The position numbers and the translations under genes were made by a program. This document shows positions 1 to 39,005 of a stretch of 39,005 nucleotides of DNA, in pieces (within the stretch, counting starts at the first letter, position 1; each line of letters begins with the position of its first letter). The stretch spans positions 1 through 39,005 of the forward strand of contig CAYHMN010000001.1 in assembly GCA_964357795.1 (NCBI GenBank), read 5' to 3'. Origin of the DNA: an uncultured Candidatus Saccharibacteria bacterium (GTDB lineage: Bacteria > Patescibacteriota > Minisyncoccia > Phycocordibacterales > UBA9973). A model generated the notes under the pieces. That model was given only the letters and a program-made list of their open reading frames with translations, was not told the DNA's origin and did not search any database.

Positions 1-76
1 TCCGGATCTTCCAGATATACACAAAAAATGTAAGGAAAATAACAACAAAAAGACGATAAATCTAAGGGGTGAGTAC

Positions 77-307
77 ATGCAGGTATTCGCAAGGATTTCT
101 GGTTGGATTATAGGTCCAGTGCTTGCAAGTGCTTTGCTCGGGAACTATCTAGACAAGAAATTCAATTCCGCACCATGGATACTCGGAGTTGCACTTGCAC
201 TATCATTTACTGTTTCAATGGTTGCGATAGTAAAGATTGCAAAGAAATATGATACTGACCTGCCTGCGCAGACAGGAGTTTTAAAAGAAAAAGATGACAA
301 CAAATAA
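77..307 (+). CDS. AtpZ/AtpI-like small membrane protein preceding atpB
   Basis: 76-aa two-helix hydrophobic ORF directly upstream of atpB, overlapping it by 14 nt. AAGGGGTGA RBS sits a few nt upstream. Size and position are typical of ATP synthase gene-1 proteins. Confidence 0.6.
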   Translation: MQVFARISGWIIGPVLASALLGNYLDKKFNSAPWILGVALALSFTVSMVAIVKIAKKYDTDLPAQTGVLKEKDDNK

Positions 308-1202
308 TTTAGAAAATAATGAAATAGTAACAGGAGAGGCTCATGAAGAATTAGGTCATGAGGCGACTCTATATGCTGAACCTATTGGCCACATTGGAAC
401 ATTTCCAATAACCAACGCTCTTTTTACTACTTGGCTCGTAGTACTTGTTGTTCTTATAATATCTTTAGCTATCCGATTTAAAATTAAGCAAGTGCCAAAA
501 GGTTTTCAGAACTTCTTTGAGTTCGTCATAGAAGGAGCGATGTCTTTAGCCGACTCAGTCACAGGAAGTAAGAAAATTACTGCCAAAGTCTTTCCACTTG
601 CATTCACAATATTCCTATTCGTTCTTATAAATAACTGGTTCGGAATACTCCCACTAGGCGCTTTTGGTATTATCGAAATGACAGATCATGGCAAGGCATT
701 TATCCCTTTTATTCGCTCTGGAACTGCCGATATAAATACGACTCTTGCCCTTGGATTAGTCGCTGTTATAGGCTCAAATGTCTTCGGTATTATGTCTATC
801 GGCGTCTGGAAAATGTTCAATAAATATGTTAATGTAAAGGCGTTCGGCGATGCAATAAGGAAAGCTCGGAAAGATCCTACTGTACTTATTTCAGCTCCGA
901 TTATGTTCTTTGTAGGTATTCTTGAGCTTGTAGGCGAGTTCGCAAAGATTGCATCTCTCTCATTTCGTCTTTTCGGGAACGTCTTCGCAGGTGAAGTCCT
1001 CCTTATGGCTATGGGTGCAATACTTGCATACATCTTGCCGTTACCATTTATTGGGCTTGAGATATTTGTAGGTCTTATACAGGCATTCATATTCTCTTTG
1101 CTTACACTTGTGTACTTCACTATCGCTGCTACAGATCATGATGAGCATGAAGAAGAGCACGCTCCGCACGGACACAGTAAGGAAGTCGTAGCTACAACGT
1201 AG
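294..1202 (+). CDS. atpB: F0F1 ATP synthase subunit a
   Basis: 302-aa multi-TM protein with the subunit-a signature region LSFRLFGNVFAGE (conserved Arg). First large gene of the atp operon. Confidence 0.9.
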   Translation: MTTNNLENNEIVTGEAHEELGHEATLYAEPIGHIGTFPITNALFTTWLVVLVVLIISLAIRFKIKQVPKGFQNFFEFVIEGAMSLADSVTGSKKITAKVFPLAFTIFLFVLINNWFGILPLGAFGIIEMTDHGKAFIPFIRSGTADINTTLALGLVAVIGSNVFGIMSIGVWKMFNKYVNVKAFGDAIRKARKDPTVLISAPIMFFVGILELVGEFAKIASLSFRLFGNVFAGEVLLMAMGAILAYILPLPFIGLEIFVGLIQAFIFSLLTLVYFTIAATDHDEHEEEHAPHGHSKEVVATT

Positions 1203-1281
1203 TGAAAGAGTGCTTTTAGGAAAGTCTGGCCGAGCCGTAAGGTGAGGAAATCCAAGGACTTTTATAAAAGCACTCTTTCAC
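1202..1281 (+). other. Long compound RNA hairpin between atpB and atpE
   Basis: 16-bp perfect outer stem (1202-1217 with 1266-1281) and 6-bp inner stem AAAGTC/GACTTT (1221-1226 with 1257-1262). GC-rich loop starts with TGG. Begins at the atpB stop codon. Confidence 0.75.
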
Positions 1282-1326
1282 GGAGTTGTTTATTTATTAG
1301 AAAGTAGTCGAAAAATTATTAGTTAA

Positions 1327-1554
<228 letters not shown>

Positions 1555-1616
1555 CAATTTGCTACTGGCAATTAGAATTTTTTAGTTGCTAGGGGCTAGG
1601 TGCTATACCTAGTGAA

Positions 1617-1684
1617 GCAGGAAATCTCTTATGAAAATGGTCTGGTGAACCAACCCGATGACCTTTTCAGAAGAGATTTCCTGC
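1617..1684 (+). other. Long compound RNA hairpin between atpE and atpF
   Basis: 14-bp perfect outer stem (1617-1630 with 1671-1684) and an inner stem GAAAATGGTC/GACCTTTTC with one bulge. The loop starts with TGG. Same architecture as the 1202-1281 hairpin. Confidence 0.75.
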
Positions 1685-1708
1685 GAAACTAATAAATAAT
1701 AAAACATC

Positions 1709-2200
1709 ATGGACTCATTCATTACCACATTTCATATAGATTGGAAAATTCTCATCGCTCAGGGGATAAATTTTGCTATTGTACTTTTACTATTGTATTT
1801 CTTCGCTTTAAAACCACTAAAGAAGGTTATGAGTGAGCGAACAAACGTCATTGAGAAGGGAATCGCAGATGCCAAGCATAACGCAGAGCTTGTGACTAAA
1901 ACAACTAAAGAATATGAGGAAGTTATAGGTAAAGCTAAAGCCGAAGCTCACACTCTATTCCAAGAAGGTAAAAAGGAGGCTGAGGTAAAGAAAGCAGAAA
2001 TGATGGCGAGTGCTCAAGCCGAAGTGGAATCTATGATAGCTACAGGAAAGAAGAATCTAGAAACTGAAAAGAATAAAATGGTAGAAGAAGCAAAAGTTGA
2101 AATTGTCTCACTTGTAGTTGCTGCTACAGAAAAGATATTAAAAGATCAAGGTGATAAATCTGTAACCGAAAAAGCCATCAAGAATATAAACCATATATAA
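1709..2200 (+). CDS. atpF: F0F1 ATP synthase subunit b
   Basis: 163 aa. N-terminal TM helix followed by a long K/E/A-rich helical stalk. Operon position between atpE and atpH. Confidence 0.85.
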   Translation: MDSFITTFHIDWKILIAQGINFAIVLLLLYFFALKPLKKVMSERTNVIEKGIADAKHNAELVTKTTKEYEEVIGKAKAEAHTLFQEGKKEAEVKKAEMMASAQAEVESMIATGKKNLETEKNKMVEEAKVEIVSLVVAATEKILKDQGDKSVTEKAIKNINHI

Positions 2201-2202
2201 TT

Positions 2203-2610
2203 ATGAAACTGCATTCCACTAAAAATTTAAGTCATGCTATCTACGAAGCTACAAAAGGCAAAAGTGGTGCAGAGCTAACACAGTCTCTTATCAACGTTGT
2301 AGAGTTTATGGACAAGCATCAGCTACTGGGCAAGTCTAAAGAAATACTTACTCATTTAGAAAAGATTATTGATAAAGATGAGAAGATATTGAGAGCGAAG
2401 GTTACAAGCTCTGCAGTCCTATCAAAGAAAATGCTTGAGGATTTAGAAGAGAGCTTGAAGAAAAGATATAAAGCGAAAGATGTCGAGATAGATATGAAAG
2501 AGAATTCAAATTTAATTAACGGAATAAAGATAGAAGCAAACGACGAGATAATAGACCTGACACTTTCCCACAGACTACACCAATTACAAACACACTTAAT
2601 AAAGAACTAA
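2203..2610 (+). CDS. atpH: F0F1 ATP synthase subunit delta (short form)
   Basis: 135-aa ORF between atpF and atpA. C-terminus [22 protein letters not shown] matches the delta/OSCP C-terminal pattern. The N-terminal domain looks truncated relative to the roughly 180-aa norm. Confidence 0.7.
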
Positions 2611-2611
2611 T

Positions 2612-4114
2612 ATGGCCAAAAATACAATTGTAGAAAATTTAAGAAAACAGATTGAGAAATGGAAAGATGAAGCAAAAGCCGAGAAAGTAGGCCATGTTAT
2701 AGAAGTGTTTGACGGTATTGCGAAAGTCTCTGGGCTCTCTGACTTGAAAGCTTCTGAAATGGTGACATTTGCCTCTGGAGCTACAGGAGTAGCTCTTAAC
2801 CTAGATGAGGATTCAGTGGGTGTCATTGTTCTCGGAGGATTTTATAATATTAAAGAAGGTGATGAAGTAAAGGCTACAGGAGAAATTCTCTCTGTCCCAG
2901 TCGGAGACGCACAAATTGGACGCGTATTAAATGCCCTAGGTGCGCCTATTGATGGCAAGGGCAAAGTCGCTTCAAGTAAGTCCAACCCTATTGAACACGT
3001 AGCATCCGGAGTGATGAGTCGCCAGAGTGTGGACCAGCCAGTGCAGACCGGTATTAAAGCTATTGATGCGATTATCCCTGTAGGCCGTGGCCAGCGTGAG
3101 CTTATCATCGGTGACAGACAGACAGGTAAGACTGCTATTGCAATTGATGCGATTCTCAACCAGAAAGGTCAGAATATGATTTGTGTTTACGTTTCTATCG
3201 GCCAGAAAGATTCTAAGCTTCGCAAACTTCAAACTCGCCTAGAGGAAGGTGGCGCTATGGATTACACAGTTATCGTATCTGCAGGTTCATCCGAAGCAGC
3301 AGCCCTCTCATACATCGCTCCATATACTGGAGTCTCTATTGCAGAATTTTTCATGGACCAAGGCAAAGACGTGCTTATTATCTACGATGACCTTTCCAAG
3401 CATGCAGTGGCATATCGTGAGATCTCACTTCTACTTCGCCGTCCACCAGGTCGTGAAGCATACCCTGGAGATGTGTTCTACTTGCACTCACGCTTGCTTG
3501 AAAGAGCTTGCCGAAGAAATAAAGATTACGGAGGTGGCTCTATTACCGCATTCCCAATTATTGAAACTCAAGGAGGCGACATATCTGCATATATTCCGAC
3601 AAACGTCATCTCTATCACTGATGGACAGATATTCCTCGAAACTGATTTATTCTACAAAGGTATTCGTCCTGCGGTGAACGTTGGTAACTCCGTATCACGT
3701 GTGGGAGGAAGTGCACAGATTAAAGCGATGAAGAAAGTGGCTGGAACATTGAAACTCGACCTTGCGCAGTTCCGTGAACTTGAAGCTTTCTCACAATTCG
3801 GCTCAGATCTAGATGAAGCTACAAAGCGCCAGCTAGAGCGTGGTAAAAGAGCTGTAGAAGTCCTCAAACAACCTCAGTATTCTCCAGTAGGAACAATCAA
3901 GCAAATCGTGACTCTATATGCCCTTGTGAAAGGATATATGGATACAGTGCCAGTAGACAAAATCAAGCAGTTTGAAGAAGAGCTCGCTGACTATGCAGAA
4001 CAAAATGCAAAAGATTTCTATGCAGATATAGAGAAAAGCAGGATGTGGACGGATGAATCGGAAGCAAGCTTGAAAAAAGCGATTGAAGGTTTTGTAAAAG
4101 GGTTTGTAAAATAA
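2612..4114 (+). CDS. atpA: F0F1 ATP synthase subunit alpha
   Basis: 500 aa. Walker A GDRQTGKT. Highly conserved blocks [27 protein letters not shown] and ITDGQIFLE. Confidence 0.97.
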
Positions 4115-4135
4115 GAGCTATGAAGGGTAGGATTT

Positions 4136-5032
4136 ATGTCAAACCAGAAATTAATAAAAAATAGAATAAGGTCAGTGAAGAATACGAAGAAAATCACGAA
4201 AGCTATGGAGCTCGTGGCAGCTTCAAAGATGAAGCGCGCAGTAAATGCAACACTTTCTTCACGACTCTATGCAAACTATTCATGGGAACTTTTGACATCT
4301 TTATCTAGTAAGCTCGATGAGATTACACATCCATTCTTCACTGAGAATATAAAAGAAGGTAAATCTCTTCTTGTTCTCATTACTTCCAATCGCGGACTCT
4401 GCGGTTCATACAATTCTCAAGCTATCAAGAAGGCTCTATCAATACTAAAAACAATAGAGAATGCCGAGATTATCTCAGTCGGCAAGAAAGGCGACAATGC
4501 TATGCGCAGAGTTGGTCAGAATATTATCGCTTCATTTGTAGAAATTCCAGATAATGCAACACTGTCTGACATCCGCCCACTTTCAGAAATTATCACAAGA
4601 AAGTACAAAGAGGGTGTTTATAAGAATGTAAAAGTTATATATACAGACTTCATCTCAGCTCTCACCCAAAAGGCAAATACAAGGCAACTTCTTCCAATAA
4701 GTAAAACTGAAGTGAAGGAAATGATTGAAAGTCTTGCAGAGCAGAAGGATAAAGAAAGTTTGAAAGATTCATCTGTACCATACATATTTGAAGGAGATAC
4801 AAACAAACTTGTAGAAATTCTCGCAGAGAAACTTGTCCGAATGCAGATATACCAGATGGTTCTTGAGTCCAGTGCTTCTGAGCAGTCATCCCGCATGGTC
4901 GCCATGAAGAACGCTAGTGAAGCAGCAGGGGAGATGATAGATGACCTGACCTTAGTATTCAACAAAGCCCGCCAAGCAGGAATCACCCAAGAGATATCAG
5001 AAATTAGTGCCGGTATGGCAAGCGTGAGTTAA
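4136..5032 (+). CDS. atpG: F0F1 ATP synthase subunit gamma
   Basis: 298 aa. N-terminal IKNRIRSVKNTKKITKAMELVAASKMKRA and C-terminal ARQAGITQEISEI are the canonical gamma coiled-coil ends. Confidence 0.93.
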   Translation: MSNQKLIKNRIRSVKNTKKITKAMELVAASKMKRAVNATLSSRLYANYSWELLTSLSSKLDEITHPFFTENIKEGKSLLVLITSNRGLCGSYNSQAIKKALSILKTIENAEIISVGKKGDNAMRRVGQNIIASFVEIPDNATLSDIRPLSEIITRKYKEGVYKNVKVIYTDFISALTQKANTRQLLPISKTEVKEMIESLAEQKDKESLKDSSVPYIFEGDTNKLVEILAEKLVRMQIYQMVLESSASEQSSRMVAMKNASEAAGEMIDDLTLVFNKARQAGITQEISEISAGMASVS

Positions 5033-5047
5033 ATTTTATTATTATAA

Positions 5048-6409
<1,362 letters not shown>

Positions 6410-6413
6410 AATT

Positions 6414-6452
6414 AAAAAAAGTACCAATCTTGCAAAAAGCAAAACTGGTACT
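6414..6452 (-). terminator. Intrinsic terminator oriented for minus-strand transcription, just downstream of the atpD stop
   Basis: Stem 6420-6433 with 6439-6452 (12 of 14 pairs), 5-nt loop. The plus-strand A-run at 6414-6420 becomes the trailing T-run on the minus strand. The plus strand has no T-run after the stem. Confidence 0.6.
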
Positions 6453-6473
6453 GAAAATCTTATAAAATAGGAT

Positions 6474-6581
6474 TTAACTTTTGGAAAAAGCAACTTTAAA
6501 TATTTGAAACAAATAAATAAAAATAGTTGTAGCCGTTAATCCTATATATAAGTAACCAATAGCAATTCCAATCATATACAT
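6474..6581 (-). CDS. Candidate small hydrophobic peptide antisense in the atpD-atpC spacer (35 aa; alternative starts at 6602 or 6674)
   Basis: Open frame of 66 codons in very AT-rich spacer. It lies downstream of a consensus minus-strand promoter (6603-6631) and is followed by a canonical minus-strand terminator (6414-6452). The peptide MYMIGIAIGYLYIGLTATTIFIYLFQIFKVAFSKS is TM-like. The T-rich strand biases toward hydrophobic ORFs, so coding status is uncertain. Confidence 0.3.
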   Translation of the reverse strand: MYMIGIAIGYLYIGLTATTIFIYLFQIFKVAFSKS

Positions 6582-6602
6582 AAACAACAAATTTAGAACC
6601 AT

Positions 6603-6631
6603 ACTATAAATTAATTTAAAAAAGATGTCAA
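6603..6631 (-). promoter_or_regulatory. Consensus sigma70-type promoter reading antisense out of the atpC start region
   Basis: Minus strand reads TTGACA (complement of 6626-6631, overlapping the atpC ATG at 6625-6627), a 17-nt spacer, then TATAGT (complement of 6603-6608). Confidence 0.5.
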
Positions 6632-7071
6632 CAAAGCAATTACTACTTAAAATAGTCACTCCAGAGAAGCTCATCTTGGAAGAGATGGTGGATCAAGTTA
6701 CACTTCCGAGTACGGAAGGGGAGCTTACTATACTTCCGGAACATATTCCTATGATTGCAGGACTTGCATCTGGCGATGTTGTAGCATTTGCAAATGGCGA
6801 GCAAGTACCTATGGCAGTATCTGGTGGGTTTATAGAAGTAAAACAGGTAGATGGTAAAACTGAAGTCGCAATCCTTGCAGATTTTGCTGAGCACGTAGCG
6901 GATATTACTGATGAAGCTATCAAGCAAGCAGAAGAAAAAGCTCGCGAACTCAAAAAGATGGCTGACAATAAAGAGGTCGTAGACTTTGAATACTTTGCTG
7001 CTGAACTCGAACGTTCACTCACACGGGTCAAAATCGCCGACAAGTGGCGAACTAAGAAATACCGAAAGTAG
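6625..7071 (+). CDS. atpC: F0F1 ATP synthase subunit epsilon
   Basis: 148 aa. N-terminal beta-sandwich pattern LKIVTPEK...LPSTEGELTILPEHIP...GGFIEV and a C-terminal helical region. Last gene of the operon. Confidence 0.9.
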   Translation: MSTKQLLLKIVTPEKLILEEMVDQVTLPSTEGELTILPEHIPMIAGLASGDVVAFANGEQVPMAVSGGFIEVKQVDGKTEVAILADFAEHVADITDEAIKQAEEKARELKKMADNKEVVDFEYFAAELERSLTRVKIADKWRTKKYRK

Positions 7072-7210
7072 TAAAATTTCAAACAGCTCCTCTCTTAGGA
7101 CACGCGTAAAATCTTGCTAGATTTTCTGCTCTGCTCGGTTCCGTCGAACCTGCGCAAGTTCCTACTCAAGGACTATTTTAAATTTTAGAAATCATATAAG
7201 ATTATATTAC

Positions 7211-8191
7211 ATGCGATATACAATTATCCTTTTCTACAAATACACCCATATTGAAAATCCGAAAGAGCTTCGAGATGAGCAGTTTGCGCTATGTACCGCT
7301 CTCGCTATGAAAGGGCGTATGATAGTGGCTACAGAGGGCATAAATGGGACATTTGAAGGCACAGATGAAGCGTGTAAGGAGTATATGGAGCATATGAAGA
7401 GTGACTCCCGCTTTGCCGATATTCACTGGAAGATAAGCAAAGGGATAGAAGATGGTACTGCATTCCCACGCCTTTCTGTAAAAACAAGAAAAGAAATTGT
7501 ATCACTACACCTCGGTGACCCCGAAGGAAAGAGTACTTCCTACGGGGCAGGCGAGACAGATATAGACCCAAATATAATAACTGGTAATCATCTAAAACCT
7601 GAGGAGCTTCGCAAGTGGTACGAAGAGGGAAAAGAATTCCATATCGTAGATATGCGCAATGACTATGAACTCCGAGTAGGGAAGTTTGAAGGAACTGTAT
7701 TCCCTGATTTGAATAATTTTAGAGATTTGAAAAAGAATCTAAAAAAGATTGAGGATTTAAAAGATAAGACAGTGCTCACAGTTTGTACTGGTGGAGTAAG
7801 GTGTGAGAAAGCATCGGGACTACTTGTCCGCGAAGGATTCAAAGATGTCCACCAACTCGATGGAGGAATCGTGAGCTATATGGAGAAATACCCTGCGAAA
7901 GATTTTAAAGGTTCACTTTATGTTTTTGATAAACGAATAGTAATGAATTTTGATGATCCAGATACTCACGAAATTATCGGCCACTGCAGTAAATGCGACA
8001 AACCGAGTGAGCACTATGTGAACTGCGCAAACTTAATGTGCCACGATCACTTCATCTGCTGTCTAGATTGCCTCAGCAAAGACGCTGAAGTGCACCCACC
8101 TTACGGCGAAGCGTATTGCAACACTTGGTGCGTAATTAAGTGGAAGTGGTACAAATTTAAGAAAAATTTGAAACTAAACTTAGCGAAATAA
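7211..8191 (+). CDS. trhO: Rhodanese-domain tRNA uridine(34) hydroxylase (UPF0176/YceA family)
   Basis: 326 aa. N-terminus ILFYKY...IVATEGINGT and rhodanese active-site loop CTGGVRCEKAS. Cys/His-rich C-terminal tail. Confidence 0.85.
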   Translation: MRYTIILFYKYTHIENPKELRDEQFALCTALAMKGRMIVATEGINGTFEGTDEACKEYMEHMKSDSRFADIHWKISKGIEDGTAFPRLSVKTRKEIVSLHLGDPEGKSTSYGAGETDIDPNIITGNHLKPEELRKWYEEGKEFHIVDMRNDYELRVGKFEGTVFPDLNNFRDLKKNLKKIEDLKDKTVLTVCTGGVRCEKASGLLVREGFKDVHQLDGGIVSYMEKYPAKDFKGSLYVFDKRIVMNFDDPDTHEIIGHCSKCDKPSEHYVNCANLMCHDHFICCLDCLSKDAEVHPPYGEAYCNTWCVIKWKWYKFKKNLKLNLAK

Positions 8192-8215
8192 AAAATACCA
8201 CCATAATACATACTG

Positions 8216-8246
8216 ATACGTAACTTTTGACAAGTTACGTATTTTA
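8216..8246 (+). terminator. trhO terminator hairpin overlapping the next promoter
   Basis: 11-bp stem ATACGTAACTT/AAGTTACGTAT (8216-8226 with 8232-8242), loop TTGAC, followed by TTTAT. Confidence 0.6.
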
Positions 8247-8255
8247 TGATATATT
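8227..8255 (+). promoter_or_regulatory. Promoter of the 8305 gene
   Basis: TTGACA (8227-8232), 17-nt spacer, TATATT (8250-8255). Confidence 0.6.
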
Positions 8256-8304
8256 AACAAAAAATTAAATGGGTATTTGCCCTTTCACATTAAAAAACTA
8301 AAAA

Positions 8305-9090
8305 ATGAAAAAAATTATTCTTGTTGCCAGTATCCTTGGCTACACAGCTGTATGCTTTGCACAAAGAGCTAGAAAGCCGGATTTAATGAAGATTAACTTA
8401 TCAGCATTTGCTGACAAAGAAAATTCCAACTTTAACGAGAAGAAGAAAATTCAGTTCGCTGGTACTGCTATTGTTATAGAGAAAAACATCTTTACTGTAT
8501 TGGAATACGATGCCGGAGATATGGGGCTAACTCTTGGATATGCCAAGAAGATAAACAAAGAAATAACTCTGGGGCTGGGCTTCATGAGTGGCTTCAACCA
8601 AAACATAACAAAAACAGACAAAGATGTATTGCTCGGTCTTGGAATGCTGTTTAGTTATCGTAATAAAGATTTGGAAGCTGAATTGATAAGCCACTATGGC
8701 AGGACCATTACCAATAAAGTTGATAACTGGTCCCAGAACAAACTGGGAATCGAGGCTGAAATAACCAGAAGTTTTGGAAAGCGTTATAAAGTTGGATTTT
8801 GGGCACGCTACACAAAGAATAGCAACAAAGAGCCTGGGCAGTTTGTAGATCCATATACCATACTGTATGAAAATTTTTATAAATTTTCTAATGTTACGTA
8901 TACTGAGGACCGTCTAAACTTCCGCTTAATCGGAAGTTATGCAATACACGATAATATTTTAATTTCTGCCGGACCACAGATAAACCAGAATCAAAATCTG
9001 CTTCATGATGGCATGTCGAGAAGATTAGCAAATACACGAGAAAAGTGGGACTTAACCACATTCTTTGTGAGATTAAGCTATAAACTGTAA
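8305..9090 (+). CDS. Secreted hypothetical protein with beta-barrel-like alternating pattern
   Basis: 261 aa. Signal peptide MKKIILVASILGYTAVCFAQ and repeated amphipathic beta-strand-like segments (LTLGYAKKI, ITLGLGFMSGF, LLGLGMLFSY, YKVGFWARYT, DLTTFFVRLSYKL). Has its own promoter (8227-8255) and terminator (9113-9142). Confidence 0.6.
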   Translation: MKKIILVASILGYTAVCFAQRARKPDLMKINLSAFADKENSNFNEKKKIQFAGTAIVIEKNIFTVLEYDAGDMGLTLGYAKKINKEITLGLGFMSGFNQNITKTDKDVLLGLGMLFSYRNKDLEAELISHYGRTITNKVDNWSQNKLGIEAEITRSFGKRYKVGFWARYTKNSNKEPGQFVDPYTILYENFYKFSNVTYTEDRLNFRLIGSYAIHDNILISAGPQINQNQNLLHDGMSRRLANTREKWDLTTFFVRLSYKL

Positions 9091-9112
9091 TTGTGTTTCA
9101 CAAATAATAATG

Positions 9113-9142
9113 ACCGCCACCTTTAAAAGGGGCGGTTTTTTG
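9113..9142 (+). terminator. Intrinsic terminator
   Basis: ACCGCC...GGCGGT GC stem followed by TTTTTT. Confidence 0.8.
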
Positions 9143-9159
9143 TAGGTTTTTTATTAAAT

Positions 9160-9795
9160 ATGGGTATAATAAATACATTAGAAGTTAACTTAAATAATAT
9201 GGATCCAATAAATCAAACAAGTGGAGGTTCAAATAAGACTTTATATATAGTAATTGGTATTTTAGTTGTTCTACTTATCGGTGGTTACCTATACATGCGT
9301 GGTAATTCTAATGTGAAGGGTAATATGTACGGCGTAGACGTTGATCGCAACTTAGATGGCTCGACTACTTATGAAAGTGGGTATGGAAAAGTAACTACTA
9401 GTCAAAACAAGCTACCTAGTGACTGGCCTTCAGATGTGCCAACTTATCGGAATGCTCAAATTTCACAATCTGGCTCAGTTGACACACAGATCGTAGGTAC
9501 AGAAGCTACTTCAATGGTTATACTAAATACTCCTGATAATTCACAAATAGTGAGTGATTTTTATAAGGCAGAATTAGTTAGTAAGGGTTGGACTATTAAC
9601 GCAGGAATGAGCAGGGAGGGAAACGTGTTTGCAGTCAAAGAAAATCGTATGGTAAGTGTTGGTATAAGTAGTCTAAAAACTGGTGGTTCAATGATTACTA
9701 TGTCCACTGGCATAATTCCAGAATCTCTTAAGAAATCTCTTGATGCTATATCAGCTGCACAGAAAGCAAATCCACAGAATAAAATTCCACAATAA
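9160..9795 (+). CDS. Membrane-anchored hypothetical protein (start may be 9199)
   Basis: 211-aa ORF with a single TM helix LYIVIGILVVLLIGGYLYM followed by a soluble domain. A TATAAT at 9165-9170 lies inside the 5' end, so ATG 9199 (MDPINQ...) may be the real start. Confidence 0.6.
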   Translation: MGIINTLEVNLNNMDPINQTSGGSNKTLYIVIGILVVLLIGGYLYMRGNSNVKGNMYGVDVDRNLDGSTTYESGYGKVTTSQNKLPSDWPSDVPTYRNAQISQSGSVDTQIVGTEATSMVILNTPDNSQIVSDFYKAELVSKGWTINAGMSREGNVFAVKENRMVSVGISSLKTGGSMITMSTGIIPESLKKSLDAISAAQKANPQNKIPQ

Positions 9796-9847
9796 TTATT
9801 ATAAAATTGGACTATAATTAACATTATTATTTAATTCATTTAATTTT

Positions 9848-10591
9848 ATGTTCTATATAACACTATTCGTTATAATCGTATTTGTTCTCTTAATAAGCAT
9901 CCGTCAGATTAACCAGTACGAAAAAGGGGTAAAATTTACTTTTGGTAAATTTTCTTCTGTTATGGAGCCTGGATGGAGAATTGTCCTGCCTGTTGTCCAA
10001 GGATACCAGAGGGTAGATGTCCGTACGAAAGCCGTCGATGTACCTGATCAGAATGCAATTACTCGAGACAATGTGTCTGTAAAGGTTAACGCTGTTATCT
10101 ACTACAAAGTTAGCGATGCTCCAAAAGCTGTAATTGAAGTGGAGGATTTCAAGTATGCTATTTCCCAGTACGCTCAGACTACTATGCGAAATATCGTAGG
10201 TGAAGTTACTCTTGATGAACTCCTTTCCAGTAGAGATAAGATTGCAGATAGAATCAGAGAGATTGTAGATATAGAAACAGATGCTTGGGGATTAAAAGTT
10301 CAGAATGTGGAGTTGAAAGATGTGAGCCTACCTCCTGATATGGAAAGAACAATCGGTAAGCAAGCAGAAGCAGAAAGAGAGAAGAGGGCAGTAATAATAA
10401 ACTCAGAAGGAGAACTTGCAGCATCTCAAAATATTGCAAAAGCAGCAGCCATGCTTGGAGCTACTCCGGGAGCTCTACATCTTCGCACTCTTCAGTCTAT
10501 CAATGACATATCTTCAGATGCATCTAATACTATAGTTTATATGATACCTATAGAGGCCCTAAGAGCCCTTGAGGGTATGGTTAAAAAATAG
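9848..10591 (+). CDS. SPFH/band-7 (stomatin-like) family protein
   Basis: 247 aa. N-terminal TM helix plus band-7 core blocks (TRDNVSVKVNAVIYYKV, TLDELLSSRDKI, VELKDVSLPPDM, EAEREKRA). Confidence 0.9.
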   Translation: MFYITLFVIIVFVLLISIRQINQYEKGVKFTFGKFSSVMEPGWRIVLPVVQGYQRVDVRTKAVDVPDQNAITRDNVSVKVNAVIYYKVSDAPKAVIEVEDFKYAISQYAQTTMRNIVGEVTLDELLSSRDKIADRIREIVDIETDAWGLKVQNVELKDVSLPPDMERTIGKQAEAEREKRAVIINSEGELAASQNIAKAAAMLGATPGALHLRTLQSINDISSDASNTIVYMIPIEALRALEGMVKK

Positions 10592-10617
10592 AATATAAGT
10601 TATCCACAGGTATTTAC

Positions 10618-10646
10618 TTGACGGTGAACGAGCGTTCACATATACT
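10618..10646 (+). promoter_or_regulatory. Promoter with a LexA (Cheo-type) operator in the spacer
   Basis: TTGACG (10618-10623), a 17-nt spacer containing the perfect palindrome GTGAAC-GAGC-GTTCAC (10624-10639, i.e. GAAC-N4-GTTC), then TATACT (10641-10646). Confidence 0.75.
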
Positions 10647-10686
10647 GTATATGTAGTCGATTAATACAAATTAATCAAAACATATT

Positions 10687-10893
10687 ATGAACAGAGAACA
10701 ATACGTCAAAATAATAGAGAGGGAGTTACAGGCTATTAATAAGAGGATAGATATGAAAATTCTCCAAGGTATAGAATATAGGAAGGAGGCTCGCGAGCAT
10801 AAGATGCTCCAAAAGAAAATGGTACAGCATTCTCGTAGAGGATTCTTCAGCAGATTCGTCACCGCAGTACCACAATTTTCTATTTTTTTCTAA
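10687..10893 (+). CDS. Small hypothetical protein, first ORF behind the LexA-box promoter
   Basis: 68 aa. Charged helical N-terminal part and hydrophobic tail FFSRFVTAVPQFSIFF. Lies 40 nt downstream of the promoter and 10 nt upstream of lexA. Confidence 0.5.
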   Translation: MNREQYVKIIERELQAINKRIDMKILQGIEYRKEAREHKMLQKKMVQHSRRGFFSRFVTAVPQFSIFF

Positions 10894-10902
10894 CTATTAT
10901 TT

Positions 10903-11469
10903 ATGTACAACGAATATAAAACTAAGCTCCAATCTTTCTATAACAGAGAAAAGCGCATGCCTACATACACAGAGATGATGCACTTATTTGGATTTAAATC
11001 CAAGAACGCAGTCGCGCGCCTCGTAGATAAATTCATAGATGCTGGTATAGTTGCGAAAGACCATCTCGGTAGACTTATCGCCAACGATTCATTTGATAAT
11101 ATTCCGCTCCTTGGACTAGTGAAGGCAGGATTCCCATCAGATGTCGCCGAAGAGTCTCGCGATACAGTAAACCTAGACGAATATTTAATTACAAAGAAAG
11201 ATAATACATATATGCTCGAAGTGGATGGCAACTCTATGATAGATGCACACATTGCCGATGGCGATATGGTACTAGTAGAGAAGACAGATAAAGCTAAAGA
11301 TGGCGAGATTGTCATCGCAGATGTAGACGGAGAGTTCACAATGAAGTACTTCCGCAAGAGTGGCGACAAAGTCTGGCTCGAACCTGCCAACAAAGATTTC
11401 AAGAATATCTACCCAACAACTTATATGACTATCACTGCAGTGGTGAAAGCCGTCATACGAAAGTACTAA
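10903..11469 (+). CDS. lexA: LexA repressor (S24 peptidase)
   Basis: 188 aa. N-terminal winged-helix region, Ala-Gly cleavage site in LVKAGFP, catalytic Ser in VDGNSM and Lys in FTMKYF. Confidence 0.85.
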   Translation: MYNEYKTKLQSFYNREKRMPTYTEMMHLFGFKSKNAVARLVDKFIDAGIVAKDHLGRLIANDSFDNIPLLGLVKAGFPSDVAEESRDTVNLDEYLITKKDNTYMLEVDGNSMIDAHIADGDMVLVEKTDKAKDGEIVIADVDGEFTMKYFRKSGDKVWLEPANKDFKNIYPTTYMTITAVVKAVIRKY

Positions 11470-11483
11470 TGCTATACTAGATT

Positions 11484-13151
11484 ATGACTCAGGCACAGGC
11501 ATTTGCCATTATGAAAACGGGAGTGAACATCTATCTGACTGGTAGTGCGGGAAGTGGTAAGACATATTTACTCAATCAATATATATCTTACTTACAGAGC
11601 CACGATATCCCCGTGGCTGTTACTGCGTCTACTGGTATCGCAGCAACTCATATGAACGGTATGACTATCCACGGCTGGGCTGGTATTGGTATCAAGGATA
11701 CGATGGATGAGCATGATATTGAGCTTCTCGAAGGCAAGCAGTACCTATGGAAGCGCTTTGATAAGGCGCGAGTGCTTATTATAGACGAAGTTTCTATGCT
11801 CCACGCACACCGGCTCGATATGGTAGAGCGAGTATGCCGAAGATTTAAAAGAAATGATAAACCATTCGGAGGACTCCAAGTTATTCTCTCTGGAGATTTT
11901 TTCCAATTACCTCCGATTAATCGCGAGAGTGGTGCTGATTTGAAAGACATGGTCCTCCATAGTGAGGCATGGCGGATTATGAACCCAGCTATATGCTATC
12001 TTACAGAACAACACCGCCAAGAAGATGAGACGCTGACAACAATACTCAATGCCATCCGAGATAATTCTGTAGACACGCTTCACTATGAACAATTAGAGAG
12101 TCGACTCAACGCAGAACTGCCTGACGGTGTCCGACCAACAAAACTTTATACTCACAATGCCAATGTAGATGGTGAGAATAGTACAGAGCTTGCGACTATA
12201 GCAAGCGATGAGAAACTGTATCGGATGACTTCCACTGGTCCAGATGTGCTTGTAGAAATATTGAAGAAGAGTTGTCTTGCGCATGAAGAGCTACGACTGA
12301 AAGTCGGCGCGGAAGTAATGTGTATTAAGAATAATTTTGACGCAGGTTACGTGAATGGTACTCGCGGGAAAGTCATCGCATTCCTAGATTCTGACGACAC
12401 TCCAATTATCGAGCTCTACAATGGCAAGACTATATATGCCACTCCAGAGACTTGGGCCATAGAAGAGAACGGCAAAGAGAAGGCTAGTATAAGCCAGCTA
12501 CCTATAAGGCTAGCTTGGGCTATTACCATCCACAAGAGCCAAGGTATATCGCTAGATAATGCGGAGATAGACCTCTCAAGAACATTTGCCTATGGTATGG
12601 GCTATGTAGCCCTTTCACGCGTACGTACGCTTGCTGGTATCTGGTTGGTAGGCTTCCACCCCGATGCTCTTCGTGTCGATCCAAAGGTCCTAGAATTTGA
12701 CCAAGATCTCCGGAACGAGAGTACTCAGAATGAACTTATGTTTGGTAAATTGAAAAAGGGAGAGCAAGAGAAGCTTGAATATTCATTTATTATAAACATG
12801 GGAGGTAGTATTGAAACAGGTAATAAGAAAGAAACACAAGTGAAAGTCTCTACAGTTATGATTACAAAAGAGCTTCTCGACCAAGGGAAAAATATTGCAA
12901 AAATTGCCAAGGAGCGTGGTTTAACGAAAGGAACTATTACTCACCACATCGAGCAGATAGTGGAACAGTACCCAGAAACGGTTATAGAACATATCAAACC
13001 GAAACAGCAACATATAGACATAGTAAAGAAAGCAAATAAAACACTAGAAGGAGAGGAAGTAGGGAAGTTGAGCCCTATTAAATTAATCCTTGAGAAAGAT
13101 GGACATAATTTATCATTTGAAGATATAAGATTAGCGAAATTATTTATATGA
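11484..13151 (+). CDS. PIF1/RecD-like superfamily-1 DNA helicase with C-terminal HTH-like domain
   Basis: 555 aa. Walker A GSAGSGKTY, motif II IIDEVSM, GDFFQLPP, WAITIHKSQG, and a C-terminal IAKIAKERGLTKGTITHHIEQ HTH-like segment. Confidence 0.85.
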   Translation: MTQAQAFAIMKTGVNIYLTGSAGSGKTYLLNQYISYLQSHDIPVAVTASTGIAATHMNGMTIHGWAGIGIKDTMDEHDIELLEGKQYLWKRFDKARVLIIDEVSMLHAHRLDMVERVCRRFKRNDKPFGGLQVILSGDFFQLPPINRESGADLKDMVLHSEAWRIMNPAICYLTEQHRQEDETLTTILNAIRDNSVDTLHYEQLESRLNAELPDGVRPTKLYTHNANVDGENSTELATIASDEKLYRMTSTGPDVLVEILKKSCLAHEELRLKVGAEVMCIKNNFDAGYVNGTRGKVIAFLDSDDTPIIELYNGKTIYATPETWAIEENGKEKASISQLPIRLAWAITIHKSQGISLDNAEIDLSRTFAYGMGYVALSRVRTLAGIWLVGFHPDALRVDPKVLEFDQDLRNESTQNELMFGKLKKGEQEKLEYSFIINMGGSIETGNKKETQVKVSTVMITKELLDQGKNIAKIAKERGLTKGTITHHIEQIVEQYPETVIEHIKPKQQHIDIVKKANKTLEGEEVGKLSPIKLILEKDGHNLSFEDIRLAKLFI

Positions 13152-13438
13152 AAAAAATAAAAAAACTAAGTATGTTTACAGAGAGAGTGCTCAACATAGT
13201 CTCAGGTATAAAGAAAGGAAAGACTATGACGTACAAAGAAGTTGCTACTCGCGCTGGGAGCCCGGGCGCTTCGCGTGCTGTTGGGTCTATTATGAAGGGA
13301 AATTATAGGGAAGGTATCCCTTGCCACCGTGTAATCCGAAGTGATGGAGTAATAGGAGAGTACAATCGTGGTGGCCCGTCAGAGAAATATAAGAAGTTAA
13401 AAAAAGAAGGCGCTTTTAAAAATATCGTGTTAAAATAA
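13148..13438 (+). CDS. MGMT-family methylated-DNA-protein-cysteine methyltransferase domain protein
   Basis: 96 aa. TYKEVATRAGSPGASRAVG helix-turn-helix block and active-site IPCHRVI. ATGA overlap with the helicase stop codon. Confidence 0.85.
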   Translation: MKKIKKLSMFTERVLNIVSGIKKGKTMTYKEVATRAGSPGASRAVGSIMKGNYREGIPCHRVIRSDGVIGEYNRGGPSEKYKKLKKEGAFKNIVLK

Positions 13439-13442
13439 TATT

Positions 13443-13841
13443 ATGAATAATTCTTACAACTGGTATTCAACACTCATCAAGCCTACATGGTCACCACCAT
13501 CATGGCTGTTTGGTCCTGTCTGGAGCATGCTTTATGTCATGATAGCCATATCATTTGGAAAAGTATTCATGATGCTCTTCCAGAAACAGATCACATTTTC
13601 AGTTGCTTTGCCATTCATCTTGAACCTTATTTTCAATTTCTCTTTCACTTACTTACAATTTGGTCTTAAGAATAATTTACTCGCTGCTATAGACATACTA
13701 CTAGTTCTTATTACTATTATCTGGGCGATGGTTGCTATATTCCCACATGCCAAATGGATTACTTATATCCAGATACCATATCTACTATGGGTCTCTTTTG
13801 CAACAGTACTCCAGCTGACTATCACATATCTAAATAGATGA
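13443..13841 (+). CDS. tspO: TspO/MBR tryptophan-rich sensory protein
   Basis: 132-aa multi-TM protein. Signature WYSTLIKPTWSPPSWLFGPVWSMLY. Confidence 0.85.
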   Translation: MNNSYNWYSTLIKPTWSPPSWLFGPVWSMLYVMIAISFGKVFMMLFQKQITFSVALPFILNLIFNFSFTYLQFGLKNNLLAAIDILLVLITIIWAMVAIFPHAKWITYIQIPYLLWVSFATVLQLTITYLNR

Positions 13842-14287
13842 TAACCTCAAACTTTATTGGATTATTTATATTTATAGCAGGGTTTATCATCGGACTCGGA
13901 GCAGTGATTGTGATTGATATTCATGGATTCCTGGGTAGGAAGTCTTCCTATTGGACAGAAGCCACTATACGAACTCATAAAATCACGAAGCCACTCATAT
14001 GGCTTGGAATTATACTTGCAATTCTTGGTGGTTTTATATTTTATCATAATGAATCCTTATCTATAATTCCGCTTTATCACTCAGTAATTGCTTGTGTGCT
14101 TATATTAAATGGTATTTTTCTATCTTTTTATGTTAGCCCATTTTTATTAAAACAAGAGCACGAAGGAAGACAAAGTGAGCTTTTACCCAAGTCGCTACAA
14201 AATAAAATCATGGTTAGTCTGATAATATCAGACTTAGGTTGGTGGGGAGGGTTAGGGCTACTTGTTTACTATCTTATTAATCAATAA
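13838..14287 (+). CDS. Hypothetical integral membrane protein
   Basis: 149 aa with about 4 predicted TM helices. ATGA overlap with tspO. Confidence 0.6.
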   Translation: MITSNFIGLFIFIAGFIIGLGAVIVIDIHGFLGRKSSYWTEATIRTHKITKPLIWLGIILAILGGFIFYHNESLSIIPLYHSVIACVLILNGIFLSFYVSPFLLKQEHEGRQSELLPKSLQNKIMVSLIISDLGWWGGLGLLVYYLINQ

Positions 14288-14514
14288 TGTACATACATGT
14301 AAAAGTTACAACTGAGGCAAAGAAAGAACTTGTAAAAGAAAAGAGTTCTGACCATTTTGAAGTCTCCGTTCGTGAACCTGCAGAACGTAACCTTGCTAAT
14401 ACTCGCATCATAGAAGTTATCGCTCTCCATTTTAAAATTCCTAAATCACATATCCGCATTACTAACGGTCACCATAGTTCTACGAAACTTTTATCGATAA
14501 AAGATGAAAAATAG
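14287..14514 (+). CDS. DUF167 (YggU-like) family protein
   Basis: 75 aa. Pattern HVKVTTEAKKE...FEVSVREPAERNLANTRIIEVIA resembles the YggU fold family. Confidence 0.65.
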   Translation: MYIHVKVTTEAKKELVKEKSSDHFEVSVREPAERNLANTRIIEVIALHFKIPKSHIRITNGHHSSTKLLSIKDEK

Positions 14515-14947
14515 TTTAGATATAATTTTTAAACCGCAACTGACACCAAAGCAAATGCTAAAGCTTGGTGTATTTGGAGGTTACTATTTTGAAGTCAAAA
14601 CAAAAGATGTACCAAAAGATATACTGAAACTTGCCAATATTTCAAAGACTAAGAAGAAAGATCCTAAACTAAATTATTTTAAAGTTCGTGCAAGCCAGCC
14701 ACTCGCAGTATGGCAAAAAAAGGGTTGGATAAATAAAGCGGATCCAAATGGCTGGTTTGAATGGTATATAAAATATTTTTATGGGAGAAGATTACCCAAG
14801 GAAGACGCAAGGCAGATAAAGAGATGGTACATGATGCGCCGGCACATAACCCAAGTGAAGAATAATTGCAGGTTAGGGGATACATTCTGCCGTCCTCGCC
14901 AGCGCCAAGCACTACTCCACTGGGCTTATGATTCAAGAAAAATATAA
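14504..14947 (+). CDS. Conserved-looking hypothetical protein
   Basis: 147 aa. Trp-rich block GWFEWYIKYFYGRRLPKEDARQIKRW. Overlaps both neighbours, suggesting translational coupling. Confidence 0.6.
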   Translation: MKNSLDIIFKPQLTPKQMLKLGVFGGYYFEVKTKDVPKDILKLANISKTKKKDPKLNYFKVRASQPLAVWQKKGWINKADPNGWFEWYIKYFYGRRLPKEDARQIKRWYMMRRHITQVKNNCRLGDTFCRPRQRQALLHWAYDSRKI

Positions 14948-15228
14948 TGAAGAAAGAATATAAAATTAAAGCGAAGGTTTGGCGATGGCCTGGGGATGCT
15001 GGATGGCATTTCGTGAATGTAGATAGGAAGCTCTCCGAGCGGATTCGGAAAGCTTACCCGAGGGGTTTTGTGAAGATTCGAGTCCAGATAGGAAAGACTA
15101 TTTGGGATACATCACTATTCCCACATAAACTCTCTGCTTCATACCTCCTATCTGTCAAAGCTAGTGTTCGCAAAAAGGAAGATATTTTCGAAGGGGATGA
15201 GGTGGTAATAAAGTTTCGAATTAGATAA
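14947..15228 (+). CDS. DUF1905 domain protein
   Basis: 93 aa. AKVWRWPGDAGWHFVNV...VKIRVQIGKTIWDTSLFP matches the DUF1905 pattern as I recall it. Confidence 0.65.
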   Translation: MKKEYKIKAKVWRWPGDAGWHFVNVDRKLSERIRKAYPRGFVKIRVQIGKTIWDTSLFPHKLSASYLLSVKASVRKKEDIFEGDEVVIKFRIR

Positions 15229-15300
15229 TATTAATTTGACTTTTACAGAAAAATGATGTAAAAAGGAGTTAAATATTTCAAAAAAATTAAATAAAAGTTT

Positions 15301-15930
15301 ATGAAAAAAGCTAGAAAGTACTTTGGTTTGTTCTCTGATTTTGCAATTCAGAGATTACTCAAGCTCCACCAGAAAATTATTACTCTGTTGTACAAAAAAG
15401 TATCGTACAAAGAAAAATTAAAAACACACGTAGATAAGGGATTAGTAAAGCCAGAAAGAGCAACTGCAGAGAATGCCTTGCAGGCCGAGTACAAATACAC
15501 ATCTCCAACTAAGTACGGATCTAAATTATTAACAGGCATAATAAACAACAGGTTCACTGAAAAAGGCTCAGCCTGGACCCATGTAGTAAATGAGAAAGAC
15601 AAGCGGGTTTGGACCAGAGAGTTTTACCGGATCACTCCAAAAATACTGTTTGATCGCTTGATACCATACGCAATTGTCGCAAAAAATATCGCCGATGGCA
15701 GACCTGATGGTATGTTTTTAGCTTTTGCTAAAAACTCTGAAACTGAGTATGTATGGAAATCAAAAAATGGCAAGAAAGTCATCCCATTTGATCTTCGTGA
15801 TTACTTTACCGGTCTCACCCATAAACAGATAACCTTTGTTAAAAAAAATGAATCAAATCGTAATTCATACCTACGTAGAACAGAAAGTAAGGTTACAAGG
15901 CAAAGAACATTTCAAAAAAAATGGAAATAA
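15301..15930 (+). CDS. Hypothetical basic protein
   Basis: 209-aa ORF followed by an intrinsic terminator (15950-15980). No recognisable motif. Confidence 0.55.
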   Translation: MKKARKYFGLFSDFAIQRLLKLHQKIITLLYKKVSYKEKLKTHVDKGLVKPERATAENALQAEYKYTSPTKYGSKLLTGIINNRFTEKGSAWTHVVNEKDKRVWTREFYRITPKILFDRLIPYAIVAKNIADGRPDGMFLAFAKNSETEYVWKSKNGKKVIPFDLRDYFTGLTHKQITFVKKNESNRNSYLRRTESKVTRQRTFQKKWK

Positions 15931-15949
15931 ATAGTTTCCATATAAGTAT

Positions 15950-15980
15950 CCCATCACGCTTGCGTGATGGGAGCTTTTTT
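15950..15980 (+). terminator. Intrinsic terminator
   Basis: CCCATCACGC/GCGTGATGGG stem followed by AGCTTTTTT. Confidence 0.8.
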
Positions 15981-15997
15981 AATGTTATAATATACGA

Positions 15998-16471
15998 ATG
16001 AAAAAAAATATAATTTTTATAGTTTTAATTATAGTTATATTTGGAGCTTATCATATAAGTCAGAAGGAAAATAAATCTACAACTATAATATATCCTCCTG
16101 TTACACTGACTACTACAACCCCTCCCACAGAACCTAAGCCAACAGTTAACCCTACACCCGCAAAAGGTACTGTTGCTGGGCATATAAACATCGGGCCATT
16201 CTGTGGAGTTATAAGAGAAGGGAAAGATTGCCCTGTGCCTCCAGAGGCTTATAGCTCTAGGAAAGTTCTAGTATATGCGTCAAATGAAACTACAATAAAA
16301 GATAGGGTGAGCATAGATACAAAAGGGGACTACAAAGTAGCACTCCTACCAGGAACATACTTCCTACAGGTAGAACCTGCAGGTATTGGCCCTGGTGAGA
16401 AGAAGAAGGTAGTAATCATATCATCAAAGACAAGTACAGTAGACTTTGATATTGATACAGGAATAAGATAA
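15998..16471 (+). CDS. Membrane-anchored protein with Pro/Thr linker and small beta-sandwich-like domain
   Basis: 157 aa. TM helix IIFIVLIIVIFGAY, a PPVTLTTTTPPTEPKPTVNPTP linker, and a C-terminal KGDYKVALLPGTYFLQV segment reminiscent of carboxypeptidase-regulatory-like folds. Terminator follows. Confidence 0.55.
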   Translation: MKKNIIFIVLIIVIFGAYHISQKENKSTTIIYPPVTLTTTTPPTEPKPTVNPTPAKGTVAGHINIGPFCGVIREGKDCPVPPEAYSSRKVLVYASNETTIKDRVSIDTKGDYKVALLPGTYFLQVEPAGIGPGEKKKVVIISSKTSTVDFDIDTGIR

Positions 16472-16491
16472 TAATAATAATAATACATTCA

Positions 16492-16517
16492 AAAACCCGC
16501 CACTAAGGCGGATTTTT
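16492..16517 (+). terminator. Intrinsic terminator
   Basis: CCGCC/GGCGG stem with an A-run before and ATTTTT after. Confidence 0.7.
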
Positions 16518-16661
16518 GACTAGTATCAATGTACAAATTTTTATAGACACAGGGATGAACAATAGTCATTTGCATCTACACAATGCATAACGAATGAGAT
16601 TGCATATTGTTACATTCCTTTTTGCTAAAACTGTTGCATAATATAAAATTGACTAGAGCTA

Positions 16662-16689
16662 TTGACATCCCCTAGAGGAGGAATATACT
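16662..16689 (+). promoter_or_regulatory. Promoter of the T9SS-CTD-like gene
   Basis: TTGACA (16662-16667), 16-nt spacer, TATACT (16684-16689). About 65-nt leader. Confidence 0.6.
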
Positions 16690-16754
16690 TTGAGTTAAGT
16701 ACTCTTGAAATAAAAATAACCTCATTCTTCACTTCAAAACCCAGTTACACGATC

Positions 16755-17108
16755 ATGAAAAAGTTTACTATGTACTTTATCATTGTGACGATAGTCTCAA
16801 TGACAATGAGCTCCGTGTCTAAAGCTCAAATTGTGGAAGGGAATTCTTTTAAAATTAACCCGAACCCAATAAAAACTTCCTGGATCAATGTTGATTTCAA
16901 AGACGCAACAATGAATGGCTATGCCACTATTTATGACATGGTTGGGCAACAATTGTTGCCATATAAACCATTCAATGGTGGAACATTTCAAATGGATTTG
17001 TGGAATTACAGCACTGGTAGACCTATTGAAAGAGGTATATACACCATCATTGTATGGACTACAGGTAATAAAAAAATCCGATTAACGGGAAGATTAGTAA
17101 AACAGTAA
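16755..17108 (+). CDS. Signal peptide plus T9SS-type C-terminal sorting (Por_Secre_tail-like) domain, no cargo domain
   Basis: 117 aa from ATG 16755; the track ORF begins at TTG 16662, which is actually the -35 box. Signal peptide ends SKAQ. The rest matches the CTD pattern: INPNP...YATIYDMVGQQL...FQMDL...RGIYTIIVWTTGNKKIRLTGRLVKQ. Confidence 0.65.
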   Translation: MKKFTMYFIIVTIVSMTMSSVSKAQIVEGNSFKINPNPIKTSWINVDFKDATMNGYATIYDMVGQQLLPYKPFNGGTFQMDLWNYSTGRPIERGIYTIIVWTTGNKKIRLTGRLVKQ

Positions 17109-17216
17109 ACCAAATTTTATGAACTGGAAAACGCAATGCGCAAAAAGGAGGTATTTAGCCTTGTAGGCACAAATGTTTAAATTAAGAATAGAATATCTAA
17201 TATCTTATAGAAATCC

Positions 17217-17264
17217 GACCTTGTTATAATAATATTTTAATTATTATAACAAGGTCTTTTTTTA
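17217..17264 (+). terminator. Intrinsic terminator (17-bp AT-rich stem)
   Basis: GACCTTGTTATAATAAT (17217-17233) pairs perfectly with ATTATTATAACAAGGTC (17240-17256), followed by TTTTTTTA. Confidence 0.8.
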
Positions 17265-17306
17265 TTCCTGATTTGCTATACCGAGAGATGGGAGTATACT
17301 TAATAT

Positions 17307-17435
17307 ATGAAAGCAATTAAACAAAAAAGAAATGTGAAAGCGCATATTGAACTGCCAGTAAAAGGGGATAAGAAAAAGGAGTTTGCTCTAAAGCATCCGC
17401 CAAATCTCAAACCCAAAAGTAAACGTGCAAAATAG
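17307..17435 (+). CDS. Tiny Lys-rich ORF (42 aa)
   Basis: MKAIKQKRNVKAHIELPVKGDKKKEFALKHPPNLKPKSKRAK, with 15 of 42 residues K/R. TATACT lies 6 nt before the ATG, and a strong terminator (17441-17472) sits right after the stop. Confidence 0.45.
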   Translation: MKAIKQKRNVKAHIELPVKGDKKKEFALKHPPNLKPKSKRAK

Positions 17436-17440
17436 CATTA

Positions 17441-17472
17441 AAAAATCACTGGTATAATTCAGTGATTTTTTC
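17441..17472. terminator. Bidirectional terminator shared by convergent micro-genes
   Basis: AAAAATCACT/AGTGATTTTT 10-bp stem with A and T runs on both sides. Confidence 0.8.
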
Positions 17473-17508
17473 TTACTTTGAAACAATAGTAATATTTTCT
17501 CAATTAGT

Positions 17509-17637
17509 TCATCCTTTATACTTTCTGTAAAAATGCACAAATACTGCACCTAGTGCAAGGAAAACAAGAGTTCCAATTAGTAATGCAAGTAATTTTTGGT
17601 CTTTAGTCCAAACTAAAAAGATTAACATTATATTCAT
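17509..17637 (-). CDS. Small single-TM ORF (42 aa)
   Basis: MNIMLIFLVWTKDQKLLALLIGTLVFLALGAVFVHFYRKYKG. Consensus promoter upstream (17677-17705) and a shared bidirectional terminator (17441-17472). Confidence 0.35.
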   Translation of the reverse strand: MNIMLIFLVWTKDQKLLALLIGTLVFLALGAVFVHFYRKYKG

Positions 17638-17676
17638 AAAAATACTTTTAGTGAAAAATTAAAGTACGTTGTTTCT

Positions 17677-17705
17677 ATTTAAGTATATTTTTTATATTTT
17701 GTCAA
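17677..17705 (-). promoter_or_regulatory. Promoter of the small TM ORF 17509-17637
   Basis: Minus strand reads TTGACA, 17-nt spacer, TTAAAT. Confidence 0.5.
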
Positions 17706-17774
17706 TATCCACTATACGTGGGACATATAGATATGGTATAATTGTAAGTATATTAATAGTAACCTAAATAAATT

Positions 17775-17960
17775 ATGGCTGTACTAAAAGCATTGTGTAT
17801 GAAGTGTCGTGATGATAAAAATAAGCCTACCATGCAGGAGATGAAGAACCCTGTAGTGTCTGAAAAGAATGGTAGATACTCAGCTAAAGGACAATGTGCA
17901 GTGTGTGGAGGAAATATGTTCAAGTTCATGTCAAAGGCAGATGCAGAGGCAATGAAATAG
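17775..17960 (+). CDS. DUF5679-like zinc-ribbon micro-protein
   Basis: 61 aa. CMKCR...(26)...CAVCG pattern with MFKF after the second knuckle. GC-rich terminator follows (17972-17997). Confidence 0.7.
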   Translation: MAVLKALCMKCRDDKNKPTMQEMKNPVVSEKNGRYSAKGQCAVCGGNMFKFMSKADAEAMK

Positions 17961-17971
17961 CTAGATAAAAT

Positions 17972-17997
17972 AAAACCCCGCATTGCGGGGTTTTATT
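17972..17997. terminator. Bidirectional terminator between the DUF5679 gene and the basic micro-ORF
   Basis: AAAACCCCGC/GCGGGGTTTT stem with loop ATT. Confidence 0.85.
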
Positions 17998-18126
17998 TTA
18001 TATCTTCTTTTTTCTTTTTGCTGCTAGAGCTCCCAGTCTTGCTTTCTTTACTGCAAGACGTTTCTTTGTCTTGCGAGAATGAATTGATTTCGGTTTAATA
18101 CCTAAATTAGTACTTCTTTTTGCCAT
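17998..18126 (-). CDS. Tiny Lys/Arg-rich ORF (42 aa)
   Basis: MAKRSTNLGIKPKSIHSRKTKKRLAVKKARLGALAAKRKKKI, with 17 of 42 residues K/R. Convergent with the DUF5679 gene and shares its terminator. Confidence 0.45.
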   Translation of the reverse strand: MAKRSTNLGIKPKSIHSRKTKKRLAVKKARLGALAAKRKKKI

Positions 18127-18224
18127 ATATAGTTTATATTATTAATATATGTGTATTATACTTTATATTTGGAAATTATCCAACGCTCGTCGCATATAGA
18201 CCCTTTATCTGCTAGTATGGAGGA

Positions 18225-18791
18225 ATGAAGATAACATCTACCAAATTTATAAAAGGAGTAGTCGGAGACGACAAAATATTAGCAGATGGAATTCCACAGA
18301 TTGCTTTTATAGGGCGCTCTAATGTAGGGAAATCTAGCCTTATCAACGCTCTTTCCAATAGCAAAGTCTCCCGCACTAGCTCTTACCCTGGAAGCACGCA
18401 GGAGATAAATATTTTCCTCATAAACGATTCTTACTACTTTGTGGACTTGCCTGGTTATGGCTTTGCTCGCGCTTCTGGCCTTGGCCGTGAGAAGATAGGG
18501 GAGCTTATAGACTCATATCTATTCAACTCTATATACAAACAAAAGAAGGTAGTACTTATCGTAGACGCAAATGTCGGCATGACGGAGCGAGATATAACCA
18601 TGTTTGAAGAATTGGAAAGATTTCATAAAGATTTCATAATTGTGGCCAGTAAGATAGATAAAATGACACAGTCAGAATATCAGAAAAAAATGACAGAATT
18701 AAAAAAAATAACGGAAGGGCATACACTCATACCATTCTCATCTAAAAAGAGAACTGGATTGGGAGCACTTATAGATGAGATTTTCAGTTAA
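18225..18791 (+). CDS. engB: Ribosome biogenesis GTPase YsxC/EngB
   Basis: 188 aa. G1 GRSNVGKSS, G3 DLPGYG, G4 SKIDK. N-terminus typical of EngB. Confidence 0.9.
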   Translation: MKITSTKFIKGVVGDDKILADGIPQIAFIGRSNVGKSSLINALSNSKVSRTSSYPGSTQEINIFLINDSYYFVDLPGYGFARASGLGREKIGELIDSYLFNSIYKQKKVVLIVDANVGMTERDITMFEELERFHKDFIIVASKIDKMTQSEYQKKMTELKKITEGHTLIPFSSKKRTGLGALIDEIFS

Positions 18792-18827
18792 ATAAAATAA
18801 TGCTATAATACTTCTTAGATAATTATT

Positions 18828-19358
18828 ATGGATATACTAGCTCACATGCTCTGGGCCAACTATGGCGCAAGAGTAGGAAATAAAAAATTAGAAAAGAAAA
18901 AGAAACCTCTTATAAAGCTTGGATGGGTTACATTCTTTGGTGTGTTTCCAGACTTATTTGCATTCACAATACCATTTTGCATAGCTATCTTTAATATGCT
19001 TTTCAATAGTCAATCCCTTAGCAGTATGCGTAATCATCATGTACTTGCAGGTGGATTTGATATAGCAAGCTTTTTGTATCAATTCAGCCATAGTATAGTA
19101 ATCTGGGCTGTTGTATTTATAGTTGTATGGATTATATATAAAAGGCCTAGATTTGAACTCCTTGGCTGGGCACTTCACATAGCTATTGATATATTTTCAC
19201 ACTCAGCACAATTCTACCCGACACCATTCCTTTCCCCAGTATCAGACTTTAAATTCTTGTACGGTATATCCTGGAGTAATATATGGTATATGATAATCAA
19301 CTATTCGCTGTTACTTATCGTAACCCTGTATTTTTTCAAAAAGAAAAAAGTGGTATAA
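18828..19358 (+). CDS. Integral membrane protein, possibly YdjM/DUF457-type metal-dependent hydrolase
   Basis: 176-aa multi-TM protein. N-terminal MDILAH and internal HIAIDIFSH His/Asp motifs resemble the DUF457 family. Confidence 0.5.
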   Translation: MDILAHMLWANYGARVGNKKLEKKKKPLIKLGWVTFFGVFPDLFAFTIPFCIAIFNMLFNSQSLSSMRNHHVLAGGFDIASFLYQFSHSIVIWAVVFIVVWIIYKRPRFELLGWALHIAIDIFSHSAQFYPTPFLSPVSDFKFLYGISWSNIWYMIINYSLLLIVTLYFFKKKKVV

Positions 19359-19365
19359 TAAATAT

Positions 19366-20016
19366 ATGAAACAACACAGATTTGAGGCACTCGCAGACGG
19401 AATATTTGCTATAGTTATGACTATCTTAGTCTTTGAGATAAGAATTCCAGAATATACTGGTATAGTCAGTGATAAAACGCTCCTAGACGCTATCATAAAT
19501 ATCTATCCACTCTTCTTGAGCTATCTTCTCTCTTTCTCATTACTTTTCACCTACTGGAGATCTCACCATTTTATAACTTCTGTGCTTGCAAAAAACATAG
19601 ACCTTAAGTTATCAAACTTAAACGCACTATTTTTCCTTTTTGTAGGACTTGTACCATTCTCTTCACATTTACTTGGAATCTATAGTTACAATCAAACTGC
19701 TGTAATCGTATTTGCTATAAATATAATACTCATAGGGCTTACTCTCCATGCAATGCGCCAACATGTAATAAAATCAGAAGAAATAAAAAATACACCAGTC
19801 ACAAAGATAGAGAATGCCCATGCAAATGTCCGCATACTTCTACCAGTAGTAATAGCCTTTATAGCCATTGGTGTATCATTCTTTGATAAAACTATTGCTC
19901 TAGCATTCTTTACTATTGCAATACTATTCAATTTATCTAGTAAAAGCACACGTTATATGTTTGCAGTAGTAGACTCTATCCACAATATAAATAAAAACAC
20001 ACCTACTAAAGAATAA
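19366..20016 (+). CDS. TMEM175/DUF1211 family potassium channel
   Basis: 216 aa with 6 TM helices. Signature RFEALADGIFAIVMTILVFEI at the first helix. Confidence 0.8.
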   Translation: MKQHRFEALADGIFAIVMTILVFEIRIPEYTGIVSDKTLLDAIINIYPLFLSYLLSFSLLFTYWRSHHFITSVLAKNIDLKLSNLNALFFLFVGLVPFSSHLLGIYSYNQTAVIVFAINIILIGLTLHAMRQHVIKSEEIKNTPVTKIENAHANVRILLPVVIAFIAIGVSFFDKTIALAFFTIAILFNLSSKSTRYMFAVVDSIHNINKNTPTKE

Positions 20017-20043
20017 GTGCGTTTTTCATTTGATTTTTGGATT

Positions 20044-20322
20044 TTAAAATTTGTATCTCTTTTTTATTTTAAGTAAAGAGAAAACTTTTTTTACTTTCTC
20101 TACAGAAAAATTAATAATTAAAAAAGTTGCCAATCCTCCAAGCATTAGTCCGATGGAAATCAGATAGAGAGCAGATGGGATTGTAAATTCATTACTTTTT
20201 AAATTCAATTGAAAATCTTTAAAAATAACAGGTCCTAACGACAAGGATAGCCACAAGAAACATGTTACTGCAGAGATAAGAAATAAGGGTGCAAGGTACT
20301 TTTTAAAATTTACTTTTTTCAT
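20044..20322 (-). CDS. Hypothetical small membrane protein
   Basis: 92 aa with 2-3 TM helices. Consensus promoter upstream (20369-20398). Confidence 0.5.
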   Translation of the reverse strand: MKKVNFKKYLAPLFLISAVTCFLWLSLSLGPVIFKDFQLNLKSNEFTIPSALYLISIGLMLGGLATFLIINFSVEKVKKVFSLLKIKKRYKF

Positions 20323-20368
20323 AAAATGAAAATTGGGTTTAAAATGAAAAATTAAAATACTTATGCGT

Positions 20369-20398
20369 ATTATAACATATTCCTAACCTATTTGTCAA
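20369..20398 (-). promoter_or_regulatory. Promoter of 20044-20322
   Basis: Minus strand reads TTGACA, 18-nt spacer, TATAAT. Confidence 0.55.
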
Positions 20399-20456
20399 TT
20401 ATTAGAATAGTCTTATAACATAATGAGAAAATAGAATAAGTGGTATAATTAAACAT

Positions 20457-21071
20457 ATGAAAAAAGGTCTAAAAGTGATACTGGTAATAGCTTCTTTTTC
20501 TATTGTAATTGCTATGATTATAAGCAACTATACTTTAGAAAATAGGAAGAGAGGTGAATTCAGAATGCTTGAAGCAAAGGTTCAAGGATTTGCTGACACT
20601 ACAGAGGATAGAGTGGCAAAAGCTGTAGTAACACTACCTGATGGCGATAAAGTTGTAGGGTTAAATAATAATAAAGGAGATGTAGTTGAAATTCAGAACA
20701 GATATTTGAAAACAGAATTTATCCCTGGAATTTATAATAAAAAAGACCCTAGGTTAGACGCTATAGTGCCTATGTATGTAAGTGCTAACTCTAATGGTAA
20801 CTCTATGTACATAGTATTGTTCAACGACAGGGGAGATGTCGTTCTAGAGAAATCTCACGCTAGACTAGGGAATCAGACAGTTATTATAGACAGCATAAGC
20901 ACGCTACCAGCAGACCCAAATATAGCAGGAGAGGAATATAGAGTAAAAGTAATATATAAATTGCAAGGTCTAAAAAGTAAGGATTCAAATCAGATAGTCT
21001 CTATTCCTAAAGAAGTAACCATTCCAGTAATAGATGGGCATTTTGACCCGAGTAGAACTATATCAAAATAA
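20457..21071 (+). CDS. Membrane-anchored hypothetical protein
   Basis: 204 aa. N-terminal TM helix VILVIASFSIVIAMII followed by a soluble domain. TGGTATAAT lies 7 nt before the ATG. Confidence 0.6.
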   Translation: MKKGLKVILVIASFSIVIAMIISNYTLENRKRGEFRMLEAKVQGFADTTEDRVAKAVVTLPDGDKVVGLNNNKGDVVEIQNRYLKTEFIPGIYNKKDPRLDAIVPMYVSANSNGNSMYIVLFNDRGDVVLEKSHARLGNQTVIIDSISTLPADPNIAGEEYRVKVIYKLQGLKSKDSNQIVSIPKEVTIPVIDGHFDPSRTISK

Positions 21072-21088
21072 GATGATATAATATAAAC

Positions 21089-21688
21089 ATGAAAAAATTT
21101 ATAATTATCCTTATAGCTATTATACTTATCGTCGTTGTCGGCAGTAAATTTTATAATGATAAAAGAGAAGTTAAAAATCAAAACCAAGAGGTTCTGGATA
21201 GCACACCTGTAACACCGACAGATACCCCTCCTGTAACAAACATTCCACCTGTCACGAATACGAATCCGCCCGTTTCAAATGAACCTGCATTTTGCACTAT
21301 GGATGCAATGCAATGTCCAGATGGGTCCTATGTAGGGCGCAGTGGTCCAAAATGTGAGTTTGTCTGCCCTGTACCACAAGTATCTACTGCAACTACAGCA
21401 CGCATTAATCAAAAAGTATCAAATAGTGGTATAAGGATAACACCACTTCGAGTGACTGAAGATAGTAGATGTCCGAGCGATGTAGAGTGTATCTGGGCTG
21501 GAACAGTTAAGCTTTTGGTGAAATTAGAAGCTCTTGGTAAGGGTAAAACTGATGAAGTAGAGTTAACATTAGGCACAACGACCACATTTTCAGATAGAAA
21601 ACTTACTTTTACAAAAGTAACTCCATATCCAGTATCAAATAAGCAAATACTAGAAAAAGATTACGAGTTTACATTTTCAGTAAAATAG
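21089..21688 (+). CDS. Membrane-anchored hypothetical protein with Pro/Thr linker and Cys-rich module
   Basis: 199 aa. TM helix, then TPVTPTDTPPVTNIPPVTNTNPP linker, then CTMDAMQCPDGSYVGRSGPKCEFVCP motif. TGATATAAT lies 6 nt before the ATG. Confidence 0.6.
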   Translation: MKKFIIILIAIILIVVVGSKFYNDKREVKNQNQEVLDSTPVTPTDTPPVTNIPPVTNTNPPVSNEPAFCTMDAMQCPDGSYVGRSGPKCEFVCPVPQVSTATTARINQKVSNSGIRITPLRVTEDSRCPSDVECIWAGTVKLLVKLEALGKGKTDEVELTLGTTTTFSDRKLTFTKVTPYPVSNKQILEKDYEFTFSVK

Positions 21689-21696
21689 GGAAGTGT

Positions 21697-21849
21697 CTAA
21701 CGCTTTTTCTCGCGCCAGTCATATTCTTCATCTTCATCGTCTTTTTTATCTACAATAGGAGTACCACATTGCGCGCATTCTGTATCGTACGAACGTAGTC
21801 CGCAGCGAGGGCAGGTTGGATCTTTCTTTTGTTCTAATTCTTCTTCCAT
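21697..21849 (-). CDS. Zinc-ribbon micro-protein (50 aa) with acidic tail
   Basis: MEEELEQKKDPTCPRCGLRSYDTECAQCGTPIVDKKDDEDEEYDWREKKR, with CPxC...CxxC knuckles. TATAAT lies 6 nt before the ATG. Visibly more GC than its flanks. Confidence 0.5.
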   Translation of the reverse strand: MEEELEQKKDPTCPRCGLRSYDTECAQCGTPIVDKKDDEDEEYDWREKKR

Positions 21850-22020
21850 TTCGACATTATAATATATTTATTTATAAAATAAAATGGTATACTTAATACA
21901 TTATTAGTAATGCTACATAAATTATATTCTGAAAAAAGTCCTCGGATCTCCTCGCCAAATTTTGTAGGAAGCTCGGCCAGACATTTTTTCATAAAATAAT
22001 TTATTCGCATAAGTATATAT

Positions 22021-22083
22021 ATGGCAAAAGGAATGGGTGCTCGTAAAGAAAAGAAGAAACCAAAAGCTGGAAAAAAGAAGTAA
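22021..22083 (+). CDS. Tiny Lys-rich ORF (20 aa)
   Basis: MAKGMGARKEKKKPKAGKKK, with 10 of 20 residues K/R. The stop abuts the strong bidirectional terminator at 22085-22124. Very short, so weakly supported. Confidence 0.25.
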   Translation: MAKGMGARKEKKKPKAGKKK

Positions 22084-22084
22084 A

Positions 22085-22124
22085 TACAAAACACTCCGAC
22101 CTAGGTCGGAGTGTTTTGTATTTA
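22085..22124. terminator. Bidirectional terminator (cspA and the 22021 micro-ORF)
   Basis: 17-bp stem TACAAAACACTCCGACC/GGTCGGAGTGTTTTGTA followed by TTT. Confidence 0.85.
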
Positions 22125-22129
22125 AGAGC

Positions 22130-22327
22130 CTATGCGCGCTGTACGTTTACAGCACTAGGTCCCTTTGCAGTTTCTTCTGTGTCAAAAGTAACAGCGTCAC
22201 CTTCGTGCAATTCATCGAATTGTACGCCTACAAGAGAGTTACTGTGAAAGAATAAATCCTTCGCAAGTCCTTCTGCTGTGATGAAACCGAAACCTTTGTC
22301 AGTAAGCTTTTTGATTGAGCCAGTCAT
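22130..22327 (-). CDS. cspA: Cold-shock protein (CSD)
   Basis: 65 aa. RNP1 KGFGFI and RNP2-like FFHSN motifs. Consensus promoter and a long (roughly 80-nt) 5' UTR. Confidence 0.95.
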   Translation of the reverse strand: MTGSIKKLTDKGFGFITAEGLAKDLFFHSNSLVGVQFDELHEGDAVTFDTEETAKGPSAVNVQRA

Positions 22328-22411
22328 GATATTAGTTTAGATAAATGATAAATATAAATAAGATAAATGTTCGAAAGTCGACGTCTTCTAAAGATACCCC
22401 TTATGCCGTCC

Positions 22412-22440
22412 ATTATACAATTTGTATAATTTTTTGTCAA
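22412..22440 (-). promoter_or_regulatory. cspA promoter
   Basis: Minus strand reads TTGACA, 17-nt spacer, TATAAT. Leaves a 5' UTR of roughly 80 nt. Confidence 0.7.
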
Positions 22441-22479
22441 CTGTTAGTAATTCATTTAGGTCTACTGGTAGTCAAAACC

Positions 22480-22508
22480 TTGACAAAATAAGCTATAAAT
22501 GCTAAACT
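22480..22508 (+). promoter_or_regulatory. DEAD-box helicase promoter
   Basis: TTGACA (22480-22485), 17-nt spacer, TAAACT (22503-22508). Leaves a 5' UTR of roughly 100 nt. Confidence 0.6.
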
Positions 22509-22611
22509 CTTTCTAGTTGGAATACTCCTAAGACACGTGTATTTAAGTGTTTCAATTCTATTGCCTCATCTCGAGCCAATATATTATTTTTGAAACACGT
22601 AAAATTAAATC

Positions 22612-23940
22612 ATGTCTACATATAGTAAACAAGCCCCGAAACGGGCCTCATATTCATCTGGTTCAAAACCAGGTTCTACAAGTCGCTCAGGTGGCGCACG
22701 AGGGCACTCTAGCTCATATAAAGGTTCATCACGACCCGCATTTCGAAGTAAAAGCACACAGTCTTTTGGTGGCGGACGCCCATCAGGAGGTGGCAACCGA
22801 AGAAGTGGAGGAAAACGCAAAGGAAATTCATTTGAGCGTATTGACGTCTCAAGATTTATAAGTAAAGCCACCATAATAGAGAGCGAGGAGATTTATCTAC
22901 CGACTCATACCTTCTCCGATTTTAACATTGATGAGAGGCTCAAGGTTGCGATTGCAAACAAGCAATATATATATCCAAGTCCTATTCAAGACAAATCTAT
23001 CCCGCATGCTCTAGAAGGACGTGATATCCTCGGTATAGCCAACACTGGTACAGGTAAGACAGCAGCATTCCTAATCCCACTTATAAACAAAGTTTTAAAG
23101 AATCCGAAAGAAACAGCTATCATCATAGCACCGACTCGTGAACTTGCACTTCAGATAGAAAAAGAATTCATTGAATTCACAAAAGGTATGAAGATGTGGT
23201 CTGTGGCTTGTGTTGGTGGTGCACCAATATTTGCTCAGATAAAAAATCTACGCCGTGGAGCAAGCTTTGTAATAGGTACCCCAGGAAGACTTCTTGACCT
23301 CGTGAAGCGTAAAGAAATAGACCTCTCTGATACACGTAGCGTAGTGCTTGACGAAGCTGACCGAATGCTTGATATGGGATTCATAGATGACATAACATTC
23401 CTACTTGGAAAAACTCATAAAGACCGCCAAGGACTATTTTTCTCTGCAACACTTCCAAAGCCAATTGAAAATCTTATCGGACAATTTGCCAACGACCCTG
23501 TGCGCGTAGTCGTGAAGACTCGTGATACATCAAAGAATGTAGAGCAGGACGTTATTCGTGTTGCTCGTGGAGTGGATAAGATAGAAGTCCTATCTGAACT
23601 ACTTAGTAAAACTACCGAATTTAAAAAAGTATTGATATTCTCTGAAATGAAGCATGCTGTGGAGAAACTTTCCGTAGAACTTATAAAAAGGGGATTCAAG
23701 GCAGGCAGTATACACGGTGATAAGCGCCACAATGACCGACAGCGTACACTCAAGAAGTTCAAGGATAATGAGATAAATATACTCGTAGCTACCGATGTAG
23801 CAGCTCGTGGGCTTGATATCCCTGATGTAACTCACGTCATAAACTACGAAATTCCTCAGACTTATGATACATACGTCCACCGCATCGGCCGAACCGGCCG
23901 TGCAAGCAAAAAGGGTATGGCTCTAACCTTCGTAGGATAA
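22612..23940 (+). CDS. DEAD-box ATP-dependent RNA helicase with N-terminal Ser/Arg/Gly-rich extension
   Basis: 442 aa. Q motif PSPIQ, motif I ANTGTGKT, PTRELA, DEAD (LDEAD), SAT, HRIGRTGR. The first 75 or so residues are low-complexity S/R/G-rich. Confidence 0.93.
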   Translation: MSTYSKQAPKRASYSSGSKPGSTSRSGGARGHSSSYKGSSRPAFRSKSTQSFGGGRPSGGGNRRSGGKRKGNSFERIDVSRFISKATIIESEEIYLPTHTFSDFNIDERLKVAIANKQYIYPSPIQDKSIPHALEGRDILGIANTGTGKTAAFLIPLINKVLKNPKETAIIIAPTRELALQIEKEFIEFTKGMKMWSVACVGGAPIFAQIKNLRRGASFVIGTPGRLLDLVKRKEIDLSDTRSVVLDEADRMLDMGFIDDITFLLGKTHKDRQGLFFSATLPKPIENLIGQFANDPVRVVVKTRDTSKNVEQDVIRVARGVDKIEVLSELLSKTTEFKKVLIFSEMKHAVEKLSVELIKRGFKAGSIHGDKRHNDRQRTLKKFKDNEINILVATDVAARGLDIPDVTHVINYEIPQTYDTYVHRIGRTGRASKKGMALTFVG

Positions 23941-23959
23941 TAAGTGGACTAATTAAGTA

Positions 23960-23988
23960 TTGACATTTTTTATATAAAAATGTATATA
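23960..23988 (+). promoter_or_regulatory. Promoter P1 of the basic micro-gene cluster
   Basis: TTGACA (23960-23965), 17-nt spacer ending in TG, TATATA (23983-23988). Confidence 0.65.
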
Positions 23989-24037
23989 TACTATTAAATT
24001 AACTACATTTTTAAACAACCAAATTAAATTTTTTCTT

Positions 24038-24307
24038 ATGGCGAAAAATAAAGCAAGAAAAAAAGGAGCCTGCGTGCATAAAAATGGTCATGCAAAAAAG
24101 GGCCCGACCAAGTCACAGCATATAAAAAGAATTGAACATGTAGATAGCAGAAAAAAGGGGCATAAGGCAAAACATGGAACCCCCGAAGTATCTATAAATA
24201 CAGGTCAGTCTTTATTATTTAAAAAGAAAAACGGTAAGCCCGAAGCCAAATATCTGCAGAAGGAAAAAAAGCAGGAACTTATGAACAAAGGCAGAGTAGC
24301 TGCATAA
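24038..24307 (+). CDS. Small Lys-rich hypothetical protein (89 aa)
   Basis: MAKNKARKKG...; highly basic throughout. Downstream of the consensus promoter at 23960-23988. Confidence 0.5.
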   Translation: MAKNKARKKGACVHKNGHAKKGPTKSQHIKRIEHVDSRKKGHKAKHGTPEVSINTGQSLLFKKKNGKPEAKYLQKEKKQELMNKGRVAA

Positions 24308-24342
24308 ATTTTTTATTTTAAACACCAAAACAACCATTTACT

Positions 24343-24453
24343 ATGGCGCGTAACAAAAAAGACCGCAAAAGCCTCGACAAAAGAAGAGGCAACGGCACCA
24401 AGAAAAAAACAGGTACTAAAAACCTAAATCCAATTTACAGGAAAGGGTATTAA
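24343..24453 (+). CDS. Tiny Lys/Arg-rich ORF (36 aa)
   Basis: MARNKKDRKSLDKRRGNGTKKKTGTKNLNPIYRKGY, with 14 of 36 residues K/R. Its 5' flank and N-terminus resemble those of the 24038 ORF. Terminator at 24474-24498. Confidence 0.4.
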   Translation: MARNKKDRKSLDKRRGNGTKKKTGTKNLNPIYRKGY

Positions 24454-24473
24454 CCTTAAAAAATGAAGAAAGG

Positions 24474-24498
24474 GGCTAGCGTAAAGCTGGCCTTTTTT
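24474..24498 (+). terminator. Intrinsic terminator T1
   Basis: GGCTAGC/GCTGGCC stem (one G-U pair), loop GTAAA, followed by TTTTTT. Confidence 0.75.
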
Positions 24499-24521
24499 AT
24501 TTTTATGACAAATTAAATTGA

Positions 24522-24550
24522 TTGACATTTTTACATAAAATCGTTAAAGT
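24522..24550 (+). promoter_or_regulatory. Promoter P2
   Basis: TTGACA (24522-24527), 17-nt spacer, TAAAGT (24545-24550). Confidence 0.6.
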
Positions 24551-24592
24551 AGTACCAATTGTATTATATATTCACACTTAAAATATAAAGAG

Positions 24593-24715
24593 ATGAGAAT
24601 AAAAAATGTACGGCAAAAAGCCATAAGATATGTAACTCGATGGGAGAGATGGTATCAGAGGTATAAAGCTAAACAAATCAAAAATCATCAGAAAGTTTTA
24701 TATTTCAGACGTTAA
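24593..24715 (+). CDS. Tiny basic aromatic-rich ORF (40 aa)
   Basis: MRIKNVRQKAIRYVTRWERWYQRYKAKQIKNHQKVLYFRR. Downstream of the promoter at 24522-24550. Confidence 0.35.
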   Translation: MRIKNVRQKAIRYVTRWERWYQRYKAKQIKNHQKVLYFRR

Positions 24716-24745
24716 GTAAAATGGTAACCAAAAAATTCTTTCACA

Positions 24746-24871
24746 ATGAAAAAGCTAAAGAAATCAAAAAAAGCTAAAGAGAAGAATCCACGAAATGTAA
24801 AAAGAGGGTGGACCAGAATGTTTTTCTGGTCAGTCGGTATGAAGGGCTTTGTAGAACTTACAATATCGTAA
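24746..24871 (+). CDS. Tiny ORF (41 aa), basic N-terminus and hydrophobic C-terminus
   Basis: MKKLKKSKKAKEKNPRNVKRGWTRMFFWSVGMKGFVELTIS. An alternative 18-aa frame starts at 24721. A hairpin with a T-run follows (24874-24917). Confidence 0.3.
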   Translation: MKKLKKSKKAKEKNPRNVKRGWTRMFFWSVGMKGFVELTIS

Positions 24872-24873
24872 AC

Positions 24874-24917
24874 AATAGGACCTATTATTAATTTATTAAT
24901 GGTGGGCCTATTTTTTT
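24874..24917 (+). terminator. Probable terminator T2 (large loop)
   Basis: AATAGGACC/GGGCCTATT stem (8 of 9 pairs) around an AT-rich loop, followed by TTTTTTT. Confidence 0.5.
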
Positions 24918-24934
24918 ACCTAAAGTATAATTGA

Positions 24935-24963
24935 TTGACAAACCTATTTAACCATGCTATCAT
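24935..24963 (+). promoter_or_regulatory. Promoter P3
   Basis: TTGACA (24935-24940), 17-nt spacer, TATCAT (24958-24963). Confidence 0.6.
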
Positions 24964-25005
24964 TTGATTTAAGTAGTTGTTTAGGAATTATATTGGCTTA
25001 ATTAA

Positions 25006-25066
25006 TTGTTTGAATGACTTTGTGCTTCTATATGGAGAAAAAAGTCATTCAAACAATTTTTATTTA
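25006..25066 (+). terminator. Terminator-like 16-bp hairpin about 40-95 nt downstream of P3 (short RNA end or attenuator)
   Basis: TTGTTTGAATGACTTT (25006-25021) pairs perfectly with AAAGTCATTCAAACAA (25041-25056), followed by TTTTTATTT. ATG 25032 sits in the loop. Confidence 0.65.
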
Positions 25067-25367
25067 TAACCCAAAAACAATTTCTATGCATTTCAGTTTT
25101 CCAACGTTGCAATTAAATTTTGCAATTCAAATAGCAAAAAACAAAAGATTTCCAATTTCTGCAATAATAGTTTACATTCATTCAGATAAAGGGGATCTAT
25201 TGTCCAAACCTCGAACAGCGGAAATATTATGTGGTGACTACTGCCAAATTGGTAGTAGAAAATACAAAATGACTCCCGAAGTTAAGGTGATAGAAGGGGC
25301 AAACAAAGTAATCACTAACGATTCCATCGTTTGGCTTACGTATGAAAGCCCTTCAACCTTAAATTAA
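25014..25367 (+). CDS. Hypothetical protein (start uncertain: 25014, 25032 or 25086)
   Basis: 117-aa track ORF. Its first 17 codons lie inside a 16-bp terminator-like hairpin (25006-25066). No recognisable motif. A terminator follows at 25389-25425. Confidence 0.35.
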   Translation: MTLCFYMEKKVIQTIFIYNPKTISMHFSFPTLQLNFAIQIAKNKRFPISAIIVYIHSDKGDLLSKPRTAEILCGDYCQIGSRKYKMTPEVKVIEGANKVITNDSIVWLTYESPSTLN

Positions 25368-25388
25368 ATTATAAGGTCCGGTAAGTAC

Positions 25389-25425
25389 AAAGGAGTCCAA
25401 GGTATCGCCCTTGCTCCTTTTTTTG
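25389..25425. terminator. Terminator between convergent genes
   Basis: AAAGGAG..CAAGG/CCTTG.CTCCTTT compound stem followed by TTTTTT. Confidence 0.7.
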
Positions 25426-25525
25426 TTCTGTATTGAGTGTCGTAAAGATATATTGTGCGACACTATTATATAATAAGGATAGACCTACAAAGGCCTCTCA
25501 ACACCACTTCCCTCTAGTATTTTGG

Positions 25526-26446
25526 CTATTCTTTTGTGTTCTTTGAAAGACAGGTATTAAATGCGCGGACACCTGCATTGTAATCGGAAATTTTTTGTTT
25601 TAAATCTAGAATCAATTTATTATATTTTTCTACTAGGGAATTGTACTCTGCTATCTGCTCATTGGTGGTCTTCCCTTCATACACTACCCCACTATCTATC
25701 CTTTCCCGACGAGTAGCTAAATCTGCCTCTTTGACTTTTATTTCTTTTTGAAGAAGCTCAATAACTCCATGAAGAACTTCATCGATGGTAGGACAAGCGC
25801 TACGTGGTAGACCAAAATGCTGAACAGCGAGCCATGTATCCTGCCCATTGAACTTACCGCGACCTACGGCGACACCTATCTCGGTATAACTACTATTTAA
25901 AATATTAGCGCGGTGGCCTGGGCTTGCCATCCATGCGTCTAGGAGTGCTTGGGCATCTTTGAAGTTGCCTAGAGCTAAGTTCTCGCCGATGATAATATAT
26001 TCATACCCTACTTTGGTGCCAAGATCAGATACACCGACACCACTCGGCGATACGTGTTCGAAATATTGTTTCGCAAACATATCATCTACTTTCTTTTGTG
26101 CGGATAAATTTAATTTGGAATTCTCTTTCAAATCTGGTATCTCACCATTTGAAGCTCTATTCCTATTCGTCCAGATTATGACATCAGCAACTGATAGCTT
26201 TACCTTGTTTGTATTAGAAGCTAGGCCTTCTGTGACTTTTAGAGCTCCTGGAGTGTTGGCTTCTTGTAAAAGCTCTGATACCTGCTCTGCTTTGAGAACA
26301 ATAGTATCCTTTACATTGCCTGAAAGGTTTATATTCTCCGATATATAAGACACTGCCCTATTGTATACAACCTCTACATCATCACGGACAATGTAGAGCG
26401 CAAGGCCAACGAATATTATAATTATTATTTGATGGAAAAATTTCAT
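25526..26446 (-). CDS. CAP/SCP/PR1-like domain protein with N-terminal anchor and C-terminal coiled coil
   Basis: 306 aa. TM anchor, CAP-domain block GENLALGNFKDAQALLDAWMASPGHRANILNSSYTEIGVAV, then a helical tail. Confidence 0.8.
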   Translation of the reverse strand: MKFFHQIIIIIFVGLALYIVRDDVEVVYNRAVSYISENINLSGNVKDTIVLKAEQVSELLQEANTPGALKVTEGLASNTNKVKLSVADVIIWTNRNRASNGEIPDLKENSKLNLSAQKKVDDMFAKQYFEHVSPSGVGVSDLGTKVGYEYIIIGENLALGNFKDAQALLDAWMASPGHRANILNSSYTEIGVAVGRGKFNGQDTWLAVQHFGLPRSACPTIDEVLHGVIELLQKEIKVKEADLATRRERIDSGVVYEGKTTNEQIAEYNSLVEKYNKLILDLKQKISDYNAGVRAFNTCLSKNTKE

Positions 26447-26449
26447 ATA

Positions 26450-26848
26450 TTATTTACAAGACGTCGCCCAAGTATACCCTAACTTTTCTGCATCATCTGC
26501 CGTATCAAACCAAACTTTATTCTCTTCCTTTATCCTGTTCGCACCTTTACACGACGCTGTGTAATATAGTTTACCATTTTTTGAAGCTACATACTTGCCT
26601 CCTCCTGTATTTGAACTTGAGACTTTAGTCTGTACTTTCTTAGTAGCTGTACTATTTGTAGAAGTTTGTATCCCCTCTCTTTTAGTAATACTAACACTTT
26701 CACTTTTTACTGTGCTTTCCTCTACTGATAAGCGACCCAAGAAAAATGAAGAAAACCCAACCCCTGCAATGATAAAAAGGTATATAGGCATGAAATTGTA
26801 GGCCCCGAATCCCCTCTTGATTTTATGTAGGGTTTCCTGTATACTCAT
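26450..26848 (-). CDS. Membrane-anchored protein with Ser/Thr linker and small C-terminal two-Cys domain
   Basis: 132 aa. TM helix, then S/T-rich linker, then KYVASKNGKLYYTASCKGANRIKEENKVWFDTADDAEKLGYTWATSCK. This pattern recalls small Ada-like metal-binding modules (low certainty). Confidence 0.55.
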   Translation of the reverse strand: MSIQETLHKIKRGFGAYNFMPIYLFIIAGVGFSSFFLGRLSVEESTVKSESVSITKREGIQTSTNSTATKKVQTKVSSSNTGGGKYVASKNGKLYYTASCKGANRIKEENKVWFDTADDAEKLGYTWATSCK

Positions 26849-26897
26849 ACCACCTAATTATAAATAATAAAAAGGCTAAAGACTAGCAAAATACTAT

Positions 26898-27170
26898 ATG
26901 GCACATAGGAAAGCCGGCGGTAGCGCCAAAAACTTAACAGATTCAAATCCAAAGTACCTCGGTACGAAGCTTTACGCTGGGCAGATAGCCAAAGCTGGCT
27001 CTATAATCATCCGCCAACGCGGTACAAAGATACTCCCAGGCAACAATGTAGGCCTTGGAAAAGACCATACCCTATTTGCTCTCAAAGAAGGAACAGTAAA
27101 ATTCGGCACTAAAAGAAAAGTAAACTTCAACCGCTCATCCTCAGTCAAAAAAATAGTTCACGTAATCTAA
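26898..27170 (+). CDS. rpmA: 50S ribosomal protein L27
   Basis: 90 aa. MAHRKAGGS...[27 protein letters not shown] is the canonical bL27 sequence. Confidence 0.95.
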
Positions 27171-27171
27171 T

Positions 27172-27205
27172 AAAAATCCCCGATTTGAATCGGGGATTTT
27201 TATTT
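27172..27205. terminator. Bidirectional terminator between rpmA and the APH-like gene
   Basis: AAAAATCCCCGA/TCGGGGATTTTT 12-bp stem. The stop codon of the APH-like gene lies in the 3' arm. Confidence 0.85.
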
Positions 27206-28126
27206 TACTTCCTCAAAACATTGCTTAAGTACTGTTATAAGAGGCTCTATTTTACCCTTGATTTCTTCCCTTGTTCTAAAAAATATTTTTCTTACTACAA
27301 TAGTTAGCATATGTTTACAGACCATAGGGTCATTTGCCAAGTCTCCATATCCCCTTTTAATGCATTCTTGCCTTCTTGGATCCACAGCAAATACTAAAGC
27401 CATTGCAATGTCATATCTAGGATCACCAGCCATAATCGCTCCTAAATCGATAATACCTGTAATATGTGGTCCCTCAACAAATAAATGACCTTGATGAATA
27501 TCTCTGTGCAAAAATGATGCTCTGCCTAAATTAAGCGAATTCACTTCTTGATAAATTTCCTTAATTTTTGCAACTTCGATATCTGTTATAAAATTATTTT
27601 CATGAGCGTATATAAGTGATTTTGTATTATACTCACTATGAAATTCACAATGTTGTTTCCAACTTTGAAACTTACCTATCAGTTCATTATCTTTTACGAT
27701 TAACGAACCAAAACCATCCAGTTTTATCTCATGAATTTTCTTCAAAAGTCTTCCAATTTCTTCATATATAGCATCTATATCTTCTTCAGAAAGATTTGAT
27801 TCTTTAATAGTCTTCCCAACTGCCTTGCTCATAATTATCGTAGGATATCCTAGTGACGGAGGATTTTCTTGATATGTAATTATACGAGGAACAGGTATAC
27901 CTTTTTCCTCAAAAAGTTTATATGCGATTTCTTCTGCTTCAAAAATATTTTTATCTATATTGATTCTAATAAAGATAGTCTCTTCACCCAAATCTGCTTT
28001 ATACACCTGACTTGAATATCCCTTCTCTACCCGGGAAGAGTTTTTAATTTTAAGGCCGAAATCATCGAAAATCGCAGCTTCAAATGAGCTTGCATCCAAC
28101 TTAACTAAATTTTGATTTTCTCTCAT
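27200..28126 (-). CDS. Aminoglycoside/choline-kinase-type phosphotransferase (APH family)
   Basis: 308 aa. Catalytic loop FLHRDIHQGHLF and Mg-binding IIDLG motif. Confidence 0.8.
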   Translation of the reverse strand: MRENQNLVKLDASSFEAAIFDDFGLKIKNSSRVEKGYSSQVYKADLGEETIFIRINIDKNIFEAEEIAYKLFEEKGIPVPRIITYQENPPSLGYPTIIMSKAVGKTIKESNLSEEDIDAIYEEIGRLLKKIHEIKLDGFGSLIVKDNELIGKFQSWKQHCEFHSEYNTKSLIYAHENNFITDIEVAKIKEIYQEVNSLNLGRASFLHRDIHQGHLFVEGPHITGIIDLGAIMAGDPRYDIAMALVFAVDPRRQECIKRGYGDLANDPMVCKHMLTIVVRKIFFRTREEIKGKIEPLITVLKQCFEEVK

Positions 28127-28130
28127 GTGG

Positions 28131-28571
28131 TTATTGCACCTCTACTATTATTTCACACTCCCCTTTCTTATCCCCTTTTTTGATTGTGACTTTGTGAGAA
28201 CCGAGTTCTTTGATGTGGTCTATGACTACATGACTCTCTTCTATCTCTATTCCTATACTTTTTTTAATCGCATCTACAACCTCACGAGCACTGACGGCCT
28301 TGAATAAGTGTCCTTTCTCATTGGCTTTTGCCTGTAGTGTGATCTTTTTATTATCTATAGATGCTATAAGCTCAGCAAACAATGCATCTTCATCTGCTTT
28401 TCTCTTTTGAAGTTGAGCTTTCTTAGCTTCTAATTTAGCTAGAGCTTGTGGGGTTGCAAGTTCAGCGAGACCTTTAGAGAGTAGGACATTCTGGGCGTAA
28501 CCTTGGGCGAAATCTTTTACATCATATCTCTGTCCTACTTTCGGTATATCTGTGAGTAAAATAACTTTCAT
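28131..28571 (-). CDS. rplI: 50S ribosomal protein L9
   Basis: 146 aa. MKVILLTDIPKVGQRYDVKDFAQGYAQNVLL, a long connecting helix, and a C-terminal domain. Confidence 0.92.
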   Translation of the reverse strand: MKVILLTDIPKVGQRYDVKDFAQGYAQNVLLSKGLAELATPQALAKLEAKKAQLQKRKADEDALFAELIASIDNKKITLQAKANEKGHLFKAVSAREVVDAIKKSIGIEIEESHVVIDHIKELGSHKVTIKKGDKKGECEIIVEVQ

Positions 28572-28576
28572 ATAAA

Positions 28577-29797
28577 TTAGGGTCTCGCTTTTAATATTTC
28601 TACTGCTTTTTCTAGCTGAGGATCGCGATTTGCTTCTACATCTTTCTCTGTAAACTTAACTTCAACATCTGGAGCAAGACCTTGCTCGGAAATTGACAAG
28701 CCATTGGGTGTAAGCCACTTTGCAACTGTAACTTTTAGTGATGTGTCATCCGTGACGCTTACAAGCTCCTGGACTGAACCTTTGCCGAATGTTCTTGTAC
28801 CTACAAGCGTAGCAACTTTATGTTCCCGTAGAGCACCAGCAAGAATCTCAGATGCAGAGGCAGAACCACCGTCCATAAGCACGATAAGATTTAGTTTGTC
28901 ATTAAATAACTTTGGTCCACGACTACGATAAACTACAGGCTTGCGACTAGTTCCAAAATCCTCACTGACTATTGTCTTGCCTTCATCTATGAATAAAGAA
29001 CCTATACTAACAGCAGAGTCCAGATAACCTCCAGGGTTACCACGCAAATCTAGTATGAGTTTACTAGACCCTGAAGTTTGAAATTGCTGTATTGCTCCTC
29101 TAAATAAGTTCGCCGAATTCTCAGAGAAGCTATAGAACTTGATAACGAAAATACCATCAGCGCGTAACTCTGTGTCTATAGTAGGTATTTCTATATCTTC
29201 TCTGACAATTTTAAATTCACGAGTCGTACGCTCACCTGTGCGGAGGATAGTAAGAGTAACCGTACTTCCCTTCGGTCCTCGGATGAGGCTTATAGCTTTG
29301 TCAGTAGTCATATCTGTAGTTTCCGTTTTATCTATTTTCAGAATTTTATCTCCAGCCTTTAGGCCAGCTTTTGAGGAAGGTGTATCTTTCAGCGGTGAAA
29401 CTATAGTCAATGATTTATCTTTGATACCAATCTCTGCTCCAATACCAGAAAATGAACCGTGGATCTCATCATTAAATAATTTATTCTCTTCTGGTGAGAA
29501 AAACACGGTATAAGGGTCTCCGAGTGAAGATGCCATGCCTTGGATTGCTCCCCAGACACGCTCTTGGTCAGTAGCTTTCTTGGCATAGATAGACTTCTCA
29601 TTTAATAAGTTCCAAACTTTCCAAAAAGAATTAAAATCCGCCTGTGTTTCAACTGAAGGCTCTTTGTTGGTAACTGAGAAAATTTTCTCAATCTCTGGTC
29701 TTTGTGAATATCCTACATATGTCCCAAAACTAAAAACTCCACATAAAAGTATGAGTGAGAGAAATGCGTAAATCGCGGTCTTGCCATGTTTTTTCAT
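28577..29797 (-). CDS. ctpA: S41 family carboxyl-terminal processing peptidase with PDZ domain
   Basis: 406 aa. PDZ block SPAGLKAGDKILKID-like (SSKAGLKAGDKILKID), catalytic Ser region GGSASASEI and Lys region TFGKGSVQ. Confidence 0.9.
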   Translation of the reverse strand: MKKHGKTAIYAFLSLILLCGVFSFGTYVGYSQRPEIEKIFSVTNKEPSVETQADFNSFWKVWNLLNEKSIYAKKATDQERVWGAIQGMASSLGDPYTVFFSPEENKLFNDEIHGSFSGIGAEIGIKDKSLTIVSPLKDTPSSKAGLKAGDKILKIDKTETTDMTTDKAISLIRGPKGSTVTLTILRTGERTTREFKIVREDIEIPTIDTELRADGIFVIKFYSFSENSANLFRGAIQQFQTSGSSKLILDLRGNPGGYLDSAVSIGSLFIDEGKTIVSEDFGTSRKPVVYRSRGPKLFNDKLNLIVLMDGGSASASEILAGALREHKVATLVGTRTFGKGSVQELVSVTDDTSLKVTVAKWLTPNGLSISEQGLAPDVEVKFTEKDVEANRDPQLEKAVEILKARP

Positions 29798-29817
29798 TAG
29801 ACCTAATTATCGCAGAA

Positions 29818-31035
29818 TTACGATTGTATTTCAAGTAGAAGCGCAGAAGGCGTATATTTATTGCTTGGGTCCCAAAGCATCCATGAATCGAGTTTATTAT
29901 CATAGGTAGCTTTCATCTGAGCACGGACCATCTCTTTCGTATAAGTCGCGCCTAAGTCAAAGTCTTGAAGCCAAGGTCTAATTTTAGCGATACTTTGACC
30001 TTGTACTGCATTAGTCTTTTTCACTGCGCTTGCTAGAGCTTTTGAAACTATTTCATAAGGGTAAAGAGCTGGATTCTTGTATCCGCTTGAACCAGGGGGG
30101 TAGTGTGATGGGTAGACCATCGGTGATAGAAAATCAAAATGAGGAAGTGCTTTCTCCCAAACCTGGCCAATGCCCATATCATTATTCACCTCTGTAGTCA
30201 GACCAAAAAGATCAGCTGAGATTGGAATGTTTTCATCTTTTTTCATTTCTTCGGCTAGGTATATGAAAAACTTTTCTATATTGTCTGCTCGGGTCATACC
30301 AGTAGACAGGCGATAATTAATATTTTTCATATCTCCATCTGATGGATAGCGAATATAGTCAAAGTTAATTTCATCAAATCCTTGGTCGTATGCATCTTGT
30401 GCTATAGATACTATGTACTTCCAAACTTCTTTATTGCTTGGATCAAGAAATGATAAACCTTTCTTATCTTTCCAAACATTACCATCACTAATACGAGTTA
30501 TTGCCCACTCGGGTTTTAACTTGGTCATATATGGATCTTGAAACACAGATACTCGGCCAATAACGTAAATATTTTTCTGATGAAGTGTATTTGTAAGAGC
30601 TCTGATATTTGATATGCGATTCTCGGTAGAACCTGTGGCATTTATTTCTTTATTTCCAGTCTGGTAACTTATACGCCCAGTAGAATCTTTCACATCTATA
30701 ACTACGGCATTGAGCTCTGTCTCATCTATCATCTTTATCAGTGGATTGCGATATTTAGGATTACCGGCTACCCAAGCAGATAGGTATATAGCTTTCACAG
30801 CTTCTGGGGTCTTTATATGGGTCACAGGTACATCTATGTATGGGGTAGATGTATCTATGGTAGGAACTGCGTCTTTTGATTTATCATCTTGTGGAATTTC
30901 TGTATTTGTCGGTATTGTAGAGTAAGAGTATTCTACTTTGCTATAAAACATTGGCAAAGCAAAATAAACAGCCACTCCGAATAGTAAAATCGCAAGACTG
31001 ATAGATAAAAATTTTCTATTTTTCGTAGGTGGCAT
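29818..31035 (-). CDS. Putative glycoside-hydrolase-like (GHL10/COG1306-type) secreted protein
   Basis: 405 aa. N-terminal anchor and TIM-barrel-like blocks (NAVVIDVKD, GFDEINFDYIRYPSDG, FLSPMVYPSHY) that I associate with the DUF4015/GHL10 family. Confidence 0.6.
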   Translation of the reverse strand: MPPTKNRKFLSISLAILLFGVAVYFALPMFYSKVEYSYSTIPTNTEIPQDDKSKDAVPTIDTSTPYIDVPVTHIKTPEAVKAIYLSAWVAGNPKYRNPLIKMIDETELNAVVIDVKDSTGRISYQTGNKEINATGSTENRISNIRALTNTLHQKNIYVIGRVSVFQDPYMTKLKPEWAITRISDGNVWKDKKGLSFLDPSNKEVWKYIVSIAQDAYDQGFDEINFDYIRYPSDGDMKNINYRLSTGMTRADNIEKFFIYLAEEMKKDENIPISADLFGLTTEVNNDMGIGQVWEKALPHFDFLSPMVYPSHYPPGSSGYKNPALYPYEIVSKALASAVKKTNAVQGQSIAKIRPWLQDFDLGATYTKEMVRAQMKATYDNKLDSWMLWDPSNKYTPSALLLEIQS

Positions 31036-31043
31036 TTTAGTGA

Positions 31044-31259
31044 TTATTCTCCGCTACCTATATTATCAACAAAAGTTTTACTATGACTCTCATCACTTGG
31101 CATGTTTTTCTTGGCTTGCATATAGAAAAGGTATGCTATGTACATTACAGCTAAACCTGTAAGCACAAAAAAGAATTCTCTCCAAGATTCTGGAAATCCA
31201 GAAAAAGATAACAATGCAATCCATAAACCTAGTATAAATAATGTTCGTTCTTTTCTCAT
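31044..31259 (-). CDS. Hypothetical small membrane protein
   Basis: 71 aa with two TM helices. Tightly packed between rsmI and the GHL10-like gene. Confidence 0.5.
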   Translation of the reverse strand: MRKERTLFILGLWIALLSFSGFPESWREFFFVLTGLAVMYIAYLFYMQAKKNMPSDESHSKTFVDNIGSGE

Positions 31260-31279
31260 ATTCGTCTATTATAGCGTAT

Positions 31280-31969
31280 TTACTTTGGTGCGACAATGAC
31301 TACAAACTCCCCTCTTTGCTTGTCAGTATTTACAGTGAAATATTCTGCCACCTCTTTGGGTGTACCTCTTATAAATTCTTCAAACTTTTTGGTAATCTCT
31401 CGGGCGATAACTATTTGACGATCACCTATAGACTCCTCTAGTGAAGCAAGGGTCTTCATAATCCTATGGGTAGACTCGTAGAAGACTATCATCTCATCTT
31501 TCTCTCTCATCTCTTTGAATATGGTTGCTCTACCTTTCTTGTGTGGCAAAAAGCCAAGGAAAGTAAATGATGCAGAAGATTGACCACTAGCAGATAGGGC
31601 TGATATGAGGGCACTGGGGCCTGGTATAGGCACTACAGAAGCCTCTTTGCCTAGCTCTTTATAGACATTGGCTACAAGCAATACTCCTGGGTCAGATATA
31701 CAAGGCGTGCCCGCATCAGAAACGAGAGCAAGATTCTGACCATCTTTTAGCATTTTGATAATAGCGGATTCTTTGGCTCCCGTACTGTGTGCATGGTAGC
31801 TTATAGTCTTTGTACTGATGTCATACTTATTAAGCAGTACTTTTGTTGTGCGAGTATCCTCACACAAGATACAATCTACTTCTTTGAGTATGCGAAGGGC
31901 GCGAAGAGTAATATCTTCAAGATTACCGATAGGAGTAGCGACTATGTATAAAGTACCAAAACTCTCCAT
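31280..31969 (-). CDS. rsmI: 16S rRNA (cytidine1402-2'-O)-methyltransferase
   Basis: 229 aa. LYIVATPIGNLEDITLRALRILKEVDCILCEDTR and SDAGTPCISDPG blocks. Confidence 0.92.
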   Translation of the reverse strand: MESFGTLYIVATPIGNLEDITLRALRILKEVDCILCEDTRTTKVLLNKYDISTKTISYHAHSTGAKESAIIKMLKDGQNLALVSDAGTPCISDPGVLLVANVYKELGKEASVVPIPGPSALISALSASGQSSASFTFLGFLPHKKGRATIFKEMREKDEMIVFYESTHRIMKTLASLEESIGDRQIVIAREITKKFEEFIRGTPKEVAEYFTVNTDKQRGEFVVIVAPK

Positions 31970-31973
31970 GTAG

Positions 31974-32327
31974 TTAATACAGCATCATTAAAAGTGCACC
32001 GATAAGAGCAAGATTTTTTGTAAAGTTTATAGTCTCACTCATCTTGTGCATTGGATCACTAATCTTCCAGAATGCATGCATCATAAAAGTAGTAGGTATC
32101 ATAAATAGGAGGAGAATTACTGCTGACTCTTGTATATTCATCCCCAATACAAATCCAAGACCTCCAGCGATAAGCATCGCTCCCCCGAGAAGAACGGCAA
32201 CTCTTGGAGATGGTACACCTTTACTCTTGGCATAACCAGTCATAGCTTTCTCGTCTTTAAAATGATTTATACCATTATAAATAAAATATGCTCCAAATAT
32301 AATCCGCCCTAGTAAAAATATAGTCAT
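31974..32327 (-). CDS. DoxX family membrane protein
   Basis: 117 aa with 4 TM helices. GRIIFGAYFIYNGINHF...KNLALIGALLM pattern. Confidence 0.8.
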   Translation of the reverse strand: MTIFLLGRIIFGAYFIYNGINHFKDEKAMTGYAKSKGVPSPRVAVLLGGAMLIAGGLGFVLGMNIQESAVILLLFMIPTTFMMHAFWKISDPMHKMSETINFTKNLALIGALLMMLY

Positions 32328-32381
32328 AATATTATATAGATTATTGTAATACGCCTATTATAGCATACAAAGAGTATGTGC

Positions 32382-33392
32382 CTATATAGACTTATCTATC
32401 TTGAATTTTACTATTTCTTCTAAACTTTCATCGTTGAATAAGTTCGCGATAATACCGGCTGTCATCTCCACCGTAGATAAGACCACAAATTTGTCAGGGT
32501 ATTTTAAGATATCACTATTTGGGATTGAATCAGTGACGACAATCTTCTCAAAAACAGAATTCGCTAGCTTCTCTACTGCATCACCAGAAAAAACAGCATG
32601 AGTAGAGAGGAGTATTATCTTCAGAGCTCCGGCACTTTTAAGCTTTTGCGCTGCTAGAATTGCTGTGCCACCTGAATCAATTATGTCGTCATACATAGCG
32701 ACGTTCTTGCCTTTTACTTCTCCGATAACACTTAGACGATCCATATTCACATATGAACCCTTCCTACTTTTATGTATGAGAGCAAGTTCAAGAGACATAA
32801 TATTAGAAGCTGAATCGGTCTGCTTAGCTGAACCAATGTCAGGACCGGCCATGACTGTATTTTCATTTACCCACCCTTCTTTCTCTAGGTATTCTGCAAA
32901 TACTCTAAATGGAACAATATTCTCACAAGGAGAAGAATTGCTAAAAAATCCTGTTATCTGCGGAGCATGGACATGGAAAGCTACAACTCTATTGATACCT
33001 ACAGCTTGGTAAGTGTCCGCCATGACTTTCGCCGAGATGGGGCACCTCTTTTCTCTCTGGGTATCTTCATCTATCTCTCTCCTATCTTTACGTGCATATG
33101 GAAAACAAAGCTGGATAAGAGTGACCGAATGCACTCGTGCACGTATGAGAGCATCAGCAAGTAAAATTGTCTCTATAAAATTATCATTTACTTTGGAAGT
33201 CAGCGAAGTCTGAATAATAAAAACATCTTGGCCTGCGACAGTCTCAAGAATATTTACATCTATTTCACCATTTGGAAAAACTTTTATATCTCTTTTAATA
33301 AGTGGGCGACCTATGATATTCGCGACTTTTTCTGCATACACATGATGCGTAGTACCTGAGATTATGGCTGGTGTGGATTTTTTGCCATTCAT
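32382..33392 (-). CDS. prs: Ribose-phosphate pyrophosphokinase
   Basis: 336 aa from ATG 33392; the track ORF starts at an upstream TTG (33434). PRPP-binding loop DDIIDSGGT. FPNGE and ARKDR blocks. Confidence 0.9.
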   Translation of the reverse strand: MNGKKSTPAIISGTTHHVYAEKVANIIGRPLIKRDIKVFPNGEIDVNILETVAGQDVFIIQTSLTSKVNDNFIETILLADALIRARVHSVTLIQLCFPYARKDRREIDEDTQREKRCPISAKVMADTYQAVGINRVVAFHVHAPQITGFFSNSSPCENIVPFRVFAEYLEKEGWVNENTVMAGPDIGSAKQTDSASNIMSLELALIHKSRKGSYVNMDRLSVIGEVKGKNVAMYDDIIDSGGTAILAAQKLKSAGALKIILLSTHAVFSGDAVEKLANSVFEKIVVTDSIPNSDILKYPDKFVVLSTVEMTAGIIANLFNDESLEEIVKFKIDKSI

Positions 33393-33446
33393 AGTTATAT
33401 ATTTTAGATTACTCCCAAAAAAATTATTAGTCAAATAAATTAACTT

Positions 33447-34691
33447 CTAAGCATTTTTACCTGCTACGTAGCCAGTCGTCCAGCATAGCTGTAGAGAAAA
33501 TCCACCAGAGGGTCGGGTTATATGAAGTAGGTCCCCAACTATGTAAAGATTGCTATAGAGCTTTGAGCGCATGGTTTTTGTATCTATCTCTTCTAGTATC
33601 ACACCACCATCGGCTACTACTGCCCTATCGAAGCCCATAAGACTCTCTATATGTACTGGTAGAGCCTTTAGAGTTTGCACAATCTCTTTACGTTCTTCTT
33701 TTGTAATACTATGCACTTTCGTAGTAAAATCTATACCAGAAAATATTAACTCCAAGCCTTTGGCAGTTCCAGTGGGAGCAATCTCTCTGAATGCATTACG
33801 CAGTGTCCGATTCTTATTGGCATCAAAAACCTTGATAACCTTTTTCTCAAGTGAACCTAAGTCAGTATCCGGATAAGCGTCAATTTTGGCAGTTACTTCC
33901 CCTTCGTGTAGAAGGTCAGCAACTTTTTTTGCACAATTCAATATTAATGGGCCAGAGAGACCGAAGTGGGTGAATAATATTTTTCCCTTTTTGCTAAACT
34001 GCTTCTTACCTTCTAGATAAAATGTAATTTTCATAAATGATAAAGATACTCCCGCGAGTGTATGCACCCATTTATCAGAGAGCTTTAGTGGTACTATGCT
34101 TGGAGTCGGATCCTTCACGGTGTGACCCAAATCTCGAAGCCATCCGAAACCGTCACCAGTTGAGCCCGTCTCTGGATGCGATACTCCACCTGTAGCAAAT
34201 ATGAATGACTTGGCTTGGAAGACTCCATCCTTTGTCTCTACACTGATTATTTTATTATTTTCTTTTGATATTTTTTTTACTGCGTTATTTAGTCTGACTT
34301 GTACTTTTCCATTCTCAATATATTTCTTTAAAGTATTGAATACATCAAATGCTTTCTCTGTATGCGGAAAAGCGCGCTTGCGAGCTTGAACTACTAGAGG
34401 TAAACCTTTGTCTTCAAAGAATTTAAACGTCTCTTTATTGCCAAACTGTGAAAATGGTGAATATAGAAAATCCTCTCCTGTATCGTAGAATTTTAGAAAT
34501 TTCCTAATATCTTGCTCTTCATTGGTGATATTACATCTGCCTCCACCTGTAATTTTGAGCTTCTCGCCTAGAGATTTATTCTTCTCTAGAAGAAGTACCT
34601 TCTTGCCTTCCATAGCCGAAGTACCAGCAGCCATCATCCCAGCCGCTCCCCCACCTACTACTATACAATCATATATTTGTGAATCTTTCAT
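33447..34691 (-). CDS. HI0933/YhiN (BaiN-like) FAD-dependent oxidoreductase
   Basis: 414 aa. Dinucleotide fold YDCIVVGGGAAGMMAA followed by ITGGGRCNITN, and a C-terminal GGFSLQ.. block. Confidence 0.88.
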   Translation of the reverse strand: MKDSQIYDCIVVGGGAAGMMAAGTSAMEGKKVLLLEKNKSLGEKLKITGGGRCNITNEEQDIRKFLKFYDTGEDFLYSPFSQFGNKETFKFFEDKGLPLVVQARKRAFPHTEKAFDVFNTLKKYIENGKVQVRLNNAVKKISKENNKIISVETKDGVFQAKSFIFATGGVSHPETGSTGDGFGWLRDLGHTVKDPTPSIVPLKLSDKWVHTLAGVSLSFMKITFYLEGKKQFSKKGKILFTHFGLSGPLILNCAKKVADLLHEGEVTAKIDAYPDTDLGSLEKKVIKVFDANKNRTLRNAFREIAPTGTAKGLELIFSGIDFTTKVHSITKEERKEIVQTLKALPVHIESLMGFDRAVVADGGVILEEIDTKTMRSKLYSNLYIVGDLLHITRPSGGFSLQLCWTTGYVAGKNA

Positions 34692-34797
34692 TTTTGTTCG
34701 CTAATTATATAGAAATACAAGGATTAAATCCAATATTGACGAGTTGGACTGATAGATATAATATGTAGAAAAACTCTAACCTTTTAAATTTATCTAT

Positions 34798-35376
34798 ATG
34801 GAAAACTACTTTAATGATTTTTATGACCCTGATTTGAACTTTAAATACTTATCTGACTTTATATTATGGGATCAAATTTTCAAAAAACCTTTTCCTGTAG
34901 ATTTAAAAAATTTAAGTAAAGGTTCAGTTACACTTAGTAATTATTTCGAAGTGGAAACTTTCTTTATAAAATTACCTAATGAGAAATACGAGAGACCCAC
35001 ATCTCAGATATTACCAAAGGAAGAATTTCACCAGGTTGAAGACAAAAAGCGTGATGTTGCTTTTTTAACTCTTTGTGAATTTTTGGTTCGTTTTGGTAGA
35101 CCTTATATAGCTTGCTATATAAATATGCCCCGTAATGAAAATGTTGAAATAAATCAAGAATATCATCCTGCCAGTATTTTTCACCAGACACCAAGATACC
35201 CTATTATAAAAAACGGAATGTTATGCATTCGTTTCCTTGAAGAAAACAGGGTATCATACGAAGAGTTTTGTTATTATATGTTCGGTGAAGCAAAGAATGA
35301 CGCTCGGTATAATTGTGAATGTTTAAATATCGGTTATGGGTCAAGATTTTTCTGTGGATTTCTATTGCATTATTGA
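34798..35376 (+). CDS. Hypothetical protein (accessory island)
   Basis: 192-aa ORF with an upstream TATAAT and a strong terminator at 35391-35422. No recognisable motif. Confidence 0.55.
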   Translation: MENYFNDFYDPDLNFKYLSDFILWDQIFKKPFPVDLKNLSKGSVTLSNYFEVETFFIKLPNEKYERPTSQILPKEEFHQVEDKKRDVAFLTLCEFLVRFGRPYIACYINMPRNENVEINQEYHPASIFHQTPRYPIIKNGMLCIRFLEENRVSYEEFCYYMFGEAKNDARYNCECLNIGYGSRFFCGFLLHY

Positions 35377-35390
35377 ATTTTATCTCATAT

Positions 35391-35422
35391 AAAAGTCGCT
35401 TAAAAATAAAAGCGACTTTTTC
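35391..35422 (+). terminator. Intrinsic terminator
   Basis: AAAAGTCGCTT/AAGCGACTTTT 11-bp stem followed by TTTTTC. Confidence 0.8.
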
Positions 35423-35427
35423 ATTCT

Positions 35428-35461
35428 CAAACGGCTCAATTCGTGGTAATTGAGCCGTTTG
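35428..35461. repeat. Orphan 14-bp perfect palindrome between two terminators
   Basis: CAAACGGCTCAATT (35428-35441), loop CGTGGT, AATTGAGCCGTTTG (35448-35461). No T-run on the side expected for either transcription direction. Confidence 0.7.
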
Positions 35462-35463
35462 GG

Positions 35464-35493
35464 TAAAAAAACAGGCACCTGTGAGGCGCCTGT
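35464..35493 (-). terminator. Intrinsic terminator of 35521-35901
   Basis: Minus strand reads ACAGGCGCC/GGTGCCTGT stem (one mismatch or wobble) followed by TTTTTTT. Confidence 0.8.
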
Positions 35494-35520
35494 GTATAAT
35501 TTACGTGTTTTAATTAAGAG

Positions 35521-35901
35521 TTAAATAATTGACCATCCATTTTCTTTCATTTTTTCTTTTATAAATGGAATGTATTTTTTACCTACTCTCTGTTCCTTTA
35601 TTACCCATAAGAAAGTAATTTCTTCTAATATACCTTCATAAAAAATATTTTTTACAACCCCTTGGAAAAGGAGTCCTGATGCTACAGAATATGTCTTGTA
35701 TAAAGGTAGTATTTCTGTTATTTTTGATTCCTTGTAAAAAATCAAGTATTTACCATCAGTTAATCTATATACAAAATATATAAATTTTTTCCTTTTTTCA
35801 TCTAATTGAGGTTTAAGAGCTTCTGTTCCATCTGGATGAAGCATGCCGAATGTAATAAGAAGAAGTACTCGTTTGAAAGGCTTGATAACTATTTTTTTCA
35901 C
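35521..35901 (-). CDS. Hypothetical protein (GTG start in track; ATG alternative at Met20)
   Basis: 126-aa ORF followed by a GC-rich terminator (35464-35493). No recognisable motif. Confidence 0.5.
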   Translation of the reverse strand: MKKIVIKPFKRVLLLITFGMLHPDGTEALKPQLDEKRKKFIYFVYRLTDGKYLIFYKESKITEILPLYKTYSVASGLLFQGVVKNIFYEGILEEITFLWVIKEQRVGKKYIPFIKEKMKENGWSII

Positions 35902-36042
35902 AGTTGTTGGTTTTTGGGGGTTAGAAAATTGTTTAATGAGCTAAAAGTTGTTGACTGATATATTAGCATAAACGTCTATTAAAGCAATAGAGTATACTTT
36001 ACTTGGTTATATTAAAATCCTCCCGTTAGGAAGGATTTTTTA

Positions 36043-36297
36043 TTAGGCATCTTTTGCCCCAATGTTTTCAACTAATTCATCTTGTTGCTTCTCTTTTAAA
36101 ATTTCTCGCCTTGCTACAACTTTGCCAATAATGTAAAACGCTAATGATAAAACAAAAAATATTGTAGCTACACTCAAAGCAGGTATCGCATTTTCACCAT
36201 TAAAATATAGATAAGCAAAGAAATAACAAAAGAAAATGAAGAAGCAGACAAAGAGACATTGTGCAACCAAGAAAAGGAAGGTTGATTTGATTCTCAT
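36043..36297 (-). CDS. Hypothetical small membrane protein
   Basis: 84 aa with 2 TM helices. Starts 2 nt after the stop of the upstream secreted-protein gene. Confidence 0.5.
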   Translation of the reverse strand: MRIKSTFLFLVAQCLFVCFFIFFCYFFAYLYFNGENAIPALSVATIFFVLSLAFYIIGKVVARREILKEKQQDELVENIGAKDA

Positions 36298-36299
36298 AG

Positions 36300-36665
36300 C
36301 TAAAATTTTATGTATTGAACATTCTGGTTTCTTTTATCTATGTTCTTTATATCCTCCGGATGCACATATACATATTTAATTATATGTTCATTTGAATCCG
36401 AGTCACAAATCTTTTTTACCAGCTTGCTATCTTTTGGACCATTAAGATTACGAATATAACCTTGCTCGGTGAATTCAATCCCATCTATAAAGCAACGCCT
36501 TACTGTTCTCCTAGTTTTAATAGCAAACTCAACCGAATTTTGAAATTGAGTTTGTGAAAACCAATACTTCATGTCTGGAGCCAGATTATTGGGCAGGTCA
36601 TTTTGAGCATTTACAAAAGTAAAAGAAAAAAATACAGCTATTGCTGAGAATATGAGCTTTTTCAT
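36300..36665 (-). CDS. Small secreted hypothetical protein
   Basis: 121 aa. Signal peptide MKKLIFSAIAVFFSFTFVNAQ and two Cys in the mature part. Promoter at 36712-36739. Confidence 0.55.
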   Translation of the reverse strand: MKKLIFSAIAVFFSFTFVNAQNDLPNNLAPDMKYWFSQTQFQNSVEFAIKTRRTVRRCFIDGIEFTEQGYIRNLNGPKDSKLVKKICDSDSNEHIIKYVYVHPEDIKNIDKRNQNVQYIKF

Positions 36666-36711
36666 AATCGGAGTTTTTTGAGTTAAAATTTAAAATACCA
36701 GTATTAAAGTC

Positions 36712-36739
36712 ATAGTACCACTCAGCATTATGTAGTCAA
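36712..36739 (-). promoter_or_regulatory. Promoter of the 36665-36043 gene pair
   Basis: Minus strand reads TTGACT, 16-nt spacer, TACTAT. Confidence 0.45.
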
Positions 36740-36745
36740 TCCTAT

Positions 36746-36774
36746 TTGACATATTACAATTTTTGATGTAAAAT
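36746..36774 (+). promoter_or_regulatory. Promoter of the PAP2-like gene
   Basis: TTGACA (36746-36751), 17-nt spacer, TAAAAT (36769-36774). Confidence 0.6.
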
Positions 36775-36796
36775 AATGTAAACTAAAACAAAAATT

Positions 36797-37387
36797 ATGA
36801 AAAAGACTACTCAAAAGAATTGGGTAGTCTTGGCTACCCTATCAATATTCTATGGATTGTATTTGATTGTAAACCACTTGCCAATGGATAGGATAGAATT
36901 GCCATTCATGATATATGAAGAAGATATACCCTTCATCCCGTGGACAATTGCTATCTACCTTTCTTTATTCTTTCAAGCAGTACTTTTCATAAAGTACATA
37001 CCTGAGAAAATATTTTGGAGGGTTATGCTACTCGGATTTGTGATGCTCTTGATACATATTATCATCTTCTGTTTTTTCCCAGTAAAATATCCAAGGGGAA
37101 ACTATGAGAGTGATAACTTGATACTGGAGCTGTTCCGATATATTGATACTGCAGGCAACTGCCTTCCATCTTTGCATGTATCTTGCGCGATATTCTTCGC
37201 TAACTTATATGTAATATGGGAAAAATCAATGTGGCGGAAAGTAGTGATGTGTATATGGTCAGCATTGATAATCGTATCTGTGCTAACAGTAAAGCAACAC
37301 TATATCTGGGATATTCTCCTAAGTATAGTAATCACAAGGCTATTTATAATAATTCCCTTTGAAAGTAAACTACGACTTCGTCCATAA
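36797..37387 (+). CDS. PAP2-superfamily (PAP2_3-like) membrane phosphatase/phosphotransferase
   Basis: 196-aa multi-TM protein. LPSLHVSCA and KQHYIWDIL motifs correspond to the C2/C3 motifs of the PAP2_3-type family. Confidence 0.6.
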   Translation: MKKTTQKNWVVLATLSIFYGLYLIVNHLPMDRIELPFMIYEEDIPFIPWTIAIYLSLFFQAVLFIKYIPEKIFWRVMLLGFVMLLIHIIIFCFFPVKYPRGNYESDNLILELFRYIDTAGNCLPSLHVSCAIFFANLYVIWEKSMWRKVVMCIWSALIIVSVLTVKQHYIWDILLSIVITRLFIIIPFESKLRLRP

Positions 37388-37403
37388 CGAGGTCGTATTT
37401 TTT
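37372..37403 (+). terminator. Intrinsic terminator of the PAP2-like gene
   Basis: ACGACTTCG/CGAGGTCGT stem (one G-U pair) spanning the stop codon, followed by ATTTTTT. Confidence 0.7.
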
Positions 37404-37415
37404 ATTGTAAGAGTG

Positions 37416-37703
37416 TTAGGACAAACCTTGTTCACGAAGCCATATTGCTGCCGCATCATTGTCTATCCCCTTTATAGGAGGCAGCGCATCTTCTGATTTT
37501 ATACTACGTTTTTTAGTACTTAATTTTATAGCTCCTGGATCATCGGAAGAGTTATCTATCCTCTCACCTGTAACTGAACTATATTTCTCTCCAAATACAT
37601 CTTCATCTAAATCATGTAGTTCTTCTGTATGCACTATGGACATATTGAGAGATTTTTTCTCTAATTCCGCTCTTTTATTATTTGGATTAAATTTTTCTGA
37701 CAT
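37416..37703 (-). CDS. Acidic hypothetical protein (cassette C)
   Basis: 95 aa from ATG 37703; the track ORF extends upstream across the promoter and repeat. TATAAT lies 6 nt before the ATG. Sequence is low-complexity and acidic. Confidence 0.45.
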   Translation of the reverse strand: MSEKFNPNNKRAELEKKSLNMSIVHTEELHDLDEDVFGEKYSSVTGERIDNSSDDPGAIKLSTKKRSIKSEDALPPIKGIDNDAAAIWLREQGLS

Positions 37704-37709
37704 ATGTAT

Positions 37710-37738
37710 ATTATATTTAATAAAGGTGTAGTTTGCAA
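37710..37738 (-). promoter_or_regulatory. Promoter of cassette C (leaderless geometry)
   Basis: Minus strand reads TTGCAA, 17-nt spacer, TATAAT, then 6 nt and the ATG at 37703. Confidence 0.55.
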
Positions 37739-37747
37739 CGTAACCTT
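37733..37747 (-). repeat. Degraded third copy of the tRNA-3'-end plus -35 repeat
   Basis: Minus strand reads AAGGTTACGTTGCAA, compared with AGGGTCACAGATTGACAA in the two intact copies. It holds the same position relative to the 38-nt spacer. Confidence 0.4.
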
Positions 37748-37750
37748 TTG

Positions 37751-37788
37751 TATGCAGATCAAGAAATTCAAGATCTAAAAACAGAAAA
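37751..37788 (-). repeat. Conserved 38-nt inter-cassette spacer, copy 2
   Basis: 34 of 38 nt identical to 38281-38318. Contains AGATC...GATCT inverted ends around a CTTGA-ATTT-CTTGA direct repeat. Confidence 0.85.
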
Positions 37789-37817
37789 CTCACAGAAAAT
37801 TATGGTTTCCTGTGAGT
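37777..37817 (-). terminator. Terminator of cassette B
   Basis: Minus strand reads ACTCACAG/CTGTGAGT stem followed by TTTCTGTTTTT. Confidence 0.75.
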
Positions 37818-37821
37818 CATT

Positions 37822-38151
37822 TTAAATAGCTCTTCTCAAAAATACATAAAGGCATAAAGACCAGCACGCAACACTAAACAGACCTGAAATAATCAGAGCG
37901 CCGAGTGGTGCACCTAGCCCACTCATTATGCCAAGTAACATCCACCATACAGAGAAATTATATGGAAATCCAAACATGTAAAATACACCAATCCATGCTG
38001 GAATACTCAAAACCATAGGCAATTTTTTTATCTGCTCTTTTGATACTAAATCGGTGATAATTGCAGGTAATAGCAAACAAGCCGACAAAATAATACTAAG
38101 CAAGTAAATCCACTCCCATGAATATGCTGATGATTCCTGTAGATAGATCAT
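37822..38151 (-). CDS. Hypothetical membrane protein (cassette B)
   Basis: 109 aa from ATG 38151, preceded by a strong RBS AAGGAGGG 4 nt upstream. 3-4 TM helices. Has its own promoter and terminator. Confidence 0.55.
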   Translation of the reverse strand: MIYLQESSAYSWEWIYLLSIILSACLLLPAIITDLVSKEQIKKLPMVLSIPAWIGVFYMFGFPYNFSVWWMLLGIMSGLGAPLGALIISGLFSVACWSLCLYVFLRRAI

Positions 38152-38215
38152 ATTCCCTCCTTTTTTAAAAAGAATGATTTGCAAAATTGCAGAAAAAAAT
38201 CGTAATTAAAATTAG

Positions 38216-38242
38216 ATTATAACAATATTTAGTTTTTGTCAA
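38216..38242 (-). promoter_or_regulatory. Promoter of cassette B
   Basis: Minus strand reads TTGACA, then 15 nt, then the extended -10 TGTTATAAT. Confidence 0.55.
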
Positions 38243-38276
38243 TCTGTGACCCTTTGCGTACAGAATTGGAATTCTG
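38236..38276 (-). repeat. Decayed tRNA-Glu 3' half (T-arm-like hairpin plus exact 18-nt repeat)
   Basis: Minus strand reads CAGAATTCCAATTCTG-TACGCAA-AGGGTCACAGATTGACAA. The last 18 nt (38236-38253) are identical to 38922-38939. The hairpin aligns with the tRNA T arm. Confidence 0.7.
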
Positions 38277-38280
38277 TGTA

Positions 38281-38318
38281 TATGCAGATTAAGGAATTTA
38301 ACATCTAAAAACAGAAAA
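38281..38318 (-). repeat. Conserved 38-nt inter-cassette spacer, copy 1
   Basis: 34 of 38 nt identical to 37751-37788. Sits directly after the cassette A terminator. Confidence 0.85.
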
Positions 38319-38354
38319 TCCTACCAAAAGCAGAATATCTGCAGGTAGGATTTT
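38307..38354 (-). terminator. Terminator of cassette A
   Basis: Compound stem AAAATCCTACC/GGTAGGATTTT with inner GCAGA/TCTGC, followed on the minus strand by CTGTTTTT. Confidence 0.75.
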
Positions 38355-38372
38355 AATAAGATTTTTTCTTCA

Positions 38373-38786
38373 TTACTCTTCTAAAAAGTTGAAATTCACA
38401 AAGCAAGAAAGAAGATATGTACTTGTAACACAGAACAGATCCAGGATAAAAGATACTGAATTAAAAGGATATTTCTTTTGACTTGTAACTGGAATAATCT
38501 CCGCAAAAGCAATCACAATAATACAGCACAATAACAAGCGAAAGCCTGCGTTGTATTTTTTTGTTGCAAGTCGGGCAAGATAATTCAAGATCAACGTAAT
38601 AATCATAAATATAACCAGCATCGTACAGGTTGCTAGTCCAAAAATTATTACTTCTGAAGCAAAACTCATGGGTTTTTTACTCCATCCTCCCATTAGTATG
38701 TCAAATGCTATTGGAAGAATATATATTCCCAAAGCTATTGCCAAAATTAAATTGACAATTAAAAGCCATTTTTCTGTCTTTTTCAT
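38373..38786 (-). CDS. Hypothetical 4-TM membrane protein (cassette A)
   Basis: 137 aa. Consensus promoter at 38900-38928 immediately downstream of tRNA-Glu. Terminator at 38307-38354. Confidence 0.55.
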   Translation of the reverse strand: MKKTEKWLLIVNLILAIALGIYILPIAFDILMGGWSKKPMSFASEVIIFGLATCTMLVIFMIITLILNYLARLATKKYNAGFRLLLCCIIVIAFAEIIPVTSQKKYPFNSVSFILDLFCVTSTYLLSCFVNFNFLEE

Positions 38787-38899
38787 GTTGAGTAGTTTAA
38801 GTTAAAAGTTTAGTATTTTATTTTATTCACCTTTTAAAAAGTAAATAAAATAAAATACCAAACCAACTCAAAACCATTTCAAAGAACAGCCTTTTTTTT

Positions 38900-38928
38900 A
38901 ATATAGCATATTTATATGCTATTGTCAA
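38900..38928 (-). promoter_or_regulatory. Promoter of cassette A abutting the tRNA 3' end
   Basis: Minus strand reads TTGACA (starting 4 nt after the tRNA discriminator base), 17-nt spacer, TATATT. Confidence 0.6.
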
Positions 38929-38939
38929 TCTGTGACCCT
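38922..38939 (-). repeat. 18-nt repeat: last 7 nt of tRNA-Glu plus 11 nt of 3' flank
   Basis: Exact second copy at 38236-38253. Confidence 0.9.
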
Positions 38940-39004
38940 ACAGAGAATCGAACTCTGATTACCGCCTTGAGAAGGCGATGTCCTAACCGTTAGACGATAG
39001 GGCC
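38933..39004 (-). tRNA. tRNA-Glu (anticodon CUC), CCA not encoded
   Basis: The reverse complement GGCCCTATCGTCTAACGGTTAGGACATCGCCTTCTCAAGGCGGTAATCAGAGTTCGATTCTCTGTAGGGTCA folds by hand into a cloverleaf: 7-bp acceptor, 4-bp D stem, 5-bp anticodon stem with loop TTCTCAA, and T arm CAGAG/TTCGATT/CTCTG. Confidence 0.9.
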
Positions 39005-39005
39005 A

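Follow-up and report, generated by a model that had tools for sequence, protein, structure and literature searches.

A noncontiguous operon contains a gene that has a promoter and a terminator of its own and is transcribed against the flanking genes of the operon, such that the mRNA of the operon and that of the antisense gene overlap fully and repress one another (PMC11034616). The type case is menE-menC-MW1733-ytkD-MW1731 of S. aureus, and the arrangements described include energy-metabolism operons and toxin-antitoxin genes; ATP synthase is not mentioned in that atlas (PMC11034616). Excludons and overlapping convergent transcription are covered by two reviews (PMC7154746, PMC12288877).

The atpD–atpC spacer analysed here is best read as a putative nested antisense micro-gene in a noncontiguous-operon-like arrangement. 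As in noncontiguous operons, a promoter, an ORF and a terminator are found, at the level of sequence, on the minus strand between atpD and atpC, and the atp transcript is predicted to overlap fully with the antisense mRNA. The locus differs from the described noncontiguous operons in that the nested gene is a micro-gene of 35 aa, in that the start codon of atpC, the next gene of the operon, furnishes the -35 box, in that the cassette is accessory and exchangeable (one frame in seven genomes, with differing peptides) and in that the host belongs to an uncultured Patescibacteria lineage. It shares with excludons an antisense overlap leading to mutually exclusive expression via transcriptional interference and RNase III, which in this case is predicted; however, excludons usually involve long UTR overlaps of neighbouring divergent or convergent genes, whereas the micro-gene is wholly nested in the intercistronic spacer of one operon.

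The type I toxins, among them Hok, Fst/Ldr, TisB, TxpA, BsrG and AapA1, form a further group with which the locus can be compared. Like them, it specifies a hydrophobic peptide shorter than 60 aa that has a single TM helix and a tail of polar or basic character, is predicted to have its own strong promoter and intrinsic terminator, would be met by a complementary RNA from the opposite strand, and shows a patchy, fast-evolving distribution. It is unlike them in having no dedicated antitoxin sRNA promoter, the atp read-through mRNA being the sole candidate for that role, in its short, unstructured 5′UTR and single genomic copy, and in the lack of any sequence relation between its peptide and the toxin families described in Pfam and NCBIfam. 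The comparison with type I toxin-antitoxin systems draws in part on PMC8309996.

The candidate antisense unit in the atpD–atpC spacer

The window, by which we mean the whole 39,005-nt stretch of DNA that was analysed, belongs to a Candidatus Nomurabacteria-type genome of 0.71 Mb (Patescibacteria) and has at its start a complete ATP synthase operon of the F type, in the order atpB-E-F-H-A-G-D-C (Pfam). The atpD–atpC spacer comprises 215 nt (6410–6624), and its G+C content is 0.22–0.25 compared with ∼0.45 in the flanking genes. It had been described in the first-pass annotation as unusually long, and it is indeed the longest atp junction of the window, but it is not an isolated outlier, as atpB-atpE and atpE-atpF are separated by 139 and 154 nt, respectively. 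The features of the locus are as follows.

5060–6409, plus strand: atpD, F1 beta subunit, 449 aa, stop TAG at 6407–6409 (Pfam ATP-synt_ab, 2.4e-73; ORF list)
6414–6419, minus strand: T-run of the predicted terminator, 4 nt from the atpD stop TAG (consensus scan)
6420–6452, minus strand: predicted terminator hairpin, 14 pairs (5 G-C) and a 5-nt loop, the best terminator-like site in 12 kb
6474–6581, minus strand: micro-gene for a predicted 35-aa single-pass membrane peptide, MYMIGIAIGYLYIGLTATTIFIYLFQIFKVAFSKS, plus stop (translation; gene-caller record)
6587–6597, minus strand: initial-transcribed or 5′UTR motif TCTAAATTTGT (TCYAAATYTGT), conserved in the window and in the related loci L032, L054 and L063
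6603–6608, minus strand: -10 hexamer TATAGT, 17 nt from TTGACA (consensus scan)
6626–6631, minus strand: -35 hexamer TTGACA, reverse-complementary to codons 1–3 of atpC (ATGTCAA) (consensus scan)
6625–7071, plus strand: atpC, F1 epsilon subunit, 148 aa (Pfam ATP-synt_DE_N, 4.7e-21)

The consensus promoter first noted on the minus strand, with its -35 overlapping the atpC start, was recovered by our scan. The arrangement TTGACA-17-TATAGT matches 11 of 12 consensus positions, the joint best score in the first 12 kb, and thereby has the -35/-10 consensus and the 17-nt spacing of a sigma-70-type promoter. Matches of at least 11/12 number 69 genome-wide, 52 of which lie outside long ORFs, a fraction that makes up 15% of the DNA; 46 are intergenic where 4.45 are expected. 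This ∼10-fold enrichment indicates that the organism uses the canonical consensus and that promoter matches are real signals. Judged from the position of the -10, transcription is predicted to start at ∼6596 (range ∼6594–6597). The motif TCYAAATYTGT follows 5 nt after the -10 in four cassettes (the window, L032, L054 and L063) and does not recur upstream of other genes of this genome, i.e. it is not a general signal. A scan with the combined promoter and UTR pattern returned L032, L054 and L063, together with four chance matches outside any atp context.

At the opposite end of the unit, the 14-bp hairpin combines with a T-run as expected of an intrinsic terminator, which pairs a G+C-containing hairpin with such a run. 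The T-run had been placed 5 nt from the atpD stop; the actual distance is 4 nt. On the plus strand the hairpin is followed by GAAAATCTT, with no T-run, and it is thus not a terminator for the atp mRNA. This agrees with the earlier proposal that the hairpin terminates antisense transcription instead, as do the restriction of the T-run to the minus-strand side and the recurrence of the predicted terminator in six other genomes. In the consensus scan the plus strand of the spacer contains neither a terminator nor a promoter matching at least 9 of 12 positions. No second copy of the spacer is present in the genome, the unit being single copy, and a search of the window against Rfam returned tRNA alone at the gathering threshold, with 6300–6750 giving noise up to an E-value of 10.

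The micro-gene and its predicted peptide

The minus-strand frame of 66 codons (6674–6474), in which a TM-like peptide had been recognized, is open throughout; however, its opening 24 codons are located under the promoter or further upstream, and the usable ORF is a hydrophobic one of 35 codons, from ATG 6581 to the stop at 6476–6474, for which a 35-aa called protein is on record for the contig. A 66-aa version was rejected as its ATG 6674 is upstream of the promoter, and a 42-aa version as its ATG 6602 directly abuts the -10. In the four cassettes that have the motif (the window, L032, L054 and L063) the start codon stands 20–21 nt after the -10 (21 nt in the window, L054 and L063), and the common 5′UTR motif together with this fixed start distance points to a start at ATG 6581 and a product of 35 aa. 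Many genes of the genome have a -10 box at -12 to -7, a leaderless geometry. Leaderless translation of the micro-gene was rejected, its -10 and ATG being 21 nt apart as against the 6 nt typical of the genome. Shine-Dalgarno-like 4-mers are depleted upstream of genes in this genome (8% versus 15% in controls), and the lack of a Shine-Dalgarno sequence before the micro-gene is therefore normal here.

A single TM segment is predicted in the peptide, the tail of which reads KVAFSKS; the best 19-residue Kyte-Doolittle window scores ∼2.0, as computed on the 42-aa form, and at 35 aa the peptide lies within the size and hydrophobicity range of type I toxins (membrane peptides of <60 aa). In searches of Pfam, NCBIfam and PHROGs, none of the seven junction peptides that we describe below had a match above cut-off. 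A word-indexed search of 5.8e9 clustered proteins found the peptide itself alone, and a profile search of 1.84e9 representatives found it together with two repetitive irrelevant proteins. When a degenerate DNA pattern for the C-terminus was run against 596 Gb of genomes, L032 was the sole match beyond the window; in JGI metagenomes the same pattern matched one contig from Hainich groundwater (well H41, 0.1-µm fraction) that is identical to the window, and gave two further matches by chance. The predicted peptide family has two members so far, those of the window and L032, and belongs to no known family. It would constitute a new orphan small-protein family of a kind mostly missed by standard annotation.

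L032 (JANOFO010000007.1) has an atpC 82% identical to that of the window and a homologous spacer, with the promoter TTGACA-17-TATAAT and the ORF (TTG)SIIIISLSIMLVFGTISIYLYQICKVAFS. This ORF may start at TTG or at a later ATG, so that its N-terminal extent is uncertain. The terminator of L032 occupies the same place but is built on a different stem, CCCGCA...TGCGGG. Between the window and L032, 17 of 30 residues are identical in the ORF frame, compared with 7–13 in the five other frames, and permuted substitutions reach at least 17 identities with P=5e-5 (3e-4 when each substitution stays in its half of the ORF). The raw pN/pS for the pair is 0.52, and the conserved KVAFS stretch contains three synonymous changes. 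On this one sequence pair, the predicted peptide is under protein-level constraint. The comparison of related spacers suggested in the first-pass annotation, covering the ORF, the promoter and the terminator, is in this instance favourable, L032 having kept the promoter, the terminator position and the identity in the ORF frame.

The coding signal bears on the alternative that the locus specifies a non-coding cis-antisense RNA of ∼180 nt, which would pair with the atpD–atpC mRNA or interfere with it and so tune epsilon relative to beta, the ORF being a by-product. An ATG-initiated ORF of at least 33 aa arises in 8% of dinucleotide shuffles of the T-rich minus strand, and one that is hydrophobic as well in 3.4%; because shuffles yield comparable ORFs in 3–8% of cases, the ORF alone is weak evidence. 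The predicted RNA of ∼180 nt has a folding energy of -39.1 kcal/mol, its MFE structure including an open 5′ end and the terminator hairpin at the 3′ end, and folds better than shuffles (z = -3.5), chiefly through the terminator. A function at the RNA level would also be in keeping with ORF contents that differ completely between module families while the positions of promoter and terminator are conserved. It is less easily reconciled with the intact TM ORF that fills most of the transcript in all seven modules, with the frame-specific amino-acid conservation between the window and L032 (P=5e-5) or with a start codon fixed at 20–21 nt from the -10 in four modules, and Rfam offers no match to the RNA. 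We regard an RNA-only role as improbable.

The same frame in related genomes

We surveyed 94 atpD–atpC junctions, comprising those of the 80 relatives nearest to the window by atpC and those of same-genus (Nomurabacteria-type) genomes; this attention to atp operons may carry an ascertainment bias. The length of the junction varies continuously from -4 to 1530 nt (n=94). Seven of the 94 junctions carry the cassette, namely those of the window, L032, L019, L025, L040, L054 and L063. Each of the seven has a minus-strand TTGACA at the atpC start followed, after exactly 17 nt, by a TA...T hexamer (TATAGT, TATAAT, TATTTT, TATTAT, TATAAT, TATTAT and TATAAT). Each also has a 10–16-bp hairpin with a T-run 2–10 nt from the atpD stop and an intact minus-strand TM ORF, initiated by ATG or TTG, that fills most of the predicted transcript. 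The encoded peptides are 30–58 aa long, all seven having 1–2 TM segments and, at the C-terminus, a short tail that is polar or basic, and they fall into at least four mutually unalignable groups (window/L032, L054/L063, L025/L040 and L019). The putative cassette is the same promoter/terminator frame in 7 of 94 genomes, and the small membrane peptides specified within it are of at least four kinds. The original suggestion of a self-contained antisense unit is strengthened by the finding of the same three-part architecture in six other genomes and of a homologous predicted peptide in L032.

In 31 of the 94 loci, among them all seven carriers, atpC begins with ATGTCAA. No -10 or terminator without the ORF was found among the other ATGTCAA loci or among ∼45 other spacers of at least 60 nt. 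The occurrence of all three elements in seven loci and in none of the ∼45 other spacers indicates that the elements travel together. This association is relevant to the possibility that the unit is a product of chance or a decaying relic, in which AT-rich filler beside a pre-existing TTGACA mimics a promoter, an ORF and a terminator. The atpC start does give TTGACA for free in a third of relatives, a -10 (at least 5/6) at 16–18 nt from a fixed TTGACA appears in 5.6% of AT-rich, composition-matched resamplings, and the ORF alone is not improbable. However, a terminator of at least 10 bp at the atpD end is seen in 0.7% of resamplings, the -10 and terminator jointly in 2.75e-4 of them, and promoter, terminator and ORF together would be expected from composition alone with a probability of ∼1e-5 (2.75e-4 × 3–8%). 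The first-pass annotation had allowed that shuffling might produce such combinations at similar frequency in A-rich spacers; the trio is not frequent by composition (∼1e-5), with the ORF alone reaching 3–8%. Chance is also hard to reconcile with the perfect association of -10, terminator and ORF in seven loci as against 0 of ∼45 other spacers, with the coding-frame signal between the window and L032, and with a terminator stem that has been replaced while its position was kept. An origin by chance or decay is extremely improbable.

The junctions of the nearest relatives are short, measuring 9 nt in L029 (atpC 90% identical) and ∼9 nt or less in L030 and L033. A short junction in relatives had been put forward as counting against the antisense unit, and this is what the nearest relatives show. 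The absence of the cassette from the nearest relatives implies that it is dispensable, accessory and patchily distributed rather than a conserved element of the operon. The atpD+atpC tree requires seven state changes for the cassette, at least five of which are forced by well-supported branches. Every carrier has close relatives without the cassette, and in alignments the whole unit is cleanly present or absent. No target-site duplication was seen in alignments with cassette-free relatives, and a repeat or mobile element was rejected on the grounds that there is neither a second genomic copy nor such a duplication.

Other cargo is found at the atp junctions of this lineage. Small TM ORFs on the same strand as the atp genes are present at the D–C junction in L055, L060 and L073, and that of L037 contains a 1.5-kb insert encoding ART-PolyVal ADP-ribosyltransferase-like and Bro-N proteins. 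The atpG-atpD junction of relatives ranges from 17 to 786 nt, and L032, L040, L054, L036 and L079 have additional genes on the same strand there. A view of atpD–atpC as a unique hotspot was discarded, as atpG-atpD is also variable in relatives (17–786 nt). The variable junctions and their cargo suggest that the atp junctions of the lineage tolerate accessory cargo, with the predicted antisense frame built on the start of atpC as one solution that recurs.

The first-pass annotation had also raised the option of an ATP-synthase-associated micro-subunit. As such, or as a regulator, the peptide would bind the F0 sector or regulate the enzyme, which would account for its place in the atp operon. 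Its location between atpD and atpC, its nature as a membrane peptide and the same-strand small TM ORFs of L055, L060 and L073, which would be co-transcribed with the atp genes, would fit such a role. Position alone nevertheless says little, given the unrelated extra genes at other atp junctions and the mobile-type insert at a D–C junction. The cassette is found at 7 of 94 junctions and in none of the nearest relatives, so that the conserved co-occurrence expected of a subunit is lacking; the frame is shared by peptides of at least four unrelated families; and the antisense orientation predicts expression inverse to that of the enzyme. A role as a subunit is disfavoured by the patchiness and by the unrelated peptides elsewhere, and we consider it very improbable.

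Predicted expression and possible function

In our judgement, it is reasonably probable that the spacer contains a real micro-gene with transcription of its own, directed against the atp operon. A sigma-70-type promoter with its -35 on the atpC start would drive a transcript of ∼180 nt from ∼6596 to ∼6414, in which a leader of ∼15 nt without a Shine-Dalgarno sequence would precede the coding sequence for a 35-residue single-pass membrane peptide, and the intrinsic terminator would end the antisense transcript just short of atpD. As neither a terminator nor a strong promoter is present on the plus strand of the spacer, atpC is most likely made by read-through from atpD; the AT-rich DNA upstream of atpC could also hold a weak promoter. 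With read-through from atpD into atpC, the atp mRNA and the micro-gene mRNA would be fully complementary. Convergent transcription, with polymerase collision and cleavage of the duplex by RNase III, for which the genome has a gene (C31:6966-7358, 129.7 bits), would then lead to inverse coupling: strong atp transcription would silence the peptide, and firing of the antisense promoter would decrease epsilon in relation to beta. We infer transcription, translation, read-through and mutual repression from the sequence.

It is conceivable, though unlikely, that the locus is instead a type-I-toxin-like module, in which the peptide would damage the membrane and the complementary atpD–atpC read-through mRNA would serve as the antitoxin. 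The toxin would be made only if atp transcription collapses, e.g. upon starvation or phage takeover. All seven junction peptides have the appropriate form (30–58 aa, 1–2 TM segments and a polar or basic tail), and the predicted promoter is strong and constitutive-looking and is paired with an intrinsic terminator. Patchiness, fast turnover and sequence diversity are typical of selfish modules, the D–C junction of one relative holds conflict- or mobile-element-type cargo (ART-PolyVal, Bro-N), and the RNase III gene is present in the genome. However, no match to any toxin family was obtained (Pfam, NCBIfam, PHROGs, HMMER), and a dedicated plus-strand antitoxin promoter of at least 9/12 was not found in the spacer. 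In most type I toxin mRNAs the leader is long and structured. The 5′UTR of the micro-gene is unstructured and ∼15 nt in length, and the gene is single copy in the genome. More doubtful still is a ‘housekeeping-guarded’ toxin, in which exchangeable antisense cassettes of Nomurabacteria would use the atpC start as their -35 and would each specify a small membrane peptide with an mRNA neutralised by the complementary atp transcript, the peptide appearing only upon failure of atp transcription; if true, this would be a type-I-like toxin system without an antitoxin gene, wired to energy status or to the shut-off of transcription by phage.

If the micro-gene read against the atp operon is transcribed, a Patescibacteria genome of 0.7 Mb would keep nested antisense micro-genes in its most conserved energy operon, and the start context ATGTCAA would have been repeatedly co-opted as an antisense -35 box, giving a fixed frame that gains and loses differing genes for small membrane peptides. 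It would also provide a case of inverse coupling between the expression of ATP synthase and that of a membrane peptide in organisms whose regulation is little known. Promoter-to-terminator pairs within 400 nt number just four genome-wide, and one of the others, at C22:7417-7630, also encodes a small TM peptide, of 29 aa.

Other contents of the atpD–atpC and neighbouring atp junctions

The atpD–atpC junction that holds the antisense cassette (minus-strand promoter, small transmembrane (TM) ORF and terminator) in some genomes is occupied by other sequences in related ones.

CAYHYF010000007.1 (L037), between atpD and atpC, operon strand: 1.5-kb insert with two coding genes

One product of this insert, 196 aa long, carries an ART-PolyVal ADP-ribosyltransferase domain (1e-8); the other, of 281 aa, has a Bro-N domain (2e-11). 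The insert is thus cargo of the mobile-element or conflict type, placed at the junction that holds the antisense cassette in other genomes. Many of the 100–230-nt atpD–atpC spacers without the cassette are filled by a G+C-richer element with a hairpin such as GATTGCTTTTCAAGAGAAGCTATT, which recurs in the spacers of L010/L031, L039, L056, L067, L068, L079 and others; candidates for its nature are a conserved repeat and a structured RNA. LSDEQFAGKALPDRLLFERSY, seen again across genomes, is an incidental translation of this element. In three further relatives, small TM ORFs lie between atpD and atpC on the same strand as the operon (57 aa in L055, 50 aa in L060 and 93 aa in L073), where they would share a transcript with the atp genes.

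Variation is also seen at the atpG–atpD spacer, which ranges from 17 to 786 nt among relatives (median 39.5). Five genomes (L032, L040, L054, L036 and L079) carry an extra same-strand gene there, the products being charged, soluble-looking proteins of 105–241 aa, and the antisense atpD–atpC cassette is also present in three of the five. Two other spacers of the window are long by atp operon standards.

Window 1203–1341: atpB–atpE spacer, 139 nt
Window 1555–1708: atpE–atpF spacer, 154 nt

Compact units elsewhere in the genome

Further compact units lie in the window and its genome (G000).

C22:7417–7630, plus strand (L121): second stand-alone micro-gene of G000, with promoter, 29-aa TM peptide and 15-bp terminator
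C2:27322–27504, minus strand (L120): promoter-to-terminator unit of ~140 nt, no ORF inside
Window 17509–17637, minus strand: single-TM micro-gene, 42 aa, MNIMLIFLVWTKDQKLLALLIGTLVFLALGAVFVHFYRKYKG

The L121 promoter reads TTGACA-16-TATGAT and its peptide MSLMPILGFALIALFWFPIDRSRGRGYYG; the locus has no Rfam match. L120 has the promoter TTGACA-16-TATACT and is a candidate small RNA; comparison with Rfam, taken to E 0.1, gave no family for it. The 42-aa peptide is unrelated to the predicted peptide of the atpD–atpC spacer.

Translation starts in G000

Shine–Dalgarno sequences are hardly used in G000, SD-like 4-mers preceding 8% of long ORFs genome-wide, compared with 15% of random positions. Position-specific composition upstream of its start codons reveals a −10-box-like signal (G at −14, T at −12, A at −11 and T at −7), and 66% of the starts have a T at −1. 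These features imply that many mRNAs in G000 are leaderless. An example site for the upstream pattern lies at window 11470–11486.

What the first reader, a model, noticed from the sequence alone, without database searches (positions are those of the whole stretch)
23960..24917. Cluster of tiny Lys/Arg-rich ORFs with consensus promoters and terminators
Two back-to-back transcription units have strong signals and carry only very small basic ORFs.
- Unit 1: promoter P1 (TTGACA, 17 nt, TATATA) to terminator T1. It carries an 89-aa ORF (MAKNKARKKG...) and a 36-aa ORF (MARNKKDRKS..., 14 of 36 residues K/R).
- Unit 2: promoter P2 (TTGACA, 17 nt, TAAAGT) to terminator T2. It carries a 40-aa R/K/W/Y-rich ORF and a 41-aa ORF with a basic head and hydrophobic tail.

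The 89-aa and 36-aa ORFs share similar N-termini and similar 5' flanks (TTTTAAACAACCAAA versus TTTTAAACACCAAAACAACCA), suggesting paralogy. Strongly signalled, extremely basic micro-proteins are what one expects of ribosome- or nucleoid-associated factors. I do not recognise any as a known ribosomal protein. In a lineage that may lack some standard ribosomal proteins they could be lineage-specific additions.
Basis: partly seen in the sequence, partly recalled or inferred. Interest (0 to 1): 0.6.

Follow-up and report, generated by a model that had tools for sequence, protein, structure and literature searches.

The report
Strain-variable basic micro-gene cassettes
The four tiny lysine/arginine-rich reading frames are really there. 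At least three look like genuine genes, but they are orphan, strain-variable cassettes in a swap-prone gap between two conserved genes of an ultra-small groundwater bacterium, not new ribosomal proteins.

Summary
Two promoter-to-terminator units, P1-ORF89-ORF36-T1 and P2-ORF40-ORF41-T2, lie at the stated coordinates, and the open frames exceed chance (shuffle P = 0.003 for ORF89).

**Coding evidence**
- ORF89 and ORF36 survive as an 82-aa and a 33-aa ORF in a roughly 50%-diverged allele.
- The C-terminal 23 codons of ORF41 carry four substitutions between haplotypes. All four are synonymous, and two indels are in frame.
- ORF40 is unresolved: one synonymous change, atypical codon usage, and one predicted helix.

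**Against ribosomal proteins**
- No homologue appears in 92 species of the same genus, in 1.84 billion representative proteins, or in Pfam, NCBIfam, PDB, PHROGs or PADLOC.
- The genome encodes bL34, bL36, bS21, bL33, bL32, bL28 and bL31 elsewhere.

**Variable interval**
- The interval between the DEAD-box helicase and a CAP-domain gene is about 290 nt in two sister species.
- Among metagenome contigs 94-98% identical in the flanks, unit 1 is swapped whole for the divergent allele and a third unit is present or absent.

**Reading**
- These are autonomous, "moron"-like accessory cassettes encoding fast-evolving polycationic microproteins, probably nucleic-acid binders. Function is inferred only.
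- Much of the basicity follows from A-rich DNA.

The parts
22612..23940 (+). DEAD-box helicase gene. It is the conserved left flank of the variable interval. No terminator lies between its stop codon and P1.
   Evidence: Pfam DEAD and Helicase_C. Orthologues are 74-82% identical in sister species. Same-species contigs are 96% identical in nucleotides up to 23950.
23960..23988 (+). Promoter P1 (TTGACA, 17 nt, TATATA) of unit 1
   Evidence: Read from the sequence. It is one of 39 such sites in the genome. The same architecture is kept in the diverged allele.
24038..24307 (+). ORF89. Net charge is +20. The AlphaFold2 model is low-confidence (two helices, no compact fold), so the protein is probably largely disordered. 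It ends in ...VAA.
   Evidence: Shuffle P = 0.003. The codon score of 0.22 is within the range of real genes. It is homologous to the 82-aa ORF of the alternative allele (z = 6.3). AlphaFold2 gives pLDDT 63 and pTM 0.23.
24298..24325 (+). A 28-nt block spanning the ORF89 stop codon. It is 96% identical between unit-1 alleles that are otherwise about 50% diverged. It is unexplained.
   Evidence: blastn and the alignment.
24343..24453 (+). ORF36, net charge +12
   Evidence: A syntenic 33-aa ORF with the shared GNG[TA]K[KR]K motif is present in the alternative allele (z = 3.6, P = 0.004). Codon scores are 0.25 and 0.45.
24468..24506 (+). Terminator T1 (13-bp stem plus T tail). The right edge of the swapped unit-1 cassette is at 24493/24494.
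   Evidence: Scan and fold. The alternative allele has a different hairpin at the same place. Identity resumes at 24494.
24522..24550 (+). Promoter P2 (TTGACA, 17 nt, TAAAGT) of unit 2
   Evidence: Scan, 10 of 12 matches. One spacer substitution occurs among the haplotypes.
24593..24715 (+). ORF40 (R/K/W/Y-rich, net charge +13). Its coding status is unresolved.
   Evidence: The protein is identical in all haplotypes, with one synonymous change at 24646. The codon score of -0.08 resembles spurious ORFs. AlphaFold2 predicts a single helix at pLDDT 78. Amphipathicity has P = 0.07.
24746..24871 (+). ORF41. It has a variable poly-Lys head and a conserved tail, VKRGWTRMFFWSVGMKGFVELTIS. It is a real gene.
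   Evidence: Between haplotypes, codons 19-41 carry four substitutions, all synonymous at third positions. The two indels are each 3 nt, and ATG is replaced by GTG. The other two frames give non-synonymous changes or stops. Codon score is 0.23.
24877..24918 (+). Terminator T2 (17-bp stem plus T7). The unit-3 indel begins right after its T run.
   Evidence: Fold and junction sequences.
24919..25425 (+). Unit 3: P3 (24935-24963), hairpin (25004-25058), orphan 111-aa ORF (25032-25367) and T3 (25398-25425). It is present in the window strain and absent from same-species contigs.
   Evidence: In L052, L053 and L056, position 24922 is joined directly to 25418, and the indel is flanked by T7 runs. 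The ORF has no credible relative in 300 genomes of the order; the single hit (E = 5e-4) has two internal stops.
25437..25463 (.). Palindrome GTGTCGTAAAGATATATTGTGCGACAC. It is the conserved right boundary of the variable interval, next to the 3' end of the CAP gene.
   Evidence: The same element sits in G009 and G006 (loci L012 and L014) right after their own basic-ORF terminator, and in same-species contigs.
25526..26446 (-). CAP-domain protein gene, the conserved right flank
   Evidence: Pfam CAP. Orthologues lie downstream of the helicase in G015, G003, G002 and G006.

Best explanation
The 1.6-kb gap between a conserved DEAD-box helicase gene and a conserved CAP-domain gene holds three autonomous promoter-ORF-terminator cassettes. 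The finding covers the first two.

- Unit 1 is a transcript of about 500 nt from P1 to T1. In this strain it can also be reached by read-through from the helicase gene. It encodes two fast-evolving polycationic proteins of 89 and 36 aa; the 89-aa one is probably largely disordered.
- Unit 2 is a transcript of about 360 nt from P2 to T2. It encodes a 41-aa protein with a variable poly-lysine head and a conserved aromatic/hydrophobic tail. A 40-aa Arg/Trp/Tyr-rich helix may also be translated.
- Translation needs no Shine-Dalgarno sequence, because this genome does not use one.
- The cassettes are accessory. They are orphan to one species, swapped whole or gained and lost by recombination in the flanking genes and at terminator T-tails, and absent from sister species.
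- Inferred, not shown: the products act as non-specific nucleic-acid (RNA or DNA) binding polycations whose charge, rather than sequence, is under selection.

They are not ribosomal proteins.
For: Signals and ORFs:
- ORFs and signals are confirmed, and ORF lengths exceed shuffles.

Coding evidence:
- The 82-aa and 33-aa ORFs, a promoter and a different terminator hairpin are kept in an allele about 50% diverged in DNA. Homology has z = 6.3 and z = 3.6.
- Codon scores of ORF89, ORF36, ORF41 and both alternative-allele ORFs are 0.22-0.45. Real genes score 0.32 +/- 0.12-0.15, and spurious ORFs score -0.11 +/- 0.19.
- ORF41 has 4 of 4 synonymous substitutions in its tail and two in-frame indels.

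Translation:
- Only 6% of 526 long ORFs have a Shine-Dalgarno-like motif. A Parcubacteria subgroup is reported to lack the anti-SD motif (PMC9297842).

Accessory nature:
- There are no homologues anywhere.
- The helicase-to-CAP gap is about 290 nt in G015 and G003. It has different content in G009, G002 and G006.
- Metagenome contigs 94-98% identical in the flanks carry the swapped unit 1 and lack unit 3.

Composition and structure:
- The island has GC 0.32 and A 0.44, against genome values of 0.377 and 0.31.
- AlphaFold2 gives a low-confidence model with no compact fold for ORF89 and a single helix for ORF40.
Against: - There is no expression evidence.
- Nucleic-acid binding rests only on charge and predicted disorder.
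- High K+R content is largely what A-rich DNA yields in most of the alternative frames as well.
- ORF40 has spurious-like codon usage and only one informative substitution.
- The -10 element of P1 lacks the canonical final T.
- Only two unit-1 alleles and three unit-2 haplotypes are known, all from short, low-coverage metagenome contigs. Some of the mosaic structure could therefore be an assembly artefact.
Confidence: 0.6

Rival explanations
1. One or both units are non-coding small RNAs, or transcribed spacers. On this view the open frames are by-products of A-rich sequence. This applies especially to the ORF40 half of unit 2, which could be a long leader regulating ORF41.
For: - ORF40 has a codon score of -0.08.
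- ORF40 has only one substitution among haplotypes.
- The unit-2 fold has z = -2.96.
- K-rich translations appear in most of the alternative frames as well.
Against: - There is no Rfam match even at E <= 1.
- ORF89/82 and ORF36/33 stay open across about 50% DNA divergence.
- The ORF41 tail shows only synonymous change.
- Much of the fold energy comes from the terminator.
Confidence: 0.17
2. The peptides are lineage-specific ribosomal, or core nucleoid, proteins that compensate for ribosomal proteins missing from this lineage.
For: The peptides have extreme positive charge, small size and strong expression signals. CPR bacteria do lack some ribosomal proteins (PMC9297842).
Against: - They are absent from 92 species of the same genus.
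- The ORF89/82-aa profile found no relative among 1.84 billion representatives.
- Unit 1 is swapped for an allele 30-40% identical in protein within one species.
- There is no match to Pfam, NCBIfam or PDB ribosome chains.
- bL34, bL36, bS21, bL33, bL32, bL28, bL31, and ORFs that look like bL35 and bS20, are encoded elsewhere.
Confidence: 0.03
3. The cassettes are conflict genes: cationic antimicrobial or leaderless-bacteriocin-like peptides, toxins, or anti-defence factors. They would be kept diverse by diversifying or balancing selection.
For: - Whole-cassette alleles occur within one species, together with presence/absence variation.
- The ORF41 head diverges rapidly.
- Unit 2 encodes two adjacent cationic, aromatic-rich peptides of about 40 aa.
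Against: - There is no PADLOC or PHROGs hit.
- No immunity, exporter or recombinase gene lies in the interval.
- No peptide has a transmembrane or clearly amphipathic segment.
- Net charges of +11 to +20 are higher than I recall for bacteriocins (from my own knowledge, not checked here).
- No antisense RNA is evident.
Confidence: 0.08
4. The region holds young or decaying DNA with no function. It would be a remnant of mobile or recombined DNA whose ORFs and promoters persist by chance or drift.
For: All content is orphan, the region is A-rich and low in GC, and the interval is variable.
Against: - Stop-free frames are maintained in diverged alleles.
- The ORF41 tail is under purifying selection.
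- Three of the genome's few perfect -35/17-nt promoters and three strong terminators are kept here.
Confidence: 0.12

Closest known systems
Morons of temperate phages (autonomous promoter-gene-terminator insertions between conserved genes; recalled from my own knowledge)
   Same: - Each unit has its own sigma-70-type promoter and intrinsic terminator.
- The units sit between two conserved genes.
- They are present, absent or swapped among close relatives.
- Their base composition differs from the rest of the genome.
   Different: - The setting is not a prophage. The flanks are housekeeping genes, and there are no PHROGs or IMG/VR relatives.
- The cargo is tiny polycationic ORFs rather than fitness factors of known type.
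Small, very basic ribosomal proteins (bL34, bL36, bS21, bS22/SRA, bTHX)
   Same: Size (33-89 aa), high K/R content and strong expression signals.
   Different: - There is no sequence relationship.
- They are not conserved even within the genus.
- The genome has its own copies of the standard proteins.
Bacterial histone-H1-like lysine-rich nucleoid proteins (for example Chlamydia Hc1/Hc2 and Pseudomonas AlgP; recalled from my own knowledge)
   Same: They are polycationic and predicted to be disordered. Composition is conserved while sequence and length vary between strains.
   Different: There are no Lys/Ala/Pro repeat units and no detectable homology. The proteins here are much shorter, and DNA binding is untested.
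Taxonomically restricted (orphan) small genes of CPR/Patescibacteria
   Same: They have no homologues outside a narrow group, are small, and show leaderless or Shine-Dalgarno-free expression.
   Different: Here the orphan genes come as whole-cassette alleles within one species at a fixed chromosomal gap.

Membership tests
Known small bacterial ribosomal proteins (bL34, bL36, bS21, bS22, bTHX and others) | Sequence match to the family profile or to a ribosomal chain of a solved structure | tested here: not met
   Pfam and NCBIfam give no hit at E <= 1 and E <= 10 respectively. PDB phmmer gives nothing better than E = 0.015, and that hit has no matching stretch. BLASTP against recalled E. coli, Thermus and Mycobacterium sequences gives E >= 0.1.
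Known small bacterial ribosomal proteins (bL34, bL36, bS21, bS22, bTHX and others) | Conserved across the lineage that uses it | tested here: not met
   The peptides are absent from 92 species of the same genus in six-frame searches. Unit 1 is replaced within the species.
Known small bacterial ribosomal proteins (bL34, bL36, bS21, bS22, bTHX and others) | Physical presence in purified ribosomes | not testable with these tools
   This needs ribosome purification or cryo-EM from an uncultured organism.
Moron-like autonomous accessory transcription unit | Own promoter and own intrinsic terminator | tested here: met
   P1, P2, T1 and T2 are predicted from the sequence. They have not been shown experimentally.
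Moron-like autonomous accessory transcription unit | Present, absent or replaced between conserved flanking genes in close relatives | tested here: met
   
Moron-like autonomous accessory transcription unit | Located in a phage or prophage genome | tested here: not met
   The flanks are helicase, CAP and ribosomal-protein genes. There is no PHROGs hit and no IMG/VR relative.
Type I toxin-antitoxin | Small hydrophobic membrane toxin plus an overlapping antisense RNA | tested here: not met
   No peptide has a transmembrane segment. The ORF41 tail contains R, K and E. No convincing minus-strand promoter-terminator pair lies over the ORFs.
Leaderless or two-peptide bacteriocin operon | Amphipathic or hydrophobic peptides with nearby immunity and export genes | tested here: not met
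   The hydrophobic moment is not significant (P = 0.07). The interval holds no transporter or immunity gene.
Rfam small RNA families | Covariance-model match | tested here: not met
   No match reaches the gathering threshold. The best E-values of 0.7-0.95 sit on the terminator.
Target of a diversity-generating retroelement | Adenine-specific substitutions and a template repeat elsewhere | tested here: not met
   Substitutions between haplotypes affect all four bases and include indels. The genome holds no second copy. A search for the reverse transcriptase gene was not run.

The most novel reading that the evidence does not exclude
The helicase-to-CAP gap may be a dedicated cassette array. On this reading, whole promoter-microprotein-terminator modules are exchanged between lineages at terminator T-tails and a conserved palindrome. 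Highly divergent alleles of polycationic microproteins are then kept within one species by diversifying or balancing selection. That would point to a role in conflict, either between symbiont and host or between phage and cell, rather than in housekeeping.
Probability: 0.15. Interest if true: 0.6.

Novelty: new member of a known kind. Interest (0 to 1): 0.33.

Why it matters
- The result removes a tempting claim, that these are new ribosomal proteins in a lineage with reduced ribosomes.
- It replaces that claim with a documented case of orphan microprotein genes under selection in an uncultured CPR bacterium.
- It shows that in this Shine-Dalgarno-free genome, tiny genes can be recognised from promoter, terminator and haplotype evidence alone.
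- It marks a chromosomal gap where whole micro-gene cassettes are swapped within one species.
- If the products bind nucleic acids or act in conflicts, they would be a source of new small cationic proteins. As it stands, this is a modest, local curiosity.

Tried and rejected
- **Homologue searches, all empty except self and the alternative allele.**
  - Word-indexed protein search for ORF89, ORF40 and ORF41.
  - HMMER profile of the 89/82 pair against 1.84 billion representatives.
  - Six-frame searches of 92 genomes of the same genus. The best ORF40 "hit" lies out of frame inside dnaK.
  - Scans of GTDB, JGI metagenome and IMG/VR collections.
- **Family libraries.** Pfam, NCBIfam, PHROGs, PADLOC, PDB and Rfam gave nothing.
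- **Paralogues.** None exist in the own genome. ORF89/ORF36 paralogy is rejected.
- **Basic ORF of G009, G002 and G006.** Homology between ORF89 and their 77-85-aa basic ORF is not significant after multiple tests.
- **Amphipathicity.** The test was marginal only.
- **Repeats.** Repeats in the interval are low-complexity. No att-like junction motif was found beyond AATTGATTGACA at P2 and P3.
- **Over-conservation of the ORF40 region.** This was considered and dropped. The region has 4 differences in 225 nt, against 2.6-6.6% in the flanks, which is not significant.
- **DGR-type diversification.** This was rejected because the substitutions are not A-specific.
Full report
**1. Observation**

The window is contig C1 of a 710-kb, 55-contig genome of an ultra-small groundwater bacterium (CPR/Patescibacteria type). 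Identical contigs come from Hainich groundwater assemblies.

The four + strand ORFs are exactly where stated:
- 24038-24307 (89 aa)
- 24343-24453 (36 aa, 14/36 K+R)
- 24593-24715 (40 aa)
- 24746-24871 (41 aa)

They lie downstream of a DEAD-box helicase gene (22612-23940).

Signals:
- P2 (TTGACA-17-TAAAGT) and T1 are picked up by the consensus scan.
- T2 is a 17-bp stem plus T7, seen on folding.
- P1 is TTGACA-17-TATATA. Its -10 lacks the usual final T, so the scanner skipped it. The same architecture is retained in a diverged allele.

The pattern exceeds chance:
- An ORF of at least 89 aa arises in 0.3% of dinucleotide shuffles. The summed ORF length of 23941-24930 arises in 0.05%.
- The + strand is A-rich, which raises the frequency of stop codons. 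The minus strand is T-rich, so its F/L-rich ORFs are expected by composition.
- Genome-wide there are only 39 TTGACA-17-TAnnn[TA] sites. Of these, 34 are in the 15.6% of the genome that is intergenic, so the motif marks real promoters here. Three of them lie in this 1 kb, all on the + strand.
- Of 16 intergenic small ORFs with K+R >= 0.28 in the whole genome, four are here. Many of the others are recognisable ribosomal proteins.

**2. Are they genes?**

The genome does not use Shine-Dalgarno sequences:
- Only 31 of 526 long ORFs have such a motif.
- Upstream regions are A-rich and G-poor, with T at position -1.
- 215 of 526 have a -10-like box 4-9 nt before the ATG.
- This matches a reported Parcubacteria subgroup that lacks the anti-SD motif (PMC9297842).

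The missing ribosome-binding sites are therefore no argument against translation.

Exact-sequence look-ups led to metagenome contigs carrying a second allele of unit 1. There the DNA is about 50% diverged, yet several features remain:
- a TTGACA-17-TATATA promoter
- an 82-aa ORF
- a 33-aa ORF
- a terminator hairpin of different sequence

Supporting numbers:
- The 82-aa ORF is itself improbable by chance (P = 0.0055).
- The protein pairs are homologous beyond their shared composition. The 89/82 pair has z = 6.3, and the 36/33 pair has z = 3.6 (P = 0.004).
- Codon-usage scores are 0.22 for ORF89, 0.23 for the 82-aa ORF, 0.25 for ORF36, 0.45 for the 33-aa ORF and 0.23 for ORF41. These lie within or near the range of real genes (0.32 +/- 0.12-0.15). 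They are at or above the 95th percentile of spurious ORFs.

For unit 2, three haplotypes exist. In ORF41:
- The last 23 codons carry four substitutions. All are at third positions and all are synonymous.
- The two indels are each 3 nt, and the start codon changes from ATG to GTG.
- In the other two frames the same changes are non-synonymous or meet stops.

ORF41 is therefore a gene with a free-to-vary poly-Lys head and a constrained tail, VKRGWTRMFFWSVGMKGFVELTIS.

ORF40 remains open:
- Its protein is identical in all haplotypes, with one synonymous change.
- Its codon score is -0.08.
- It is predicted to form a single helix (pLDDT 78).

**3. What they are not**

- Pfam, NCBIfam, PHROGs, PADLOC, Rfam and PDB give no match.
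- The own genome holds no paralogue.
- There is no homologue in 5.8 billion clusters.
- A profile search of 1.84 billion representatives returned only the two alleles themselves.
- Six-frame searches of 92 species of the same genus found nothing.
- Scans of the GTDB, JGI and IMG/VR collections found nothing.
- bL34, bL36, bS21, bL33, bL32, bL28 and bL31 are encoded elsewhere in the genome, as are ORFs that look like bL35 and bS20.

A ribosomal or core nucleoid component would be conserved at least within the genus, so that reading is rejected. The proposed ORF89/ORF36 paralogy is not supported.

High K+R content is largely a consequence of A-rich DNA:
- A is 0.42-0.48 in these ORFs. Long genes average 0.336 +/- 0.035.
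- Five of the eight alternative frames have K+R between 0.26 and 0.37; the other three have 0.13 to 0.23.
- Random stop-free ORFs of this composition average 0.21.

**4. Context: a swap-prone gap**

- The right neighbour is a CAP-domain gene on the minus strand.
- In G015 and G003 the helicase and CAP genes are about 290 nt apart, with no small ORFs between them.
- In G009, G002 and G006 the gap holds a 130-aa minus-strand gene and a different 77-85-aa basic ORF with its own promoter, leader and terminator.
- That ORF differs between two of those species by four indels of 21, 6, 6 and 15 nt, all multiples of three. Its promoter and leader stay about 93% identical. This is a second, independent case of a fast-evolving basic ORF at this site.

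Comparison with metagenome contigs 94-98% identical in the flanking genes, which I take to be the same species:
- The segment 23951-24493, running exactly from P1 to the T1 stem, is replaced by the divergent allele plus about 235 extra nucleotides.
- Unit 2 (24494-24922) is 91.6-97.7% identical.
- Unit 3 (24919-25425) comprises P3, a hairpin, an orphan 111-aa ORF and T3. It is absent from these contigs, and the indel is flanked by T7 terminator tails.
- The right boundary is the palindrome GTGTCGTAAAGATATATTGTGCGACAC (25437-25463). The same palindrome occurs in G009 and G006.
- One contig (L004) is mosaic even inside the helicase gene. It is 80% identical, then 72 nt are 100% identical, whereas sister species differ throughout.

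**5. Mechanism**

Shown:
- The units are autonomous and strongly signalled.
- Open frames are maintained across alleles.
- ORF41 is under purifying selection.
- The cassettes have an accessory distribution, and whole cassettes are replaced.

Inferred:
- Unit 1 is also reached by read-through from the helicase gene, because no terminator precedes P1 in this strain.
- The products are extended or disordered polycations. ORF89 has pLDDT 63 and pTM 0.23, and no peptide has a significant amphipathic segment.
- They bind nucleic acids non-specifically. Selection would act on charge and length rather than on sequence, as I recall for histone-H1-like bacterial proteins.

The architecture is that of phage "morons", but in a chromosomal housekeeping neighbourhood.

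**6. Unexplained**

A 28-nt block (24298-24325) spans the ORF89 stop codon. It is 96% identical between the otherwise diverged alleles, and both long proteins end in ...AA. It could be a recombination joint, a standby or processing site for ORF36, or a conserved degradation tag. None of these was tested.

**7. Limits**

- The haplotypes come from short contigs at 2-4x coverage.
- Function is inferred from composition only.

**8. Verdict**

These are real but ordinary orphan accessory micro-genes in a recombination-prone gap. They are not ribosomal proteins. The cassette-swap pattern is the most interesting aspect.

Noticed in passing
window 25437-25463: The palindrome GTGTCGTAAAGATATATTGTGCGACAC lies next to the 3' end of the CAP gene. 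It is conserved at the nucleotide level in same-species contigs. It also occurs in two other species (G009 and G006), where it directly follows their own basic-ORF terminator. It could be a terminator or operator of the CAP gene, or a recombination boundary.
   Followed up: partly
window 24919-25425: The third cassette (P3, a 23-nt-arm hairpin, an orphan 111-aa ORF and T3) is absent from same-species contigs L052, L053 and L056. The indel is flanked by T7 runs. The ORF has no credible relative in 300 genomes of the order.
   Followed up: partly
window 24298-24325: A 28-nt block across the ORF89 stop codon is 96% identical between two unit-1 alleles that are otherwise about 50% diverged. Both long proteins end in ...AA, which resembles a ClpXP-type C-terminal tag.
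   Followed up: no
whole genome (G000): The genome hardly uses Shine-Dalgarno sequences (6% of 526 long ORFs). T stands at position -1 in 64% of starts. 41% of long ORFs have a -10-like box 4-9 nt before the ATG, which suggests leaderless mRNAs.
   Followed up: partly
window 17307-17435 (+) and 17998-18126 (-): Two more 42-aa, very basic intergenic ORFs (net charges +12 and +17) have gene-like codon scores of 0.32 and 0.34. Their conservation was not examined.
   Followed up: no
L012 (G009), L013 (G002) and L014 (G006): about 650-910 nt downstream of the helicase stop: A different 77-85-aa basic ORF has its own promoter (TTGACT-17-TATTTT), a leader of about 80 nt and a terminator. Between species it carries four in-frame indels and is 52% identical in protein, while the promoter and leader are about 93% identical.
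   Followed up: partly
L004 1-172 against window 23782-23950: This contig is mosaic inside the helicase gene. It is about 70-80% identical, then the last 72 nt are 100% identical. Other contigs carrying the same unit-1 allele are 96% identical throughout. This is either a recombination tract or an assembly chimera.
   Followed up: partly
L052 834-998 (and L056, L061-L065): Gene callers annotated a 54-aa ORF in an alternative frame over ORF41 in this haplotype. The substitution pattern shows that the ORF41 frame (GTG start, 39 aa) is the constrained one.
   Followed up: yes
L020 (G036) and L024 (G027), just downstream of the helicase: A conserved 58-61-aa zinc-ribbon-like small protein (motif CSCGNKY...C.RC) follows the helicase gene in two other families of the order.
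   Followed up: no

What the first reader, a model, noticed from the sequence alone, without database searches (positions are those of the whole stretch)
37416..39004. Chain of single-gene cassettes behind tRNA-Glu, each bounded by a copy of the tRNA 3' end plus a -35 box
Read on the minus strand from tRNA-Glu (39004 to 38933).

The repeat: the last 7 nt of the tRNA (AGGGTCA) plus the next 11 nt (CAGATTGACAA, carrying a consensus -35) form an 18-mer (plus-strand 38922-38939). It recurs exactly at 38236-38253 and in degraded form (AAGGTTACGTTGCAA) at 37733-37747. The second copy is preceded by a perfect hairpin CAGAAT/TCCA/ATTCTG (38261-38276) that aligns with the tRNA T arm CAGAG/TTCGATT/CTCTG. 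It therefore looks like a decayed tRNA 3' half.

The units: each copy is followed by a -10 box, one small gene and an intrinsic terminator. The genes are a 137-aa 4-TM protein, a 109-aa TM protein with an AAGGAGGG RBS, and a 95-aa acidic protein with leaderless geometry. After the first two genes there is a 38-nt conserved spacer (38281-38318 versus 37751-37788, 34 of 38 identical) with AGAT..ATCT inverted ends.

Interpretation: duplicated tRNA 3' ends are the classical scar of site-specific integration into tRNA genes. Here they delimit 0.5-0.7 kb single-gene units stacked head to tail. The logic resembles a cassette array, but each unit has its own promoter and terminator. No integrase, transposase or attC-type site is visible in the window.
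Basis: partly seen in the sequence, partly recalled or inferred. Interest (0 to 1): 0.72.

Follow-up and report, generated by a model that had tools for sequence, protein, structure and literature searches.

The report
Gene cassettes stacked behind tRNA-Glu
Behind a tRNA-Glu gene of an ultra-small groundwater bacterium, three tiny genes are separated by copies of the tRNA's tail fused to a promoter; other genomes show the same design, with serine recombinase genes inserted at exactly that nucleotide, so this is most likely a stack of insertion scars at a recombination hot spot.

Summary
tRNA-Glu(CTC) sits at 38932-39004 (-). The 18-mer AGGGTCACAGATTGACAA (tRNA tail plus a -35 box) occurs exactly twice. 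A 38-nt spacer recurs at 34/38. Three ORFan genes each have their own promoter and terminator.

New evidence: the exact 18-mer recurs in two other metagenomic lineages. There it again follows tRNA-Glu and again sits in same-strand arrays before unrelated small genes. Each copy is preceded by a pseudo-T-arm whose TTCCAAT motif lies exactly 5 bp further from the junction than the real T-loop. That is the attP-versus-attB geometry of large serine recombinases (LSRs).

Left and right halves reassort exactly at ...AGGGTCAC|. Sister strains of the window organism carry four different sequences after that nucleotide. One is an LSR gene; another lineage has a 5-kb LSR plus Rep element there.

Best reading: att-site scars from serial site-specific insertion at the tRNA-Glu 3' end. 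The right arm supplies the promoter for whatever lies downstream.

Caveats: the window has no recombinase. The g1 and g3 polymorphisms in relatives do not break at the 18-mer. Two identical right arms are not explained by canonical LSR chemistry. New variant of a known kind (SCC-, CIME- or integron-like accretion).

The parts
38932..39004 (-). tRNA-Glu(CTC). No encoded CCA. Its 3' end ...GTAGGGTCA|C is the anchor: an attB-type left arm with the T-loop TTCGATT at -19..-13 from the junction.
38922..38939 (-). Junction J0: 18-mer AGGGTCACAGATTGACAA, made of the last 7 nt of the tRNA plus C plus AGATTGACAA (carrying the -35 TTGACA).
   Evidence: the same junction follows the tRNA in L095
38900..38928 (-). 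Promoter P1: TTGACA, 17 nt, TATATT with an upstream TG (11/12).
38793..38876 (-). Long hairpin (36 predicted pairs) in the g1 5' leader, kept in L007 and L009.
   Evidence: (I1)
38373..38786 (-). g1: 137-aa hydrophobic ORFan. The transcribed unit 38887->38306 is 92% identical in L004-L009 but sits in a different context there.
38306..38345 (-). g1 intrinsic terminator: CCTACC...GGTAGG plus the TTTTCTGTTTTT tail.
38281..38318 (-). 38-mer copy 1: terminator T-tail plus a 26-nt AGAT..ATCT spacer.
38254..38276 (-). Pseudo-T-arm (CAGAATTCCAATTCTG plus TACGCAA). TTCCAAT lies at 38265-38271, which is -24..-18 from the junction and 5 bp further out than in the real tRNA.
38236..38253 (-). Junction J1: the second exact 18-mer (attR-like: pseudo-tRNA arm plus AGATTGACAA arm).
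38216..38242 (-). Promoter P2: TTGACA, 15-nt spacer, extended -10 TGTTATAAT.
   Evidence: read directly; not listed because of the spacing
37822..38151 (-). g2: 109-aa hydrophobic ORFan with RBS AAGGAGGG at 38155-38162. No relatives found apart from the same population.
37787..37818 (-). g2 intrinsic terminator.
37751..37788 (-). 38-mer copy 2.
37733..37750 (-). Junction J2: decayed copy CAAAAGGTTAC|GTTGCAA. The pseudo-T-arm is deleted.
   Evidence: not significant on its own
37710..37738 (-). Promoter P3: TTGCAA, 17 nt, TATAAT. Leaderless geometry.
37416..37703 (-). g3: 95-aa acidic protein. It belongs to a small family of 90-130-aa proteins (about 17 short 50%-identity clusters at E<=1e-3).
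37371..37397 (.). Hairpin shared by the convergent g3 and PAP2-like genes (bidirectional terminator).

Best explanation
The 3' end of tRNA-Glu (...AGGGTC-AC-AGATTGACAA...) is a chromosomal attachment site in this group of Patescibacteria-like bacteria. It lies in the 4 nt between the end of the tRNA and the -35 box of the next promoter, so an insertion there breaks neither.

Elements insert at this nucleotide by site-specific recombination, most likely by large serine recombinases. Each insertion pushes the older material away from the tRNA and leaves an attR-type scar. The scar has two arms. The left arm comes from the element and mimics the tRNA: TTCCAAT, about 11 nt, then AGGGTCAC. The right arm, AGATTGACAA plus a -10 box, is a ready-made promoter for whatever lies downstream.

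The window shows the result without the enzyme: tRNA | g1 | scar J1 | g2 | decayed scar J2 | g3. Each unit is reduced to one small accessory gene with its own terminator.

Shown:
- the repeats and their significance;
- the same modules in arrays in other lineages;
- reassortment exactly at CAC|;
- LSR genes at that nucleotide;
- strain polymorphism at that nucleotide.

Inferred:
- that an LSR made the window's scars;
- that the crossover is the AC dinucleotide;
- the order of insertion;
- promoter activity.
For: 1. The repeats are real.

2. The exact 18-mer gave 8 metagenome loci, of which 6 are biological.
- L095 has tRNA-Glu | 18-mer, as in the window, although the tRNA region is only 85% identical.
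- L093/L094/L096/L098 and L099 have non-tRNA copies before unrelated genes. Each is preceded by a pseudo-T-arm and followed by a -10 box.

3. In all three lineages TTCCAA(T/A) sits at -24..-18 from the junction, against T-loop TTCGAwT at -19..-13 in the real tRNA. PMC3783163 reports the same geometry for LSR sites: the ZD motif is 5 bp closer to the centre in attB than in attP.

4. Pseudo-arm matches lie only on the tRNA strand: 4, 4, 2, 2 and 2 against 0.

5. The halves reassort at CAC|. The pseudo-arm is followed by AGATTGACAA, GAGTACAAAA, AACACAAAAA, GAACAAGCG or AGATTTTCC. L098 and L094, 96% identical, diverge at that point.

6. In L094 a 5-kb element (511-aa LSR plus a rolling-circle Rep) lies between tRNA|CAACGAAG and pseudo-arm|AGATTGACAA.

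7. In sister strains of the window organism (g3 nearly identical) the tRNA is followed by CGAGAGAAAC (an LSR element), AAATTTTGCAG, AAATCTTCAGCC or ACGACCAAAAAG.

8. The LSR family next to the tRNA is widespread. In 55 of 80 GTDB loci it abuts the 3' end of a tRNA, mostly tRNA-Glu.

9. No tyrosine integrase was found among ORFs of at least 130 aa in the five array loci.
Against: - There is no recombinase in 39 kb of window, and the contig ends at the tRNA.
- The g1 unit in L004-L009 is conserved only from about the transcription start to the terminator tail (38887->38306). It does not carry the 18-mer, the -10 box or the spacer.
- Homology between g3 and L002 starts about 12 nt before the ATG, some 25 nt from J2. 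The window's own cassettes have therefore moved by other breakpoints.
- Canonical LSR integration gives one B' arm. Two identical AGATTGACAA arms (in the window and in L094) require incoming units whose P' arm equals B', or a duplication.
- The right arms show no dyad symmetry with the left arms (read).
- An 18-bp direct repeat is more typical of tyrosine integrases, although CcrAB elements also leave direct repeats (PMC6222049).
- The A67G variant of the tRNA in L105 and L110 could mean that exchange sometimes starts upstream of CAC.
- There is no general excess of AGGGTCAC copies in the 58 LSR loci with tRNA-Glu.
Confidence: 0.55

Rival explanations
1. An active cassette system. Each unit (gene plus pseudo-tRNA site) can be excised as a circle and re-inserted next to the tRNA by a recombinase supplied in trans. 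This would be integron-like, but with a serine recombinase and with the promoter created at the junction.
For: - Units are 0.36-0.7 kb with one gene each, in three lineages.
- Identical 18-bp junctions flank g1.
- Cassette contents differ completely between the related L095 and L099.
- The pseudo-arm is conserved in two blocks with a variable 11-nt linker, as expected for a protein-binding site and not for neutral decay.
- LSRs are present at the site in sister strains.
Against: - No circular junction or empty site was seen.
- g1 in L004-L009 lacks the junction modules.
- attB x attR-type pairs are not substrates of canonical LSRs.
- J2 is decayed.
Confidence: 0.22
2. Classical tyrosine-integrase islands. 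The 18-mer is the identity core (O) of attL/attR, and the 38-mer lies in a P arm carrying arm-type sites. The integrase was lost or lies beyond the contig end.
For: - An exact 18-bp direct repeat includes the tRNA 3' end.
- A conserved 38-mer lies 35-73 nt upstream of the core.
- L026 shows a perfect 42-nt duplication of a tRNA-Glu 3' half starting in the anticodon loop, the classical signature.
- The tRNA position-67 variant in L105 and L110.
Against: - No Phage_integrase domain was found in any array locus or in the window.
- The recombinases actually found at this nucleotide are LSRs.
- Pseudo-arms are not copies of the tRNA. They carry the same three changes in three lineages: G>C, T>A and +5 nt.
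Confidence: 0.13
3. No site-specific recombination. The tRNA-proximal promoter module was copied locally (slippage or unequal crossing-over) and is kept because it is a good promoter or an operator. The tRNA nucleotides are passengers.
For: - Every copy is a promoter with a gene behind it.
- The breakpoints of g1 and g3 in relatives are not at the 18-mer.
- IG1 and IG2 share terminator tail, spacer and promoter as one block.
Against: - Copies exist with the pseudo-tRNA half but other right halves, so the half that is not a promoter is the conserved one (L094 #3/#4, L095 #2, L099 #3, L098).
- Recombinase genes are inserted exactly at the half-site boundary.
- Copies show a strict same-strand orientation.
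- There are no other copies in 39 kb.
Confidence: 0.1

Closest known systems
SCCmec / ECC elements and their composite islands (CcrAB/CcrC large serine recombinases at the 3' end of rlmH)
   Same: - A large serine recombinase is the enzyme.
- Insertion is at the very 3' end of a conserved housekeeping gene, without destroying it.
- Elements are flanked by direct-repeat att sites.
- Multiple attR sites and recombinase-less remnants are stacked in tandem.
- Cargo is highly variable (PMC6222049).
- The best NCBIfam matches of the LSRs found here are CcrB/CcrA, far below cut-off.
   Different: - The target is a tRNA gene, not rlmH.
- Units are 0.4-0.7 kb with one gene, not 20-80 kb.
- The junction carries a promoter.
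- The host is Patescibacteria-like.
- The LSRs are not Ccr orthologues (84-141 bits against cut-offs of 700-900).
Accretion of integrative elements and cis-mobilizable elements (CIMEs) at tRNA or gene 3' ends
   Same: Arrays of att-bounded modules that lack their own recombinase, produced by repeated site-specific integration at one site (review PMC5704250; details from my own knowledge).
   Different: Known cases use tyrosine (sometimes serine) integrases of ICEs or IMEs, and the modules are kilobases long. No conjugation or mobilisation genes appear here.
Integron cassette arrays
   Same: Head-to-tail single-gene units next to one primary site. Contents are variable and mostly of unknown function. 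The newest unit is expected next to the anchor.
   Different: - There is no IntI tyrosine recombinase.
- There is no attC: the IG1 single strand folds no better than shuffles (z -1.7).
- Each unit has its own promoter and terminator.
- The anchor is a tRNA gene.
Phage-type large serine integrase attP/attB sites (A118/LI, Bxb1, phiC31)
   Same: - Bipartite half-site, with the distal motif shifted 5 bp between the two kinds of left arm (PMC3783163).
- Exchange at one point.
- The integrase gene is adjacent to one junction (L094).
   Different: - The right arms are not symmetric to the left arms.
- 18 bp of identity spans the junction.
- Arrays with repeated right arms occur.
- No recombination directionality factor was identified.

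Membership tests
Large-serine-recombinase attachment site / LSR integrative element | A gene for a recombinase with Resolvase + Recombinase + zinc-ribbon domains next to one junction | tested here: not met
   None in the 39-kb window (ORF translations; no such protein). Met in relatives: L002/L103, sister strains, and L094.
Large-serine-recombinase attachment site / LSR integrative element | Exchange at a single central dinucleotide, so that left and right arms reassort at one point | tested here: met
   At least 8 different right arms follow ...GGTCAC|, and AGATTGACAA follows several different left arms. The exact dinucleotide (AC) is inferred.
Large-serine-recombinase attachment site / LSR integrative element | attP-type and attB-type half-sites share motifs, with the distal (ZD) motif 5 bp further out in attP | tested here: met
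   Left arms only: TTCCAAw at -24..-18 in the pseudo-arms of three lineages, against TTCGAwT at -19..-13 in the tRNAs. The rule comes from PMC3783163.
Large-serine-recombinase attachment site / LSR integrative element | Imperfect dyad symmetry of each site around the crossover | tested here: not met
   Right arms (AGATTGACAA..., CAACGAAG...) are not inverted copies of the left arms. This was read by eye.
Large-serine-recombinase attachment site / LSR integrative element | Recombination of the sites by the enzyme | not testable with these tools
   Needs an in vitro or in vivo assay.
Integron | IntI-type tyrosine recombinase with an adjacent attI and Pc promoter | tested here: not met
   No Phage_integrase hit in the array loci. 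None among the window ORFs next to the array.
Integron | attC sites: imperfect palindromes that fold as single strands | tested here: not met
   IG1 as ssDNA: -12.4 kcal/mol, z -1.69, only a 7-bp hairpin.
Integron | Promoterless cassettes | tested here: not met
   Each unit has -35/-10 boxes and a terminator.
Classical tRNA-targeting tyrosine-integrase island | Tyrosine integrase adjacent to attL or attR | tested here: not met
   The region beyond the contig end is unknown.
Classical tRNA-targeting tyrosine-integrase island | Direct repeat that is an exact copy of the tRNA 3' segment | tested here: inconclusive
   Only 7-8 tRNA nt plus 11 flanking nt are exact. The T-arm part is 13-14/18 with a 6-nt gap. 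A true 42-nt copy exists in L026.
SCC-like / CIME-like accretion array | Two or more att-type repeats in direct orientation downstream of one conserved target gene, with recombinase-less modules between them | tested here: met
   Window J0, J1 and (J2). L093 has 4 copies; L095 and L099 have 3-4 each.
SCC-like / CIME-like accretion array | Presence/absence polymorphism of modules between strains, with ends at the repeats | tested here: inconclusive
   Met at the tRNA junction in sister strains and at pseudo-arm #3 in L098 versus L094. Not met for g1 and g3 of the window.

The most novel reading that the evidence does not exclude
Patescibacteria carry an integron-like gene-capture platform run by a large serine recombinase. 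The tRNA-Glu 3' end is the primary site. Single genes travel as mini-circles carrying an attP-type pseudo-tRNA arm. Insertion in the 4-nt gap between the tRNA and the -35 box gives every captured gene a promoter without harming the tRNA. The recombinase is supplied in trans, for example by the tRNA-abutting LSR elements seen in sister strains.
Probability: 0.22. Interest if true: 0.85.

Novelty: new variant of a known kind. Interest (0 to 1): 0.64.

Why it matters
Integration into tRNA genes is textbook biology for tyrosine integrases. Here the enzymes found at the site are large serine recombinases, and the accreted units are as small as integron cassettes and get their promoter from the att site.

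If confirmed, three things follow:
- A gene-capture and gene-display mechanism would be added to a phylum (CPR/Patescibacteria) whose mobilome is almost unknown and which cannot easily be cultured.
- The assembly breaks at tRNA-Glu in such MAGs would be explained.
- It would yield natural LSR/attB/attP sets with a defined, conserved and harmless landing site (a tRNA 3' end), which interests genome engineers.

The 5-bp-shift signature could also serve as a search rule for LSR att sites in metagenomes.

Tried and rejected
- The 18-mer and the 38-mer in IMG/VR viral contigs: 0 hits. The window region against GenBank phages: tRNA matches only. No sign of a phage origin.
- Both LSRs against IMG/VR: nothing for the L002 type, one 28% relative for the L094 type. 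No free attP was recovered.
- A partial tRNA at IG1 by Rfam at E<=10: not detected. The pseudo-arm is too short or too altered for the model.
- attC-like folding of IG1: rejected.
- g1 versus g2 paralogy: rejected, E=17. The units are not a tandem gene duplication.
- Function of g1, g2 and g3: no Pfam, PHROG, PADLOC or NCBIfam match. g1 and g2 are near-ORFans. g3 has about 17 distant short relatives of unknown function. Contexts of two of them were uninformative.
- General enrichment of extra AGGGTCAC copies around the 58 LSR loci that carry tRNA-Glu: none, 11 same-strand against 12 opposite. Arrays are not a universal companion of that LSR.
- Two of the eight 18-mer hits (L097, L100) look like chance. 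They have no tRNA or promoter context, and L100 lies inside a coding region.
- Look-ups with the PAP2-like protein and with P0009 gave no new arrangement.
- Literature searches found no description of such arrays or of tRNA-abutting LSRs in Patescibacteria.
- Structure prediction of the small proteins was not attempted: the alignments are too shallow.
Full report
**What the window is.**
The 39-kb window is a chromosomal fragment of a small-genome bacterium. It carries an ATP synthase operon, LexA, a RecD/Pif1-like helicase, ribosomal protein L9, PRPP synthetase and similar genes. G+C is about 37%. Contigs from 0.1-um-filtered Hainich groundwater are 99.9-100% identical to it (L001, L010, L011, L102). 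Relatives of the neighbouring elements all come from Patescibacteria MAGs. The contig ends 1 nt upstream of tRNA-Glu(CTC) at 38932-39004 on the minus strand. An independent assembly also breaks inside this tRNA.

**Check of the observation.**
- The 18-mer AGGGTCACAGATTGACAA (minus strand) is exact at 38922-38939 and 38236-38253. It occurs nowhere else even with 3 mismatches; 0.01 matches are expected.
- The 38-mer recurs at 34/38. Its alignment score is 56 against a maximum of 32 in 500 shuffles.
- An unconstrained local alignment of the tRNA-g1 spacer against the g1-g2 spacer runs from the T-arm through a 6-nt gap, the 18-mer and the promoter. It scores 47 against a maximum of 37.
- The three ORFs, the RBS, the leaderless geometry of g3, the promoters and the terminators are as stated.

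There are three corrections.
- The third copy is not significant by itself. It is recognisable only because it follows the second 38-mer in register, with the hairpin deleted.
- Promoter 2 has a 15-nt spacer and an extended -10.
- The first 12 nt of the 38-mer are the terminator tail.

g1 and g2 are not paralogues.

**The same module in other genomes.**
An exact-match scan of JGI metagenome contigs for the 18-mer gave eight loci. Two of them look like chance.
- L095: the 18-mer again overlaps the 3' end of a tRNA-Glu, although the tRNA region is only 85% identical and the flanking genes are unrelated.
- L099, a relative of L095: the tRNA is followed by about 360 nt. Then comes a pseudo-T-arm (gattccaatcccgactaact) plus the 18-mer plus an isochorismatase gene, and then a second pseudo-arm with another right half and another gene.
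- L095 itself has three further, progressively decayed copies.
- L093/L094/L096/L098, a third lineage: four pseudo-arms (ggttccaaatYgctcccctt-AGGGTCAC) lie on the tRNA strand downstream of a tRNA-Glu. Two of them carry the exact 18-mer, 451 nt apart, with one small membrane-protein gene between them.

A loose pattern for the pseudo-arm matches only on the tRNA strand in these loci: 4, 4, 2, 2 and 2 hits against 0. Cargo differs completely between the related L095 and L099. It includes an isochorismatase, a NERD nuclease, an AbiEii-like ATPase and ORFans.

**The halves reassort at one nucleotide.**
The left half ...AGGGTCAC is followed by AGATTGACAA (seven times), GAGTACAAAA, AACACAAAAA, GAACAAGCG, AGATTTTCC, AAAATAGAAC, CGAGAGAAAC or CAACGAAG. 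L098 and L094 are 96% identical up to pseudo-arm #3 and unrelated immediately after CAC.

In the window's own lineage, a near-identical g3 protein (P0007) led to 14 contigs. In these the tRNA-Glu(CTC) is followed, directly after GGTCAC, by four different sequences. It is positive for the tRNA junction.

**Recombinases at that nucleotide.**
In L002/L003/L103 and related contigs, the sequence after the tRNA is a large serine recombinase gene with Resolvase, Recombinase and zinc-ribbon domains. In L103 it lies between the convergent tRNA-Glu(CTC) and tRNA-Glu(TTC), ahead of pgl-gnd-zwf.

This LSR family is very common in Patescibacteria MAGs, at 62-95% identity over 80 loci.
- In 71 of 80 loci it is flanked by inverted repeats of mostly 50-150 nt (one of 180 nt), most of them perfect.
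- In 55 loci the outer end of one repeat overlaps the last 3-6 nt of a tRNA. The tRNA is mostly Glu, but also Arg, Leu, Pro, Ala, Ser and tmRNA.
- Both orientations occur.

Independently, L094 carries a 5-kb element with a different 511-aa LSR and a rolling-circle Rep. It lies between tRNA...GGGATCAC|CAACGAAG and pseudo-arm...AGGGTCAC|AGATTGACAA, which is a plain attL/attR pair. No tyrosine integrase occurs among the ORFs of at least 130 aa in the five array loci.

**Geometry of the pseudo-arm.**
Count from the C that precedes the AC of GGTC-AC-AG. The genuine tRNAs have the T-loop TTCGAwT at -19..-13. The pseudo-arms of all three lineages have TTCCAAw at -24..-18, with an unconserved 10-11-nt linker before AGGGTCAC.

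Each pseudo-arm resembles the T-stem of its own host tRNA (TTCTGT, TCCCGAC, CTCCCC). All three nevertheless share the same three differences from a tRNA: G>C, T>A and +5 nt.

Rutherford et al. (PMC3783163) showed for large serine integrases that the zinc-ribbon-domain motif lies 5 bp closer to the centre in attB than in attP. Under that rule the tRNA is an attB-type left arm and the pseudo-arm an attP-type left arm. Pseudo-arm plus AGATTGACAA is then an attR. This is an inference from geometry. The right arms show no matching symmetry.

**Proposed mechanism.**
The crossover point lies in the 4 nt between the tRNA 3' end and the -35 box. Insertions therefore spare both the tRNA and the downstream promoter. 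After each insertion the old promoter arm travels with the old downstream gene and is now preceded by the element's pseudo-tRNA arm. Repetition, followed by decay of the inserted elements, gives tRNA | unit | scar | unit | scar.

The window shows this state:
- J0: intact, attB-like.
- J1: an exact scar.
- J2: decayed, with the pseudo-T-arm lost but the 38-mer kept.

**What does not fit.**
1. The g1 unit in L004-L009 is 92% identical only from 38887 to 38306. That is 14 nt past the -10 box through to the end of the terminator tail, roughly the transcribed region. It is followed there by other DNA and an NTPase gene.
2. Window and L002 become homologous only about 12 nt before the g3 ATG.
3. All 14+ sister contigs have the tRNA divergent from g3, with a pseudo 5' half of the tRNA in between. 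The window arrangement is supported by four assemblies of one site. It needs an extra inversion, one end of which would be at the tRNA 3' junction.
4. Two identical right arms cannot arise from one canonical attP x attB event.
5. L105 and L110 carry a position-67 variant of the tRNA. L026 shows a classical 42-nt duplication of a tRNA-Glu 3' half. More than one kind of event therefore acts at these tRNAs.

**Comparison with known systems.**
- The nearest LSR-based analogue is the SCCmec/ECC family. There CcrAB insert at the 3' end of rlmH and leave direct-repeat att sites, multiple attR sites and recombinase-less remnants (PMC6222049).
- The nearest conceptual analogues are CIME/ICE accretion (PMC5704250) and integron arrays.
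- The present case fails the defining tests for integrons: no IntI, no attC fold, and the cassettes are not promoterless.
- It also fails the tests for tyrosine-integrase islands.
- The LSRs seen are not Ccr orthologues.
- I found no paper describing tRNA-abutting LSRs or such arrays in Patescibacteria.

**Verdict.**
The finding is real and is not a generic promoter duplication. It is best filed as a new variant of site-specific accretion at a conserved gene's 3' end. The variant features are a tRNA-Glu target, LSR-type sites, cassette-sized units and a promoter built into the att site. Whether the units are still individually mobile is open.

Noticed in passing
L013 135-1801; L018 9878-11544; L014-L092 generally; L103 (rc) 2747-4410: A large-serine-recombinase family is widespread in Patescibacteria MAGs. 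Its gene is bracketed by inverted repeats of about 115-140 nt, mostly 100% identical. The ORF starts inside one repeat and reads through the other. The outer end of one repeat overlaps the last 3-6 nt (CAC/CACCA) of a tRNA in 55 of 80 loci, and both orientations occur. A conserved promoter-like segment of about 50 nt lies outside the other repeat. It looks like a self-inverting or IS-like unit. I found no description of it.
   Followed up: partly
L103 (reverse complement) 2673-4480: In sister strains the LSR lies between convergent tRNA-Glu(CTC) and tRNA-Glu(TTC). Its two ends belong to different repeat types, so the element is chimeric. The pgl-gnd-zwf genes follow.
   Followed up: partly
L002 1428-1478 (also L003, L103-L113): A pseudo 5' half of tRNA-Glu lies 49 nt upstream of the intact tRNA, between it and the divergent g3. 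It has the acceptor 5' strand, a D-arm disrupted by 16 nt, and an anticodon arm with an altered loop.
   Followed up: no
window 38793-38876 (-): The g1 leader forms a hairpin of about 36 bp that ends a few nt before the start codon. No Shine-Dalgarno sequence is visible. The hairpin is kept in L007 and L009, with one compensatory and several one-sided changes.
   Followed up: partly
window 38887 and 38306: Homology of the g1 unit with L004-L009 begins just after the -10 box and stops at the end of the terminator T-tail. The conserved block therefore roughly equals the predicted transcript, while the linkers are unrelated. No explanation.
   Followed up: partly
window 35970-36760: A 790-bp segment carrying the 121-aa (signal peptide) and 84-aa (holin-like, weak hit) genes is absent from L002 and from L103-L108. 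It is bounded by a short direct repeat, ATGCT(G/A)A. This is an ordinary indel unrelated to the tRNA-type junctions.
   Followed up: partly
L094 1057-6004 (= L093 122-5067): A 5-kb integrated element with a 511-aa serine integrase overlapping the tRNA 3' end, a REP_ORF2-G2P rolling-circle Rep and three ORFans. Probably a small integrative plasmid or ssDNA-phage-like element.
   Followed up: partly
L093 6000-8760: A 2.66-kb segment (peptidase S51-like and other genes) is flanked by direct repeats of at least 128 nt. Each repeat consists of a pseudo-arm plus GAGTACAAAAATGAGC...
   Followed up: no
L026 (reverse complement) 9290-9640: tRNA-Glu(TTC) is followed by about 220 nt, then a perfect 42-nt copy of its 3' part starting in the anticodon arm, and then the LSR element. 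This is the classical duplication signature.
   Followed up: no
L004 511-560 and 1167-1205: Two consecutive intergenic regions share a motif of about 34 nt, TAGACTNATTCRAACATC...GTTCGGAGC. The first also contains cactGTAGGGTA just before the -10 box of the NTPase gene, possibly another pseudo tRNA-Glu end.
   Followed up: no
L004-L008 position ~115-150 versus L009 and window 38680-38700: The g1 copies in L004-L008 have a 1-nt frameshift that L009 restores with a longer A-run downstream. g1 may be decaying, or these may be homopolymer errors.
   Followed up: no
L114 1-417 and 940-1056: A 59%-identical g3 homologue, again leaderless, lies between a reverse-transcriptase-like ORF (YADD motif) and two tRNA genes.
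   Followed up: no
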